From Candidatus Spongiisociaceae bacterium (GTDB lineage: Bacteria > Actinomycetota > Acidimicrobiia > Spongiisociales > Spongiisociaceae), in the NCBI GenBank assembly GCA_965202665.1, contig OZ241841.1:928001-992000 (forward strand): a stretch of 64,000 nucleotides of DNA, in the 5' to 3' direction. Positions 1 to 64,000 of this stretch are shown here, one piece after another (positions within the stretch are counted from its first letter, which is position 1; every line of letters starts with the position of its first letter). Made by a program: the position numbers and the translations under genes. The notes below the pieces were generated by a model. That model made no database searches. It saw nothing but the letters and a program-made list of their open reading frames with translations, and had not been told where the DNA came from.

Positions 1-564
1 CATCCGATCCATGGCCGGGCCGCCCGGATGCCCCAAACCCATGAACCGGGCCAACTTGTCGAAAGCCTCCCCGGCCGCGTCGTCGAGGGTCTGGCCCAGC
101 ACCCGGTAGTCCCCCCAGTCGCGGGCGGCCACCACCTGGCTGTGCCCGCCCGAAGCCAGCAGAATCACGGCCGGGGGCCGGAAGTCGGGAAACTCCAAGC
201 GGGGGGCGAACAGGTGGCCCTCCATATGATCCACCCCCAAAAAAGGCAGCCCCCGCGACCAAGCCAGGGCCTTGGCGAAGGAAAAACCCACCAGCAGCGA
301 ACCGGCCAGGCCCGGGCCGCGGGTGGCGGCGATTCCGTCCAATTCGTCGGGATGAACCGCCGCTTGATCCAAGGCGCGGTGGGTGAGGGAACGGATCGCC
401 TCCACATGGGCGCGGGCCGCCACCTCCGGCACCACCCCCCCGAACCGGCTGTGCAACTCCACCTGCGATCCCAGCACGTTGCTGCGCACCCGCGACCCCT
501 CCACCACCGCCGCCGCCGTTTCGTCGCAGGAAGTTTCAAAAGCCAGCACCAACGGTCCGCTCAC
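1..564 (-). CDS. tsaD: tRNA N6-adenosine threonylcarbamoyltransferase TsaD (5' part; runs off window start)
   Basis: Minus-strand translation from GTG 564: VLAFETSCDETAAAVV...HSRFGGVVPEVAARAH...GPGLAGALLVG...DHMEGH...LLASGGHSQ...TLDDAAGEAFDK; GTGA overlap with rimI stop. Confidence 0.95.
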   Translation of the reverse strand, partial: MSGPLVLAFETSCDETAAAVVEGSRVRSNVLGSQVELHSRFGGVVPEVAARAHVEAIRSLTHRALDQAAVHPDELDGIAATRGPGLAGSLLVGFSFAKALAWSRGLPFLGVDHMEGHLFAPRLEFPDFRPPAVILLASGGHSQVVAARDWGDYRVLGQTLDDAAGEAFDKLARFMGLGHPGGPAMDRM

Positions 565-1043
565 GGCAACCCCTCCCGAATTTTGTCCAAACGGCCCGCG
601 TAGCCGGGGCCGGCCAAGTCGTGCACCCACATTATGAGGGCGTCCTCATCCCGGTAATAGCGCTTGCGCACCCCCACCGGGGCCATCCCGAACTTGCGGT
701 AGAAGTCCTGGGCGGTGCGATTGGAAACCCGCACCTCCAACGTCAATTGCTGCGCCCCCCCGTCCAGGGCGGATTCGATCAGCGACAGCATCAAACGGGA
801 ACCAACCGCCGGAACCGGAGAAGGGCGGGCGGAGGCCAAGGTGTTTATGTGGGCGTCGCAGCCGACCAGCATCAGCCCCCCGTAGCCGATCACCCGCCCC
901 TGATGTTCGGCCACTAGATAGCAACGTCCGGGAGCGTCCAACTCGTCGGTGAAAATTCGCTCGTTCCACGGCTGATGGAAAGTGTCCCGTTCCAAGGCCA
1001 TGACCTCCGGGAGGTCGTCCCTCCGCATGGGCCGGATGGTCAC
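561..1043 (-). CDS. rimI: Ribosomal protein S18 alanine N-acetyltransferase RimI
   Basis: IRPMRRDDLPEVMALE...LTLEVRVSNRTAQDFYRKFG...KRYYRDEDALIM; GTG 1043 overlaps tsaB stop. Confidence 0.9.
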   Translation of the reverse strand: MTIRPMRRDDLPEVMALERDTFHQPWNERIFTDELDAPGRCYLVAEHQGRVIGYGGLMLVGCDAHINTLASARPSPVPAVGSRLMLSLIESALDGGAQQLTLEVRVSNRTAQDFYRKFGMAPVGVRKRYYRDEDALIMWVHDLAGPGYAGRLDKIREGLP

Positions 1044-1786
1044 GTCCGTTCTCCGGCGTCCGGGACGGCGGCGGGAGGATGACCGGGCCAGAAACCCCCC
1101 TGCGTCAGATGGGCGGAACCCAAAGTCACATCCGGTTTCCGCATGTAGAAGGGACGAACCTGGTCGGGATGGGGGAACTCTCCCCGCTCCGCCCGGGGGG
1201 CGGCCAGCGCGGCCACGGCCGCCGCGTGCGGGAAGCGGGGGCGGCCGGTTTTGACGCGGTGCAGTCCGCTGAAAATCCCCTCCGGCAGGGCCGGCCAGTC
1301 CCCCACCACCAACGACTCCTGCGGATAGGAATCGAGGATGCCCCGAAAGTGGTCGTAACCCACCGTCTCCGGCGCGGAATCCATCACCGCCCCGCCCGGC
1401 GCCGGCTGATAACCGGCCACCGCCGCCTCCCCCCGTCGCATGTCCACCACCGCCCAGATACGACGGCGGCCGGTGGCGGCCCGCAACGCCAGGGCGTCCA
1501 GCGAACACCCTCCGAGGAGGGGAATCCCCAATCCGGCGGCCAAGCCCTGGGCGGTGGCCAAACCCACCCGGAGGCCGGTGAAAAGACCGGGGCCGGTATC
1601 CACCGCCACCGCCTCCAGATCGGAGGGGGACATGCCGGCCTGCTGAAAGCAGAAGTCGATGGCCGGGACCAAAAAACCGTCATGCCCGCGGCTGTCCAAA
1701 CGGCGGGCGGAGGCAAGGGCCTCCCCGTCCTTTACCAAAGCCACCGAGGAGGCGGCGGTGGCGGTCTCAATGGCCAGAATCAGCAA
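1040..1786 (-). CDS. tsaB: t6A biosynthesis protein TsaB
   Basis: LLILAIETATAASSVAL...AVDTGPGLFTGLRVGLATAQGLA; located between tsaE and rimI; start inferred (TTG). Confidence 0.9.
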   Translation of the reverse strand: MLILAIETATAASSVALVKDGEALASARRLDSRGHDGFLVPAIDFCFQQAGMSPSDLEAVAVDTGPGLFTGLRVGLATAQGLAAGLGIPLLGGCSLDALALRAATGRRRIWAVVDMRRGEAAVAGYQPAPGGAVMDSAPETVGYDHFRGILDSYPQESLVVGDWPALPEGIFSGLHRVKTGRPRFPHAAAVAALAAPRAERGEFPHPDQVRPFYMRKPDVTLGSAHLTQGGFWPGHPPAAVPDAGERT

Positions 1787-2235
1787 CGGACCAGCTCCAA
1801 GTCGCGCCCCCGCCAATCTCCGTGCGGAGCGAGGCGGATAGAGCGGGGCTCCTCCCCCGCCCCCGACAACTCCGCCTCCAAAAAGTCGTCGGTCAGCCGG
1901 GAAGCCACCATGTCCCCCCATTCGATCACCAGCAACCCCTCCCGGGCTCCGCTCAGCAACTCCAGTTCCTCCACTTCGGCGAAAGTGGCCGCGCGGTAGA
2001 CATCGGCGTGCACCAGCGGCATAAACCCGTCCCGGTAGATTCTGACCAGGATGAACGAGGGGGACTGCACCGGCTCCTCCACCCCCAAGCCCTCCGCCAA
2101 CCCGGAAACGAACACGGTTTTGCCCGCCCCCAGCGGCCCCTGCAGCAGGATCACATCCCCGGGGCGGGCCAAGGCGGCCAAAGCGCGGCCCACCGCCCGG
2201 GTGTCGGAAGGGCGGGGGGCGGTTATTTCCATCAT
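1780..2235 (-). CDS. tsaE: t6A ATPase TsaE
   Basis: GPLGAGKT Walker A, VQSPSF, HADVYR, VIEW motifs. Confidence 0.95.
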   Translation of the reverse strand: MMEITAPRPSDTRAVGRALAALARPGDVILLQGPLGAGKTVFVSGLAEGLGVEEPVQSPSFILVRIYRDGFMPLVHADVYRAATFAEVEELELLSGAREGLLVIEWGDMVASRLTDDFLEAELSGAGEEPRSIRLAPHGDWRGRDLELVRC

Positions 2236-2906
2236 CCGAACAATCCCATCTGTTCGGAGGGGGCCTCAATCCCCGGCGCTTCCGCCTCCGGGGAGGGAGC
2301 GGTTTGCTCGGCGGCCCCGGCCCGAATTTGTTCCATGGTGCGCACCGCCAACCGCAAATCCTCGGCCATTACCGCCTCCATTTCCGGCCCGGCCCGCAAC
2401 GCGGCCGCCGGATGGAAAGTTGGTATCACCACCGTCCCCCACCACGGAACGACCCGCCCCCGCATGCGGGTGATGCCGGTGTTAGTTTTCAACAACAGTT
2501 TTGTGGCGAAGTTGCCCAAGGTCATCACCGCCAACGGGTCCACCAGCCGGATCTGGTCGGACAGGAAATGCTTGCAGGCCTCGATTTCGTCCGGGCGGGG
2601 GTCCCGGTTGTTGGGCGGGCGGCATTTGACCACGTTGGCTATGTAGACATCGGCCCTGCTCATGCCCGCTTCGTCCAGCAAGCGGTCCAACAACATCCCC
2701 GCCTTGCCCACGAACGGAATTCCCTGCCGGTCCTCGTAGTAACCGGGCCCTTCTCCGATGAACATCAACTCCGCCTGCGGCAAGCCGTCGGCAAACACCG
2801 CCTGGGTGCGCCCCTCCGCTAAGCGGCAGGCGGTGCATTCCCGGGCCTCGGCGGCCAACTTTTCCAGGCGGGCGGCCGCCTCCGACAGGGAAATTTCCCG
2901 GTTCAC
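2232..2906 (-). CDS. Uracil-DNA glycosylase family 4 (4Fe-4S)
   Basis: CTAC, IGEGPG, PFVGKAG, NVVKCRPPNNRDP, PTFHPAAALR. Confidence 0.92.
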   Translation of the reverse strand: MNREISLSEAAARLEKLAAEARECTACRLAEGRTQAVFADGLPQAELMFIGEGPGYYEDRQGIPFVGKAGMLLDRLLDEAGMSRADVYIANVVKCRPPNNRDPRPDEIEACKHFLSDQIRLVDPLAVMTLGNFATKLLLKTNTGITRMRGRVVPWWGTVVIPTFHPAAALRAGPEMEAVMAEDLRLAVRTMEQIRAGAAEQTAPSPEAEAPGIEAPSEQMGLFG

Positions 2907-3817
2907 TTTTCGCTCCGGCGACGGGCCGGTTGGGGCGGGCGGACGGCGCGTGCGATGGCCCGGCCGGCGGCGATGAACGCCCCTTCCCCCAGGACGAGCA
3001 GGCCGCCGGTCCGCTCCCCGCAGGAAACGGCGAAGACGATATCGCCGTCCAGCCGGGTGTGGGCGGGGCGGATGCAAGCCGCTACCGCGTCGGCCGCCCG
3101 CACCGCCAGATACAGCAAATCCTCCCGGCCCAGACGGGCGTCGACGGCGACGGCCAGCAAGGTGGTGTTGGCGCGGTCAACGAGGGCGGCGGGAGGGGGG
3201 CCGGGACGCGGAGGTCCGCCGGTCAGCGGCTCTCCTTCCAGGGTGAAAACGTCCCCCGCCGGGTTGACCACCGCCAACGCCCCCACCCGGCATCCGCCGG
3301 CCGTCTCCGCCGCCGAACCCAAACCGGCGGGGCGCGCCGCCTGCGGCCCCCTCCATTGGGAGGAGGTCGCCCCCCGGCCCGCCCCCACCCTCCCCTGCTC
3401 CACCGGAGCCGCGGTGCGGGCCCGGTAAGCCCGCGCCCCCTCTTCGGGGCCGGGGCGGGCGGCGGCTTCCCCGGGCGGGTTTTCAGCCAGGTCGTAAATG
3501 ACCGCGGCGGGAACGATGGGCACCGGCCCGGCCGGGGCGGGGTGGCCCCGTCCGGCGGCGGCCAACTCCCGCATCACCCCGTCGGCGGCGGCCAGCCCGA
3601 AGGCCGACCCGCCGCTGAAGGCCAAGCCCTGGATTTGGGTAACCCTCATTCCGGGGGCGAGCAGGGCCGTCTCCCGGGATCCGGGGGCGCCGCCCCGCAC
3701 TTCGGCGGTCGCCGTGTTCGGTTCGGGGAAGGTGATCACGGTAACGCCGGTGTCGCAGTCGGGGGAGGTCCAATGCCCCACTTCCACTCCGGGGACGGCG
3801 GTGAGGGTGTCGTTCAT
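2903..3817 (-). CDS. P1/S58 family (DmpA-like) peptidase
   Basis: TAVPGVEVGHWT, VRGGAPGSRET, SGGSAFGLAAADGV, NTTL, HTRLDGDIVF. Confidence 0.88.
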   Translation of the reverse strand: MNDTLTAVPGVEVGHWTSPDCDTGVTVITFPEPNTATAEVRGGAPGSRETALLAPGMRVTQIQGLAFSGGSAFGLAAADGVMRELAAAGRGHPAPAGPVPIVPAAVIYDLAENPPGEAAARPGPEEGARAYRARTAAPVEQGRVGAGRGATSSQWRGPQAARPAGLGSAAETAGGCRVGALAVVNPAGDVFTLEGEPLTGGPPRPGPPPAALVDRANTTLLAVAVDARLGREDLLYLAVRAADAVAACIRPAHTRLDGDIVFAVSCGERTGGLLVLGEGAFIAAGRAIARAVRPPQPARRRSEK

Positions 3818-3826
3818 AGGGGAATA

Positions 3827-4963
3827 TTAGGTTTCGGGGCGGGCGCGGGAAATTACATAGCTCTCGTCGTAAAACCACACGCCCCCGTGTCGTTTGATGA
3901 CCGACCGCACCGCCTCCAGATAGGCCCCCGACGCAACCGCCTCCGCCACCCGCTCTTCGTCGATCTGCGCCACGTAGACGGCCGCGTTCCACGCGGCCAA
4001 AAGGGACGAGGTTCCGAAATTTTGGTTCGACTCGGCGGGCATCACCTTCAAGTCGTACCGGAACACGGACTCTTCGTCGGTCAGCGGATGGGTGCGCAGG
4101 TTGCTTTGCGGGCGCAACAGGCGATCGGCTTCGGCCAGCAGGGCTCGGCGGCCGGTGCGGAACGGATCCTCCTCCGGCCACAGCTGGCGGATGATTTCCA
4201 TGCCGGGATCGCGGCCGTAGCCGTGAATGCCCAGCAAACGTCCGCCGGGGGCGAGGGACTCCGCCAACGGTTGAATGACCGTGCGTACTTTGTGCTCATC
4301 GGAGGTGCGGGCCCGATAGGGCTGGGAGGCGATCACCAGGTCGTAGGCGGCCTGATAGGAGTCGGGCCGGGGCAGGGTGCGGCGCAGGATGAACTCCCGA
4401 TCTTGGCGGTAAATGACATGCACGGCCGGGGTGACGTAGATCGGATTGCCGGTGCGGGGGCTGACCTCCACCCGCCAGTCTTCGGTCACCTGTTCGATGA
4501 TGTCCCGGATCTGGCGGGTGAATTCCAGGGTGGTGGATCCCCGCAGGGCGGTGCTCCGCCAGGACACCTCCGGTTTGCCGGGGGAGGGGCGCAGGCCGGG
4601 GGCTTCCAGGTAGGTCATATTGGTGACCACGAACACCATCTCCGGGTGCTCGTGGAGGCGGTCCGGCAACCGGTCCAGGGCCTGGCGGACGTCCTCCAGG
4701 CTGATCTCCTTGCCCACTATCAGCCAGGGCACGTGGGTGAACCGTTCGTGCAACATCCGCATAACGTTGGTGAGCACGGTGGCGTCCCCCATTCCGGCGT
4801 CGAACACCCGCAGGGCGTCCGGGCCGGGGGTTACGCGCTCCGCCTCCCGGGCCACCCGCGCCGCCACCATCTCCTTTTCGGTGGTGACGGTAACGAACAT
4901 CATGTAGGCGGCCCGGCTGTCGAAAAACCGGGGACGCGGCCGCTCGGCCGGCGGTACGGACAT
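3827..4963 (-). CDS. Conserved hypothetical protein, SAM-dependent methyltransferase-like fold
   Basis: 378-aa ORF with genome-typical codon usage; VFDAGMGDAT (motif I-like), YDLVIASQPY, LAPGGRLL. Confidence 0.6.
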   Translation of the reverse strand: MSVPPAERPRPRFFDSRAAYMMFVTVTTEKEMVAARVAREAERVTPGPDALRVFDAGMGDATVLTNVMRMLHERFTHVPWLIVGKEISLEDVRQALDRLPDRLHEHPEMVFVVTNMTYLEAPGLRPSPGKPEVSWRSTALRGSTTLEFTRQIRDIIEQVTEDWRVEVSPRTGNPIYVTPAVHVIYRQDREFILRRTLPRPDSYQAAYDLVIASQPYRARTSDEHKVRTVIQPLAESLAPGGRLLGIHGYGRDPGMEIIRQLWPEEDPFRTGRRALLAEADRLLRPQSNLRTHPLTDEESVFRYDLKVMPAESNQNFGTSSLLAAWNAAVYVAQIDEERVAEAVASGAYLEAVRSVIKRHGGVWFYDESYVISRARPET

Positions 4964-5090
4964 TGAACCTGTTCTCCTGCCTGCTCCTGTCAGCGGCTTA
5001 GCGGGGCGGCGGACCCTTCATATTGTTATCCGGTATCCTGTTCTTGTCTAACCATAGAGCATATTCGGCCCCGGCTGAGGAGCGCGCCCC

Positions 5091-5303
5091 ATGATCAAAA
5101 GCCTGACGGTCAGAAACTTTAAGCGGTTCACCGAGCAGGTTTTTCATCTGCACGATTCGGTGGTGCTGGCCGGGCCCAACAACTCCGGCAAAACCACCCT
5201 TTTGCAGGCCGTCGCCGCCTGGCGCATGGGTTTGGACCAGTGGGCGTCGCAACGGGGCGGGCGGAGAAACCGACGTTTCTATTCTCCACGAGTGAACGCA
5301 TAA
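5091..5303 (+). pseudogene. Truncated ABC/AAA ATPase (AAA_15/OLD-like) N-terminus
   Basis: MIKSLTVRNFKRF...VLAGPNNSGKTTLLQA Walker A, stops after 70 aa as sequence turns AT-rich. Confidence 0.8.
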
Positions 5304-5376
5304 TTCTTAACTTGTTATTGTACGCGTCGGCTAGTTGCCTAAACGTGCGTCCCCTGATTTTCGTAAACTTCGCCAT
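5128..5376 (-). CDS. Small hypothetical protein in AT-rich insert (possibly truncated/chimeric)
   Basis: GAGGGAGGGA RBS-like sequence before ATG 5376; 3' part overlaps the ATPase remnant. Confidence 0.3.
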   Translation of the reverse strand: MAKFTKIRGRTFRQLADAYNNKLRIMRSLVENRNVGFSARPVATPTGPNPCARRRRPAKGWFCRSCWARPAPPNRADEKPAR

Positions 5377-5443
5377 TCCCTCCCTCTGTGGCGGTGCAGT
5401 TATGTTACTACCCCCACCTTGCCAAACCTGCCGCCCGGTGAGG

Positions 5444-5803
5444 TTACTGACGGCCTTCAGGAATGATTACCAGCACCCCGGTGGGGAACTTTTCCCGTAA
5501 ACCGGCGGGGGGCGGGGCATCGTGGTCGCGCAAGAATTGCACCCAGTCGCTCTGGTTTACTGGATTAAACTCCCGATATGACTCTTTGAACCAATACGGC
5601 CAATAACCGATGCCCTCAAAGTAGAGATGCCAGTAAAGTTTGCCTACGACCAACTCTTCCTCACCCGGCCCACCTGGGGTGAAAAAAGGTTGATGGCCAT
5701 TGGCGAGCAAGATCCTTTCCTCGTACTCAGTCAAGCGGGGGTCGTACCTGCGTTCCATTGGCCCCGGAGTGTCCGGCTGGTCGGCTGGGGTGGTGTTTGC
5801 CAT
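5444..5803 (-). CDS. Hypothetical protein (aromatic-rich) in foreign insert
   Basis: MANTTPADQP... 119 aa, GAAGGA RBS, protein-like composition (LYWHLYFEGIGYWPYWF). Confidence 0.55.
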   Translation of the reverse strand: MANTTPADQPDTPGPMERRYDPRLTEYEERILLANGHQPFFTPGGPGEEELVVGKLYWHLYFEGIGYWPYWFKESYREFNPVNQSDWVQFLRDHDAPPPAGLREKFPTGVLVIIPEGRQ

Positions 5804-6199
5804 TTTGTAGTCCTTCTTCGTTTGCCGTGACAGCCACTTTACATGGCTGGTTGGCGGTCCCGGACAAGCGGTCTGGAGATGCGCCCGCGGCGACGCAACC
5901 AACTATGTTGCATATTATAACATACATAATTATAACCTCCCCGACGGGTGGATTACCACCGGGCATACAGACTAACTATGTGCCACAACGGGTTCATGGG
6001 AGGTTGATGATGAACATTGAAGGAACGGATGGTGTCTTTCACCACCAAAACTGAAGCTACCGTCTCAGTTTCCTGTTCCTGGTTCTCGTCCACCCACTTT
6101 GGAAATCCCGTCCATCAAAACACGGAGGACGGGTCCAAGCAGCGTTTCTTGGCGTTCCCGTACTGGGACGAATGGGGAGGGGAGACGTTAGCGACGGCT

Positions 6200-6361
6200 A
6201 TACTCAACGACATCCCCAGCAGTAGCAGGCGGCTAACCGATGCGGGCCAGCCCACCCTCAAAAGAGATTTGCATCTGTTGGAAGCAATGATGGAACCCGA
6301 TGAGAGCCATCCGGAGGTGGTGGGCATGCTGGACAAAATAAGCGAACTGGCCCGGGGCTGA
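6200..6361 (+). pseudogene. Probable C-terminal remnant of the AAA ATPase begun at 5091
   Basis: ...LEAMMEPDESHPEVVGMLDKISELARG* resembles recalled C-termini (M.PEEIHPEV...LD.I) of this ATPase family; GC rises again here; 5' boundary approximate. Confidence 0.4.
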
Positions 6362-6378
6362 GGGCCCTCGAACAAGAT

Positions 6379-7296
6379 TCAGGGGGCGGGGGGCGGGCGG
6401 CGGTCGGCCCATTGCACTAGGGCGATTACCGCTCCGGCGGAAACCAGGGCCAGGACAACGGGGACGGCCCAGTCGGAGCCGGGTGCGCCCAGGACGGTGG
6501 CTCCGACGCCGTTTTCGTCCCCCAAGCCGTACGGCCAAGGCCACAGGATGCGGAACGAACCGGCCATCAGGCCGATCATCACCGCCAGCAAGCGGTCGTG
6601 GAAACGGGCCAGCAACCAGTTCAAAAACCGGGAAAAAGCGCCCAGGCCGAGAACCAAACCCAAGGCGAACACCGCCAAGGCCGGAACGTCGAGGCCGGTC
6701 AGAGCCCGGATTACCGGCTGATACATTCCGATGGACAGCAACAGGAAGGAGCCGCTCACTCCCGGCAGGATGAAAGCGCACACCCCCAGTGCCCCGGCCA
6801 GGAAAAAATTCCACCAAGCCGGGGAGGAAACCGCCGCCGATTGGAAACCGAACCCCCAGAAGGCTACCGCCCCCGTCGCCGCCGCCAGCGACAGATGGGC
6901 GACCGTCGGGCGGCGGAACAACCCGACGGCGGCCGCCAGGGCCCCGGCCATCAAACCGAAAAACACGGCCGCGGTGCGCACCGGTTGCTCCGCTAGCAAC
7001 CATTCGATCACCCCCGCCAAAGCCGCCACCGACATCACCGCCCCGGCGCCCAAAGACGAAATGAACCGCCATTCCACTTTGCGCAACATCCCGCCCGCCC
7101 CCCGGAGGTCCCCCCGCAACAGGCGCACCGCCGCCCCCGCCCCCGTATCGAGGGCGGCCACCAAGCGCGGGTAAATACGGGTAACCAGGGCCACCGTGCC
7201 CCCGCTGACCCCCGGCACCAAATCGGCCATTCCCATCAGCAAACCCCGCCACCACCATCCGGCCAGGGCCGGCCAAGCGGGGCGGGGGCGGCTCAT
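6379..7296 (-). CDS. DUF368 family membrane protein (undecaprenyl-phosphate translocase-like)
   Basis: Duplicated motifs MGMADLVPGVSGGTVA and AFILPGVSGSFLLL; FFGLMAG, GLMAGS..LWPW. Confidence 0.9.
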   Translation of the reverse strand: MSRPRPAWPALAGWWWRGLLMGMADLVPGVSGGTVALVTRIYPRLVAALDTGAGAAVRLLRGDLRGAGGMLRKVEWRFISSLGAGAVMSVAALAGVIEWLLAEQPVRTAAVFFGLMAGALAAAVGLFRRPTVAHLSLAAATGAVAFWGFGFQSAAVSSPAWWNFFLAGALGVCAFILPGVSGSFLLLSIGMYQPVIRALTGLDVPALAVFALGLVLGLGAFSRFLNWLLARFHDRLLAVMIGLMAGSFRILWPWPYGLGDENGVGATVLGAPGSDWAVPVVLALVSAGAVIALVQWADRRPPPAP

Positions 7297-8357
7297 ACCG
7301 AAAACCGGATGGTCAGGGCGTCGCCGTCGGCCACTGGATAGGTTTTTCCCTCCAACCGGATTATCCCGGCCGCTTTGGCCGCATCCCAACCGCCCGCCGC
7401 TATCACCTCATCCAACGGGCACGCCTCGGCCCGGATGAAACCGCGGGCCAAATCGGAATGGATTTTGGCGGCCGCGTCCAAAGCGGTGGACCCGGCGGGC
7501 AACGTCCAAGCCCGGGACTCTTTGGGTCCCAAAGTGTAAAAAGTGAGCAAGTTCAACGCCCGGTACACGGCGGACATTACCGCCTCCGGAGCCCCCGCCC
7601 CCAACCCCAGTCCCTCGTACAATTCCCGCCGTTCCTCCGGTTCCAGGCGGGAAACCTCCTCCTCCAAGCGGGCGGACAGGGCCAAAACCGCATCCCCCTC
7701 CGGAACCGCCGCCGCCACCCCGTCCCGGAGGCCGTCCAAGTCGGAGGGAGACATGTCTTCTTCCGCGTTCACCACCCACACGCAGGGCGCCAGGGTGACC
7801 GGGGACATGTCCCGGAAAACCTTCAACTGGGTTTCGCTCCACGGACGGCTTCGCAACAGCGCCCCTTCCGACAGCAGGGCGGCCGCTTCTTCCACCGCCC
7901 CGGCGGCCGGGCGCAACTCCGGATTGGCGGTGGCTTCTTTAGCCAGGCGGGAAACGCGTCGTTGGAAAACCCGGTGGTCGGCCAAGCACAGTTCCAACAG
8001 CAACTCTTCCGCCTGGACGGCCGGGTCGGGCGGAGCGCCCGAATCCCATAGGGGCGAATGGGCTTGCACCACCGCCGCCAACGCCTCCGCCTCCCGCAAC
8101 CGGGACATCGCCTCCCCGCCTCCGTCCCCGCCCAGGGCGGGCAGGTCGGCCAACTCCAGGGACGGATGGGTGACTTTGGGCGACTTCTCCAAGACAGCGG
8201 CCTGCTCCAGGAGGGGATCCGCCACCCGCCCCACCCCCACATTGGGGGAGGCGGTGGTAAAAGGATGGGGGGCGACGGCCGCCGTCAAACCGGTGAGGGC
8301 GTTGAAAAGGGTGGTCTTCCCCGCATTGGGAAAGCCGAACAGACCGACGCGAGCCAT
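7293..8357 (-). CDS. ychF: YchF/Ola1 family ATPase (divergent)
   Basis: GFPNAGKTTLFNALT, C-terminal TFYTLGPKESRAWT...AAKIHSDLARGFIRAE...LEGKTYPVADGD..RFSV. Confidence 0.88.
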   Translation of the reverse strand: MARVGLFGFPNAGKTTLFNALTGLTAAVAPHPFTTASPNVGVGRVADPLLEQAAVLEKSPKVTHPSLELADLPALGGDGGGEAMSRLREAEALAAVVQAHSPLWDSGAPPDPAVQAEELLLELCLADHRVFQRRVSRLAKEATANPELRPAAGAVEEAAALLSEGALLRSRPWSETQLKVFRDMSPVTLAPCVWVVNAEEDMSPSDLDGLRDGVAAAVPEGDAVLALSARLEEEVSRLEPEERRELYEGLGLGAGAPEAVMSAVYRALNLLTFYTLGPKESRAWTLPAGSTALDAAAKIHSDLARGFIRAEACPLDEVIAAGGWDAAKAAGIIRLEGKTYPVADGDALTIRFSV

Positions 8358-8409
8358 CAAACAGGCAGGGTAGCGGAAACGATGGGGCGAACCGCGCTAC
8401 AATCAGGGC

Positions 8410-8832
8410 ATGCCCGCCCAAGTCGTTTTCACCATGCTCACCCCGCAGGACATTGAAGAGGCGCTGGCCGCCCCGCTAGCGGCCCTCGATGTGGAGCGGG
8501 CCATACTATGGGGCTCCTACGCCAACGGCCAACCCCACCCCGGCAGCGACCTGGATCTAATCCTGATCAAAGAAACGGACCTGGACGCCCACCAGCGAAA
8601 GAGGGGCATTTCCCAACCCCTGTGGAGAGCCCTCTATGAAACAAGCCAGAAGTAGAAGTATCAGAACCTGGGCATGCGACCCCATCCGCCCAGCCTCCAT
8701 CTGAGCGTGTACACCCCCTCCGAATGGGAGCAACAGTCCCTACGCAACACGCTGGTTTACCAAAAGGCCACTGAAGAGGGAGTGGTAATTTATGACAACG
8801 CCCGACAATCAACCCTTATAATGCGGGTATGA
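8410..8832 (+). pseudogene. Minimal nucleotidyltransferase (MNT) interrupted by in-frame TAG at 8653-8655
   Basis: ILWGSYANG...SDLDLILI; reading through TAG in frame gives ...LSVYTPSEWEQ...VYQKATEEGVVIYD...* (TGA 8830-8832), a typical MNT C-terminus. Confidence 0.8.
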
Positions 8833-9119
8833 CTTCACAACTTCGCATCTACGACATCAAACCGGGGTTGCTAGACGAGTTCGTCGCCAAAGTAGCCGCC
8901 CAGATTATCCCGTTGCGCAAACAGCACGGGTTCGAGGTGAGCGGTCCGTGGCGCAACGATGCCGACAACCAGTTCATATGGGTGGTCCACTACGACGGCA
9001 AAGACGGGTTCGAGGCGGCCGCGCGACGCTACTACAACGACCCGGCCCGGGCGGAGTTGCCCTTCAAACCCAGCGACTACATAACCAACGCCGACCTGCG
9101 GATGCTAACCGACGCCTGA
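8829..9119 (+). CDS. NIPSNAP family protein
   Basis: QLRIYDIKPGLLDEF...IIPLRKQHGFEVSGPW...FIWVVHY; TATAAT 6 nt upstream of ATG. Confidence 0.8.
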   Translation: MTSQLRIYDIKPGLLDEFVAKVAAQIIPLRKQHGFEVSGPWRNDADNQFIWVVHYDGKDGFEAAARRYYNDPARAELPFKPSDYITNADLRMLTDA

Positions 9120-9136
9120 GCCGCCCTCGGCGATCG

Positions 9137-11653
9137 TCAGGCGGGTCCGGCTCCTTCGACTATCTGGGTGTCGCCGGTGGCCGGGTCTTTCTCCAAGATG
9201 AGCAGGTCATCCACCCGCTCCCGCAACTCGGCCACATGCGACACCACCATCACCAAGCGGCGGTCGCTGTCCGCCACCAACCTTTCCACACCCTCCATCG
9301 CCAAATCCAGATGCTCCGGATCCAAAGTGCCGAACCCTTCATCCAGCATAAAGGCGTCCAGACGGCCACCCTCCCACCCCACCATCTCCGCCAAAGCCAG
9401 CGCCAACCCCAGCGAGGCCAGAAAAGTCTCGCCGCCGGACAAGGTATCGGAGCGGCGGGTCTGACCGGCGAAGTTTAGATCTATCACATCAAACTTGCCA
9501 TCCTCGGAAAACCGATATCTATCGGAGGACAGACGCTGAAAATACAAGGACCCTATCTCAGACAAAGCCATTCGTTCAGTATCCAACAAGAACTTAATGA
9601 AACCGGTATTGACAAGGTCTTTGGACAACCTATTGAAGTTCTCTTGTTTTGTCTGCTCGATTTGCTTTAGCTTTTCTAGTTGCTCACCACCGGCTACCTG
9701 CTCCTTTTTTCCTTTCAATTGATTTGACCATATCTGCTTTTGAGCTTCCACTTTTGTAATCTCTGTTTCTATAGAATCTTTTACCTCATGTTTAACGAGC
9801 AGAGCCTGCAATTGAGTATTGACATCTTTCAAACTTGTCTGTCCCTCTTGAATTTGGGCTTTCAATAGCGAAATGCTCCGGTCGTGCTCTTGACGGACAT
9901 CGTTCAATAGTGACCGGATGGCTGGTAGGTCGTCCCCAGTTCCAGGCGACTTCATTTCCAGTGAGGCGGCTAACCCAACCAGGTTGATCCATATCTTGCC
10001 CGCTTCACGCTTCGCGGTCTCCCCTACGACGCGGGCCTTCTCCTGCGCATCCAAAGCCTTCTCTTGCGCGGCGCGAGCTGAGATTGCTTTATCTCGTATA
10101 TCTTGGATGGCAACCCTTTCCTTTGCCAACAATTTCTCTGGATCGCCTTCACCCAGAAGACCTGCGAACTTACCCAAACACTCTTCCATCTCTTTTTGCG
10201 CTTCCGCTTGTACTCCGGCCTTGTCCTCAGCCTGAGTACGGGATGATTCCAAGTTGGCTTGCGCTCCTTCCAAGCGGGCTTTCGCCGCCTGATTGATCCC
10301 GGTTGCCGTCATTAGCTCGGAATCGGCCTCTTTGTCATCCGCCTCGGTTTGCTTGACCGCTTTCTCAGCCTCCGTCACTCCGGAAACCGTAACCGCCTGG
10401 GGTAACTCGTGCACCGGTTGCTCGCACACCGGGCAATCCCCGCCCGATTCCAAACCCGATCTCAATTCAGCGGCCATATCCCGGTGGCGGGCATCCAACA
10501 AATCCGCCCTCGCCTGCTCAAGCAGAGTTCCAGTCTCTTGTTTCCGCCTCTCGGCCTGGAGCACCCGGTCCTGGGCTGACTCCAACTCGCTACGGCACTG
10601 TTCCGTCTGCTTGTCGGCGTCGTCCCGTTGCCGTAACGCCTTAGTAGCCTCCTCATTAGCTCGCACCACTGCGGCCTTCAAACCCTTCAAACTAGCAATC
10701 AACAAGTCTGCCTCCCTGCAACTATCCGCCCTTTGTTGAAACTCAGACGATTTGACTATCTGGTCGGCTTCCTTTACTGCGTGAGAGGCATCCTTCAATC
10801 GGGTGCTGGCCTTCTCCGTCTTGGCCGTCGCCTGCTCCGCGGCCAATATCACCTTCTCGGATTCTTTCTTTTCAGGCAGACTCAGGTCTTCAACCGTTTC
10901 TAATTTCTTCCGGCAATCGGCTACTGCTGAATTTATCTTTTCTTTCCGTTTATTCAGTTCTTGGGACTCAGGCAACGCTTGGCTCAGTTGCTCGCAACGG
11001 GTTTGAGCAACTTGTATCAATTTTTCCAAATCCTCGCACTCTAATTGGGCTTGAACGATCTTCTGTAACTTCAAATCTAATTTTGCTATTTCGAGTTGCG
11101 CATCTTTCTCCCGTTCCTTGGCCAGCTCCTTCATCTTATCCAACCGCTCGAACCCAAACAAGCCTTTCAACACCTCGTCTCGTTTGGCGGGGCCCGCCTC
11201 CAAGAATTCGGCAAACCTACCTTGTGCTAACAGCACCGAACGGGTGAATGCGTCATAATCCAAACCTAACAATTCCTTTACTTTGTTATCCACCTGTCCG
11301 GCCATGACCCACTTTTCCACGGGTTCCGCGGAGTTGGCGTCGTGGCGGCTTAGGGCGTATTGGTTGCCTCCTTTGCGACGAATGCTACGGGTCGCCTCCC
11401 ACTCTCCCCCGGCCGCTTCGAATCGCAATCTGACCATCGCCTCCGCCTCCCGTTGGTTGATGAGGGAAGCGAAATTTTTCATACCCGTACGGGGCGTGCT
11501 TCCGTATAGGGCAAAGGTTATTGCATCTAGGATGGTGCTCTTGCCGGCTCCGGTCGGGCCTACAATCGCAATCAAGCGGCGGTCCCGGAAGTCAAACTTG
11601 TGCTCTCCGGAATAGGAGCGAAAGTTACGCAAACTTAGCTCAATGGGCCGCAT
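9137..11653 (-). CDS. sbcC: SbcC/Rad50 SMC-like ATPase
   Basis: MRPIELSLRNFRSY, GPTGAGKS, LAQGRF Q-loop, coiled coils with CPVC zinc hook, LSGGE signature, LDEGFGTLD, VSH. Confidence 0.93.
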   Translation of the reverse strand: MRPIELSLRNFRSYSGEHKFDFRDRRLIAIVGPTGAGKSTILDAITFALYGSTPRTGMKNFASLINQREAEAMVRLRFEAAGGEWEATRSIRRKGGNQYALSRHDANSAEPVEKWVMAGQVDNKVKELLGLDYDAFTRSVLLAQGRFAEFLEAGPAKRDEVLKGLFGFERLDKMKELAKEREKDAQLEIAKLDLKLQKIVQAQLECEDLEKLIQVAQTRCEQLSQALPESQELNKRKEKINSAVADCRKKLETVEDLSLPEKKESEKVILAAEQATAKTEKASTRLKDASHAVKEADQIVKSSEFQQRADSCREADLLIASLKGLKAAVVRANEEATKALRQRDDADKQTEQCRSELESAQDRVLQAERRKQETGTLLEQARADLLDARHRDMAAELRSGLESGGDCPVCEQPVHELPQAVTVSGVTEAEKAVKQTEADDKEADSELMTATGINQAAKARLEGAQANLESSRTQAEDKAGVQAEAQKEMEECLGKFAGLLGEGDPEKLLAKERVAIQDIRDKAISARAAQEKALDAQEKARVVGETAKREAGKIWINLVGLAASLEMKSPGTGDDLPAIRSLLNDVRQEHDRSISLLKAQIQEGQTSLKDVNTQLQALLVKHEVKDSIETEITKVEAQKQIWSNQLKGKKEQVAGGEQLEKLKQIEQTKQENFNRLSKDLVNTGFIKFLLDTERMALSEIGSLYFQRLSSDRYRFSEDGKFDVIDLNFAGQTRRSDTLSGGETFLASLGLALALAEMVGWEGGRLDAFMLDEGFGTLDPEHLDLAMEGVERLVADSDRRLVMVVSHVAELRERVDDLLILEKDPATGDTQIVEGAGPA

Positions 11654-12809
11654 GGGCAACCTCCTCCTCCAATTCCCGGAAGGCATCCGCCAGTCCTTTG
11701 GGGACCTCCACCCCGTTCTGTTGCTGGTAATAGTCGCCGTACAGTTCCACTAACGGCCTGCCGGAGCGAACCGGGCGTTCCTGCTCGGTACGGGGGTATT
11801 CGGCCCGCACCTTGACCATATACTCGAACTCGTTGCGGGCGCGATCAGCCAGACCGGGGTCGGGTCCACCGGTGTGAACTGTCAGGTCCAAGTAGGAGTC
11901 GTACACACCCGGTTTTTCCTTGATTTCGTCCCATGTCCCGCTAGGCCGGAGCAGGCGGCGACCGCCCTGCAAGTTCACCGGGCTTATCACGGCGGGTTGG
12001 CCCGGTTTCATGTCCACTATTACTACCCGCTTCTGCTCTCCGGCTTCGCCGAAGTCCATTTCCAGCAACGAACCGGCGTACTCAGCCGCCGCCGGGGCGT
12101 TCAGAACGGGTTGCGGGGCGTGGATATGTCCCATCGCCACGTACTGCGGGCCGGGCGGGATAGCCTGCGGGTCAGCGGCGTAGGTCTCGCCCATATGCAA
12201 CTCCCGCTCCCCGCGCGGAGCGCCATGTCCATGCACCTTGGATCCCCCTACCAGGAAATGGGCGACCAGTATGGTCACCGCATCCCTCCCAGCCACTTTC
12301 TCGGCGTGCTTGGAATAGCCGTGGGAGATGGCTTTCAGCCGTTCGGCGTACTTGCCGTATCGTTCCCCCGGGGGTTCCCATACATCGAACGTCAGTCCCT
12401 CTCTTAGAAAAGGGAAACAGGACACCACCGCCCGGCCGCCGGGGGTTTCCAAGTCCAGCACGCCGCCCTCCTCCGGGGGTTTGATTCTGCCCACCAAGCG
12501 AACGTTGCGGGGGGCCAGGAAAGGGGCCAGCACCTCAAAGAGTTTCGGGGAGTCGTGGTTGCCGGCTATGGCCACCACCGGGCGGCGGCCGCCGTCCGTT
12601 AGGCGTACTAGGGCCTCCAGCCCCAAGGACAGGTCTTCCATGCCGGGGATGGGCCGGTCGAACACATCCCCGCTGTTGACGACCAGATCCACTTCTTCCC
12701 GGTTGGCTATTTCCGCTACTTCGTCCAGAACCTCCCGGTACTCGTCGGTGCGGTCGAAGCGGCCCAGTTTCTTGCCGAGGTGCCAGTCGGATGTGTGCAG
12801 AATCTTCAT
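11640..12809 (-). CDS. sbcD: SbcD/Mre11 nuclease
   Basis: MKILHTSDWHLGK, SGDVFD, AGNHDS, AH, MGHIH, YAGS. Confidence 0.95.
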   Translation of the reverse strand: MKILHTSDWHLGKKLGRFDRTDEYREVLDEVAEIANREEVDLVVNSGDVFDRPIPGMEDLSLGLEALVRLTDGGRRPVVAIAGNHDSPKLFEVLAPFLAPRNVRLVGRIKPPEEGGVLDLETPGGRAVVSCFPFLREGLTFDVWEPPGERYGKYAERLKAISHGYSKHAEKVAGRDAVTILVAHFLVGGSKVHGHGAPRGERELHMGETYAADPQAIPPGPQYVAMGHIHAPQPVLNAPAAAEYAGSLLEMDFGEAGEQKRVVIVDMKPGQPAVISPVNLQGGRRLLRPSGTWDEIKEKPGVYDSYLDLTVHTGGPDPGLADRARNEFEYMVKVRAEYPRTEQERPVRSGRPLVELYGDYYQQQNGVEVPKGLADAFRELEEEVAHAAH

Positions 12810-12826
12810 CTTCGTCCTCCTGTTGC

Positions 12827-14560
12827 TTACAAATCCCGGAAGGGGTCTTCTTCTTGGCCGGCGTCCACCTCTTCGGCGCGGGTGGCCCAGGGCGGGAAGG
12901 GGAACTCCAACACCAGCGGCATGGGAATGGAGGGCTGGGAGAGCACCATCGTCCCCGGTTTCAGCAACCTGGCCCGGGCGCGGGTGGAAGGGAGCATCCA
13001 GCCGTACTCGGATCGTTCCGCCTCGGCCGAATCCAGCCGTCCCGCCGCCCGCAGGGCGGCGTTTTCCAGCACTTCCGGGGCCACCCGGGAGGCGGACTGC
13101 TGGGCCCCCACCAGCAACACCCCCAGCGACCGTCCCCGTTGGGCGATGTCGATCAGCATCTCCTTGAGCGGGCTGCGCCCCTCGCGGGGGGCGTACTTGT
13201 TCAGCTCGTCCAGCACCACCACCGACAGGGGAAGGCGCCGCCCCAAATCTTCCTTCTCGTTCCAAGTTTCCTGCAGCAACGCCCCCACCACGAACCGTTG
13301 CCCCAGGTCGTGCAGGTTGTGAATGTCCACCACCGTCACTTGGGCCCGGCGGCGGTCGATGCGACGGGACTCTCCGTCCCGCACCAGATGCCCCAAACGA
13401 TGGGAGGCGCTGTACAGGCGGCGTATAAAAGCGGAGATGGTGCCCGCCTGCACCCGGCCCGACCAGGCGTAGTCCGGTTCGCCCCCGTCCTCCGGTTCCA
13501 GAAACTCCTCCAAAGCCTCCACCAGATCCGACAAGGTGCGGATGACCCGCTCCCCGGGGGCGGCCTTCACTTGCTCGCCCTTTTTTATTCCCTCGCTGGG
13601 CGGGCGCAACACCACCGCCCCCGGTCGGCCCGCCACGTCCGCCGCCCACTTCTGCAACTGGGCCCGCACCCGTTCCTCCACGAACGACACCTGGTTGCGA
13701 ATGTCGGAGGCGTCGGTGAACAGGAACGCCAGCAACCCTTCGTCTATGAACTCGCGGGGGGTCCACGCAAAGGTCTCGATCCCCGTCATGCGCCCCCCGG
13801 TGTCGGGCAAGGTCACATCCCCCGAACGGCGCCGGGGAGGGGCCCAGAAACCGACCGAGGGAAACGGCTCCGGTTCCACCCCCAAGCTGCGCCACATCTC
13901 CTCCGACTCCCCGGTGAACATGCTGTTGGGCTTGTCCAAATGCAACAGGTCTTCGCCTTTCACGTTGAACACCAGCACCCGCAGGTTGGAGGCCGCCGCC
14001 CCCACCAGGTCGTGGCGGGCGGTGAGCATGCGCAGGAAAAACAGGGCGTAGGAGGTTTTGGTCGCCACCCCCGAAACCCCGGAAATGGACATATGCCCGC
14101 CTTTGGTCCCGTCGAAGAAATCCAAATCGGCGAAAATGGGGTGGCCGTCCCGCCCGACGCCCACCGGCAGGGGCCGTCCCATCTCATCGGCGTAGAGGGC
14201 CTTTTCCCGTTCGGCGCCGGCCGCCCGGCGCACCTCCCTCCCCGGATCGGGGGCCACCCACAGCTCCGGATCCACCCTGGTCACCGCCACCTGCGCGGAG
14301 CGGATGCGGGCGGCGGGCAGGATGCCCTGCTCGGCGATGCGAAGGGTGTCCGAATCGAAGGAGGCCCCCTCGTAGATCCCCTCCGACTCGGTCACGATCC
14401 CGTAGGTGCGCACCTCCCCCGCGCCCGGCACCTCGGTGGTCACCACCACCAGGTCGTCCAAAGCCAAATAGCTGTCTTCGTTCAGCAACACCCGGAACTG
14501 TCCGGTGGTGGCCGCCTCCCTGGTGGCCAGCACCCGGCCCACTGCTTGCTCGTCGCTCAT
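12827..14560 (-). CDS. herA: HerA-like ATPase/helicase
   Basis: N-terminal HAS-barrel-like region, HMSISGVSGVATKT Walker A variant, FNVKGEDL, VVLDELNKYAP Walker B, RGRSLG..LVGAQQ. Confidence 0.88.
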   Translation of the reverse strand: MSDEQAVGRVLATREAATTGQFRVLLNEDSYLALDDLVVVTTEVPGAGEVRTYGIVTESEGIYEGASFDSDTLRIAEQGILPAARIRSAQVAVTRVDPELWVAPDPGREVRRAAGAEREKALYADEMGRPLPVGVGRDGHPIFADLDFFDGTKGGHMSISGVSGVATKTSYALFFLRMLTARHDLVGAAASNLRVLVFNVKGEDLLHLDKPNSMFTGESEEMWRSLGVEPEPFPSVGFWAPPRRRSGDVTLPDTGGRMTGIETFAWTPREFIDEGLLAFLFTDASDIRNQVSFVEERVRAQLQKWAADVAGRPGAVVLRPPSEGIKKGEQVKAAPGERVIRTLSDLVEALEEFLEPEDGGEPDYAWSGRVQAGTISAFIRRLYSASHRLGHLVRDGESRRIDRRRAQVTVVDIHNLHDLGQRFVVGALLQETWNEKEDLGRRLPLSVVVLDELNKYAPREGRSPLKEMLIDIAQRGRSLGVLLVGAQQSASRVAPEVLENAALRAAGRLDSAEAERSEYGWMLPSTRARARLLKPGTMVLSQPSIPMPLVLEFPFPPWATRAEEVDAGQEEDPFRDL

Positions 14561-15630
14561 AACTCCTCCTCCGTACGCCAATCCCGCTCCTCCGCCCACT
14601 CCTCCTCCCCTCCATCCTGGTGCTCTTCCCCGGGGGCGGGAGCGACGGCCAGCGAACCATCCGCCACCGCCTCCCGCACCAGCCGCTCCACCATCCGGGA
14701 ATCCCCCATTAACTTGCGCAACTCCCGTTCCAAGGCGGCGATGGGAACCAGGTTTTGCGGAGCGCGGGCGTCGACCTGCTTGGGGGCGGCCAGCCGGGGG
14801 AGCAGGGCGGCGGTGGCCCCGGCCAGGTTTACGGCCGCTTCCAAGCCGTCTTCGGCCGTCACCTCGCACCGGGCGATCCCCGCCCAGGGGGAACCGAAGG
14901 GGACTTCCGCCAAGTTCAGATACCAAGAGTAAAGGGGATGTTTGCCCCCGATCGCAAACACCGGCGTCCGCTCCCCCGCCGCCAACCGCCCCACCAACGG
15001 CAAATGCAGTCCCTCCAGGTAAATGGCCTGTTGGCTTTTGACATAGCCGACCACCGACCCGGGGGCCCCGTAACTGAGTCGCCCGTCGGCCACCACCAAC
15101 CGGCCTTCGGCGCCGGCCAACTCTTCGGCCAGCCCGGCCTCCGCCTGCCTCATCCGCTCCTGCGTGAAATCCATCAAGTCCAAATGCTGATCGCCGGGGA
15201 CGGAGAACGGCGCAGAATCCAAACCGCCCAGCCCCGCCGTCCGCGCCATCCGGCCTTTGCCCATCACCACCATCCGTTCCGCCCGTTGCGTCCCAAACCA
15301 GGAGGCCTTTTCCGCCGGACGCCAAAAGACCGCCCCGACCCCGAAAGTGGCCACCAAGCCGGGTATCGGCCCTTCGAACGGCTCCATCAACGTCAACCGG
15401 GCGTCCGCCCGCCGCACCCCGTCCACTATCGCAACCTCCGCAAACCGGACGTCCGGCGAACCGGGCATGGCCCGCCAATGGTCGGTTTCCACGGTGGTGT
15501 CCACCAAGTCGGCCAGGTTGCGGTCATCCGGAGCGTCCAGCGACGGCCCGTATTCGGGCGACCAGTCATCCACGTAGATGCGTCCCGGCTGGCCGATGAC
15601 GGGCCCGGCGGAGGCGGTTGAATCGTTCAT
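14557..15630 (-). CDS. nurA: NurA-like nuclease
   Basis: AIVDGVRR, VADGRL, GYVKS, RAPQNLVPIAALERELR; translationally coupled to herA. Confidence 0.75.
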   Translation of the reverse strand: MNDSTASAGPVIGQPGRIYVDDWSPEYGPSLDAPDDRNLADLVDTTVETDHWRAMPGSPDVRFAEVAIVDGVRRADARLTLMEPFEGPIPGLVATFGVGAVFWRPAEKASWFGTQRAERMVVMGKGRMARTAGLGGLDSAPFSVPGDQHLDLMDFTQERMRQAEAGLAEELAGAEGRLVVADGRLSYGAPGSVVGYVKSQQAIYLEGLHLPLVGRLAAGERTPVFAIGGKHPLYSWYLNLAEVPFGSPWAGIARCEVTAEDGLEAAVNLAGATAALLPRLAAPKQVDARAPQNLVPIAALERELRKLMGDSRMVERLVREAVADGSLAVAPAPGEEHQDGGEEEWAEERDWRTEEEL

Positions 15631-15712
15631 AAGACACCCATCATAAATTAGGGGTGTGTCAAATTGGACAGCTGCAGGAAAGAGGGCCGACGGGCGCCGG
15701 CCTCGGGCGGAC

Positions 15713-16705
15713 TCAGGCGAGGCCGATCAGGCTGCGCACCCGCCTGATGGAGTCCCCGGCGGAGGCGCGGGCCCGCTCCGCTCCCGCCTCCATCACCGCC
15801 TCCGCCTCGGCGTCCCCCATGCCCTCATAGGCGAGGCGTAGCGGGGCCAATCCTTCGATCACCGCCTCCGCCACCGCCTCCTTGAACCGCCCGTAGCCCG
15901 CATCGGCGTATTCGTCCGCCAAGTCATCCACCGCCCGGCCGGTGTACACGGCCAGCATGTCCAGCAGGTTGCTGATTCCCGGCTTGCGTTCCACGTCGTA
16001 GGCGACGACCGCCTCCGAGTCGGTCACCGCCGACCTTATCTTGGCGGCGATCGCATCCGGGGAGTCCATCACCAAAATCCGGGAGCGCCCGTCCGGATCC
16101 GACTTGGACATTTTGGCGGTCGGGTCGGTGAGGGACATCACCCGCGCCCCCACTCCGGGGGTGATCTGCTCGGGCGGGGGGAAAAAGTCGCCGTAGCGGG
16201 AGTTGAAACGTTCCGCCAGGTCGCGGGTGAACTCCAGATGCTGCGTCTGGTCGTCCCCCACCGGGACGGCGTGCGCCCGGTGGATCATAATGTCGGCCGC
16301 CATCAGCACCGGGTAGGAGAACAGCCCCAGGTTCTGGGCCCCCTTGTCGCCTTTCTCCTTGTACTGGGTCATCCGCCCCAGGTGGCCCATGGAGGCCAAA
16401 GTCCCCAAAATCCAGGACAACTCGGCGTGCTGCGGGACCCGGCTTTGAAAATAGAGCATGGAACGTTGCGGGTCGATGCCGGAGGCCAGCAGGAGCTTGG
16501 CGGTGCGAAGGCGGGCCGCGGCCAACTCCCGCGGGTCCTGCGGGAGAGTGAGGGCGTGCAGGTCCACCACGCAGTAGATGGCGTCGTATTCGTCCTGCAA
16601 GGCCACCCAGTTGCGCAAAGCCCCCAAATGGTTGCCGATGTGGATGTCCCCGGTGGGCTGAATGCCTGAAAACACCCGCCGCCGCGCCCGGTCGCGCTCA
16701 GACAT
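15713..16705 (-). CDS. trpS: Tryptophan--tRNA ligase
   Basis: FSGIQPTG, HIGN, YPVLMAADI, VPVGDDQTQH, KMSKS. Confidence 0.97.
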   Translation of the reverse strand: MSERDRARRRVFSGIQPTGDIHIGNHLGALRNWVALQDEYDAIYCVVDLHALTLPQDPRELAAARLRTAKLLLASGIDPQRSMLYFQSRVPQHAELSWILGTLASMGHLGRMTQYKEKGDKGAQNLGLFSYPVLMAADIMIHRAHAVPVGDDQTQHLEFTRDLAERFNSRYGDFFPPPEQITPGVGARVMSLTDPTAKMSKSDPDGRSRILVMDSPDAIAAKIRSAVTDSEAVVAYDVERKPGISNLLDMLAVYTGRAVDDLADEYADAGYGRFKEAVAEAVIEGLAPLRLAYEGMGDAEAEAVMEAGAERARASAGDSIRRVRSLIGLA

Positions 16706-16766
16706 TCTCCCTCCCAACGGGTCGCCGTTTCATCCCGGCTAGATTAGCGATGAAAGGCGGTCGGGC

Positions 16767-16795
16767 TTGACATCGGGCGGGGGGTCCGCCATACT
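16767..16795 (+). promoter_or_regulatory. Sigma70-type promoter of cimA leader
   Basis: TTGACA (16767-16772), 17 bp spacer, CATACT (16790-16795). Confidence 0.75.
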
Positions 16796-16802
16796 GGGGG
16801 CA

Positions 16803-16835
16803 ATGCACCATACTTCTGGTTCCATTATCGACTAG
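16803..16835 (+). CDS. Putative leaderless leader peptide MHHTSGSIID (tandem Ile)
   Basis: ATG 7 nt after the -10 box; ATT ATC codons just before TAG; upstream of an Ile-pathway enzyme. Confidence 0.65.
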   Translation: MHHTSGSIID

Positions 16836-16899
16836 GGACGGCGGGACATATCCCGCTCCGTCCCCCCAACCCTGCGCCATGGCGGAGGGTTTCTTTTTT
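16835..16899 (+). terminator. Attenuator: hairpin 1 followed by intrinsic terminator
   Basis: GGGACGGCGGGA..TCCCGCTCCGTCCC hairpin, then AACCCTGCGC..GCGGAGGGTT hairpin plus TCTTTTTT. Confidence 0.75.
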
Positions 16900-16940
16900 A
16901 GGGGCCGGAGCGGCCCGCCCGCCGATCCGGGAGAAGAAAC

Positions 16941-18512
16941 ATGGCCCACCCCCAACTGGAAATTTACGACACCACCTTGCGCGACGGATCGCAACAGGAG
17001 GGTATTTCCCTGACCGTTTCCGACAAGCTGCGGGTGGCGGCCCTGCTCGATGACTTGGGGGTGGGATACGTGGAGGGCGGATGGCCCGGCTCCAACCCCA
17101 AGGACAGCGAGTTCTTCAAACGGGCCCGCTCGGAACTGAACCTGCGCCGGGCGGTTCTCACCGCCTTCGGCTCCACCCGCCGCCCCCGGGGCGACGTCAA
17201 CGGCGATCCGCAACTGCTGGCCCTGTTGGAGGCCGAAACCCCGGTCATCTGCCTGGTGGGGAAAGCCTGGGATTACCATGTGCGGGAGGCCCTGCGCACC
17301 GACTTGGACGATGGGGCGGCCATGGTGGGCGAATCCGTTGAATACCTGCGGCAACATGACCGGGAAGTGTTTTTCGACGCCGAACATTTCTTCGACGGAT
17401 ACGCGGCCAACCCCGACTTTTCGCTGGCCGTGCTGCGGGCCGCCCACCAAGCGGGGGCTTCCCGTTTGGTGCTGTGCGACACCAACGGCGGGCGCCTCCC
17501 CCGGGAAATCGGGGAGGCGGTGGAACGGGTGCAGGCCGAACTGCCCCAGGCCGAGTTGGGAGTCCATTTCCACAACGACGCCGGATGCGCGGTGGCTTCC
17601 TCTTTGCTGGCGGTGGAGCGGGGGGTGCGACAGGTGCAAGGCTGCGTCAACGGCTACGGGGAGCGCACCGGCAACACCAACCTGTCCACCCTCATCCCCG
17701 ACTTGGTGCTGAAAATGGGCATCCCGGCGCTGGACGAAGACCGCTTGGAGCAAATTTCCCCCATCTCCCACCACATCGCCGAAATCGTCAACATCAGCCT
17801 GGACCCGCACCGGCCCTACGTGGGGGCCTCCGCCTTCACCCACAAGGCCGGCCTGCACACTTCGGCCCTGGCCCGGCGGTCGGACGCCTACGAACACCAG
17901 AACCCGTCCGCGGTCGGCAACCGCACCCGCATGGTGGTGTCGGAACTGTCCGGACGGGCCACCATCGTCAACAAGGCGAAGTCCCTGGGAATCGAGGTGA
18001 CCGACGAGCAGATCGGGGCGGTGCTGGATGAAATCAAGCACATGGAATACCGGGGCTATCACTTTGAGGCGGCCGACGGGTCATTCGAGTTGCTGTTGCG
18101 GCGCTCCACCGGCTGGGAGCAGGATTTTTTCAGCCTGGAATCCTTCCGGGTGTTCACCGAACGGCGATCCAACGAGGAGATAGTGGCCGAAGCCACGGTG
18201 AAACTGGTGGTGCAAGGCGAGCGGATCGTCACCTTGGGGGAGGGCAACGGGCCGGTCAACGCCTTGGACCACGCCCTGCGCCGGGGTTTGGCGGCCTGCT
18301 ACCCGACGGTGGGGGAGTTGCGTTTGACCAACTATCTGGTGCGGGTGCTGGACTCCACCGAATCCACCGGCGCCACCGTGCGGGTCTTCATAGAGATGAC
18401 CAACGGAACGGACACCTGGGGTTCCATCGGGGTGCATCCCAACCTGATCGAAGCCTCCTGGCAGGCGCTGGTGGACGGGATCGTGGTGGGTTTGATAAAG
18501 GAGGGGCGGTGA
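16941..18512 (+). CDS. cimA: Citramalate synthase (LeuA family)
   Basis: YDTTLRDGSQQEG, EGGWPGSNPKD, FFDAEHFFDG, HFHND, NGYGERTGN, FEAADGSFELL, GNGPVNALD. Confidence 0.93.
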   Translation: MAHPQLEIYDTTLRDGSQQEGISLTVSDKLRVAALLDDLGVGYVEGGWPGSNPKDSEFFKRARSELNLRRAVLTAFGSTRRPRGDVNGDPQLLALLEAETPVICLVGKAWDYHVREALRTDLDDGAAMVGESVEYLRQHDREVFFDAEHFFDGYAANPDFSLAVLRAAHQAGASRLVLCDTNGGRLPREIGEAVERVQAELPQAELGVHFHNDAGCAVASSLLAVERGVRQVQGCVNGYGERTGNTNLSTLIPDLVLKMGIPALDEDRLEQISPISHHIAEIVNISLDPHRPYVGASAFTHKAGLHTSALARRSDAYEHQNPSAVGNRTRMVVSELSGRATIVNKAKSLGIEVTDEQIGAVLDEIKHMEYRGYHFEAADGSFELLLRRSTGWEQDFFSLESFRVFTERRSNEEIVAEATVKLVVQGERIVTLGEGNGPVNALDHALRRGLAACYPTVGELRLTNYLVRVLDSTESTGATVRVFIEMTNGTDTWGSIGVHPNLIEASWQALVDGIVVGLIKEGR

Positions 18513-19381
18513 ACGGCCGAACGGAGGATGAGGCGGGGGCGGGGCGGCCGGGCGGGGAGCCTCCCCCGGCGGGGGAAAGCCTGGTGGAGGAGGCGGCGGA
18601 GCTGGCCCGGCGGGCGGGGGCTCTCACCTTGAACTGGTTCCGAAAGACGGCGTTGCGGGTGGAGTCCAAAACGGACGGGTCGCCGGTGACGGAAGCCGAC
18701 CGGGAGGCGGAACTTTTCCTGCGGGCGCAACTGGCCGAACGTTTCCCGGAGGACGGCGTCGTGGGGGAGGAACACGGGACCAGCGCCGGACGCAGCGGGA
18801 GAACCTGGTACATCGACCCGATCGACGGCACCGAATCCTTCATCCGCCGCATCCCCCTCTATTCCACCCTGCTGGCCATGCGGGACGAACGCGGGATGGC
18901 GGTGGGGGTCATCAACCTGCCCGCCCTGGGGCGCACCGTGGCGGCCGGGCGGGGCCAAGGGTGCTTCCTGGACGGGGCCCGCACCCGGGTCAGCGACCGG
19001 ACCGGGTTGGAGGGGGCGCTGCTCACCACCACCGGGTTCGACCTGCTGCAGGGGGAGGCGGCGGAACGCCTGCGTCGCAGCCCCATGAAAATAAGGGGAT
19101 GGGGGGACGGCTACGGGTATGCGCTGGTGGCCGCCGGGATGGCGGAGGCGATGTACGATCCGATCGCCGCCCCCTGGGATCTGGCCCCCATGGAGGTGAT
19201 CATCCCGGAAGCGGGGGGTGTTTTCACCGACCGCAACGGGGTTTCCGATTTCCGGGCGGGAAGCGGGCTGGCCGCCAACGGGATATTGCATCCGCAGATC
19301 CTGAATCTGGTGTCCAAACGCCCGGGGGACCCAGACGGAAACGGAGCGGATGATCCGGGGAGGGGTTCCCCGGGTCAGTAG
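18509..19381 (+). CDS. hisN: Inositol monophosphatase family, probable histidinol-phosphatase
   Basis: SPVTEADREAE, GEE, IDPIDGT, RGWGDGYGY, WDLAP. Confidence 0.75.
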   Translation: MNGRTEDEAGAGRPGGEPPPAGESLVEEAAELARRAGALTLNWFRKTALRVESKTDGSPVTEADREAELFLRAQLAERFPEDGVVGEEHGTSAGRSGRTWYIDPIDGTESFIRRIPLYSTLLAMRDERGMAVGVINLPALGRTVAAGRGQGCFLDGARTRVSDRTGLEGALLTTTGFDLLQGEAAERLRRSPMKIRGWGDGYGYALVAAGMAEAMYDPIAAPWDLAPMEVIIPEAGGVFTDRNGVSDFRAGSGLAANGILHPQILNLVSKRPGDPDGNGADDPGRGSPGQ

Positions 19382-19908
19382 CCGCCCAGGCCGGCCAGTC
19401 GGCGAACCAGGCGGGCGGTGGCCCCCCACAGGGTCTCCCCGTCCAAGTCGAAGAAAAAAACCCGCCGTCCCCCCCAGTCTTCGCTCCGCCAGCGTGCCGC
19501 GTCCCGGAAAATGTCCAGCTGGGGGGTGAACACCGCCTCCACCTCCCCCGGGTCGGGGATGAGAACCGGGCGGGCGGACAGGCGGCCCACCACCGGAGTC
19601 ACCATCCGGGGGTAGGTGACGGTGTGGATATCGGGCAGGTATCCCAACGTCTCCACCTGCTCCGGCTCCAACCCCACTTCCTCCCCGGCTTCCCGCAGGG
19701 CGGTGCGCAACGGGGTTTCCCCCGGTTGCGGCTTGCCGCCGGGGAAAGCCAGATCCCCGGCGTGGGTGGGCATGTGGCCGGGCCGTTTGATGAGCACCAG
19801 GCGGGGGCCGTCCCGGTCGGGAAACAGGCAGGCCAGCACCGCCGCCCGCGGTTCCGGGCCCGCCGGTTGGGGAGCGTCCAGCAACGGGGGGAGGTTCCAT
19901 TCGTCCAT
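19375..19908 (-). CDS. Nudix hydrolase (CoA pyrophosphatase)
   Basis: AAVL, HAGDLAFPGG...ALREAGEEVGL Nudix box, LWGATA. Confidence 0.88.
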   Translation of the reverse strand: MDEWNLPPLLDAPQPAGPEPRAAVLACLFPDRDGPRLVLIKRPGHMPTHAGDLAFPGGKPQPGETPLRTALREAGEEVGLEPEQVETLGYLPDIHTVTYPRMVTPVVGRLSARPVLIPDPGEVEAVFTPQLDIFRDAARWRSEDWGGRRVFFFDLDGETLWGATARLVRRLAGLGGY

Positions 19909-19975
19909 CGGCTCATCGTAACCGGGCGGGGAACGCGCCGCCGCGCCCCGCCCGGCCCGGCTCCGCCCTCTAATC

Positions 19976-20614
19976 TTGACCCCGTATGCAAAGAAGTCGG
20001 CGATCCTGAACCATAGGCAAACCGGCGAACCGTTGCCCCACGCCGAAATCAGGGCCGGGGAGTTCATCCTGCGGCCCTTCCGGCGGCGGGACACCGCCTC
20101 CCTGCATCGGGCGGTGCTGGCTTCGCACGATGAACTGGCCGAGTTTCTGCCGTGGGCGAACACCCGCTACACCCGGGCCTCCGCCGCCGGGTTCGTCAGG
20201 GAAAGCATCCGCTCGTGGCGGGAGGCCAAAGCCTACGACTTCGCCGTTCACCGCCCGGAACAGCCCGACTACCACATCGGCAATGTCAGCATCTGGCATG
20301 TTTCCCGGGGATACCGCAGCGGGGAAATAGGTTATTGGATACGCACCGGGGAAACCGGCCGGGGGGCGGCCACCGAGGCGGCGGGGGCCATGTTGCGGGT
20401 CGGGTTCGAGCGGCTGGGGATGCATCGCATCGTGGTGCGCATCGCCGCCGGTAATTTGGCCAGCGAACAGGTGGCCCGCAAACTGGGCTTCACCTGGGAG
20501 GGACTGTTGCGGGAGGAAGTCAAAATCGGCGGCCGGTGGGTGGATCATTCCATATGGGGCATCCTGAAACGCGAATACGGGGGCGGATCGCACCCCAGCC
20601 GCCCCGTCTGCTGA
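19976..20614 (+). CDS. GNAT acetyltransferase, RimJ/RimL type
   Basis: GEIGYW, GRGAATEA, GNLASEQVARKLGFTWEG; start uncertain. Confidence 0.85.
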   Translation: MTPYAKKSAILNHRQTGEPLPHAEIRAGEFILRPFRRRDTASLHRAVLASHDELAEFLPWANTRYTRASAAGFVRESIRSWREAKAYDFAVHRPEQPDYHIGNVSIWHVSRGYRSGEIGYWIRTGETGRGAATEAAGAMLRVGFERLGMHRIVVRIAAGNLASEQVARKLGFTWEGLLREEVKIGGRWVDHSIWGILKREYGGGSHPSRPVC

Positions 20615-20639
20615 ACCAACCCCGGTTGCGGCGGGGGGA

Positions 20640-21644
20640 TTAGGAGTCTTCGCGGGCTTGGGATTGACGGCGGGTGATTTCGGCGGTGATGGCGGGAATC
20701 ACCTCGTGCAGGTCGGCTATCACCGCCCAGTCGGCTTTGGTCACCATCGGGGCCTCCCGGTCCAGGTTGACGGCCAGCACGTTTTGGGAGTTCATCATCC
20801 CCACCCAATGCTGGATGGCCCCGGAAATCCCGCACGCGATGTACAGGTCGGGGGCCACCACCGTCCCCGTCTGCCCCACCTGGAACTTGTGGTTGCGCCA
20901 TCCGTTGTTGGTCACCACCCGCGAGCACCCCACCGCTCCCCCCAACATTTCCGCCAACTCCTCCAAAGCGGCGAAACCTTCCGGGCTTCCCACTCCCCGG
21001 CCGCCGCTCACCACCACCGGGGCGGTGGCCAAAGTGATCCCCTCTTGCGCCGCAACCCGCTCCCGCACCATCGTCACCGCCTCCCCGGCCGGCAACTCCG
21101 GTTCGAACGTCCTCTTCTCCCCCGCCGCCGGGGAATCCAAAACCTCCGGTTCGGTTGCGTGCGGGGCCAGGGTGGCCAGTTTCATATCCGCCGACAGCCG
21201 GGCCCGCTCATGCAGGCTGCCCCCCCACCGCACCCGGGTCAGCAACCAGTCCTCCCCCCCGTCCGCCGCCGTTTCTATCTCCAAGCAGTTGGCCGCCATC
21301 GCCAGGCCGGAGCGGGCCCCCACCCCGGCCATGACCTCGTTGCCCCGGTCGGTGCCCACCGCCAGCACCGCCGCCGCCTCCGCGGAGCGGGCCAAGCGCC
21401 ACAGGCTTTCCGCCCAAGCGTCCGGGCCGTAGTCGGTCAGCAACGCATCCCGCACCGCGTAAACCGCCGCCGCCCCGTACGCCCCCAGCGAACCGGCCAA
21501 GCCCTCCGCCTCCTCCCCGATCAGGACCGCATGCAACTCCGCCCCGGCCGACTCCGCCAAACGGCGGGCGTAAGTCAACCCGCCCCAAACGGTTTCCTCC
21601 ATCGCCCCCCGGTCGTGCTCCGCCAGAAACAGGAAGGGGCTCAT
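20640..21644 (-). CDS. etfA: Electron transfer flavoprotein alpha subunit
   Basis: VVSGGRGVG, VGCSR, QVGQTG, LYIACGISGAIQH. Confidence 0.95.
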   Translation of the reverse strand: MSPFLFLAEHDRGAMEETVWGGLTYARRLAESAGAELHAVLIGEEAEGLAGSLGAYGAAAVYAVRDALLTDYGPDAWAESLWRLARSAEAAAVLAVGTDRGNEVMAGVGARSGLAMAANCLEIETAADGGEDWLLTRVRWGGSLHERARLSADMKLATLAPHATEPEVLDSPAAGEKRTFEPELPAGEAVTMVRERVAAQEGITLATAPVVVSGGRGVGSPEGFAALEELAEMLGGAVGCSRVVTNNGWRNHKFQVGQTGTVVAPDLYIACGISGAIQHWVGMMNSQNVLAVNLDREAPMVTKADWAVIADLHEVIPAITAEITRRQSQAREDS

Positions 21645-22408
21645 AGCAACCCCAACTCCTCCAAGATGTCCACCACCGCCGGGGCCGCCTCCGGCCCCTC
21701 CCCCAAAATGGACACTTGCCCGCCCGTAGCGGGCGGGGTCTCCAGCTCCAACATGGACAGGCCGGAGCCCGCCGGGGAAACCTCTTTGACCGTCACCTGC
21801 GCCTTGCGGGCCGCCATCCGGCCTTTCAAAGTCGGGTAGCGGGGCAGGTTGATGCCCTCTTTCACCGCCGCCGCCGCCGGCAGGGGCAAGCGGTACACCT
21901 CCCATCCGGAGGCGGTCTCCCGACGGGCGGTAACCTCCCCGTCGGCGACCTCCAAACTTTTGACGCCGCTCACCATCGGCCTCCCCAGCATGCGGGCCAC
22001 CCGGATTCCCACCTGGTAGCCCCCCGAATCGGCTGACTCGTTGCCGAACAGGATCAGGTCGAAGGGGTCCCCCGCCTCCGACTCCATCCCGCTGATGGCG
22101 CAAGCCAAAGTTCCGGCGGTGGAAACCGCATCCCAGTCCGCCTCCCCGGTTTGCAAGAGCGCCGCCTCCGACGCCCCCACCGCCGCCGCCGACCGCAACT
22201 GCTCCTCCGCCTCCGCCGGCCCCAACGTAATCACCGCCGCCGAACCCCCTTCCCGTTCCGCGATCCGCACCGCCTCCTCCACCGCGCATTCCTCGTGCGG
22301 GCTGACCGTGAATCCCAGCAAAGCGGCGTCAATGTCCCGCCGGTCGGAGGTGAGCACGATGCGCGCCCCCGGGGCCGGAACCCGTTTCACGCAAGCCAAA
22401 ACGCGCAT
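21641..22408 (-). CDS. etfB: Electron transfer flavoprotein beta subunit
   Basis: MRVLACVKRVP, AVEEAVRI, LFGNESADSG, INLPRYP. Confidence 0.93.
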   Translation of the reverse strand: MRVLACVKRVPAPGARIVLTSDRRDIDAALLGFTVSPHEECAVEEAVRIAEREGGSAAVITLGPAEAEEQLRSAAAVGASEAALLQTGEADWDAVSTAGTLACAISGMESEAGDPFDLILFGNESADSGGYQVGIRVARMLGRPMVSGVKSLEVADGEVTARRETASGWEVYRLPLPAAAAVKEGINLPRYPTLKGRMAARKAQVTVKEVSPAGSGLSMLELETPPATGGQVSILGEGPEAAPAVVDILEELGLL

Positions 22409-22462
22409 CGCCGCTTCAGATCCTCCCCGTCGCGACCGAACCGCCGCCCGCCCGGCCGCTGG

Positions 22463-25003
22463 TCAACATTTCATCCGGGAGTCGTCGGGGTCGAACAGGG
22501 GCCGGGAGCCGACCCGGGCCACCCGCACCGGGAACAGTTCATTTTGGTACATTATCCGCAACTCCCGCCCCTCTTCGGCCATGCCGGCGGGCAGGTAACC
22601 GAGCAACAGGTAGGAGTCCAAAGACGGCCCCGCCCCGGCGCTGGTCACCCGCGAAACCCGGCCTTTGCCGTCCACGATGCGCTCCCCCTCCAAGGTGAGA
22701 ATGGGCTCGTTGCCGCCCGTCGGGAAACGGGCCTCCGCCTCCCCCGAGCCGGACCCGGAGCCCGCAACCGGCAGATGGCTTTCCATGGTCAGCGTGCAAC
22801 ATACCGCCGCCGGGCCCTCCTCCCGGGCCGCCAGATAGGCTTTTTTGCCGATGAAATCGGCCGCCTTCACTTTGGGGCGGGCCAACCCGGCCTCCACCGG
22901 GTCGTACTCCGACTCCAACTCGGCCCCCATCAGCCGGTAGCCTTTCTCCAACCGGCCGGTGGTCCCGTACACCCCGGCCCCCACCGCCGTCACCCCCAAA
23001 TCCCGCCCGGCCTCCCACAAGGTCTCCCACAGAAGCGGCCCATGTTCCATATCCGCGTAAATCTCCCACCCCAAATCCCCCACGTAGGAGATGCGGAACA
23101 TCACCGCCGGAACCGACCCGATGGTCACCCGCCGCCAAGTCCCGTACGGAAAACCCTCATGGGAAATGTCATCCCCCCGGCCCGTCGTTTTGCCCACCAA
23201 CCGCCGGGCGTTGGGCCCCCACACCCCGATGGTGGTGAGAGCGGAGGTGGAATCGGTGAAAGTCACCGACCCGTCGTCCGGCGCCCATTTGCGGAACCAG
23301 TAGGCGTCCCGCCCCCCGTCGAACCCGCCGGTTACCACCCGGTAATGGCGCTCCCCCATGCGCAGGATGGTCAAATCGGACCGGAACCCCCCCTCTTCGG
23401 TCAGCAACGGGGTGTAAACGCCGCTCCCCGGCGGACGGTCCATCTGATTGACCGCCAACCGCTGCACGTAATCGACCGCGCCCGGCCCGGTTATGTCGAA
23501 GATGGCGAAGGCGGTCAGGTCCACCATCCCCGCCCCTTCCCGCAGGGCCAGATGCTCGGCGTTCTGAATGGGCGACCACCAGCGGGAATCCCATTCATGG
23601 GGACGTTGCGGGATGCGCTCCCGATACTTGTCAACCAGATGGGCGTTGGACTCGTACCAATGGGGCCGCTCCCAACCCCCCGCCTCGAAATAGACCGCTC
23701 CCAAAGAGGAGGTGAGGTCGTGCAAGGAGCTGACCCGGCTCCGGCGGCGCGTCTCCCATTGCTCCCGGGGATGGACGATGCCGTAGGTTTTGTTGAAATG
23801 CTCGGCGCACCGGGCCAGGATGTGCGGTTCGGTTTTCATGTACGGATAGAAGCGGGCGATGTCGGAGGCGTGCGGGTCCGTCTCCGGGTAGCCCTGCGTC
23901 ATCCACTCCGCCAAGGCCCGGCCCGTGCCCGGACCCTCCTTGATCCAGATGGCGGCGCACGACCACAGGTTGCGCACCTCCGGGCATTCCCCCACCAGCG
24001 GCATGGCGTCCGGGGTGAGGGACAGCAACCCGTTGATCCCGTATTTGATTTCGGCGTCCCCCAGAAACGGCATCAGTTCCACCGCCTGCTCCAACTGCGG
24101 ATCGAAGTCGTCCATGGTCAGGGGCAGTTCGGTGGGCGACAGGCGGGCCTCGTCGATGGACGGGATGGCGTCCGGGTGGTGGAATATGGGACGGTGGGCG
24201 TAGGAGCCCACTTCCATGGAGCCGCCGGTCTGCCGCTCGTAGCAGAAAGTGTCCATATCCCGCACGATGGGGTAGCCGATCTCGCTGTTGGTGGCCTGCA
24301 GGACGTCCAGCGGGCCCACGTCGATCATCTGATGCACGGCCGGGGTGAGCGGGATGGAAGCCCCGGCCATGGCCGCGATGCGGGGCGACCACACCCCGCA
24401 AGCCACCACCACATGCTCGCAGGCCGTCCGCCCCCGGTCGGTGACCACCGCCGCTACCCGCCCGCCGGAAACTTCAATGTCCGTCACTTCGGTCAGCGGA
24501 TGCACCGACAGCGCCCCCCGTTCCAAGGCGTATTCCCGCATCAGCGTGCCCGCCCGCAACGAATCCACCACCGACGCGCTGGGCGTGAACCAACCGCCGA
24601 TGATCACCTCCGGGTCCAAGAAGGGCACCAGCTCCGCCACCTCCGCCGGAGTGAGCAACCAGCTGTCGATGCCCCACGTTTTGGCCGAAGTCATGCGCCG
24701 GTTCAACTCGTGCATACGGGCCTCGGTGCGGGCCACTTCGATCCCCCCCGAGGTGACGCTCACCTCCATCTCCTCGTACTGGCGCTGGCTGTCCAAGGTG
24801 AGATGGGCCATTTCTTTGTTGTGATCCACCGGGTAAATGAAGTTGGAGGCGTGGCCGGTGGAACCTCCCGGATTGGGCAACGGCCCCTTGTCCACCTGCA
24901 CGATGTCGCGCCATCCCATGGCGGCTAAGTGCTTCACCACCGAGTTGCCGACTATGCCGGCGCCGATCACCACTACCTGCGCGCTGGTGGGGAGGTCGCT
25001 CAC
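22463..25003 (-). CDS. Dimethylglycine/sarcosine dehydrogenase (FAD + GcvT domains)
   Basis: VVIGAGIVG, GSTGHA, LTPDAMPLVGE, GGWERPHW, RISYVGDLGWEIY, RLEKGYR; co-transcribed with ETF. Confidence 0.88.
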   Translation of the reverse strand: MSDLPTSAQVVVIGAGIVGNSVVKHLAAMGWRDIVQVDKGPLPNPGGSTGHASNFIYPVDHNKEMAHLTLDSQRQYEEMEVSVTSGGIEVARTEARMHELNRRMTSAKTWGIDSWLLTPAEVAELVPFLDPEVIIGGWFTPSASVVDSLRAGTLMREYALERGALSVHPLTEVTDIEVSGGRVAAVVTDRGRTACEHVVVACGVWSPRIAAMAGASIPLTPAVHQMIDVGPLDVLQATNSEIGYPIVRDMDTFCYERQTGGSMEVGSYAHRPIFHHPDAIPSIDEARLSPTELPLTMDDFDPQLEQAVELMPFLGDAEIKYGINGLLSLTPDAMPLVGECPEVRNLWSCAAIWIKEGPGTGRALAEWMTQGYPETDPHASDIARFYPYMKTEPHILARCAEHFNKTYGIVHPREQWETRRRSRVSSLHDLTSSLGAVYFEAGGWERPHWYESNAHLVDKYRERIPQRPHEWDSRWWSPIQNAEHLALREGAGMVDLTAFAIFDITGPGAVDYVQRLAVNQMDRPPGSGVYTPLLTEEGGFRSDLTILRMGERHYRVVTGGFDGGRDAYWFRKWAPDDGSVTFTDSTSALTTIGVWGPNARRLVGKTTGRGDDISHEGFPYGTWRRVTIGSVPAVMFRISYVGDLGWEIYADMEHGPLLWETLWEAGRDLGVTAVGAGVYGTTGRLEKGYRLMGAELESEYDPVEAGLARPKVKAADFIGKKAYLAAREEGPAAVCCTLTMESHLPVAGSGSGSGEAEARFPTGGNEPILTLEGERIVDGKGRVSRVTSAGAGPSLDSYLLLGYLPAGMAEEGRELRIMYQNELFPVRVARVGSRPLFDPDDSRMKC

Positions 25004-25112
25004 TGCTGCTCCTTCCTGCGGTTGACGCTACCGGACCGCCGCCCGGCGGACTTTGCCCAATCTCCGTTTTGCGCGGAAACCTTTGCCATGAGCCGCCGCC
25101 GGCGCTATTCTA

Positions 25113-25146
25113 TACCACGATGCGGTACAGTTCCGCATTGTGGAAC
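25113..25146. promoter_or_regulatory. Two tandem imperfect palindromes, IclR-like operator candidates
   Basis: TACCACGATGCGGTA (25113-25127) and GTTCCGCATTGTGGAAC (25130-25146) in a divergent intergenic region. Confidence 0.5.
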
Positions 25147-25196
25147 ACATTCGGCCGACCGACGACGGATAGCCGGGCAACGCAGGCGGGGATGAA

Positions 25197-25898
25197 ATGA
25201 CCGAACAGGAACTGGATCTTCGCACCCTCGGCGACGAGGATCTGGTGCCCCAAATGCACGACGACCTGTACGACGGGTTGGCGGAGGAAATCGACCTGGG
25301 CGTGCGCATCCTCCTGGAACGGGGATGGGACGCCTCCCGGGTGCTCAACGAAGCCCTGGTGGAGGGGATGCGCATCGTGGGGATTGATTTCCGGGACGGC
25401 ATACTGTTCGTGCCGGAAGTGTTGCTGGCGGCCAACGCCATGAAAGCGGGAATGACGGTGTTGCGGCCTTTGCTGGCTGAAACCGGGGCGGAAACCATCG
25501 GCAAGGTGGTGATCGGTACCGTCAAAGGGGACATACACGACATAGGCAAAAACCTGGTGGCGATGATGCTGGAGGGGGCCGGGTTCGAAGTAATCGACCT
25601 GGGGATCAACACCGATGTGGAAGAGTTCTTGGAGGCCCTGGCCGAACACCAACCGGACATCCTGGGAATGTCGGCGTTGCTCACCACCACCATGCCCTAT
25701 ATGAAAGTGGTGATCGACACCCTGGTGGAGCGGGAGCAGCGCGGCGACCATATCGTGATGGTGGGGGGAGCCCCGCTCAACGAAGAGTTCGGGACGGCCA
25801 TCGGCGCCGACGCTTACTGCCGGGACGCGGCGGTGGCCGCCGAGACCGCCAAAAGCCTGGTGGAAAAACGCCGCATCCTGGCCAGCGAACATGTCTGA
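25197..25898 (+). CDS. Corrinoid (B12-binding) protein of methyltransferase system
   Basis: FVPEVLLAANAMKAG, GTVKGDIHDIGKNLV (DxHxxG), SALLTTTM, VGGAP. Confidence 0.95.
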   Translation: MTEQELDLRTLGDEDLVPQMHDDLYDGLAEEIDLGVRILLERGWDASRVLNEALVEGMRIVGIDFRDGILFVPEVLLAANAMKAGMTVLRPLLAETGAETIGKVVIGTVKGDIHDIGKNLVAMMLEGAGFEVIDLGINTDVEEFLEALAEHQPDILGMSALLTTTMPYMKVVIDTLVEREQRGDHIVMVGGAPLNEEFGTAIGADAYCRDAAVAAETAKSLVEKRRILASEHV

Positions 25899-26520
25899 GG
25901 CCCCCGCCGCCGAACCCGGAAAGGTCTTGGCGATCGCCTGCGGGGCTCTGGCCGGGGAAATCCGGCGCTTGGTGAAACTCAACGGCTGGGACCATGTGGA
26001 CTTGGAGTGCCTGCCCGCCCGCCTGCACAACGAACCCGGCAAGATCACCCCGGCCGTGGAACGGCTGCTGGAGGAAAAAGCCCTCCGCTATGAACGGGTT
26101 TTGATCGGATACGCCGACTGCGGCACCGGCGGCCGCTTGGATTCCCTGTTGGAAAAATGGCCGCAGGCGCGACGGTTGCCCGGGGCCCACTGCTACGAGT
26201 TCTACGCCACCTCCCCGCTGTTCGCCGAACTGCACCAAGCCGAACCGGGCTCCTTCTACCTGACTGACTTTTTGGCCGCTCATTTCGACCGGCTGGTATG
26301 GGAGTTCCTGGGACTGGACCGCCACCCGCAACTGCGGGACGACTACTTCGGCAACTACCGCCGCCTGGTTTACCTGTCGCAAAACGAGGATCGCCGGCTG
26401 CTGGACTCCGCCCGCCGCGCCGCCGACCGGTTGGGATTGGAATTCCGGCATATTCCCACCGGAATGGGCGATTTGGCCTCCGCCTTACGCGACGTCGCCC
26501 AGCTGGCCCGGGCCGGATGA
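25891..26520 (+). CDS. DUF1638 family protein
   Basis: IACGALAGEI, LPARLHNEP, GYADCGTGG, GAHCYEF, FYLTDFL. Confidence 0.85.
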   Translation: MSEAPAAEPGKVLAIACGALAGEIRRLVKLNGWDHVDLECLPARLHNEPGKITPAVERLLEEKALRYERVLIGYADCGTGGRLDSLLEKWPQARRLPGAHCYEFYATSPLFAELHQAEPGSFYLTDFLAAHFDRLVWEFLGLDRHPQLRDDYFGNYRRLVYLSQNEDRRLLDSARRAADRLGLEFRHIPTGMGDLASALRDVAQLARAG

Positions 26521-26921
26521 CCGTCGCCCGCACCCGCCCCGGCCGCAACCGGCGGGCCGTCGACGAGACAACGGTCATCTTCTGGCGGGACATTCCAGCC
26601 CAGGTCACCGTCCGCTACCGGGGCAAGACGGCGGCCGTGGAGCTGCCCGTCCGCTTCCGCACCGCCATCGACCAAGCGGCTATGAACGCGGGCAAAAAAA
26701 CCTACGACGAGTACATCGGCGAATGGCTCCGCCGCTCCTCTCCCATAGACCGGCCCGCCGCCGGGGGACCGGAGGACGATGACCCGGCGGCGACCGCCCA
26801 AGCTTTGGCCGAGGCGGAGGCGGAACGGCTGCAAGCCGACTACCCGGGACCGCGGATGGTGCGCTTGGTGCGCAACGGAGGGTACGAACCGGACGGGGAA
26901 AACGGGGAGGGGGGGCGATGA
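26517..26921 (+). CDS. 'Virulence factor' (Cvf-like) domain protein found in corrinoid methyltransferase clusters
   Basis: VIFWRDIPAQV...LPVRFRTAIDQAAM...YIGEW; ATGA overlaps on both sides. Confidence 0.75.
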   Translation: MTVARTRPGRNRRAVDETTVIFWRDIPAQVTVRYRGKTAAVELPVRFRTAIDQAAMNAGKKTYDEYIGEWLRRSSPIDRPAAGGPEDDDPAATAQALAEAEAERLQADYPGPRMVRLVRNGGYEPDGENGEGGR

Positions 26922-27850
26922 CGCGCACGGTGGTGTCCTCCGCGGTCCGGGAAGTGGTGATCGGCCCCGACCGCCCGTTCACGGTTATTGGGGAGCGCAT
27001 CAACCCCACCGGCCGCAAACTGCTGGCCGCGGAGATGAAAGAAGGCGACTACTCCCGGGTGAAGGCGGACGCCTTGGCCCAAGTGGCGGCCGGGGCCCAT
27101 ATGCTGGATGTCAACGCCGGCATCCCCTTAGCGGACGAACCGCGCATCCTGGCCGAAGCCGTGCAACTGGTGCAATCGCTGGTGGACGTCCCGCTGGCCA
27201 TCGACTCTTCCATCGTGGAAGCCCTGCAGGCGGGCTTGGACGTTTATCAGGGCAAAGCCTTGGTCAATTCGGTCACCGGAGAGGAGGAGCGCCTGGAGTC
27301 GGTGTTGCCGATGATCGCCAAACACGGGGCGGCGGTGGTGGCCATCTCCAACGACGAAACCGGCATTTCCGAGGACCCGGACGTCCGATACGACGTGGCG
27401 GCCAAAATCGTACGCCGGGCGGCCGACCACGGCATACCCAAAGAGGACGTGGTGGTGGACCCGCTGGTGATGCCCATCGGGGCCATGCGCTACGCCGGAC
27501 GGCAGGTGTTCCGCATTGTGCGGCGATTGCGGGACGAACTGGGCGTCAACTCCATCTGCGGGGCCTCCAACATCAGTTTCGGCCTGCCCAACCGGGCGGG
27601 GATCAACAGCGCATTTCTGAGCATGGCGGCCGCCAACGGCCTCACTTCGGCCATCACCAACCCGTTGGAGCCGGAAATCACCGCCGCCGTCAAAGCGGCC
27701 GACGTAATGAACGGAAACGACCCGGATTGCGCAACCTGGATCCGCTCCCACCGCGCCCCCCCGGCCGACGGGGAGGGGAGGCGGCGGAGCGGGCGGCGGC
27801 GGGCGGCCCCCGCCCCGGAGCGGGCCGGCTCTCCCATCGCAGGCGGGTAA
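26918..27850 (+). CDS. Methyltetrahydrofolate:corrinoid methyltransferase (pterin-binding, MeTr)
   Basis: IGERINPTGRK, LDVNAG, IDSS, VNSVTGE, VDPLV, GASNISFGLP. Confidence 0.92.
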   Translation: MTRTVVSSAVREVVIGPDRPFTVIGERINPTGRKLLAAEMKEGDYSRVKADALAQVAAGAHMLDVNAGIPLADEPRILAEAVQLVQSLVDVPLAIDSSIVEALQAGLDVYQGKALVNSVTGEEERLESVLPMIAKHGAAVVAISNDETGISEDPDVRYDVAAKIVRRAADHGIPKEDVVVDPLVMPIGAMRYAGRQVFRIVRRLRDELGVNSICGASNISFGLPNRAGINSAFLSMAAANGLTSAITNPLEPEITAAVKAADVMNGNDPDCATWIRSHRAPPADGEGRRRSGRRRAAPAPERAGSPIAGG

Positions 27851-27855
27851 GGCAA

Positions 27856-29886
27856 ATGGGCGAGGCGACCCTGTCCGTGACTTTCACCCCCTCCGGCCGG
27901 CGGGGACGGGTCCCGGCGGGGAGCACCGCGCTGGAAGCGGGGCGGATGCTGGGAGTGGACATCGATTCGGTGTGCGGGGGGCGGGGATTGTGCGGCCGGT
28001 GCCAGATAACCCTCGGCTCGCAACCGGGCCTGCCCGCCGACCCCGGCCGCCTTTCCCCGCCCGGAACCCTGGAAACCTCCTATCGGGGCCGCCGGCCGCT
28101 ATTGGAAGGTTCCCGTCTGTCCTGCGCGGCCCGCCTGCTGGCCGACGCCGTGATCGACGTCCCGCCGCGCAGCCAGGTGAGGCAACAGGTGGTGCGCAAA
28201 CGGCCGGAGACGGCCAACTTCAACCTGAACCCGGTGGCGCGCCTGTATTACGTGGAGGTGGAGGAGCCGTCCATGAGCCGCCAAGCATCCGACTTGGCCC
28301 GCCTGCGGGAGGCCCTGCGCGACCAATGGGACTTGCCGGACCTGGAAACGGACCCGTCCGTTTTGCAAAACCTGCAAGAGTCCCTGCGGGCCGGGAAATG
28401 GACGGCCACCGTCTCCATCCACTACGGACGCATCATCACCGGCGTCTGGCCCGGCTTCCACGACCGGGCCCTGGGGGCGGCCTTCGACGTGGGTTCCACC
28501 ACCGTGGCCGGACATCTGTGCGACCTGTCCACCGGGGAGATTCTGGCCTCGGAGGGGATAATGAACCCGCAGATCCGGTTCGGCGAGGATCTGATGAGCC
28601 GCATTTCCTATGTGATGCTGAACGAGGACGGGGCGGCCCGGCTCACGGAAACCATCACCGCCGCCTTGGACGAGTTGGTGGGGGATTTGACGGCGGCGGC
28701 CGGGGCGGAGCGCACCGACGTTTTGGAGATAACCTTGGTCGGCAACCCCATCATGCACCATCTGGTCCTGGGTATCGACCCCCGCCGGCTGGGGGAGGCC
28801 CCGTTCGCCCTGGCCACCGACCGGGCGGTGAACGACCGGGCGGAGCGGATCGGCATCGCCGCCCATCCCGGGGCCCGCCTGTATGCGTTGCCGTGCGTGG
28901 CCGGGCATGTGGGGGCGGACGCGGCCGGGGCCGTGCTGTCGGAGGCCCCCCACCGCAGCCCGGTCACGCAGTTGCTGGTGGACGTGGGCACCAACGCCGA
29001 AATCGTGCTGGGCGACCGGGAGCGGCTGTTGGCCGCCTCCAGCCCCACCGGCCCCGCCTTTGAAGGGGCGGAGATCAGCAGCGGGCAACGAGCCTCGCCG
29101 GGGGCCATCGAACGAGTGCGGGTGGACCGGGAAACCCTGGAACCCCGTTTCAAGGTGATAGACGTGGACTTGTGGTCGGACGAGGAGGGATTCGCCGACG
29201 CCGTCCGCTCCACCGGAGTGACCGGCATATGCGGATCGGGGATCATCGAAGCGGTGGCCGAGTTGGCCCTGGCCGGGGCGGTGTCCGCCGACGGGCGCAT
29301 CCTGGAACGCGAACACCCCCGTCTGGGAAAGGAAGGGCGCACCCCCTTTTACCTGCTCCACGACGGGCCGGCCCGCATCACGGTCACCCAGACCGACGTG
29401 CGGGCCGTCCAGCTGGCCAAAGCCGCCCTCTACGCCGGCATCCGCTTGCTGATGGACCGCCTGGGGGTGGAGCAGGTGGATGAGATTCGCCTGGCGGGGG
29501 CTTTCGGATCCCACATCGACCCCTTGTACGCCATGGCCTTGGGTATGATTCCGGACTGCGACCCGGCCCGGGTGAAAGCGGCCGGCAACGCGGCCGGTAC
29601 CGGGGCGATTATCGCCTTGCTCTGCGCCGACGCCCGCCGGGAGATAGAAGAGTTGGCGGCCAAGATCGAGAAGGTGGAGACGGCGGTGGAACCCCGCTTC
29701 CAGGAGCATTTCGTGCAAGCCATGGCCATCCCGCACCTCTCCGCCCCCTACCCGCACCTGTCCCGGGCGTTGGACATCAGCGGCATCCCCGCCCCCGCCG
29801 TCGACCGGCCGCAACGCCGCCGCTCCCGCCGACCGGCCCCGGCGGAAAGGGCCGCCGCCCCCGTCGGAACGGGAGGGGGATTATGA
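27856..29886 (+). CDS. ASKHA-family reductive activator of corrinoid enzymes (RACo) with 2Fe-2S domain
   Basis: CGGRGLCGRC...RLSC, DVGSTT, FGEDLMSRI, DVGTNAE, GPAFEG, GICGSG, LAGAFG, GNAA. Confidence 0.92.
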   Translation: MGEATLSVTFTPSGRRGRVPAGSTALEAGRMLGVDIDSVCGGRGLCGRCQITLGSQPGLPADPGRLSPPGTLETSYRGRRPLLEGSRLSCAARLLADAVIDVPPRSQVRQQVVRKRPETANFNLNPVARLYYVEVEEPSMSRQASDLARLREALRDQWDLPDLETDPSVLQNLQESLRAGKWTATVSIHYGRIITGVWPGFHDRALGAAFDVGSTTVAGHLCDLSTGEILASEGIMNPQIRFGEDLMSRISYVMLNEDGAARLTETITAALDELVGDLTAAAGAERTDVLEITLVGNPIMHHLVLGIDPRRLGEAPFALATDRAVNDRAERIGIAAHPGARLYALPCVAGHVGADAAGAVLSEAPHRSPVTQLLVDVGTNAEIVLGDRERLLAASSPTGPAFEGAEISSGQRASPGAIERVRVDRETLEPRFKVIDVDLWSDEEGFADAVRSTGVTGICGSGIIEAVAELALAGAVSADGRILEREHPRLGKEGRTPFYLLHDGPARITVTQTDVRAVQLAKAALYAGIRLLMDRLGVEQVDEIRLAGAFGSHIDPLYAMALGMIPDCDPARVKAAGNAAGTGAIIALLCADARREIEELAAKIEKVETAVEPRFQEHFVQAMAIPHLSAPYPHLSRALDISGIPAPAVDRPQRRRSRRPAPAERAAAPVGTGGGL

Positions 29887-31430
29887 GCGAACGTCCCGGC
29901 CGCGGCGGGGGCCGCGCGGGGGGGCGGGCCGCCCGTCACGCGGCCCGCACCGCCAAAGTCATCAACCAGCAAAAGTTCCTGACCCGCAACCTGTCCCCCT
30001 GGCAGGCGCTGTCCGAAGAGGGGGCGGAACTGATCGAAAGCAACGCCGACCGCCTGCTGTGGGAGGTGGGGGTGGAGATAATGGACTTCCCGGAGGCCCT
30101 GCCCATCTTCGCCGACGGGGGGGCGGAGGTGGACGGGACCCGGGTGCGTTTCCCCCAGGGGATGTGCCGGGAGATAATCACCCGCTCCGCCCCCTCCTCG
30201 TTCACCCATCACGCCCGCAACCCGCAACGTTCGGTGGTCATCGGCGACCCGCACATCGTGTTCGCCCCCGCCTACGGCCCCCCTTTCGTACGGGATTTGG
30301 ACGGGGGCCGCCGCTACGCCGCCCTGGAAGACTTCGTCAACTTCGCCAAGCTGACCCACATGAGCCCGGCCCTCCAACACGGCGGCGGCACCCTGTGCGA
30401 ACCGGTGGACCTGCCGGTCAACAAACGCCATTTCGACATGCTCTACTCCCACATCCGCTACCACGACAAACCTTTTATGGCCTCGGTCACCGCCCCGGAA
30501 CGGGCCCAGGATTCGGTGGATATGGCGAAAATAGTGTTCGGATCCGACTTCGCGTCCGACAACACGGTGCTGATCGGCCTGTGCAACGCCAACTCGCCCC
30601 TGGTATGGGACCGGGCCATGCTCGGCTCGGCCAAGGTTCTGGCCGAAAACAACCAGTGTTCGCTAATTACCCCTTTCATCATCGCCGGGGCCATGTCGCC
30701 GGTGACGGTGGCCGCCACCGCCGCCCAGACCCTGGCCGAGGCGATGGCGGGAATGACTTTCACCCAGCTGGTGCGGCCGGGCGCCCCCGTCATTTTCGGA
30801 TCTTTCGCCGCCTCCATGTCCATGGCCACCGGCGCCCCCACCTTCGGTACCTCCGAAGCGGCCCTCATGCTGTTCGCGGTCAGCCAGTTGGCCCGGCGGC
30901 TGGGCGTTCCCTTCCGGGGCGGCGGCAACAAAACCGCCTCTAAAACCCCCGACGCCCAAGCCGCCTACGAGAGCATGATGACTTTCCTGCCCGCGGTGGG
31001 GGTCGGCGTCAACTTCGTGCTGCACGCCGCCGGATGGCTGGAAGGGGGCCTGACCATGGGCTACGAGAAGTTCATTTTGGACGCCGACCAAACGGGGATG
31101 ATGGCCAAACTGGCGGCCGGAGTGGACCTGTCGGAAAACGGTCAGGCGATGGAGCCCCTGTTGGGCAACGGGCCGGGCAAACACCACCTGGGCACCGACC
31201 ACACCATGGCCAACTTCGCCGACGCCTTCTGGGTGTCGGACTTGGCGGACGTGAACAGTTTCGAGCAGTGGGAGCTGGACGGGTCGCAGGATTCCATCAC
31301 CCGGGCCAACCGGGAGTGGAAGCGGAAACTGGACGAATACGAACCGCCGCCTTTGGACGAGGCCATGCACGAAGAACTGACCGCTTGGATCGCCGCCCGC
31401 AAAGCGGCCTTCCCCGACTCCAACGTTTGA
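29883..31430 (+). CDS. Trimethylamine methyltransferase (MttB) family, non-pyrrolysine; possibly glycine-betaine methyltransferase
   Basis: FAPAYGPPFVRD, NANSPL, GAMSPVT, GAPTFGT, KTPDAQAAYES, HAAGWLEGGL; no in-frame TAG. Confidence 0.9.
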   Translation: MSERPGRGGGRAGGRAARHAARTAKVINQQKFLTRNLSPWQALSEEGAELIESNADRLLWEVGVEIMDFPEALPIFADGGAEVDGTRVRFPQGMCREIITRSAPSSFTHHARNPQRSVVIGDPHIVFAPAYGPPFVRDLDGGRRYAALEDFVNFAKLTHMSPALQHGGGTLCEPVDLPVNKRHFDMLYSHIRYHDKPFMASVTAPERAQDSVDMAKIVFGSDFASDNTVLIGLCNANSPLVWDRAMLGSAKVLAENNQCSLITPFIIAGAMSPVTVAATAAQTLAEAMAGMTFTQLVRPGAPVIFGSFAASMSMATGAPTFGTSEAALMLFAVSQLARRLGVPFRGGGNKTASKTPDAQAAYESMMTFLPAVGVGVNFVLHAAGWLEGGLTMGYEKFILDADQTGMMAKLAAGVDLSENGQAMEPLLGNGPGKHHLGTDHTMANFADAFWVSDLADVNSFEQWELDGSQDSITRANREWKRKLDEYEPPPLDEAMHEELTAWIAARKAAFPDSNV

Positions 31431-31441
31431 CCGGCGGCGGC

Positions 31442-32293
31442 ATGGGCAGGCAGACGCGGTTGGACGATGCGGGGCGGGCCGCCCTGCGGCGCCTGTTGGA
31501 ACATCCCAAGTTCGAGCTGATTCCCCTGCGCAACGCGCTGGAGCAGGCCCGCTTCCTGCCGGAGGGGGCCGCGGTGTCGGTCACCGCCTCCCCCACCAAA
31601 ACCTTGGAGGACACCATGCAACTGGCGGAGGAGCTGTCGCAGATGGGTTTTGCGGCCATCCCCCACCTGTCGGCCCGCATGACCAAGGACCGGGCCCACT
31701 TGGCGTCCCTGCTGAAACGGATGGAGCATGCCGGCCTGAGCAGGATTTTCCTGGTGGGCGGGGACGCCAAGCATCCGGGCGAGTTCTACGACGCTTTCTC
31801 CCTGCTGACGGCCATGAACGAAATCGGCCATCATCTGACCGAAATCGGCGTCACCTCCTATCCGGAGGGGCATCCGCTCATCCCCGAACCGAAACTGCAT
31901 CAGGCCCTGCGAGACAAGCAACCCCACGCCTCCTACATGACCACCCAGATGTGCTTCGACCCGCAGGCCATCGGCGACTTCATCCGCGGGCGGCGGGCGG
32001 ACGGAATCGGGTTGCCGGTCCATTTGGGGTTGCCGGGGGTGGCGGAGCGGCTGAAACTGATCAGCATTTCCACCCGCATCGGGGTGGGGCAGTCGGTGCG
32101 GTTCCTGTCCAAACATCGGGGCCTGGTCAGGCGGTTCCTGAAACCGAAGGGTTACACCCCGGATCCCTTGTTGGAGGGCTTGGCCCCGGTGTTGCTCGAC
32201 CCGCAGACAATGGTGCAAGGGACGCACATTTACACTTTCAACCAGTGCGAAACCACCGAACGGTGGCGGACGGAGTACCTGGAATCCCTGTAA
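31442..32293 (+). CDS. metF: Methylenetetrahydrofolate reductase
   Basis: IPHLSAR, LVGGD, SYPEGHP, TQMCFD, HIYTFNQ. Confidence 0.85.
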   Translation: MGRQTRLDDAGRAALRRLLEHPKFELIPLRNALEQARFLPEGAAVSVTASPTKTLEDTMQLAEELSQMGFAAIPHLSARMTKDRAHLASLLKRMEHAGLSRIFLVGGDAKHPGEFYDAFSLLTAMNEIGHHLTEIGVTSYPEGHPLIPEPKLHQALRDKQPHASYMTTQMCFDPQAIGDFIRGRRADGIGLPVHLGLPGVAERLKLISISTRIGVGQSVRFLSKHRGLVRRFLKPKGYTPDPLLEGLAPVLLDPQTMVQGTHIYTFNQCETTERWRTEYLESL

Positions 32294-32314
32294 CCGGGCG
32301 GGTAGATTGAAACG

Positions 32315-34069
32315 ATGGAAGGCGTAACCGCCCGATTCGACGACCTGCGGAACGGCGGGCGGGGCGGCTTGGAGTTGCTGGACCCGCAACAGGTCCTGAC
32401 CGCCTCTTCGTTGACGGAAGTGCGAGGGGCGGCGGCCGCGGCGCAGGCGGCGGCGGAGGCGGGCCGGTGGGTAGCCGGGTTCGTGTCCTACGAGGCGGCC
32501 CCCGCTTTCGATGCGGCCCTGCCGGTGCGCCCTCCCCGGCCCGGCCTGCCTTTGGCCTGGTTTGCGGTTTTCGGATCGGCCCGCCCCGCCCCCCTCCCCC
32601 CGGGCGGCCCCTGCCGCACGCCGGATTGGGAGCCGGAACTGGACTTCCCCGCCTACCGCGCCCGCATCGAAGCCATCGCCGACCGGATAGCGGCCGGCGA
32701 CACCTACCAAACCAATTTCACGATGCGGTGGCGGGGGCGGGTGGAAGGCGACCTCCGTTCGTTCTACCGCCGCCTGGCCGCGGGGCAACGGGGCGGGTAC
32801 AACGCTTTGCTGACCACCGGCCGGTGGGCGGTGGTTTCCGCCTCCCCGGAACTGTTTTTCCGCCGGGAGGGACGGCGGGTGGTGACCCGTCCCATGAAAG
32901 GCACCATCCCCCGCGGCCGATGGGAGGGGGAGGACCGCAATCACCGGGAACGATTGCTGTCCTCCGGCAAGGACCGGGCGGAAAACGTGATGGTGGTGGA
33001 CCTGGTGCGCAACGACTTGGGGAGGGCGGCCCGGTTCGGAACGGTGGCGGTGGAGGAACTGTTCGGGATCGAACGTTTGGAAACGGTGTGGCAGATGACT
33101 TCCACGGTGGCCGCCGAAACCCGTCCCGGAACGGGTTTGGACGACCTGTTGGCGGCCATGTTTCCCTGCGCCTCGGTGACCGGGGCGCCCAAACGGGCCG
33201 CCATGGAACTCATCCGCTCCTTGGAAGTTTCCCCCCGGGGGGTGTACTGCGGGGCGGTCGGGCTGTTGCCGCCCCCCGGTTCGGGATGGCCCGCCGCCCG
33301 GTTTTCGGTGGCTATCCGCACCGCCTTGGTGGACCTGGCCGACCGGTCGGCCGAATACGGGGCGGGCGGGGGAATAGTGCACGAGTCCACCGCCGCCGGT
33401 GAATACGCCGAGGCGCTGGCCAAAACCCGGGTGCTGACCGCCCGCCGCCCGCCGGTGACCCTGCTGGAAACCATGCGCTGGGATCCGGGAACCGGGATCT
33501 GGCTGGGCGAACGTCATCTGAACCGAATGCGCTCCTCCGCCCGCTACTTCGGCTTCCCCCTGCCGGAAGCGGAAATCGCCGACCGGTTGCGGGAGTTGGA
33601 CGAGGCCGGTTCGGCGGTTCCGTTGCGGGTGCGGTTGCTGGCGGCGGAAGACGGGCGGACTTCGCTGGAATGGTCCCCCATCGTTCCCGGCCCGGCGGTG
33701 GTGGGCTTGGCGGTGGACGACCGGCCCATCGACCGCGCCGATCGCCTGCGCTATCACAAGACCTCCCGCAGGCGGGCCTACCAGGAGGCGGCCGCCCGTC
33801 ATCCGGCCGCCGACGACGTAATCCTGGTCAACGAACGGCGGGAAGCGGTGGAGACGACCGTCGCCAATCTGGCCGCCCGCGTGGAAGACGAATGGCTGAC
33901 CCCTCCTTTGGACGCCGGGTGCCTGCCCGGAACCTACCGGGAGGAACTGATCGACGGGGGGGCGTTGCGCGAACATCCCCTGTTCGTCGCCGACTTGGCC
34001 GACGCCGACGAGTTGGCGGTCGTTAATTCCGTGCACGGCTGGCGCCCCGCCAAGCTGACCTACGCCTGA
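32315..34069 (+). CDS. pabB: Aminodeoxychorismate synthase component I fused to class IV aminotransferase/ADC lyase
   Basis: GDTYQTN, SASPELF, PMKGT, KDRAENVMVVDLVRNDL, FPCASVTGAPK, then LLETM, YHKT, GCLPGTYR. Confidence 0.9.
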   Translation: MEGVTARFDDLRNGGRGGLELLDPQQVLTASSLTEVRGAAAAAQAAAEAGRWVAGFVSYEAAPAFDAALPVRPPRPGLPLAWFAVFGSARPAPLPPGGPCRTPDWEPELDFPAYRARIEAIADRIAAGDTYQTNFTMRWRGRVEGDLRSFYRRLAAGQRGGYNALLTTGRWAVVSASPELFFRREGRRVVTRPMKGTIPRGRWEGEDRNHRERLLSSGKDRAENVMVVDLVRNDLGRAARFGTVAVEELFGIERLETVWQMTSTVAAETRPGTGLDDLLAAMFPCASVTGAPKRAAMELIRSLEVSPRGVYCGAVGLLPPPGSGWPAARFSVAIRTALVDLADRSAEYGAGGGIVHESTAAGEYAEALAKTRVLTARRPPVTLLETMRWDPGTGIWLGERHLNRMRSSARYFGFPLPEAEIADRLRELDEAGSAVPLRVRLLAAEDGRTSLEWSPIVPGPAVVGLAVDDRPIDRADRLRYHKTSRRRAYQEAAARHPAADDVILVNERREAVETTVANLAARVEDEWLTPPLDAGCLPGTYREELIDGGALREHPLFVADLADADELAVVNSVHGWRPAKLTYA

Positions 34070-35367
34070 CTTTCCAAAGGCAGGGCCGGTTGGTCCATTT
34101 CCGGCAAACCCGGCCCCCATAATCCGGCGATCGGGACGGCGTAAATGCCTTCATAGATCCGATATTGGTTGCGTCCGGCGTGAAACACCACCGCTCCGTC
34201 GAACCGCTCCCCCGCCACTTCGTCCCGAAACCAGAGCAAATGGCGGGCGTCGTCCCGGTCCGGTTCCCGTCCGGCCTTGAACTCAAAGGCGATCAGCTTC
34301 TGGCCGCGTTCGGCCACCATGTCTATCTCGCGTTCCCCATTGCGGACGCGGAGGTGGTAGAGGCTGACGGCGGCTTCGGAAACATCCGCTTCCACTCGCA
34401 ACTGGGCGGCTATGAACGTGTCGACAAAGCGACCGAGCAAATCGTCGTTGCCGTAGATGTCGTCCACGGTCAGCCCGACCGCGGCGGCCGCCAAACCGGG
34501 ATCGACGAAATACCGTTTCGCCTGTTCCGTCATCAGACGTCGCCCGAGACTGCCCGCCCAGGGGGGAACTTCGTCGACGATGCCCATGGCGGTAAGCACC
34601 TCCAAGTAACCGTTGGCGGTGCGCGTCCCCAGGCCGTCGATCGGCCTCATGATGGTCTGGTGCGGAACCACCCCGGCGGTGTTGAGGGCGTAGGACTTGA
34701 GATACTGGCCGAACCGCCGCGGTTCCCGATTACGGCCGCGCGGGGCGTCGTATAACGGAAGATCGCGGCTGACGATCATATCAACATACGATTTGAGCCG
34801 CCGCCTCCGTTGCCGTTCGTCGTCTATGGCGGCTACATCCGGCAAGCCGCCCGCCAAGGCAATCTGCAGATACTCCCGCAAGGTGGGGACCGGGTCGGGG
34901 AGGCTGAACCTGGCATCCTCGTCATCCCACCGGTCGAAGAGGGAGACCGCCGTCGCCGAACCGCAAACTTCGCGCCCTGTCAGTCCCCGCATACGAAGAT
35001 GGATCGCCCGGCCGGTGAGCGGCCATTGGTCGGTGAACAGGTCGTTGCGAGTTGAGCCGGTAATGATGTAGCGGCCCGCTCCCCGCTCCTCGTCTATTTT
35101 GCGCTTCACCGCCCAGAGAACCTCCGGTTGTATCTGCCACTCGTCGATGAGCAACGGCGGCGCGTTGGTCACGGCCCCGGTCGGATCGGTCTCAACCAGG
35201 GTGAGATCCCCCGGATCGTCGAGGAGGAGACGGGAATTTGCGTGCGCGGAACCGGTACTGGTCTTGCCCACTCCCCGCGGACCGGTGATAATCACCGCCG
35301 GATGCCATTTGAGAACATCGGTGAGAACATTGTCCAGTATGCGGGGAATGTACGCGGCATCGGCCAT
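34060..35367 (-). CDS. AAA_14-type ATPase with C-terminal DUF4143-like PD-(D/E)xK nuclease domain
   Basis: YIPR, GPRGVGKT, LLIDEWQ, ITGS, LTGRA, KRYFVDPGL, REIDMV...AFEFK; TAGGAT 7 nt before ATG 35367 (alternative start 35376). Confidence 0.88.
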   Translation of the reverse strand: MADAAYIPRILDNVLTDVLKWHPAVIITGPRGVGKTSTGSAHANSRLLLDDPGDLTLVETDPTGAVTNAPPLLIDEWQIQPEVLWAVKRKIDEERGAGRYIITGSTRNDLFTDQWPLTGRAIHLRMRGLTGREVCGSATAVSLFDRWDDEDARFSLPDPVPTLREYLQIALAGGLPDVAAIDDERQRRRRLKSYVDMIVSRDLPLYDAPRGRNREPRRFGQYLKSYALNTAGVVPHQTIMRPIDGLGTRTANGYLEVLTAMGIVDEVPPWAGSLGRRLMTEQAKRYFVDPGLAAAAVGLTVDDIYGNDDLLGRFVDTFIAAQLRVEADVSEAAVSLYHLRVRNGEREIDMVAERGQKLIAFEFKAGREPDRDDARHLLWFRDEVAGERFDGAVVFHAGRNQYRIYEGIYAVPIAGLWGPGLPEMDQPALPLESQA

Positions 35368-35404
35368 GTCATCCATCCTAAGGGCTCGCTTTTTAGGATA
35401 CTTG

Positions 35405-35527
35405 CCACCCCATTATAACACCAAACGCAACCCCATTACAACACCAAACGCAACCCCATTACAACACCAAACGCAACCCCATTACAACACCAAATACAAC
35501 CCCATTACAACACCAAACGCAACCCCA
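35405..35527. repeat. 23-bp tandem repeat, ~5.3 copies (CAACCCCATTACAACACCAAACG)
   Basis: CATTA recurs at 35411, 35434, 35457, 35480, 35503; only a few substitutions. Confidence 0.97.
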
Positions 35528-35549
35528 CCAGCGACCCGATGCCTAGGAG

Positions 35550-36209
35550 TCATCCAACTATGAGAACGGTCGCGGTTATCAGAAATAACGCAAACAGGAG
35601 GGATCCCAGACAACCGAGACGTTTGCGAGGGCGAGGGGCCTGGTCGGGTGCGGGAGCAACAGGCGGCGGCTGGTGCTCCCGCAGGACTTCACCGGTGATT
35701 TCGGTAAGTTCGCGCTGTTCGGCCCGGGCGGCCGCCGCCTGTTGCCTAAGCCGGTCCAGTTCCCGCCTCCCGGCTTCGTCCAACCAGCGGCGATCCACCT
35801 TGCCCAACTCAATCGCGGCCCGCGCCGGGTCCAACCGCCCCAAGGCGTCGCCCGCGGCCTGCATGCGCAGTTGCGCCGAACTCCGATTGCGTTCCCGACG
35901 AAGCCGCGCCCCGTCCAAGTGCACTCGCGCTCCCCGTTGCAGTTCGGGGGCGAGCAGTCGCAGCAACAGGTCGGTGGCCGGGTCGTCCGCCAACGCCAGC
36001 AACCCCTCGTAATGGTCGGCGCGGGCCAGCGACTGTATCCGCCCCGCCAACTGCCCGGCCTGTTGGGCGGCTTCCTCCCGGGCGATCTTGATTTTCGCCA
36101 GAAGTTGAGCGCGCACCGCCGGCTCGCACCCTTTGGCGTGGGCGAGGGCGCCTTCAAAATCAAGCCCTTCCAGGGCCTGTTCGAATTCTGGGCCGGCGGC
36201 ATCGGACAT
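35550..36209 (-). CDS. Hypothetical helical protein with C-terminal membrane anchor
   Basis: 219 aa Ala/Arg/Leu-rich, ends RKRLGCLGSLLFALFLITATVLIVG. Confidence 0.7.
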   Translation of the reverse strand: MSDAAGPEFEQALEGLDFEGALAHAKGCEPAVRAQLLAKIKIAREEAAQQAGQLAGRIQSLARADHYEGLLALADDPATDLLLRLLAPELQRGARVHLDGARLRRERNRSSAQLRMQAAGDALGRLDPARAAIELGKVDRRWLDEAGRRELDRLRQQAAAARAEQRELTEITGEVLREHQPPPVAPAPDQAPRPRKRLGCLGSLLFALFLITATVLIVG

Positions 36210-36310
36210 GACCCGCCCAGGTTACCCCCTTCCCTCCCCCGCTCTGTCCGCCGGAGCGGCTAGACTGCGGCGCGCATCGCTAATCGGATAGTTCATCTTG
36301 GGAGGAGCCC

Positions 36311-36808
36311 ATGAGTCAACCAGCCAGCCCCGCCGCCATGACCGGATGGGTTACTTTGGGCAACGGCGAACAAAAAGAGCTGGCCGGCATGGGAAGCAGG
36401 CTGGGCGCCCGGATCATCGATTGGATACTGGTGGTGGTCGCGTCGGTGATCGTGCTGATCGTCCTTTTCGGAGGGCTGGGACGTACCGAGAGGGGTTTTT
36501 TTGCGGCCCTTTTTCTAAGCCTGCTGGTAATAGCGGCCATAGTTCTGCTTTATGAGTGGACGATGATCGCCGTCTTGGGGCAGACTTTGGGCAAGAAGTG
36601 GACCGGGGTGAAAGTGGTCCGGGCGGACAACGGCGCCGTTCCGGGATGGGGCAAGTCGTTCGTTCGGTGGCTCATCCCCGGGCTGGTCAACATAATTCCA
36701 GTTGTCGGCAATATCGCCTTCCTCTTGGTCTACCTGTCCCCGGTGTTCTCCAAAACGCGCCAAGGTTGGCACGATATGGCCGCCGCCACCGTGGTGGTGA
36801 AATCCTGA
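36311..36808 (+). CDS. RDD family membrane protein
   Basis: RLGARIID, GQTLGK, RQGWHDMAAATVVV. Confidence 0.9.
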   Translation: MSQPASPAAMTGWVTLGNGEQKELAGMGSRLGARIIDWILVVVASVIVLIVLFGGLGRTERGFFAALFLSLLVIAAIVLLYEWTMIAVLGQTLGKKWTGVKVVRADNGAVPGWGKSFVRWLIPGLVNIIPVVGNIAFLLVYLSPVFSKTRQGWHDMAAATVVVKS

Positions 36809-36844
36809 ACCGGGCAACTTCCGCTCTTTTCCCAGGGGGCCGCG

Positions 36845-38116
36845 TTGGCCGCTGAGGGTTCCCCTAATCCGATTATCCCGTCCGGCCTGACCGGCTGGAC
36901 CACTTTGGGCAACGGCGACCGCCGGCCTTTGGCCGGTTTTGACCGCCGGCTGGGGGCCAGGGCGGTTGACTGGGCGCTGGCGGGACTGGTCGCTTACCTG
37001 CTGTGGCGGGCTTTCGCCGCCGGGGACCGGGGGTGGTTCGCGGGCCTGTTTTTCCTGGCCCTTATTTTCTGGCTGGTCGGCATCTTGTACGAGGTTACGT
37101 TGACCGCCCTCAGCGGGCAGACGGTGGGCAAAATGCTGTTCGGGGCGAAAGTGGTGCGGGCCGACAACGGCCGGGCCCCGGGATGGTGGAAGTCCTTCGC
37201 CCGGCACCTGACCCTCAACGTTCTGAACCTCCTGCCGGCGCTGGGCAACTTGGCGACCCTGCTCATACACCTCTCCCCCGCTTTCTCCAACACCCTGCAA
37301 GGTTTGCACGACCGGACGGCGGCCACCGTGGTGATAAACACCCGGCCCAAAGGCGGGGAGGAACCCGACGGGGACCTTTTCGGGGCGGCTTCCCACGCTC
37401 CGGCTGCCATGACCGGCGCGGTGGTTTTAGGCAACCGCCAACAGCGTCGTCTAGCCGGACTGGGCCGTCGCTTGAGCGCCCGCGTCATTGACTTAGTACT
37501 GATGCTGTTGGTAGCCGCCCTGCTGTTGGTTTTGTGGTTCACCCGCTCCCTCAACAACATTCAGACGGTTATCCAAGACGCCCTCGACCAGCTGTCCAAC
37601 TCCCTGCAAAGCGCCGTCGATTCACTGGGCGACTTGGGCGACATCCGGGACGCCGATTCCGTCGGCGACACGCTCCGCGCCCTGTGGAATTCGGTTCAAC
37701 AAATGTGGAACCTGTTCGTGCAGAGCGTAAACGATGTTTTGTCCGCTTTCCTGACCGCGTTGCGCCAACTGCTGACCACCATCATCTGGATTATCATCAC
37801 CGCCGTCCTGTATCAGATAGTCATGATCGCCCTTTTGGGCTGGACGGTGGGCAAACTGGCGGTGGGCGTCAGGGTGGTGCGGGTGGACAACGGCCGCGCC
37901 CCCGGATTCGTCAAGTCCATCATCCGCTACCTGGTCATCAACCTTCCGTTCCTCTCCTGGCTGGTGCAACTGTCGCCCGTCTTCTACGATGGCCGCCAAG
38001 GATGGCACGACCGGGCCGCCTCCACTATCGTGGTAAGGCGCCTCAAACAGAAACCCAAAAACAAAAAAGACCAGCGGAACATTTCCGAATCCGAGGAAGG
38101 AAAAACAAATGACTGA
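36845..38116 (+). CDS. Double-RDD domain membrane protein
   Basis: Two R..AR..D / GQT.GK / QG.HD..A.T.V units; amphipathic helical insert in the second. Confidence 0.88.
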   Translation: MAAEGSPNPIIPSGLTGWTTLGNGDRRPLAGFDRRLGARAVDWALAGLVAYLLWRAFAAGDRGWFAGLFFLALIFWLVGILYEVTLTALSGQTVGKMLFGAKVVRADNGRAPGWWKSFARHLTLNVLNLLPALGNLATLLIHLSPAFSNTLQGLHDRTAATVVINTRPKGGEEPDGDLFGAASHAPAAMTGAVVLGNRQQRRLAGLGRRLSARVIDLVLMLLVAALLLVLWFTRSLNNIQTVIQDALDQLSNSLQSAVDSLGDLGDIRDADSVGDTLRALWNSVQQMWNLFVQSVNDVLSAFLTALRQLLTTIIWIIITAVLYQIVMIALLGWTVGKLAVGVRVVRVDNGRAPGFVKSIIRYLVINLPFLSWLVQLSPVFYDGRQGWHDRAASTIVVRRLKQKPKNKKDQRNISESEEGKTND

Positions 38117-38660
38117 CGCATCCGCCAGCCCGTCCCGACCCCAAGCCCAAGGCGGGATGGTTACCCTAGCCAACGGCCAAACCCGGCAACTGGCCGGCAT
38201 GTGGTTCCGCTTGTTGGCCCGTATCATCGACTGGATCATCGCCGGAGCGTTAGTGACGATCCTGTTTGCCATCGGCTTCCTCGGCGAGGCGGGAAACGAG
38301 GACTTCTGGAACGCGTTCGTCAACACGGAAAACGGGCAGACCTGGCGGGTAATACTGTTCGGACTGCTCTACGAAGTGTTGCTGATCGGCCTCCTGGGCC
38401 GTACCGTCGGAAAGATGGTTATGGGCATCAAAGTGGTGAAGGTCAGCAACGGCCATGTCCCTTGGCTGATCAAAGGATTCATCCGCTGGGCGATACTGGT
38501 CGGCATTCTGGCGATAGTCTCCCGCGCGGGCGGCGTTCTCGCTTCGCTGACCGGACTTGCCTACCTGCTGATTTACCTGTCGCCGTTGTTCAACAGGGCC
38601 CGCCAAGGCTGGCACGACATGCTGGCCTCCACCGTGGTAATCAAAACCCGCTCCGAATAG
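38109..38660 (+). CDS. RDD family membrane protein
   Basis: RLLARIID, GRTVGK, RQGWHDMLASTVVI. Confidence 0.9.
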   Translation: MTDASASPSRPQAQGGMVTLANGQTRQLAGMWFRLLARIIDWIIAGALVTILFAIGFLGEAGNEDFWNAFVNTENGQTWRVILFGLLYEVLLIGLLGRTVGKMVMGIKVVKVSNGHVPWLIKGFIRWAILVGILAIVSRAGGVLASLTGLAYLLIYLSPLFNRARQGWHDMLASTVVIKTRSE

Positions 38661-38793
38661 CCAACCGCGAAACCCGGCGCCGGCGTCAGCCAGGCGGCCA
38701 GGCGCCTACCAAGTTTAAAACGGAGCACCGGTCCCGGCCGTAGCCGTATTCCCGATCGTTCTCAAAAGCGCGCGGCCGCGACCGCGGGTTTCG

Positions 38794-41700
38794 TCAGCTG
38801 CAGCCGGTGGTGTCGCCGCAGGTCAGGCAGACGAAGCAGGAGCCGTTGCGAATAGTCATATGGCCGCAGGTGGAACAAACGGGGGCGTCCCCCATCATGG
38901 TTCCGGTGTCCATCTGCCGGACAATCCGGGCCTCCGCCGCCCCGCCCGCCGCAAACCGGGATGCCGCAACCGGGACAACCTCCCCTTTCGCGTGTACGTG
39001 CGGGACAGATAGAGGGTTGTTTGCGCCGGGGTTTGGGCCGGCCGGGTTTTTAGCGCGGTAGGCCGCCTCCAACGGAGCGGGAGGAGGTTCTTCTTCGGCT
39101 CCGTCCGCAAAACGGGCGGCGACCGTCTGGGCGTCGATGTCCGACTCTTTGGCCGCCTCCGCCAGTTCCATCTGCGTGCCCGCCTCGGTCACCACCCCTT
39201 TCGGCAACCCGGGGAGTTCCTGTTGCCGGTCGGGGGGGACCTGCGCCAAATCATCCCAATGCAGATACTCCACCCCCAACGCCCGGAACACGTAATCAAT
39301 GATGGAACTGGCCATTTTGATGTTGGAATGGCCTTCCACGATTCCCCGCGGCTCGAACATCTGATGGGCGAAAGTGTTCACGAATTCTTCCAGCGGCACC
39401 CCGTACTGCAACCCTTTGCTGACCGCGATGGCGAAACAGCCCAGCACCCCCCGCAGGGTGGCCCCTTCTTTGGCCAAATCCAAAAACACCTCCCCCAGGG
39501 TTCCGTCCTCGTATTCCCCGGTGCGCAGATACACCTTGTACCCCCCGATGCGGGCCTCCTGCGTCCAACCGCCCCGGCGGGCGGGCAACAGGAACCGGGG
39601 ACGGGGATAACTGGTGTAGGCTTTGGTGGGGGAAACGCCCTCCGGAAACTGGCCCAGGAACATGGCCGCCTCCCCGGCCAAAACCTCCTCCGCTTCGTCC
39701 GGCAACTCTTCGGATTCCCCATCGCTGGAGGAGGCGGACAGCGGCTGGGAGGCTTTGGATCCGTCCCGGTAGAGGGCCATCGCCTTCACCCCCATGCGCC
39801 ACGACATCAGATAGGCTTCGGACACATCCTCGGGCGTCGCCTCGTGGGGCATGTTGATGGTTTTGGAGATGGCCCCGGAAATGAAAGGCTGGGCGGCGGC
39901 CATCATTTTGATGTGCCCGGTGTGGTGGATGAACCGGGTTCCGTAGCGTCCGTTGCGGTTGGCGCAGTCGAACACCGCCTGGTGCTCCTCCCGCAGATAG
40001 GGGGCCCCTTCCATGGTCTGATGCCCGCACACCCGGTCGTTGGCGGCCTTAATCTGCTCCCCGGTGAACCCCAGCGCCGACAGCAGATCGAACCCGGGAG
40101 CGGAATATTCGGCCTCGTCCAACCCCAGCCGTTCCATCGCCTCCGCCCCCAAAGTGAACGCGTTGCAGGCGTTGTCCAAGCCGAAGGCCCCCGGCAGGGC
40201 TTTCTCAATCCGCCCCAGGTCGTCGGCGGTCAAACCTTTGGCGGCCAAAGTCTCATGGTTGACGTAGGGGGCGCCCGCCAAAGTGGAAGAACCCACCACA
40301 TAGGTGAGTATCTCCCCGATTTGGGTTTCGTCGTAGCCGAGGCGGCGCAAAGCGGGGGAGATGGACTGGTTGGCTATCTTGAAATACCCTCCCCCGGCCA
40401 GTTTCTTGAATTTGACCAAGGCGAAGTCGGGTTCCACGCCGGTGGTGTCGCAGTCCATCACCAGCCCGATGGTGCCGGTGGGGGCCAGCACGGTGGCCTG
40501 GGCGTTGCGGTAGCCGTGGCGCTGCCCCAACTCCAAAGCCCGACCCCAGGCCCGCCGGGCCGCCTCCAGCAGATAAGACGGGCAAACCGCCGCGTCCAAC
40601 CCGGACACCTGCGCGGTCACCCCCTCGTAGTCGGAGGAGTCGTAGGCGGCCCGGCGGTGGTTGCGAATCACCCGCAACATCGCCTCCCGGTTCTCGGCGA
40701 ATTTGGAGAACGGCCCCCGCACCGCGGCCATCTCCGCCGAAGCGGCGTAGGCCTCGCCGGTGAGTATCGCCGTCAAAGCCCCGGCCGCGGCCCGCCCCTC
40801 GTCGGAGTCGTAGGCGATCCCGGAACGCATCAGCAGGCTCCCCAAGTTGGCGTAGCCCAGCCCCAAAGTCCGGTAATCGTAAGACCCCCGGGCGATGGGC
40901 GGGGACGGGAAATGGGCCATCGTCACCGAAATCTCCAGCACGATGGTCCACATTCGGATGGCGTGCCGGTAGGACTCCACATCGAACACCCCGGTCTCGG
41001 GGTCCCAGAAGGACACCAGGTTGATGCTGGCCAGGTTGCAGGCGGTGTCGTCCAAAAACATATACTCCGAACAGGGGTTGGAGGCCCGAATCTCCCCCCC
41101 GGCGGGGGCGGTGTTCCATTCGTTGATGGTGGTGTGGTACTGCATCCCCGGGTCGGCGCACGACCAAGCGGCCTCGGCGATCCGGTTCCACAAATCCCGG
41201 GCTTTCACCGTGCGACGCACCTTCCCATCCACCCGGTTGGTCAGCCGCCACTCCCCGTCTTCCTTCACCGCCTCCAGGAACTCGTCGGTGACTCGCACCG
41301 AATTGTTGGAGTTCTGGCCGGACACGGTGGCGTAGGCCTCCCCGTTGAAATCAGCCGGGAACCCGCCGTGTTCTATAAGCAACCGGGCCTTGTCTTCCTC
41401 ATCTTTCTTCCAGGCGATGAAAGCCTCAATGTCGGGATGGTCCACGTCCAAGATGACCATCTTGGCCGCCCGCCGGGTGGTGCCGCCCGATTTGATGGCC
41501 CCCGCCGCCCGATCGCCGATCTTCAGGAAGGACATCAACCCGGAGGAGCGTCCGCCGCCCGCCAGCGGCTCCCCTTCCGCCCGCAGGCTGGAAAAGTTGG
41601 AGCCGGTGCCGGAACCCATTTTGAACAGGCGGGCCTCCCGCACCCACAGGTCCATTATCCCCCCTTCGTTGACCAGATCGTCGGCCACCGACTGGATGAA

Positions 41701-42321
41701 GCAGGCATGGGGGGCGGGGCGGGTGTAGGCGTCCGGGGAGGAAACCAGTTCCCCGGTCTCCTCATCTACGAACCAGAAACCCTGCGGGGTGCCGGTGATC
41801 CCGTACTTGTGGCGCAGGCCGGTGTTGAACCACTGCGGGCTGTTGGGGGCGGCTATCTGCCGGGCCAGCATGTATTTGATTTCGTCGCAGAAGGCGTCGG
41901 CGTCGGCTTCGGTGTCGAAATACCCGTACTCGTTCCCCCAGTGGCGCCAGGTTTCGGCCAGCCGGTCGAACACCGCCCGGGCGGAACGTTCCGCCCCCAG
42001 CACCGGGGAGCCGTCCCGGTCGACCAGCGGGGAGCCGTCTTCGGCCACCTGGGGCACCCCCGCCTTGCGGAAATACTTGGAAACGATGATGTCGACGGCC
42101 ACTTGCGACCAGTCGGCGGGGACTTCGGCGTCGGTCATCTCGAACACCACCGACCCGTCCGGGTTGACGATCCGGGAGTCCCGCCGCGCCCACCGCACGG
42201 CCTGGTAGGGGTCGCGGCCCGCCTGCGTAAACCGCCGCTCGACGGCCAACCCGCCGCCGTCCCCCAACTGGGCCTTGTACGCCGCGTTCCCTTCCGTCGC
42301 CTGTCCCAGCATACGCCGCAT
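38794..42321 (-). CDS. nrdJ: Vitamin B12-dependent (class II) ribonucleotide reductase
   Basis: APNSPQWFN, HACFI, SNPCSEY, LGLGYANLG, APTGTI, QPFISGAISKTIN, YRDGSK, C-terminal CSTC/CLTC..CS. Confidence 0.96.
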   Translation of the reverse strand: MRRMLGQATEGNAAYKAQLGDGGGLAVERRFTQAGRDPYQAVRWARRDSRIVNPDGSVVFEMTDAEVPADWSQVAVDIIVSKYFRKAGVPQVAEDGSPLVDRDGSPVLGAERSARAVFDRLAETWRHWGNEYGYFDTEADADAFCDEIKYMLARQIAAPNSPQWFNTGLRHKYGITGTPQGFWFVDEETGELVSSPDAYTRPAPHACFIQSVADDLVNEGGIMDLWVREARLFKMGSGTGSNFSSLRAEGEPLAGGGRSSGLMSFLKIGDRAAGAIKSGGTTRRAAKMVILDVDHPDIEAFIAWKKDEEDKARLLIEHGGFPADFNGEAYATVSGQNSNNSVRVTDEFLEAVKEDGEWRLTNRVDGKVRRTVKARDLWNRIAEAAWSCADPGMQYHTTINEWNTAPAGGEIRASNPCSEYMFLDDTACNLASINLVSFWDPETGVFDVESYRHAIRMWTIVLEISVTMAHFPSPPIARGSYDYRTLGLGYANLGSLLMRSGIAYDSDEGRAAAGALTAILTGEAYAASAEMAAVRGPFSKFAENREAMLRVIRNHRRAAYDSSDYEGVTAQVSGLDAAVCPSYLLEAARRAWGRALELGQRHGYRNAQATVLAPTGTIGLVMDCDTTGVEPDFALVKFKKLAGGGYFKIANQSISPALRRLGYDETQIGEILTYVVGSSTLAGAPYVNHETLAAKGLTADDLGRIEKALPGAFGLDNACNAFTLGAEAMERLGLDEAEYSAPGFDLLSALGFTGEQIKAANDRVCGHQTMEGAPYLREEHQAVFDCANRNGRYGTRFIHHTGHIKMMAAAQPFISGAISKTINMPHEATPEDVSEAYLMSWRMGVKAMALYRDGSKASQPLSASSSDGESEELPDEAEEVLAGEAAMFLGQFPEGVSPTKAYTSYPRPRFLLPARRGGWTQEARIGGYKVYLRTGEYEDGTLGEVFLDLAKEGATLRGVLGCFAIAVSKGLQYGVPLEEFVNTFAHQMFEPRGIVEGHSNIKMASSIIDYVFRALGVEYLHWDDLAQVPPDRQQELPGLPKGVVTEAGTQMELAEAAKESDIDAQTVAARFADGAEEEPPPAPLEAAYRAKNPAGPNPGANNPLSVPHVHAKGEVVPVAASRFAAGGAAEARIVRQMDTGTMMGDAPVCSTCGHMTIRNGSCFVCLTCGDTTGCS

Positions 42322-42335
42322 CTCCCTCCTGATCG

Positions 42336-42357
42336 GAACTAATTGGCCAATTAGTTC
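42336..42357. promoter_or_regulatory. Perfect 22-bp palindrome upstream of nrdJ RBS
   Basis: GAACTAATTGGCCAATTAGTTC is its own reverse complement. Confidence 0.6.
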
Positions 42358-42717
42358 GCTAAATGGCCAAGCAATTTACTTGTATATTGTTTCAATACCA
42401 AGTTATTTGCTATTAATTGTCCCGCATGCGCCACACCCTCCCTTCCTGCTTGTATCTGCCCCCCAGGGGGGCAGGCTATCGTAATATCATTTATGTAATT
42501 TGTCAAATTACCGGCCTTGGGGGGACAGAGCCAGCACCGATCGTCCGAGGCGGAAGTACAAACGTCCAGGTAGCCCGCGGGCGATCGTTCGGGAAGTTGC
42601 GGGGAAGGGGGGCGCAACCGCCCCCGGGGATGGGATTACCATAGCCCGGCTTTTTCTGGGGCGTCCGCTCCAGGGCGGAATTTTTTTTCGGGCGGTAGAG
42701 GCGGTAGAATGGGGCGC

Positions 42718-43860
42718 ATGGACCTGTATGCGCGCGTAAACATCCTGAACGGCCAAGCGGTGCGTTTGCGTCGGGGGCTGGTCTCCGACGCCATGACCTT
42801 GGACGAAGACCCCATCAACCGGGTGCGGGGCTGGGTGGAGCAGGGAGCGGATCACATCTTGGTGGTGGATTTGGATGCGGCCGCCTTCGGCTCCTACCAG
42901 AACCGCCCCATCATCGACCGGATGCTGGAGGAGGTTCCGGTGCGGACGGTGGTGGCGGGCGGGGTGCGCTCCGACAAGGAAGCCGACCGCCTCATCAAGC
43001 AGGGGGCGTGGCGGGTGATGATGGGCACCGCCGCCATCGAACGGGACAACATGGTGTGGGATCTGTGCCGCGACCATCCGGGCAAAATCATGGTCTCCTT
43101 GGACGTGCTGGAAAACGAAGAGTTGGTAACCAGGGGCTGGACGCTCAACTCGGGGCGTTTTTTGGAGGAGGTGATGTTGTCCATGGCCTCCTGCGGCGTG
43201 ACCGCCTTTTTCGTGACCGACGCCCGCCGGGATGTGCTGTCGGAGGCCCCCAACACCGACATTCTGCGGGCGGCCATGGAATACGTGGACGAGCCGATCA
43301 TCGCCGCCGGGGGCACCCGCCATTTGGAGGATGTGGCGCTGTTGCGTTCCATCAAAGTCAACGGACGCGCCTTGGCCGGCTTGGTGGTGGGGCGGGAGGT
43401 GACCGAAGGCCGGTTCACCATCGAGGAGGCGCTGGCCGCCTTGCGGGAGCCGCCGGAGCCGACCTCCCCCGCTTTGGCCCAGATGCGGGTGGTGCTGCAG
43501 TGCCGGGATTTGCGCCGCAGCGCCGTTTTCTACGAGGAACTGCTGGGTTTCCGGGAGTTGGAAACCTGGGAGGGGGGGTTGCTTTTGGAAGCGGTGGACG
43601 GTTCCCTGGTGGAGTTGACGGCCACTTCCGGGGGCGGAACGGGCGGGGCTTCGCTGTCGCTCCTGACGGACAACCTGGACGCCTGGGCGGAACGGGTAAA
43701 AAACAGCAAAACCCCGCTGACCTGGGACAACGCCGATTCGGGACGGCGGTTGATCATAGAGGACCCGGACGCCCGCCCGATAATTCTGGCCGAAGGCAAA
43801 GCCGATTTCCACACCCCCACCGGCCACCTGGCCCGCCCCTACCGCACCTTCACCCCCTAA
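42718..43860 (+). CDS. HisA/PriA-like TIM barrel fused to C-terminal VOC/glyoxalase domain
   Basis: GQAVRL, VVDLDAA, AGGVRS, MGTAA, SLDV, IAAGG; then DLRRSAVFYEELLGF...IEDPD; TAGAAT 7 nt before ATG 42718. Confidence 0.8.
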   Translation: MDLYARVNILNGQAVRLRRGLVSDAMTLDEDPINRVRGWVEQGADHILVVDLDAAAFGSYQNRPIIDRMLEEVPVRTVVAGGVRSDKEADRLIKQGAWRVMMGTAAIERDNMVWDLCRDHPGKIMVSLDVLENEELVTRGWTLNSGRFLEEVMLSMASCGVTAFFVTDARRDVLSEAPNTDILRAAMEYVDEPIIAAGGTRHLEDVALLRSIKVNGRALAGLVVGREVTEGRFTIEEALAALREPPEPTSPALAQMRVVLQCRDLRRSAVFYEELLGFRELETWEGGLLLEAVDGSLVELTATSGGGTGGASLSLLTDNLDAWAERVKNSKTPLTWDNADSGRRLIIEDPDARPIILAEGKADFHTPTGHLARPYRTFTP

Positions 43861-43939
43861 CCCCGCCCCGCCCGGACCACCCGCCACACCCCCGCTGGCA
43901 AACCGCGCCGCCGTTGCCCGGGCTTACGGCGTCCGGGTT

Positions 43940-45295
43940 TCAGGCGAGGGCGGCGTCTCCGGCTCGGCGGGCGGCTATGTGGATCAAATCCCACACTCCG
44001 GAAAACGGCGGGGCGTAGGCCAAATCCGCCCAGGCCAGGTCTTGGGCGGTCATCCCCGACCAGATGGCGGCGGCGAACACGTCGATGCGCTTGCCCGCCC
44101 CCGGCCCGCCCACCACTTGCGCCCCCAAGATGCGCCCGGTTCCCTTTTCGGCGGCTACCCGGATGGTCATCGGGGCGGCGGCCGGCCAATATCCGGCGGC
44201 GGTGGTTCCCTGCGCCTCCCCGACGACCGCCCGCATTCCGGCGGCGGCCGCGTCGGAAGCCCGCAGGCCGGTGGATGAAATTTCCAATTCGCAAATTTTG
44301 ACGATGGCGGTGCCCAGCGCCCCGGGGAAACGGGCCTCCCCACCGCCGATGTTGATTCCCGCCACCCGCCCCGCCTTGTTGGCGATGGTTCCCAGATGGT
44401 AGTTGACCGGAGCCCCTGTTATAAAATGCCGGGCTTCGGCGCAGTCGCCCGCCGACCACACCCCGTCCCGGTCGGTGCGTTGCCGGTCGTCCACCGCCAC
44501 CGCCCCGGTTTCCCCCACCCCCACCCCGGCTTGCCGGGCCAGTTCGGATTCCGGGCGGAACCCCAGGCCGAGCACCACCGCCTCCGCCGGATGGGTTTCG
44601 CCTTCGCATCCCACGCTTGACGCCCGTTCCCCCCCGTTGATGCATTCCACGCGGGTTCCGGTCACCACCCGGATGCCCATGTTTTCCATCGCCTCCACCA
44701 CCTGTCCGCCCAAGTCGGGGTCCAGGGTGCGTTCCAGCACCGCCTCCCCGGAGGTGAGAACGGTGGTTCGCCATCCCCGGGCGTGGAAGGCCTCCGCCGC
44801 CTCCAAACCCACGTAGCCTCCCCCCACCACCACCGCATTTCCCGGCCCTTGGTCGGCGGCGGCCCGCAACAGGGCGGCGTCGTCCAAAGTGTGCAACCCG
44901 TACACGCCGGGCAGGTCCGCCCCGTTGATGGGTGGCCGCAATGGACGGGCGCCGGTGGCGATCATCAACTGGTCGAAGCCGAAGCTGACCGATTCCCCGG
45001 CATCCAAGTCGGCGGCCTGCACGATGCGGCGGTCCAAGTCGATGGCGACCGCTTCGTGGCGGGTGCGCACTTCGATGTCCATGGCCGCGAAGGCTTCGGG
45101 GGTGCGGGCCACCAACCGTTCCAGCGGTTCCACGTAACCGGCTACGTAGTAGGGCTCGCCGCAGGCCGAGTAACTCACCCAGTTGGAACGTTCCAGGGCG
45201 ATGATTTCCAATTCGGCGGACGAACGGCGGCGGCGGGCCTGGGAGGCGGCGGACATCCCGGCCGCGTCCCCGCCGATGACGACCAGCCTTTCCAT
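43940..45295 (-). CDS. CoA-disulfide reductase/NADH oxidase family flavoprotein
   Basis: IGGDAAGMSAA, SYSACG active Cys, ATGA, GGGYVGLE, SAGDC, DLAYAPPFS. Confidence 0.9.
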   Translation of the reverse strand: MERLVVIGGDAAGMSAASQARRRRSSAELEIIALERSNWVSYSACGEPYYVAGYVEPLERLVARTPEAFAAMDIEVRTRHEAVAIDLDRRIVQAADLDAGESVSFGFDQLMIATGARPLRPPINGADLPGVYGLHTLDDAALLRAAADQGPGNAVVVGGGYVGLEAAEAFHARGWRTTVLTSGEAVLERTLDPDLGGQVVEAMENMGIRVVTGTRVECINGGERASSVGCEGETHPAEAVVLGLGFRPESELARQAGVGVGETGAVAVDDRQRTDRDGVWSAGDCAEARHFITGAPVNYHLGTIANKAGRVAGINIGGGEARFPGALGTAIVKICELEISSTGLRASDAAAAGMRAVVGEAQGTTAAGYWPAAAPMTIRVAAEKGTGRILGAQVVGGPGAGKRIDVFAAAIWSGMTAQDLAWADLAYAPPFSGVWDLIHIAARRAGDAALA

Positions 45296-45326
45296 GCCTC
45301 CTCCCTATCAGGAGGGGACGGGCCGG

Positions 45327-45695
45327 TCAGCGGCGTTTGCCGGCCTGCTTCTCCTTTTGCCGTTTGCGGCGGCGCAACCAGAAGGTGATGAATTCGTCGG
45401 CTACCACCGACAGCAGCACCACCAGCAGGATCAGCACCACCAACGGCATCCGCCAAGTCCAAAACAGGAAGTTGACTTCGGCGGAGGCGATGTTCTGGAC
45501 AGCGAAGATGGCGATCAGCACCACCGCCACCAGGCTCACCACCAGCCCCCAGCGTATGCCCGACCGCAAAGTTTCTTCCGGCGAGTCGGCGGACGAAGCG
45601 GTGTCTTTCTGTTTGGCCAGCGGGTCGGGGCGGCCCGGTTGGGGCGGGCCGGAGGGCCGCGGCTTGGGTTCGGGGGGAGTGTTGGTTCTATCCAT
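45327..45695 (-). CDS. LapA (DUF1049) family membrane protein
   Basis: IFAVQN...VNFLFW...PL, two TM segments, basic tail. Confidence 0.8.
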   Translation of the reverse strand: MDRTNTPPEPKPRPSGPPQPGRPDPLAKQKDTASSADSPEETLRSGIRWGLVVSLVAVVLIAIFAVQNIASAEVNFLFWTWRMPLVVLILLVVLLSVVADEFITFWLRRRKRQKEKQAGKRR

Positions 45696-45773
45696 ATGGT
45701 TAGGTTACACTAAACAGACCGACTCCGCTAGCGGACGGCGGGAATTGTCCACCCGATGATAAGGAGACAGCCG

Positions 45774-46523
45774 ATGGCCAATGCGATACGGGAACGGGTG
45801 CGGGAGGAGTACGCGCAAACGGCCCGCGCCGCCCGTCATACGACCGGAGGCGATTCCTGTTGCAACGGGGAAGGATGTTGCGGCGGGGCGGGCGAGGCGG
45901 AAATCGCCCACCGGCATTACTCCGACGCCGAGTTGGGGGAGTTGCCAACGGCGGCCGCCGAAGCCTCCCGGGGTTGCGGCAATCCGATGGCGGTGGCCGA
46001 CCTGCGCCCGGGGGAGACGGTGCTGGATCTGGGTTCCGGCGGGGGGATCGACGTGTTGCTGTCCGCCCGGCGGGTGGGGCCGGACGGGTTCGCCTACGGG
46101 TTGGACATGACCGAGGAGATGCTGGAGCTGGCCCGGGCCAACGCCGTCCAAGCCGGGGTGGAAAACGTGGAGTTTCTAGCCGGGCTAATGGAGGAGATTC
46201 CCCTGCCGGACGACAGCGTGGACGTGGTCATTTCCAACTGCGTAATCAACCTGTCCACCGACAAGCAAGCCGTGTTCCGGGAAATAGCCCGCGTGCTCCG
46301 CCCCGGAGGCCGGTGCGGCATCTACGACATCGTGGCCGAAAACGGAATGAGCCAAAAGGAACGCCTGGATCGGGGCTCCTGGGTAGGTTGCATAGCCGGA
46401 GCCCTAACCTTCGAAGAATTCCAAGCTGGCCTAGAGAAGGCGGGCCTGACCAACATAGAGATAACCCCCCACCACCAAGAAACCGAACACATGCACTCCT
46501 GCATAATCCGAGCCACCCGATAA
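45774..46523 (+). CDS. arsM: Arsenite methyltransferase
   Basis: [40 protein letters not shown]. Confidence 0.9.
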
Positions 46524-46571
46524 GTGTATAATAGACAACCAAGGAAATACGGCCTTACACAGGAGCCAACA

Positions 46572-47222
46572 ATGAGCGCGAACCTGCTAAAGGAGTTGGA
46601 GAAAGAGGGTTGGGCTACAATGCCCGCCGAATCCAAAGATACTGAGCATATCCAGAGTGCTTTAGTATCTATTGCAGCCGACTTGGGTCAGCCCATTTCG
46701 ACCAAAAACGGCGTCGTTGAAGAAGTATCGCCGTATCACATAGAAGATAGTAATCCTAACTCTCTGAGCGGAAAGTATGGTTTAGATAATTTTCCGCTAC
46801 ATTGCGATACAAGTCATTGGGTTGTGCCTTGCCGTTATGTACTGCTTTCCTGTAAGAAGGCCAGCGATATTCCTGTTTCAACAAAACTACTTGATACTCT
46901 AAATATGGATTTATCATTGTCGGACAAACAACTTGCCCTATCTTCCGTTTTTCTTATCAAAAATGGTAGAAAGTCATTCTATTCTAGCATTCTATCATCC
47001 AGTAGAGATTTTATCCGCCTAGACCCTGGTTACATGTATGCGTTGGATGACGATGGTAAAAAGGCGATGGAAGTTTATTCTTACGCCAAACAGAAGGCTA
47101 AGATTATAGAAATAAATTGGCAAATAGCCGATATATTAATAATTGATAATTGGAGAGTCCTCCATGGGCGAGGAGCAAGTCCAAAATTGGATCGCAAACT
47201 ACTAAGAGTTCGTGTAAAATGA
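46572..47222 (+). CDS. TauD/TfdA-type 2OG-Fe(II) dioxygenase (AT-rich island)
   Basis: FPLHCDT (HxD), RYVLLSC, IIDNWRVLHGR, RKLLRV; AGGAG RBS; TATAAT at 46527-46532. Confidence 0.85.
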   Translation: MSANLLKELEKEGWATMPAESKDTEHIQSALVSIAADLGQPISTKNGVVEEVSPYHIEDSNPNSLSGKYGLDNFPLHCDTSHWVVPCRYVLLSCKKASDIPVSTKLLDTLNMDLSLSDKQLALSSVFLIKNGRKSFYSSILSSSRDFIRLDPGYMYALDDDGKKAMEVYSYAKQKAKIIEINWQIADILIIDNWRVLHGRGASPKLDRKLLRVRVK

Positions 47223-48172
47223 AGATAGGACCATTGCAAACTGCCATAGATCCTGATGCCCTCATGGGTAAATCCAAAGTATATATACGAAGAGCTTTGA
47301 ATTGCAAGAATACAAACGATCACGACCAGTATCAACTCTGGGCTTCGCTAGCACTAGAGTTGCTCGCCAAGTCTTTTCTGGCAAAAATTCATCCCAGCCT
47401 AATTGTTAAACCCGACCATTTTCCATCTCTTTCCGCAGCCTCGGGTATCAACATAGAAACCGATATAATAACAATACCCGCTAAAACACTGTTTGATCGA
47501 CTTGAAAAATTGTTACCCGAATTCGATGAAAAAGTGAAGGAATTTTGTTACGCTATATCTAGAAGGAGAAACGCAGAGCTCCATTCAGGTGAAGTTCCTT
47601 TCCAAGATATGAGATTAGAAACATGGGAAGGCCCATATTGGTATACCGTGCAAATCCTCCTAAAGATGTCAGCATCTAATTTGGAGGAATGGCTAGGAGT
47701 AAATACTAAACCACCACCCGAAATTTTAGATTCGTTCTGGAAAGCTACAAAAAACATTGTGGAAACAAAAATTGAGCAAGCAAAAGAGGGGTTTAGCAAC
47801 CTCTCAAAAAGAGAGCACTCTAAATCGCTAGATAACATACCAGAAATAACAACGGACTGTTGCCGAGAATTCTTTGATCTAGCCGAGCCATATATTTGCT
47901 GGGAATCAGAATGTCCTGCTTGTCCTGGACCGGCGATAATGGCTGGTAAGCAGTATGGTGAAGACATATTTAACCGAGAAATAGACCAAGAGGATGACTA
48001 TACAATATGGGATAATGTGATCAAATATTATGGAGCGGAGGAATTTCATTGCCCTATTTGTAATCTACATCTTGATAGACAGTCAGAAATAGCAGTAACA
48101 AATATGACATCTGAATATGATGAAGTCGAAGATCGAGTATCCGAATATCAATTAGAGTACGAAAACGAATAA
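47219..48172 (+). CDS. HEPN-like protein with C-terminal zinc ribbon (AT-rich island)
   Basis: ALELLAK (Ex3K) and RNAELH (Rx4H); CPAC...CPIC; acidic tail; ATGA overlap with the dioxygenase. Confidence 0.7.
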   Translation: MKIGPLQTAIDPDALMGKSKVYIRRALNCKNTNDHDQYQLWASLALELLAKSFLAKIHPSLIVKPDHFPSLSAASGINIETDIITIPAKTLFDRLEKLLPEFDEKVKEFCYAISRRRNAELHSGEVPFQDMRLETWEGPYWYTVQILLKMSASNLEEWLGVNTKPPPEILDSFWKATKNIVETKIEQAKEGFSNLSKREHSKSLDNIPEITTDCCREFFDLAEPYICWESECPACPGPAIMAGKQYGEDIFNREIDQEDDYTIWDNVIKYYGAEEFHCPICNLHLDRQSEIAVTNMTSEYDEVEDRVSEYQLEYENE

Positions 48173-48185
48173 TCTTAATATTTTG

Positions 48186-48908
48186 CTACTGGGTTGGGTT
48201 TTCTTGGTTTCGGTGTAGGGGGGAGGGTGGGGGATTGAGTCCTGTTTGGGCGGATAGCATTTTTTCTAGTTGTTCTCCTACTCCTAGGACGTGTTCGCTT
48301 ACCATTTTGCGTACTGTGGCGGTGTCGCGGGCTTCCATTGCTCGGATTATTTCTTCGTGCTCCTCTGCTCCTCGTATCGCCCAGTCGGGGGCTTCTTCTA
48401 CGAAATCGTCGGGGATGTAAGCCGAGATGGGGCGTAGCACGGCCAGCACCGGGGTGGAATGGGACATCCGGTTCAGTTGCCGGTGGAAGCTTCCGTTCAG
48501 GCGGGCGGCGGCTGCTATCTCCCCCCGGCGGGCCGCTTCGATCATCTGCCTATTGGTTTCCTTCAACCGGGCCAGCTCCGCCGCCGTGTACCGTTCGGCG
48601 GCCCGGGCGGCGGCCAGCGCATGCAAATGGGACTGCGCCTCGAAGGCGTCCCGGATGTCGGCGGGGGTGATGTCGGCCACTTCGGCGTCTTTGCCGTTGG
48701 GCCGGGTCACGAACCCTTCCATCTCCAAAATGTTGATGGCGTCCCGGGCCGGCATGCGGCTGGTGCCGAACCGCCGGCACACCTCGTCCTGCGGCAAAGG
48801 CGACCCGGCCGGCAAAGCGCCGAACAGAATCTCGTGGCGCAACCGCTCCGCTATCTGCTGACCGAGCGGGCGGCGATCCAAACCCGGTTCGCCTGCGGAC
48901 AACTTCAC
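48186..48908 (-). CDS. GntR family transcriptional regulator (FCD)
   Basis: IAERLRHEI, FGTSRMPARDAI..LEMEGFV, N.SFH, EHEEIIRA. Confidence 0.9.
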   Translation of the reverse strand: MKLSAGEPGLDRRPLGQQIAERLRHEILFGALPAGSPLPQDEVCRRFGTSRMPARDAINILEMEGFVTRPNGKDAEVADITPADIRDAFEAQSHLHALAAARAAERYTAAELARLKETNRQMIEAARRGEIAAAARLNGSFHRQLNRMSHSTPVLAVLRPISAYIPDDFVEEAPDWAIRGAEEHEEIIRAMEARDTATVRKMVSEHVLGVGEQLEKMLSAQTGLNPPPSPLHRNQENPTQ

Positions 48909-48913
48909 CCCGC

Positions 48914-50329
48914 TCAGCCGACCGCGCCCGCCGCCGCCATGTTCAACTCAATCAGGCGGTTCATCTCCACCGCGTATTCCATCGGCAATTCTTTGACGAT
49001 CGGCTCAATGAACCCGGCCACCACCATGGAAGTGGCCTCGTCCTCGGTCAGCCCCCGGCTCATCAGGTAAAACAACTGCTCCTCCCCCACTTTGGACACG
49101 GTGGCCTCATGCCCGATCTGGGTGTCGGCCTCCTCGATCTCCATATAAGGATAGGTGTCCGACCGGCTGTCGTCGTCCAAAATCAGCGCATCGCACCGCA
49201 CGAAGGATTTGGCATCCTCCGCTCCCGGCTCCACCCGCACCAGCCCCCGGTAACCGGACCGGCCGCCCCCTTTGCTGATCGACTTGGACAGAATCGTGGA
49301 AGTGGTGTTGGGGGCGACATGCACCATCTTCGCCCCCGTGTCCTGATGCTGCCCCTCCCCGGCGAAAGCGATGGACAGCACCTCGCCGTGCGCCCCCGGC
49401 TCCATCAGCCACACCGCCGGATACTTCATCGTCAACTTCGACCCCAGGTTGCCGTCCACCCATTCCATGGTGGCGTCCCGGTAGGCGGCCGCCCGCTTGG
49501 TCACCAGGTTGTAAACGTTGTTGGACCAGTTCTGGATGGTGGTGTAACGGCACCGCCCCCCCGCTTTTACCACGATCTCCACCACCGCCGAATGCAGCGA
49601 ATCGGTGGAGTAAACAGGGGCCGAACATCCTTCCACGTAATGGCAGAAAGCGCCCTCGTCCACGATAATCAAAGTGCGCTCGAACTGGCCCATATTCTCC
49701 GAGTTGATGCGGAAATAGGCCTGCAACGGCTGGTCCACATGCACCCCGGGCGGCACGTAGATGAACGACCCGCCGGACCACACCGACGAGTTGAGGGCGG
49801 CAAACTTGTTGTCGTTGGGCGGGATAACCGTCCCGAAATGCTCCCGCACCAGCTCCGGATGCTCCCGCACCGCCGAATCCATGTCCATGAACAGCACGCC
49901 CAGCGACTCCAGGTCCTCCCGGTTGCGGTGATACACCACCTCCGACTCGTACTGGGCGGTCACCCCCGCCAAAAATTTGCGCTCCGCCTCCGGAATGCCC
50001 AACTTCTCATAGGTGTCTTTGATGGATTCGGGCACCATATCCCAGTCTTTGGCCTGCTCCTCGGCCGGTTTGACGTAGTAATAGATGTCATCGAAGTCGA
50101 TTTCATCCAGTTTGCCCCCGCCCCCCCAGGTGGGCATCGGCCGGCGCAGGAAACGCTGATAGGCCCGCAGGCGGAAATCCAGCATCCACTGCGGTTCGCC
50201 TTTGATGCGGGACATCTCGCGGATGATGTCCTCGTTCAGGCCCTTCTCCGGCTTGAAAACGTAGTCGTCCTCCGGGTCGCTCCACCCCAACCGGTAAGCC
50301 CCCAAATCAATATCAACTGTGGTGGTCAT
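48914..50329 (-). CDS. sufB: Fe-S cluster assembly protein SufB
   Basis: [64 protein letters not shown]. Confidence 0.96.
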
Positions 50330-50399
50330 GTCCGCCGTCCCTCATTTTTTTCTCCTATTCCCTTACGGGCTTGCCCCCATCCTACCAACTCCCCGCCCA

Positions 50400-50440
50400 A
50401 TATAAAACCCAGCCGCGATCCGGCCCGCGGCGGGGGCTTT
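50400..50440 (-). terminator. Probable intrinsic terminator after gltD
   Basis: Minus strand CCCCCGCCGCGG..CGCGGCTGGG followed by TTTTATA. Confidence 0.5.
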
Positions 50441-51902
50441 ACCGCATCGGCGCATCGGCCGGGGACACCGGGGAGGGCAGGAGGGTTTCCCCCATCAGAA
50501 ACTCATCCATCGCCGCGGCCGTGCTGCGCCCTTCGGCGATGGCCCACACGATCAGCGACTGCCCGCGCCCCATGTCCCCGGCGGCGAACACCCCCGGGAC
50601 GTTGGTCTCCCAGTTGTCGTTGCGGGCCACGTTGCCCCGCTCGTCCAACTCCACCCCCAGTTGCTCCAGCAACGGCGACCGTTCCGGACCGGTGAAGCCC
50701 ATGGCCAACAACACCAGGTCAGCCGGGTATTCCCGTTCGGTGCCCGGAATTTTCTCAAAACTCATCCGGCCGTTGTTGAAAACCTGCTCCACCCGGTGGG
50801 TGCGCAAAGAAGCCACCCGGCCCGACCCGTCGTCGGTGAACTGTTCGGTGTTGATGGCGTACTCCCGCACGCCGCCCTCCTCGTGCGCCGAAGAAGTGCG
50901 GTAAATGAGCGGCCAGGTGGGCCAGGGGGTGGAATCGGGCCGCTCCTCGGGCGGACGGGGCATAATCTCAAACTGATGGACGGAGGCCGCCCCCTGGCGG
51001 TGCACGGTGCCCAGGCAGTCGGCCCCGGTGTCGCCCCCGCCGATGATGACCACCCGCTTGCCGGCCGCCGAACGGGGATGTTCCTCAAAATCCCCAAACT
51101 GCACCCGGTTGGCGTCGGGCAGAAACTCCATCGCCTGATAGACCCCCCGCAGTTCCCGGCCGGGAATGGGCAGGTCCCGCCACTGCGTCGCCCCCCCGGC
51201 CAGCGCCACCGCGTCGAACTCTTCCCGCAGCTGCTCCCCGGTGGGGTCGGTTCCCGCCTCGGCGTTCACCCGAAATTCGGTTCCCTCCTCCTCCATCTGC
51301 CGCAGCCGCCGATCCAGAAACCGCTTCTCCATTTTGAATTCGGGTATTCCGTAGCGCAGCAAACCCCCCGCCCGGTCGTCCCGTTCGAAAACGGTCACCT
51401 GATGCCCGGCCCGCGTCAACTGCTGGGCGATAGCCAGCCCGGCCGGGCCCGACCCGACCACCGCCACCCGGCGGCCGGTGGCGGCCGGCGGGGGGAGGGG
51501 AACCACCCATCCCATCTCCCACGCCTTGTCGATGATTTCCACTTCCACCTGCTTGATGGTCACCGGGTCGGAGTTGATGCCCAGCACGCAGGCCGCCTCG
51601 CAGGGGGCGGGGCAGAGCCGTCCGGTGAATTCGGGGAAATTGTTGGTGGCGTGCAACCGGTCGATGGCCTCCCGCCACCGGTCGCGGAAAACCAGGTCGT
51701 TCCAGTCCGGTATCAAATTTCCCAACGGGCATCCCTCATTGCAAAAAGGAATCCCGCAGTCCATGCAACGGGCCGCCTGCTCCCGCAACGTCTCGTCCGG
51801 GAAATCCCGGTAGACCTCCCGCCAATCCCGCAACCGCACCGGCACCGGACGGCGTCCGGGCAGGCGGCGGTCGTGTTTCAGAAACCCCCGAACGTCACCC
51901 AT
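50439..51902 (-). CDS. gltD: Glutamate synthase small subunit
   Basis: [51 protein letters not shown]. Confidence 0.96.
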
Positions 51903-54900
51903 GGGCGGCCGCCATCACCGCTTCCAGCACCGGCTCCCCCCGCTCCTGCGCCCGGGCGGTGGCCTCCATCACCCGCTTGTAATCATCGGGCAGCACTTTC
52001 ACGAACCTGCCCAGCGCCGACTCCCAGTCCCCCAGCAACCGTTCCGCCACCGCCGAGCCGGTTTCCCGATAGTGCGCCTCCACCCGCTCCCGCAGAAACT
52101 CCCGGTCTTCTTCCTCCAGCGGGACGATGGACACCATCTCCCGGTTGAGCAAACTGGGAAAAGAACCGTCGGCGTCGTATACGTAGGCCGTTCCGCCCGA
52201 CATTCCGGCCGCGAAGTTGCGCCCGGCGCCGCCCAGGATCACCGCCCGCCCCCCGGTCATGTATTCGCAACCGTGGTCGCCCACCCCTTCCACCACCGCC
52301 GTCGCCCCCGAATTGCGCACGCAGAACCGCTCCCCCACCACCCCTCGGATAAAGGCCTCCCCGGAGGTGGCCCCGTACAGGACCACGTTGCCGGCGATGA
52401 TGTTTTCCTCGGCCACGATCGGGCAGTCCGGGGGCGGCACCACCGCGATCCGCCCCCCCGACAGGCCTTTGCCCACATAGTCGTTGGCGTCCCCGGTGAG
52501 GCGCAAAGTGACGCCCGCCGGCAGGAAAGCCCCGAAACTCATCCCGGCCGAACCGGTGAAGTTGATGTTGATGGAATCCGGGGGCAAACCCGCCCCCCCG
52601 TGCCGGCGGGTCAGATGATGGCCCAGCAACGTCCCCACCGAACGGTTCACGTTGCGGATGGGCAGATCCAGGGTGACCGGCGGCCCGCCCGCCAAAGCCC
52701 CTTCGCACAGCTGGATGAGGGTCTGGTCCAAGGCGTGTTCCAAGCCGTGATCCTGTTCCGCTACGCAGCTGCGGGGGGCGCCGGGGGGCAGTTCCGGCAC
52801 GAAAAACAGGGGGGACAGATCCAGCCCGTCCGCCTTCCAATGCTCCACCGCCTCCCGGCAGTCCAGCATCTCGGCCCGTCCGATGGCCTCCTCCAAGGTG
52901 CGGAAACCCAGTTCGGCCAGCAGTTCCCGCACTTCGGCGGCCACGAACTCCATGAAGTTGACCACGAACTCGGCTTTCCCGGCGAACCGCTCCCGCAGGG
53001 CCGGGTTCTGGGTGGCGATCCCCACCGGGCAGGTGTCCAGATGGCACACCCGCATCATTATGCAGCCCGACACCACCAGCGGGGCGGTGGCGAACCCGAA
53101 CTCGTCCGCCCCCAGCAGGGCGGCGATCACCACATCCCGTCCCGTTTTCAGCTGGCCGTCCACCTGCACCACGATCCGATCCCGCAACTCGTTCAGCAGC
53201 AAAGTCTGCTGGGTTTCGGCCAAGCCGATCTCCCACGGGCCGCCGGCGTGCTTGATGGAAGTGAGCGGCGAAGCCCCGGTGCCGCCGTCGTATCCGGAGA
53301 TGAGCACCACGTCCGACTTGGCTTTGGTGACGCCAGCCGCCACCGTCCCCACCCCCATCTGCGCCACCAGTTTCACGTGCACCCGGGCCGACGGGTTGGC
53401 GTTTTTCAAATCGTGGATGAGCTGCTTGATGTCTTCGATGGAATAAATGTCGTGGTGGGGCGGCGGGGAGATCAACCCCACCCCGGTGGTGGAATGGCGG
53501 GTGGCGGCGATCCACGGGTACACTTTGCCGCCGGGCAACTGCCCGCCCTCCCCCGGTTTGGCCCCCTGCGCCATTTTGATCTGCAGGTCGTCGGCGTTGG
53601 TCAAATACTCGGAGGTGACCCCGAACCGCCCGGAGGCCACCTGCTTGATGGCGCTGCGCCGCAAGTCGCCGTTCGGATCGGGAAGGTAGCGGTCGGCGTC
53701 CTCCCCTCCCTCCCCGGTGTTGGACTTGCCGCCCAGGCGGTTCATGGCGATGGCCAAAACCTCGTGCGACTCTTTGGAAATGGACCCGTAGGACATGGCC
53801 CCGGTGGAGAACCTTTTCACGATCTCCGAGACCGGCTCCACTTCTTCCAGTGGGACCGGCGGGCGGGCTCCGGTGCGAAACCGGAACAGGCCGCGCAGGG
53901 TGCCCAGGCGGCGCGACTGGTCGTCCACCAAACGGGAATACTCTTTGAAAATGTCGTAGCGTCCGGAGCGGGCGGAATGCTGCAGTTTGAACACCGTCTC
54001 CGGGTTGAACAGGTGGAACTCCCCTTCCCGCCGCCACTGGTAATCCCCGCCCCCGTCCAAGTCGCGGTGCGCCCGTTCCCCCGGATTGTCGGAGAAGGCC
54101 AGGCGGTGATGGCGGGCCCGTTCGGCGGCTATCACCTCCAAGCCCACCCCCCCGATGCGGCTGGCCACGCCGGTGAAATAGGGGTCGATTACCTCCGCGC
54201 CCAGCCCCACCGCTTCGAAAATCTGGGCCCCCATGTAGGAGGCTACGGTGGAAATGCCCATTTTGGACATCACTTTGAGGATTCCCTTGTGGGCGGCTTT
54301 GATGTAGTTGCGGCGGGCCTGCCCGGGGTCCATCCCGCCCAAGCCGTGCGCCCCCTGCTCGATCATCCGGTCGACGGCCTCCAAAGCCAGATAGGGGTTG
54401 ACGGCGGTGGCCCCGAAGCCCAGCAACAGGCTCAGGTGATGCACCTCCCGGGCTTCCCCGGTCTCCACCGCGATCCCCACCCGGGTGCGGCGGCGGGAAC
54501 GCACCAGATGGTGATGGACGGCGGCGGTGGCCAACAGGGCCGGAATCGGGGCCCGCTCCGGGCCCGCCCCCCGGTCGCTGAGGACTATGCACCAGGCGCC
54601 GTCGGCGATGCGCCGATCCACTTCCTTGAACACCCCTTCGATGGCTTCCCGCAGCGCCTCCCCGCCCCCGGCCGGGTCGAAATGGCATTCCACCACCGCC
54701 GCGTGCCCGTCGATCCGCTCCGACCGGTGCATGTCCAACAGGCGGGCCAACCCGTCGTTATCGATGATCGGCCCGTCCAGTTCCACCATATTGCAGGAAC
54801 GGGCGGACGGTTCAAACAGGTTGGATTCCGGCCCGATGACGGTGCGCAGCGAAGTCACCAACTCTTCGCGTATGGCGTCCAACGGGGGGTTGGTTACCTG

Positions 54901-56472
54901 GGCGAACAACTGCTTGAAATAGTCGTAGAGCAGACGGGGCCGCTCCGACAGGACCGCCAGCGGGGTGTCGGCGCCCATCGAACCCAGGGCCTCCGCCCCT
55001 TCCCGGGCCATGGGGGCCATCAGCATCTTCAACTCTTCGTGGGTGTAGCCGAACACCTGCATGCGCTGCACCGCCGGCAAAGAGTCGTCGCGCTCCGCGG
55101 AGGCGGGGGGCAGATCGTCCAGATGCGTCAACCCCCGTTGCAGCCATTCCCCGTAGGGGCGGGCGGCTGCCAACTCGGCCTTGATTTCCGGGTCGCGCAC
55201 GATGCGCCCTTTGGCCATGTCGATCAGGAACAGTTTGCCGGGCTGCAGGCGCCCTTTCTCCACGATGCGGCGCTGGGGAACATCCACCACCCCCACCTCG
55301 GAGGCCATCACCACCAGGTCGTCTTCGGTCACCCAGTAGCGGGAGGGGCGCAGGCCGTTGCGGTCCAGCACCGCCCCTATCACCCGCCCGTCGGTGAAGG
55401 CGATGGAAGCCGGCCCGTCCCAGGGTTCCATAAGGCAGGAATGGTAACGGTAGAAGTCCCGCACCTCGGGGGACATATGATGATGGTTCTCCCACGGCTC
55501 GGGGATCATCATCAACGCCGCTTGCGGCAAAGAATATCCGCCCATGTAGAGCAGTTCAAAGGCTTCGTCGAAGCCGGCGGTGTCCGAAGCCCCCGGCGTG
55601 CACACCGGGAACATCCGCTCCAAGTCGCCGGGGATCAGGTCGGTGGACAACAGGCTTTCCCGGGCCCGCATGAAGTTGCGGTTGCCGGCGATGGTGTTGA
55701 TCTCCCCGTTGTGGGCGATCATCCGGTAGGGATGGGCCAACGGCCAGGCGGGGAAAGTGTTGGTGGAGAAACGGGCGTGCACCAGGGCCAGGGCGCTTTC
55801 CAGCCGGTCGTCGTGCAAATCGGGGTAGAAGTCGGCCAACTGCGGGGTGGTCAGCATCCCCTTGTAGACCAGGGTGCGGCCCGACAAGCTGGCGAAGTAA
55901 ACCCCTTTGTGCATGGCCGACGCCCCCCCGATGGCCGCTTCGGGCAGGTCATCGTCCTCCTGCAATTCCACCTCGTGTTCGATCCTTTTGCGTATCACAT
56001 AGGCCCGCCGCTCCAGTTCCATGCCCCGGTGGGGACCGCCGTCTATGAAAACCTGGCGGACGGCGGGCATGGTGCGCCGGGAGTCCTTGCCCAAAATGGA
56101 CGGCTCCGTCGGAACTTCCCGCCATCCCAACGCGGCCAGCCCCTCTTCGCCGACTATTCGCTCCACCTCCCGCATGCCCGTCTCGCGCAGATCCTCCCGG
56201 CGGGGAAAGAAGGCGATGCCGGTGGCGTAACCGCCCTCCGCGGGGAGTTCGCAGGGCGCGGCCGTCCGCAGGAACCGGTCGGGAATTTGCAACAATATCC
56301 CCGCCCCGTCCCCGGTCTGCGGATCAACCCCGGTGGCCCCCCGGTGCTCCATATTGCACAGGGCGCTGATCCCCAAAGTCACGATCTGGTGGCTGCGCCT
56401 GCCTTTCAGGTCGGCCACGAAGTTGACCCCGCAGGAGTCGTGTTCAAATTGCGGTCGGTAAAGCCCGGTCAT
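51895..56472 (-). CDS. gltB: Glutamate synthase large subunit
   Basis: [59 protein letters not shown] repeats. Confidence 0.97.
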
Positions 56473-56560
56473 TTGTTCTCGGATTTTCTTGTTCGGCCTG
56501 AAACGGCAACCCCGCAGACCACCCCGTTAGCCTGGGGATGGTCATCAACCAGGAAAGGGC

Positions 56561-57037
56561 ATGCCCGTAATAGTAGTAGGCGCCGACGCCCCCGTGGGTG
56601 AATTGATTGTGGAGGCGGTGGCCCCGGCGGCGGCGGAGGTGAGGGCCTTCATCTCGGATGGGGAACGGGCGGACGAGTTCAAGCAACGGGGGGCCAAAGT
56701 GGCGGTGGGCGATGTTTCCGATTCTTCCCATGTGGAAGGGGCCTGCCTGCACTGTTTCTGCGCCATCCTGGTAATGGAGGCCGCCTCCGACTCCCGGGAG
56801 CGGTCCTTCGCCCCCCATGCGCGGGCGGTTTTCCAAGGATGGGGCCGGGCCATCGCCGCGGCCGGCGTCAGGCGTGCCATCTGGGTGGGGGCCCCGGCCG
56901 ACCTGGACGTTCTGCCCCAACCCGACCCGGGAAATATGGAAACCGCCCGGGTGTCCACCGACCCGGCCCACCATCCGCACCTCCGGTCCGCAGCCGGGGA
57001 GGTCGCCCGCTTGGAAGGGCTGCGCCGCCTGCCCTGA
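56561..57037 (+). CDS. Short NAD(P)-binding Rossmann-like (NmrA-like) protein
   Basis: VIVVGADAPVG..., VRAF, GAKVAVGDVSD. Confidence 0.6.
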   Translation: MPVIVVGADAPVGELIVEAVAPAAAEVRAFISDGERADEFKQRGAKVAVGDVSDSSHVEGACLHCFCAILVMEAASDSRERSFAPHARAVFQGWGRAIAAAGVRRAIWVGAPADLDVLPQPDPGNMETARVSTDPAHHPHLRSAAGEVARLEGLRRLP

Positions 57038-58258
57038 CTACTGGTCGCTCTGCTCGGCGGTGATCGTCCCCCACACGTATCCGCGTTCTTCGTGCAGCGA
57101 AACGTCCAAACCGGCTACCTCATCCCCGGCAGACGCCCGCAACCCGATGGCCATGTCCACCGCCTTGGCGATCAACCAGGTGGCCGCGAAGCTGAAAACC
57201 ATCATCACCGCCGCGGCCGCGAACTGTTTCCACAGCAAGCCCGGGTTGCCGTAGAAGAGCCCCTCAACCCCGCTGGGGTGGATGGCCGGGTCGGCGAACA
57301 GGCCGAGGGCCAACGTGCCCAAAAGCCCGCCCACCAGATGCAGGCCGATCACATCCAACGCATCGTCCCAACCGAACCGGAATTTGAGATGCACCGCTTT
57401 GCAACAGACGTAACCGGCCGCCAACCCAAACAACGCCGCCGCCCCCGGTCCTACGTATCCGGCGGCGGGGGTGATGGCCACCATGCCCGCGATGGCCCCC
57501 GATACCGCCCCCAGCAAAGTCATCTGGGACGGGGTCCGCCGGTCCAGCAACTCCCCCAGCAGCCATCCCAGCAGTCCCGTAGCCCCCGCCACCTGGGTGG
57601 AAACCACCACGTTGACCGCCAGGTCGTTGGCGCCCCCCGCCGCCGCGCCGTTGAAGCCGAACCATCCGAACCAGAGTATTCCCGCCCCGATGGCGGTCAG
57701 CGGGAGAGAGTGGGGCCGGAAAGGGGTGCGGGGGAAGCCGATCCTGGGTCCCAGAACCAAAAGCGCCGCCAAGGCGGCCGCTCCCGCGTTGACATGCACC
57801 ACCAGTCCGCCCGCGAAGTCGATGGCCCCGAACTCTTCCAGCCACCCCGCCCACGACCAGCGGGCGGCCATCGGATAGACCAGAACCATCCACAAGGCGG
57901 TGAAAACCATCCATGCGGAAAACTTCATCCGCTCCGCCAAAGCCCCGGAGATAACCGGCGGGGTGATGACCACGAACATCATGTGCAGGAGCGGGTTGAG
58001 CAGTTCCTCCCCGGACAGCCCCCGCAACCCGAACCATTCCCAACCCCCGATAATTCCGCCCCCCGGTCCGAAAGCCAGGGAATGGCCGATAACCAGCCAC
58101 GCCACCGTCCCCACCGCGATCGACGAAAAACTCATCATCATGATGTTCAGCACGTTTTTGGCCCGCACCATTCCCCCGTAGAACAAAGCCAGTCCGGGGG
58201 TCATGAACAAGGCCATGGCGGTGCAGATCATCACCCAAACGACATCGCCGGTATCCAA
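57038..58258 (-). CDS. amtB: Ammonium transporter paralog 2 (divergent)
   Basis: MTPGLALFYGGMVR, DFAGGLVVH, LWFGWFGFN, DDALDVIGLH. Confidence 0.9.
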   Translation of the reverse strand: MDTGDVVWVMICTAMALFMTPGLALFYGGMVRAKNVLNIMMMSFSSIAVGTVAWLVIGHSLAFGPGGGIIGGWEWFGLRGLSGEELLNPLLHMMFVVITPPVISGALAERMKFSAWMVFTALWMVLVYPMAARWSWAGWLEEFGAIDFAGGLVVHVNAGAAALAALLVLGPRIGFPRTPFRPHSLPLTAIGAGILWFGWFGFNGAAAGGANDLAVNVVVSTQVAGATGLLGWLLGELLDRRTPSQMTLLGAVSGAIAGMVAITPAAGYVGPGAAALFGLAAGYVCCKAVHLKFRFGWDDALDVIGLHLVGGLLGTLALGLFADPAIHPSGVEGLFYGNPGLLWKQFAAAAVMMVFSFAATWLIAKAVDMAIGLRASAGDEVAGLDVSLHEERGYVWGTITAEQSDQ

Positions 58259-58279
58259 GACCGAACCTCCTCAGCCGTC

Positions 58280-58322
58280 AAAAAGGAGGCGGCCCGTCCC
58301 GGAGGACCGCGCCGCCTTCCTT
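58280..58322 (-). terminator. Terminator-like hairpin between glnK and second amt
   Basis: Minus strand GGAAGGCGGC..GCCGCCTCC followed by TTTTT. Confidence 0.55.
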
Positions 58323-58358
58323 GTATTTTTCAACTCGCCGCCCGCTGGGCGGGAGGAG

Positions 58359-58745
58359 TCAGTCTCCCGACTCTTCGGACGACTCCGGCGCCGGAGCGGG
58401 CTTGGGCCGGACAACATCCATCCCGCGTTCGCCGGTGCGGATGCGCATCACATCATCCACCGGCAACACCATTATTTTGCCGTCCCCCACTTCGCCGGTG
58501 TAGGCGGAGGCGCGCAGGGCCTCCACGGTCCGTTCCAGTTCATCGTCCGAAACGAACACCTCGAACCGGTACATGGGCGTGGAGTCCGCCTCGAACTCGC
58601 GGCCCCGGTACACCTCCACCGGGCCGTGCCGCTGGCCGAACCCGCGCACCGGCGACACGCTCATGCCGGTCACGCCGCAGTCCAGCAGACCGGTCTCCAC
58701 GTCGGCGAACTTGTGGTTGCTGACATAGGCGACGATAAGTTTCAT
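58359..58745 (-). CDS. glnK: PII nitrogen regulatory protein (atypical GlnK)
   Basis: VRGFG, EVYRG, TGEVGDGKI, RIRTGE. Confidence 0.9.
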   Translation of the reverse strand: MKLIVAYVSNHKFADVETGLLDCGVTGMSVSPVRGFGQRHGPVEVYRGREFEADSTPMYRFEVFVSDDELERTVEALRASAYTGEVGDGKIMVLPVDDVMRIRTGERGMDVVRPKPAPAPESSEESGD

Positions 58746-59965
58746 TGGTCACCCCTCTCGGCAGTGATGGTGCCCCAAACATAGCCGCGCTCTTCGTGCA
58801 GCGACAAGTCGAGGCCTCTTGCTTCGTCGTTGGCGTCCACTCGCAGACCGACTGCGATGTCCACCACTTTGGCGATAATCCAGCTTACGACAAAGCTGAA
58901 TGCGCCAACCGCCAACACGGCCACGATCTGGTACCAGAGCAAAGCCGGGTTGCCGTAGAACATTCCGTCCTCCCCGTTGACGGAGCCGTCGGCGAACAGG
59001 CCCAGCAGGAGGGAACCGACCACTCCGCCCACCAAATGGATCCCGATCACATCCAGCGAGTCGTCCCAACCCAACTTGTATTTCAGGGCAACGCCGTGGT
59101 AGCAGACGTAACCGGCTACCAGGCCGAACACGATGGCCGCCCCCGGCCCCACGAAACCGGCCGCCGGGGTGATGGCCACCAAACCGGCCACCGCCCCCGA
59201 AGCGGCCCCCAGCATGGTCATGCGGCGCGGGGTCTGTTTGTCGTGCATCAATTCGGCGATGAACCAGCCCAGAATGCCGGTGCCCGCCCCCACCTGGGTG
59301 GAAATAAGGGCGTTGATGGCCACCCCGTCGGCGGCCAGGGCCGAACCGGCGTTGAATCCGAACCAGCCGAACCAGAGAATGCCGGTGCCGATGATCGTCA
59401 AAGGCAGCGAATGGGGGCGGAAGGGGGTTTTGGGAAAACCGATGCGCGGCCCCAGCACCATTACCACCGCCAGCGCCGCCACCCCGGCGTTGATGTGCAC
59501 CACCAAGCCGCCCGCGAAGTCGATGGCCCCCATGTCGCCGATCCAGCCCGCCCACGCCCAGTGGGTGACGAACGGGTAGACCAGGATGGACCACAGGGTG
59601 ATGAACAGCAACCAGGCTTTGAACTTCATCCGCCCGGCTACCGCGCCGGAGATGAGGGCGGGGGTGATGATGGCGAAGGTCAACTGGAACATGGCGGTTA
59701 GCAGGTCCGCTCCTTCCAGACCCCTCAACCCGAACCAGTCGAAGTCGCCGATAAACCCTCGACCGCCGTCTCCGAAGGCCAGCGTGTAACCGATGGCCAC
59801 CCAGATCACTGAAACCACGCCCATGGCTGAGAAGCTCATCATGAGCATATTCAGAACGTTTTTGGCACGTACCATCCCCCCGTAAAACAACGCCAAGCCC
59901 GGTGTCATGAACAACACCAAGGCGCTGGACGTTATTACCCAGGCAATCCCACCCGGATTATCCAT
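58742..59965 (-). CDS. amtB: Ammonium transporter paralog 1 (canonical)
   Basis: FQLTFAIIT, DFAGGLVVHINAG, GWFGFNAGSA, DDSLDVIGIH. Confidence 0.95.
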   Translation of the reverse strand: MDNPGGIAWVITSSALVLFMTPGLALFYGGMVRAKNVLNMLMMSFSAMGVVSVIWVAIGYTLAFGDGGRGFIGDFDWFGLRGLEGADLLTAMFQLTFAIITPALISGAVAGRMKFKAWLLFITLWSILVYPFVTHWAWAGWIGDMGAIDFAGGLVVHINAGVAALAVVMVLGPRIGFPKTPFRPHSLPLTIIGTGILWFGWFGFNAGSALAADGVAINALISTQVGAGTGILGWFIAELMHDKQTPRRMTMLGAASGAVAGLVAITPAAGFVGPGAAIVFGLVAGYVCYHGVALKYKLGWDDSLDVIGIHLVGGVVGSLLLGLFADGSVNGEDGMFYGNPALLWYQIVAVLAVGAFSFVVSWIIAKVVDIAVGLRVDANDEARGLDLSLHEERGYVWGTITAERGDQ

Positions 59966-60074
59966 AGCGCAACCTCCTTCAGTCGCCTAACCCCCCAAGC
60001 ATACAAAAACCGGCGGACATTCCAAAATTGAAGAAGGCGGCGGGCGACCCCCCGGCGCAGAGCCGGTTCCAAAC

Positions 60075-61226
60075 CTAGGGTTTGCGCCGCCGGATGCGCC
60101 ACCACCGGCGCCGCCCGGGGACGCGCAAGGCCTCCCCCAGGGCGGCCGGGGCGCCGGGATGGGTGGTGGCGTGGGGGGAAACCCGCAGGCAGCCGCCCCG
60201 TTCCGTAATCAAAAATCCGGCTTCGGCCAGCCGCCGGTGGGCGTCGGCCGCCGACTCCCCGGCCGGGCGGAAAGTGACTATCCCGCTGCGCTCCGCCGCC
60301 GACCGCGGCGCAACCAAAACTTCCCCCCCGGCCCGGCGCACCTGCTTGGCCACCGCCCGGGACCGTTCCAGGGCCGCCGCCTCGATGTCTTTGACGTCCG
60401 CCCCTTCCATCGCCTCCAAGGCCCCCGACAAGCCGGCGGCGGCGGTCAGGGGCGGGGTGCCCATCGCGAACCGGGCGGCGGAGGAAGCGGGGGGATGGGG
60501 GTAGGGCTCGGCGGTATCCAACGGATCTTCCACTCCCAGCCATCCGGTCAGGGTGGGTTGCAGCCGTTCCAAAGCCCGTTCGGAAACGGCCATTATCCCC
60601 ACCCCCATCCCGGCCCGCAGCCATTTGTGGCCGCCCGCCGCCACCACGTCCGCCGCCTCCCACGGCATGTCCAGGACGCCCAGGGCCTGCACCGCGTCCA
60701 CCACCACCAGCGCCTCCCCCGCCGCCTCCCGGATGCCGGCCAGGTCGCACCGGAACCCGGTGTGATAGTCCACGGCGCTGAAAGCCAGGGCGGAGACGCC
60801 GCCGTCCATGGCCTCCGCGAACAGGCCGGGCGTGATGCGGCCCTGCTGCGGGCTGATGAAACGGGTGCGGATGCGCCCCGCCTGCTCGGCCCGGGACCAG
60901 GGATAGAGGTTGCCGGGAAATTCGGCGGCGGGGACCAGAACCGTTCCCCCGGCCAAACCGAAAGCGACCGCGAACAGGCCGGCGGAGGTGTTGGCGGTCA
61001 GCGCCACCCGCTCCGGGGGGAAACCGAGCAGGGCCGCCGCCCGGCCTACGGCGGCGGACAGCATTTCCAGGGCCGCGGGCAGAAGGGGCCCATGCCGGCC
61101 CGACATGATCTCCCCCGCTTCTTCCATTCGGCGGCGGGCGGTGACCGACATGGCCCCGATGGAGGCGAAGTTCATAAAACCGAACGGCTCGTCGTATTGC
61201 TCCAAGAAGGCGGACGGCAAGTTCAT
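60075..61226 (-). CDS. Class V PLP-dependent aminotransferase (cysteine desulfurase-like)
   Basis: MNFASIG, NTSAG, EFPGN, VDAVQALG, GGHKWL, LRVSPH. Confidence 0.85.
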   Translation of the reverse strand: MNLPSAFLEQYDEPFGFMNFASIGAMSVTARRRMEEAGEIMSGRHGPLLPAALEMLSAAVGRAAALLGFPPERVALTANTSAGLFAVAFGLAGGTVLVPAAEFPGNLYPWSRAEQAGRIRTRFISPQQGRITPGLFAEAMDGGVSALAFSAVDYHTGFRCDLAGIREAAGEALVVVDAVQALGVLDMPWEAADVVAAGGHKWLRAGMGVGIMAVSERALERLQPTLTGWLGVEDPLDTAEPYPHPPASSAARFAMGTPPLTAAAGLSGALEAMEGADVKDIEAAALERSRAVAKQVRRAGGEVLVAPRSAAERSGIVTFRPAGESAADAHRRLAEAGFLITERGGCLRVSPHATTHPGAPAALGEALRVPGRRRWWRIRRRKP

Positions 61227-61330
61227 GGCCGGAAATCTACTATCCGCGTTGTCCCGCCCGGCCTTTCCGTAGGCTGGTAGGGGCCCGCCGGGGAACATTC
61301 GCCGGGAAGCGTCTTACAGAAGGAACGGAA

Positions 61331-62437
61331 ATGGCCGAGCTGCCCGCCGGGGCGGAGATGGTGATCATCGGGGGCGGGGTGATGGGAACCTCCGCCGCCT
61401 ACCATCTGGCCGCGGCCGGGGCCAAGCCCCTGTTGCTGGAAAGGGAAACGGTGGGCTCCGGTTCCACCGGCAAGGCGGCGGGCGGGTTCCGATGCCAATT
61501 CTCCGATGATCTGAACATCCGCATGGCCTTGGAGAACATCCGCCGCCTGGCCAGATTCGACGAAGAGTTCGGCGTCGACATCGGCTTTCGGCAATACGGG
61601 TACCTGTTTCTGCTGGAGGAGGAGTCGGTGGAAACCTTCCGGGCGGCTACGGACCGGCAGAACCGGCTGGGCGCCCCTTCCCGGTTGCTGACGCCGCAGG
61701 AAGCGGAACGTATCGTCCCCGGCCTTAATGTCGCCGGCCTGGCCGCCGCCGCCTTCTGCCCGGAGGACGGCTATTGCACCCCGGAAGCGGTGGCCCAAGG
61801 CTATATGAGGCGGGCGTTGGAGTTGGGGGCCCGGTTGGCTTCCGGTTGCGAGGCGCGGCGCATTTTGGTACGGGAGGGGCGGATCGCCGGGGTGGAAACC
61901 GACTGGGGGACGGTCTCCTCCGGAGAGGTAATTTTGACCGCCGGGGCGTGGAGCCCGGCCCTGGCCGCCCCGCTGGGTTTGGACCTGCCGGTGCGGATGG
62001 AAAAACGCCATATCTGGCTGACGCGGGGCCGGGACGGTTTCCCCCGGCGCCTCCCGCTGGTCATAGATTTCGCCTCCGGTTTCTACTTTCACCGGGAAGG
62101 GGAAGGGTTGCTGCTGGGAGGGAGGGAATCGTCTTTGGAGGATCTGGCCCCGGCGGTGCAACGGCGGGCGCCGGGCGTCATGGACCTGCAGGTGCGCTAC
62201 GGGTGGTGGGGGTTTTACGGCGTCAGTCCCGACCGCAACGCCCTGATCGGGACCGCCCCCGGCCTGCGCCTGCGCTACGCCGCCGGTTTCAGCGGCCACG
62301 GATTCCAGCAGGGCCCGGTGGTGGGGGAGCATCTGGCCGACTTGGCGCTGGGCAGAGCCCCCGCCTTCGACCTGTCCCCTTTGGACGCCGGGCGGTTCGC
62401 CCGCAACAACGCCCAGCCGGAGGCGGCGGTGGTATGA
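61331..62437 (+). CDS. FAD-dependent oxidoreductase (DAO/sarcosine oxidase beta family)
   Basis: IIGGGVMG, GSTGKAAGG, SPDRNALIG, GFSGHGFQQGP. Confidence 0.88.
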   Translation: MAELPAGAEMVIIGGGVMGTSAAYHLAAAGAKPLLLERETVGSGSTGKAAGGFRCQFSDDLNIRMALENIRRLARFDEEFGVDIGFRQYGYLFLLEEESVETFRAATDRQNRLGAPSRLLTPQEAERIVPGLNVAGLAAAAFCPEDGYCTPEAVAQGYMRRALELGARLASGCEARRILVREGRIAGVETDWGTVSSGEVILTAGAWSPALAAPLGLDLPVRMEKRHIWLTRGRDGFPRRLPLVIDFASGFYFHREGEGLLLGGRESSLEDLAPAVQRRAPGVMDLQVRYGWWGFYGVSPDRNALIGTAPGLRLRYAAGFSGHGFQQGPVVGEHLADLALGRAPAFDLSPLDAGRFARNNAQPEAAVV

Positions 62438-63687
62438 GCGGCGGCCTGGAACTTTCCCCCCGGGATCGGGAAATGCTGGCGGGCGCTTGCGGCCCGGCCG
62501 CGTCCATGGCCATGCGCTTGCTGACCGGGCTGGCCCGGGCGGCCGGAGCCCGGCGACTGATCGACATCACCGGGGCCCATGTGGACAGCGCCCTGTGCCA
62601 AGGGCGGGCCTCCCTGGATTTCGCGGCGCGGCTGCGGGACCTGGGGGGGCGGGTGCGGGTTCCCACCACTCTCAACATAGGGGCGGTGGACCTGCTGCAC
62701 CCGGAGCTGGTGGGGGGGGACGAGGCGACCCGGCGGATGGGGCGGGAGGTCATGGGGGCCTTCGTCGATATGGGCTGCGTTCCCACTTGGACCTGCGCCC
62801 CTTACCAAACGGTGAACCGGCCCGCCTTGGGGGAATACGTGGCGTGGGGGGAGTCAAACGCGGTGGTGTTCGCCAACTCGGTTTTAGGGGCCCGCACCCC
62901 CCGCTTCGGGGACTTCGCGGACATCGCGGCCGCGGTCGCCGGCCGCGCGCCGGAGATGGGGCTGTACCTGGACCGCAACCGGCGGGCGGATGTCCGCTAT
63001 CACCTGTCCGGTTTCTCCGCCGAACATTTGGCGAGCGAAGAGTTGTTTGCGGTGCTCGGTTACCTGATCGGGCGGGACGCGGGAACGGGGGTGCCGGTCA
63101 TAACCGGCGTGGAACAGGCGACGGAGGACCAGCTGAAGGCGCTGGGGGCGGCGGCGGCGGCCTCCGGAACGGTGGGAATGTTCCATATGGCGGGTATAAC
63201 CCCCGAAGCCCCTTCATGGCAGGCGGCGGCGGGGGGGCGGAGCCTGCGCCTGGTGGAGGTGACCCCGTCCCGGCTGGCCGCCGCCCGCAGGGCCCTGTCC
63301 ACCGCCGACGGCGGAGCGGTGCAGGTGGTCAACCTGGGAACCCCCCACTATTCGGCCCGCCAGGTGGAACGGCTGCGCCGCCTGCTGGCCGGGAGGCCGG
63401 TCCATCCGCAGGTGGCCCTGTACGTGAACCTGGGGCGGGAGACGCTGGCCGGGCTGTCCTGCGCCGGGGAACTGGAAGAGTCGGGGGTGACGTTCGTGAC
63501 CGACACCTGCACCTATGTGACCTCCATTCTGGACGATCGGGCGCGGCTGGCGATGTGCGACTCGGCCAAATGGGCCTACTACGCCCCCGGCAACCTGGGA
63601 ATAGAGGTGGTGTTCGGTTCCGCGGAGGAATGCGTGGAGTCGGCGGTGGCGGGCCGGGTGATGCGGGAGGAGAACCCGTGGGGCTGA
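62434..63687 (+). CDS. Aconitase X catalytic (large) subunit
   Basis: AHVDS, PTTLN, TWTCAPY, WGESNAVVFANSVLGART, FHMAGITPEA, GTPH, DTC, SAKWAYY. Confidence 0.9.
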   Translation: MSGGLELSPRDREMLAGACGPAASMAMRLLTGLARAAGARRLIDITGAHVDSALCQGRASLDFAARLRDLGGRVRVPTTLNIGAVDLLHPELVGGDEATRRMGREVMGAFVDMGCVPTWTCAPYQTVNRPALGEYVAWGESNAVVFANSVLGARTPRFGDFADIAAAVAGRAPEMGLYLDRNRRADVRYHLSGFSAEHLASEELFAVLGYLIGRDAGTGVPVITGVEQATEDQLKALGAAAAASGTVGMFHMAGITPEAPSWQAAAGGRSLRLVEVTPSRLAAARRALSTADGGAVQVVNLGTPHYSARQVERLRRLLAGRPVHPQVALYVNLGRETLAGLSCAGELEESGVTFVTDTCTYVTSILDDRARLAMCDSAKWAYYAPGNLGIEVVFGSAEECVESAVAGRVMREENPWG

Positions 63688-64000
63688 CGCGGGCGGCGGG
63701 CGTTGCCCATCAGGCCGGTTCGGCCGAGGGGTTGAGCCTGCGGCTGACCGAGCCGATAAGTTTCTGGGGCGGGGTGGACCCGGCGAACGGGGTAATAATC
63801 GACCGCCGCCATCCCCAAGCGGGCCGGTCCGTTTCCGGCCGAATTTTGCTGATGCCCCACGGGCGGGGTTCCACCACCGGGGCGGGGTCTCTGGCGGAAT
63901 GCATCCGGGTAGGAACCGGCCCGGCGGGAATAATCCTGCAAACCCCAGACCACGTAATGACCGTGGGCGTGTTGGCCGCGGCCGAGTTATACCCGGATCG
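63678..64000 (+). CDS. Aconitase X swivel (DUF126) small subunit, partial
   Basis: From GTG 63678: ...EPISFWGGVDPANGVIIDRRHPQAG.SVSGRILLMPHGRGSTTG. Confidence 0.88.
   Translation, partial: MGLTRAAGVAHQAGSAEGLSLRLTEPISFWGGVDPANGVIIDRRHPQAGRSVSGRILLMPHGRGSTTGAGSLAECIRVGTGPAGIILQTPDHVMTVGVLAAAELYPD

Follow-up and report, generated by a model that had tools for sequence, protein, structure and literature searches.

A two-gene cassette in a swappable slot

The window (the whole 64,000-nucleotide stretch of DNA that was analysed) contains a compact block of two overlapping genes, the first encoding a 2OG-Fe(II) dioxygenase and the second a protein that combines a HEPN domain with a zinc ribbon (Table 1). 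A preliminary description of this DNA had called the block sharply AT-rich, and its composition agrees: the block has 40% GC in a 64% GC genome, where 56 of 2768 1-kb bins have 43% GC or less. The same description had placed the block between convergent arsM and gntR genes. The gntR call was correct (a GntR/FCD regulator), while the left-hand neighbour is a SAM methyltransferase, for which arsM is the earlier reader's name.

Table 1. Positions of the cassette, its genes, their domains and motifs, and the flanking genes within the window
Feature	Position	Strand	Basis
Flanking SAM methyltransferase (arsM-like)	45756..46523	+	Methyltransf_31, E 3e-33
Low-GC swappable cassette slot between convergent methyltransferase and gntR	46518..48182	.	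X13 contig joints; G001 comparison
TATAAT, possible -10 element, without matching -35	46527..46532	+	Sequence; not picked by promoter scan
AGGAG ribosome-binding site of gene 1	46561..46565	+	Sequence
Gene 1, compact TauD/clavaminate-synthase-like 2OG-Fe(II) dioxygenase, 216 aa	46572..47222	+	Pfam, Foldseek, alignment
Gene 2, HEPN, helical linker, Cys4 zinc ribbon and acidic tail, 317 aa	47219..48172	+	Model, alignment
HEPN domain, residues 6-157	47234..47689	+	VIA structure alignment and conservation
E47 (upstream) with R117-N118-x-x-x-H122	47567-47584 (R117 to H122)	+	Conservation in 113 members
Cys4 zinc ribbon C232, C235, C278, C281 on long beta hairpin	47912..48061	+	Conservation; strands 226-277 in model
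Terminal tag Y314-E-N316-E317 (family consensus YGND-stop)	48158..48169	+	Conservation
Flanking GntR/FCD regulator	48186..48908	-	Pfam match; occurs in G001 without cassette

We determined the limits of the block by comparing it with contigs from sequencing runs whose labels name sponge or marine metagenomes. In run X13, one contig joins position 46517 to position 48183 with 6228 different letters in between, so that the true cassette limits are those given for the slot in Table 1. Contigs of run X3 (45725-47984 and 47963-49142) cross both block junctions and a contig of run X5 (46490-48297) spans the whole block, which excludes an assembly artefact. In a genome of the same genus (G001, 91% complete), a different low-GC block lies behind gntR and encodes an 889-aa protein with an N6-methylase domain; no match to gene 2 was found in that genome. 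Together with the X13 replacement, this second arrangement identifies the site as an exact, swappable cassette slot. Neither flanking gene belongs to the system: the neighbours vary among related loci and the X13 contig swaps the block alone, which rules out the methyltransferase, and the presence of gntR in G001 without the cassette rules out the regulator.

The other occupants of the slot deserve mention in their own right. The 6228-bp X13 cassette may be another defence system. The 889-aa protein of G001 (L085:8428-11094) has a nuclease-like N-terminus, a weak N6-methylase match and no PADLOC match, and is possibly a divergent type IIG-like restriction-modification (R-M) gene. The flanking genes show a drop in third-position GC at their 3′ ends, from 0.95 to 0.60 (46340-46523) and from 0.90 to 0.42 (48186-48400), while sufB stays high; the drop would fit cassettes having been exchanged repeatedly through recombination within these gene ends, or else a drift towards AT next to the slot.

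The expression signals that had been proposed for the pair were confirmed in part. The AGGAG ribosome-binding site is present upstream of gene 1, and so is the TATAAT hexamer. A promoter scan, however, found no plus-strand -35/-10 pair; it returned three sites, all on the minus strand, against 4.2 expected by chance. With its matches at chance level, the promoter of the pair is unproven. Among the runs that carry the block none of RNA was listed, a result that has no bearing on expression.

A complete dioxygenase with an amino-acid-type pocket

The preliminary description had assigned gene 1 to the TauD enzymes from two facial-triad motifs, LHCD and DNWRVLHGR. Both are present, and Pfam (TauD, E 1e-11, 45.6 bits against a cut-off of 27) and Foldseek agree that the protein is a complete TauD-clan dioxygenase. 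The best Foldseek match of the predicted structure is AsnO (E 4e-12, TM 0.76), nearly equalled by BBOX1, OrfP and clavaminate synthase (E about 4e-12 to 3e-11, TM about 0.75); because of this near tie, the rank of AsnO does not identify the substrate of gene 1. Named equivalogs among the clavaminate-synthase-like (CSL) enzymes (AsnO-like, VioC, CAS, GntD) reached at best 32.5 bits against a cut-off of 345, with no AsnO model among those listed. Its nearest relatives of known structure have amino acids and amino-acid derivatives as substrates.

Catalytic and binding residues are strictly conserved across 71 pair members. The iron triad H77, D79 and H198 is kept in 71 of 71, with either Asp or Glu at position 79; both arginines, R208 and R212, are invariant in 71/71, as are S64, R149 and D151. 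Counted by hand, these conserved residues of gene 1 align with H144, E146, D233, R293 and R297 of CAS1 and with S168 of KDO1. As described in PMC6224419, the second Arg of CSL enzymes ('P19') and Ser168 of KDO1 bind the substrate carboxylate, and an Asp shapes the side-chain pocket. The lid-bearing segment between T104 and D151 is 47 residues long in 68 of 71 members, while its equivalent in CAS1, KDO1 and NapI has 61-73 residues (counted by hand). A shorter lid segment fits a more open active site, and we infer a more open pocket in gene 1 than in its relatives. By these alignments, gene 1 is a complete, probably active enzyme with an amino-acid-type pocket. In the window copy, residue 154 is Tyr, compared to Cys in 70/71 members.

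A HEPN and zinc-ribbon protein with an acidic tail

The features that had been read from the sequence of gene 2 (the ATGA overlap with gene 1, ELLAK, RNAELH, CPAC, CPIC and the acidic tail) are all present, and its identification as a HEPN protein was upheld by a structure search of its model and by the near-invariance of its motif. The predicted structure (pLDDT 93.6) was searched with VIA, and the top 12 rows are all HEPN-type chains that cover about residues 6-157 of the model, with Z scores from 13.2 to 8.7. The best of them is 2hsb (Z 13.2, rmsd 2.9, 124 aligned residues), and the HepT entries 5yep and 7ae2 score Z 10.7 and 9.6. Foldseek against the PDB gave no significant match (its weak HEPN rows include 2hsb at E 1.9), and gene-2 profiles matched nothing among PDB sequences under E 0.09. 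Among 113 diverse family members, E47 and R117 are kept in 113, N118 in 111 and H122 in 112. By this conservation, gene 2 is predicted to be an RNase.

Each cysteine of the zinc ribbon is kept in 112-113 of the 113 members, and by analogy with RAZR the ribbon is a candidate sensor, likely of phage proteins. A Pfam search of the members and the structure search revealed no nucleotide-binding sensor domain. Gene 2 itself matches no family in Pfam, PADLOC or NCBIfam; its PHROGs matches are two weak rows of unknown function, and the ESM Atlas matched only unnamed clusters. Across the 113 members, family matches were weak and scattered, DUF3644 being the commonest with nine. The family is large, with 782 matches and 1492 relatives at 50% clustering. 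The window copy departs from the consensus at several otherwise conserved sites, and this copy of the pair may be drifting.

The pair recurs across phyla

We searched for the gene neighbourhood in other genomes and found that the pairing recurs. A dioxygenase lies upstream of gene 2 in every one of the 81 related loci that the gene-2 profile retrieved; an insertion interrupts one of them. Of another 83 loci, 79 have the dioxygenase, two stop at a contig end before it, and two copies of one lineage lack it. Where the pair is intact, the two genes nearly always share 4 or 8 nt (68 of 72), and the coupling persists down to 24-29% identity. Pairwise distances of gene 1 and gene 2 correlate (rho 0.58, 0/999 permutations), as is expected for co-transferred genes.

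Paired loci occur in Alpha-, Beta- and Gammaproteobacteria, Verrucomicrobia, Planctomycetes, Bacillota, Spirochaetota and others. Per genome the pair is rare: the close gene-2 profile matched 0 of 400 other genomes of the window's class, any gene-2 relative in 3 of 400 genomes of its phylum (one of them paired), and a distant copy in 2 of 30 near relatives of the window's genome (both paired). Another phylum gave four strong matches in 400 genomes, all paired. The family is carried on 37 plasmid records. INPHARED phages gave no match and only four distinct viral contigs carry the family, so the pair is not mainly phage-borne.

Among 175 loci, three have a broken dioxygenase beside an intact HEPN gene and six the reverse, all in draft or metagenome assemblies; measured against gene length, the binomial P-value of this split is 0.75. 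Broken copies thus show no antitoxin-like asymmetry. One distant pair (L217, in G018) has a frameshifted HEPN gene beside genes that, read by eye, resemble Vsr and GIY-YIG nucleases.

A terminal tag is kept with the dioxygenase

Gene 2 ends with Y-x-N-x followed directly by the stop codon in 71 of 71 coupled members, 60 of which have YGND. The same ending occurs in 100 of 102 close homologues and in 82 of 113 diverse ones. Its position is always terminal, though it lies 33-64 residues beyond the last CxxC, and in the model it is unstructured and of low confidence (pLDDT 59). A DNA-level cause of this conservation is ruled out, since the codons of the tag vary synonymously and the DNA downstream of the stop is unconserved. 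Even the drifted window copy retains Y314 and N316.

Where the dioxygenase is missing, so is the tag. We identified 12 solo relatives of gene 2, each lacking a dioxygenase within the 1.5-6 kb retrieved around it, and the tag is present in 0 of 12. Eleven of them were placed in trees (FastTree, with long branches), where they form one clade. A separate lineage (L209/L211), nested among tailed members with a support of 87 for L209, has neither dioxygenase nor tag; in L209:2974-4251 the tag is replaced by a C-terminal extension of about 120 residues that matches nothing in Pfam. Because the 11 solos form one clade, the co-losses amount to about two independent events, a count that leaves out two nested tail-less clades (13 proteins). 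The tag is retained beside the dioxygenase and disappears where that gene is missing, in about two co-losses that are not statistical proof. A metagenome scan aimed at a tail-less clade yielded mainly members with the tail, at 22-31% identity, and nothing closely related to the query; 60 relatives of G419 gave no match.

The association also has exceptions. One paired branch ends in DDNNE or DDNNER in place of the tag, in L141 and L142 the tail is disrupted although the dioxygenase is still there, and in L214 an Asp replaces the Asn of the tag. Among 65 dereplicated, complete further loci, 62 have both the enzyme and the tag, two have the enzyme without the Asn tag, and one has neither.

The neighbourhood points to phage defence

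We next compared the genes beside the pair to known defence families. The scan covered 128 of 538 selected neighbours (the nearest gene on each side in L001-L070 without L052 and L061, identified with a home-made gene caller), and at a threshold of E<=1e-15 a PADLOC match was found in 39 of 128, as counted by hand, compared to 8 of 141 control genes located 100 kb away in 20 carrier genomes. The eight control matches are mostly generic cross-hits. In the loci matched to controls (L051 in place of L052), 10 of 40 neighbours match PADLOC, and when nine related Ppl-like genes are removed, 30 of 119 do. The P-values of the enrichment range from 1e-3 to 1e-7 and are overstated because kin are not independent. 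Matches include type I R-M, Gabija, Shango, Lamassu, AbiEi, AbiU/AIPR, PD-T4-7, HerA and SIR2, and other neighbours are integrases, transposases, TraG, HipA and VapBC. Defence genes are thus commoner beside the pair than in the control, and no metabolic partner, transporter or pathway gene recurs beside it. From this genomic context, we consider it likely that the mobile gene pair is an anti-phage module.

A fixed third gene is ruled out, as the commonest other neighbours occur in at most 10 of 81 loci. A Ppl/TrlF-like ATPase of about 1000 aa lies directly upstream of the pair in nine loci (L025, L026, L033, L035, L037, L041, L044, L047 and L049), all from one alphaproteobacterial group, and directly downstream of it on a Pseudomonas megaplasmid (L107).

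Comparison with known systems

The pairing had not been recognized as a named system, and our searches concur. PADLOC 2.0 contains no family that matches either window protein (for gene 2, none at E<=1), none of the 71 gene-1 members has a PADLOC match, and neither gene has an NCBIfam match, nor gene 2 a Pfam match, above cut-off. No literature on a dioxygenase and HEPN pairing was found in a search that most subscription papers lay outside. Judged by PADLOC, Pfam, NCBIfam and literature text, the pair is uncatalogued; it may be listed elsewhere as an unnamed candidate. The outcomes that the preliminary description had named as refuting its reading (a gene-2 fold other than HEPN, no co-occurrence or a place in metabolic operons, an existing catalogue entry) did not occur in these searches.

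The closest single protein is RAZR (PD-T7-4), described as a zinc-finger and HEPN abortive-infection RNase (PMC13017515). Like RAZR as it is described there, gene 2 joins a Cys4 zinc ribbon and a HEPN domain with an Arg/His motif in one protein and occurs in a defence context. Unlike RAZR, whose zinc finger is N-terminal, gene 2 has the HEPN domain first, then the helical linker and the acidic tail, and it is tied to a dioxygenase gene where RAZR is a single gene. The HEPN family of RAZR, DUF4145, had no match at E<=0.01 in the 113 gene-2 members.

In gene arrangement the pair resembles HEPN-MNT (HepT/MntA), a type VII toxin-antitoxin system in which the toxin is controlled by covalent modification. 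Both have the HEPN fold and an enzyme gene upstream of the HEPN gene, and we propose that covalent modification of the toxin is shared as well; an AMPylated HEPN entry, 8xdj, is among the structure matches. The partner of gene 2, however, is an oxidative 2OG-Fe enzyme in 81/81 loci instead of a nucleotidyltransferase, and the gene-2 protein is more than twice as long as HepT, with a zinc ribbon and a terminal tag. The pair is most like RAZR joined to HEPN-MNT logic, yet it fails membership of both. For type VII in a wider sense, where an antitoxin enzyme acts on its toxin by modification, the evidence is indirect: the conservation of the tag with the dioxygenase speaks for it, and the lack of asymmetry among broken copies speaks against it.

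Other HEPN proteins are more distant. HepS of prophage Gifsy-1 is described as a HEPN abortive-infection RNase that is off by default (PMC13434031), and the gene-2 model matches its fold (VIA, Z 6.9). The EC042_2821/DUF3644 HEPN family, reported in fusion to zinc ribbons and in R-M operons (PMC3710099), matches 9 of the 113 members weakly by profile (best E 9e-5), as well as one solo relative (Pfam E 0.004), but gene-2 scores are far below membership. The main text of that HEPN survey of 2013 contains no mention of dioxygenases, 2OG or hydroxylases.

Gene 1 shares with the CSL hydroxylases AsnO, CAS, VioC and KDO1 the fold (TM 0.7-0.76), the iron triad, the 2OG-binding Arg and the substrate-carboxylate residues. 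It differs from them in length (about 220 aa compared to 320-360), in its shorter lid segment and low identity (16-21%), and by being encoded with a HEPN gene instead of in a biosynthetic cluster. A functional parallel, by analogy and without homology, is FIH, a JmjC-type animal asparaginyl hydroxylase that acts on the transcription factor HIF: in both, a 2OG- and O2-dependent hydroxylation of an Asn near the C-terminus is proposed to act as a switch.

A proposed mechanism and its alternatives

We propose a mechanism whereby the dioxygenase binds and hydroxylates the Y-x-N-x tail of gene 2 and thereby keeps the predicted HEPN RNase off until infection, in a mobile anti-phage pair. The whole of this account is tentative, and we give it somewhat less than half of our belief. 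Its parts differ in strength. The amino-acid-type enzyme, the gene overlap and the co-varying terminal Asn tag are most simply accounted for if the tag is a ligand or substrate of the dioxygenase, and a direct link between tail and dioxygenase is, on these sequence comparisons, fairly likely. That the action of the dioxygenase would be 'off' rather than 'on' is only modestly favoured.

According to the proposal, the tail would enter the active site of the dioxygenase with its free carboxylate on R212 and S64, and its penultimate Asn (N316) would be hydroxylated. The hydroxylated or bound tail would keep the RNase switched off before infection. The RNase would be released either when this brake is lost, through host shut-off or a fall in 2-oxoglutarate, iron or oxygen, or by a phage trigger, with the zinc ribbon likely sensing a phage protein as in RAZR. 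The freed gene-2 protein would then dimerise or oligomerise, cut host and phage RNA and stop the infection, as other HEPN families suggest. The most specific version, an immune RNase switched by 2OG- and oxygen-dependent hydroxylation of its own C-terminal Asn by a CSL-clan tail hydroxylase (as antitoxin or as arming enzyme), is doubtful, with perhaps a third of our confidence. Those CSL enzymes whose structures were matched have free small molecules as substrates, which argues against a protein tail in that role.

The first alternative reverses the sign. The RNase would be off by default, and the dioxygenase would arm it via the tail, either on infection or constitutively. All of the tail and enzyme evidence is shared with the preferred reading. 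The enzyme-first order and the translational coupling are the usual layout of antitoxin and toxin, in which the antitoxin comes first, and this counts against arming. The HEPN genes that stand intact beside a broken dioxygenase in three loci favour it, though these three copies may be assembly errors, and so do the 12 solo relatives, whose existence without any dioxygenase indicates that the HEPN-zinc-ribbon fold can be quiet alone. Overproduced RAZR and HepS are also reported as not toxic (PMC13017515, PMC13434031). With solo relatives in existence and no asymmetry among the broken copies, the arming model stays alive, and we regard it as unlikely, at roughly one part in five of our belief.

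In a second alternative, the dioxygenase would oxidise an infection-linked nucleotide, modified base or metabolite whose product activates the HEPN RNase, and the tail would have another job (autoinhibition or ligand binding). The preliminary description had likewise suggested that the enzyme senses or modifies a nucleotide, a claim for which we found no positive support, the closest solved relatives of gene 1 acting on amino acids and their derivatives. Strict catalytic conservation in gene 1 and tight gene coupling are compatible with such a signal, and some TauD-family enzymes act on UMP or xanthine. Yet the top structural and sequence relatives of gene 1 act on amino acids, gene 2 has no visible nucleotide-binding sensor domain, and the loss of the terminal tag together with the enzyme is left unexplained; we consider this alternative quite unlikely. 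Because the relatives act on amino acids and the tag tracks the dioxygenase, the partner protein is a better candidate for the ligand or substrate, which is nearer to the earlier suggestion that the enzyme 'neutralises the effector'.

A third alternative holds that the genes are selfish, an addiction or stress toxin-antitoxin pair carried by mobile elements, and play no part in defence against phages. The 37 plasmid records and the integrase, transposase, TraG, HipA and VapBC neighbours are in its favour, but defence neighbours are about five-fold over control, the slot that holds the window pair is chromosomal and contains a methylase-domain gene in a relative, and broken copies show no asymmetry, so that we judge it improbable. 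Finally, a metabolic or detoxification pair (a dioxygenase for herbicides or sulfonates beside a CxxC redox protein) is suggested by the TauD annotation of gene 1 and by a preprint that assigns a metabolic role to a TauD gene and a 'CxxC motif protein' newly acquired by a Ralstonia lineage (bioRxiv 10.1101/2024.10.16.618685); an R. solanacearum megaplasmid carries the pair (L106:7290-8903), which may or may not be the preprint's genes. Gene 2, however, is a HEPN protein with an invariant RNase-type motif whose CxxC pairs make up a zinc ribbon, and no transporter or pathway gene recurs among the neighbours, which makes this reading very improbable indeed.

Implications

The pair is a real, widespread and uncatalogued two-gene system, probably with an anti-phage role. 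HEPN RNases are controlled by nucleotidylation, cyclic nucleotides, protein antitoxins or phage proteins, and we found no literature report of their control by an oxidative enzyme. New here is the conserved terminal tag of gene 2 that tracks the presence of the dioxygenase. If the tail is indeed hydroxylated, the pair would control a toxin by a new kind of chemistry, its CSL-clan enzyme would act on a protein, and infection might be sensed through metabolism; phage defence would be tied to the state of iron, oxygen and the TCA cycle, in parallel to HIF/FIH sensing in animals. Should only the defence role hold, the two genes would still make up a system that is uncatalogued, and a TauD annotation on a mobile element should be checked again before it is taken as catabolic. 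The pair is small and easy to clone, and its four-residue tag allows a direct test.

Besides the pairs, a related set of single genes was observed. These solo HEPN-zinc-ribbon proteins (L109, L113-L115 and L123-L130) have an RNGxxH motif and acidic tails that end otherwise, and are common on Streptomyces plasmids. This uncatalogued family is a candidate single-gene defence system.
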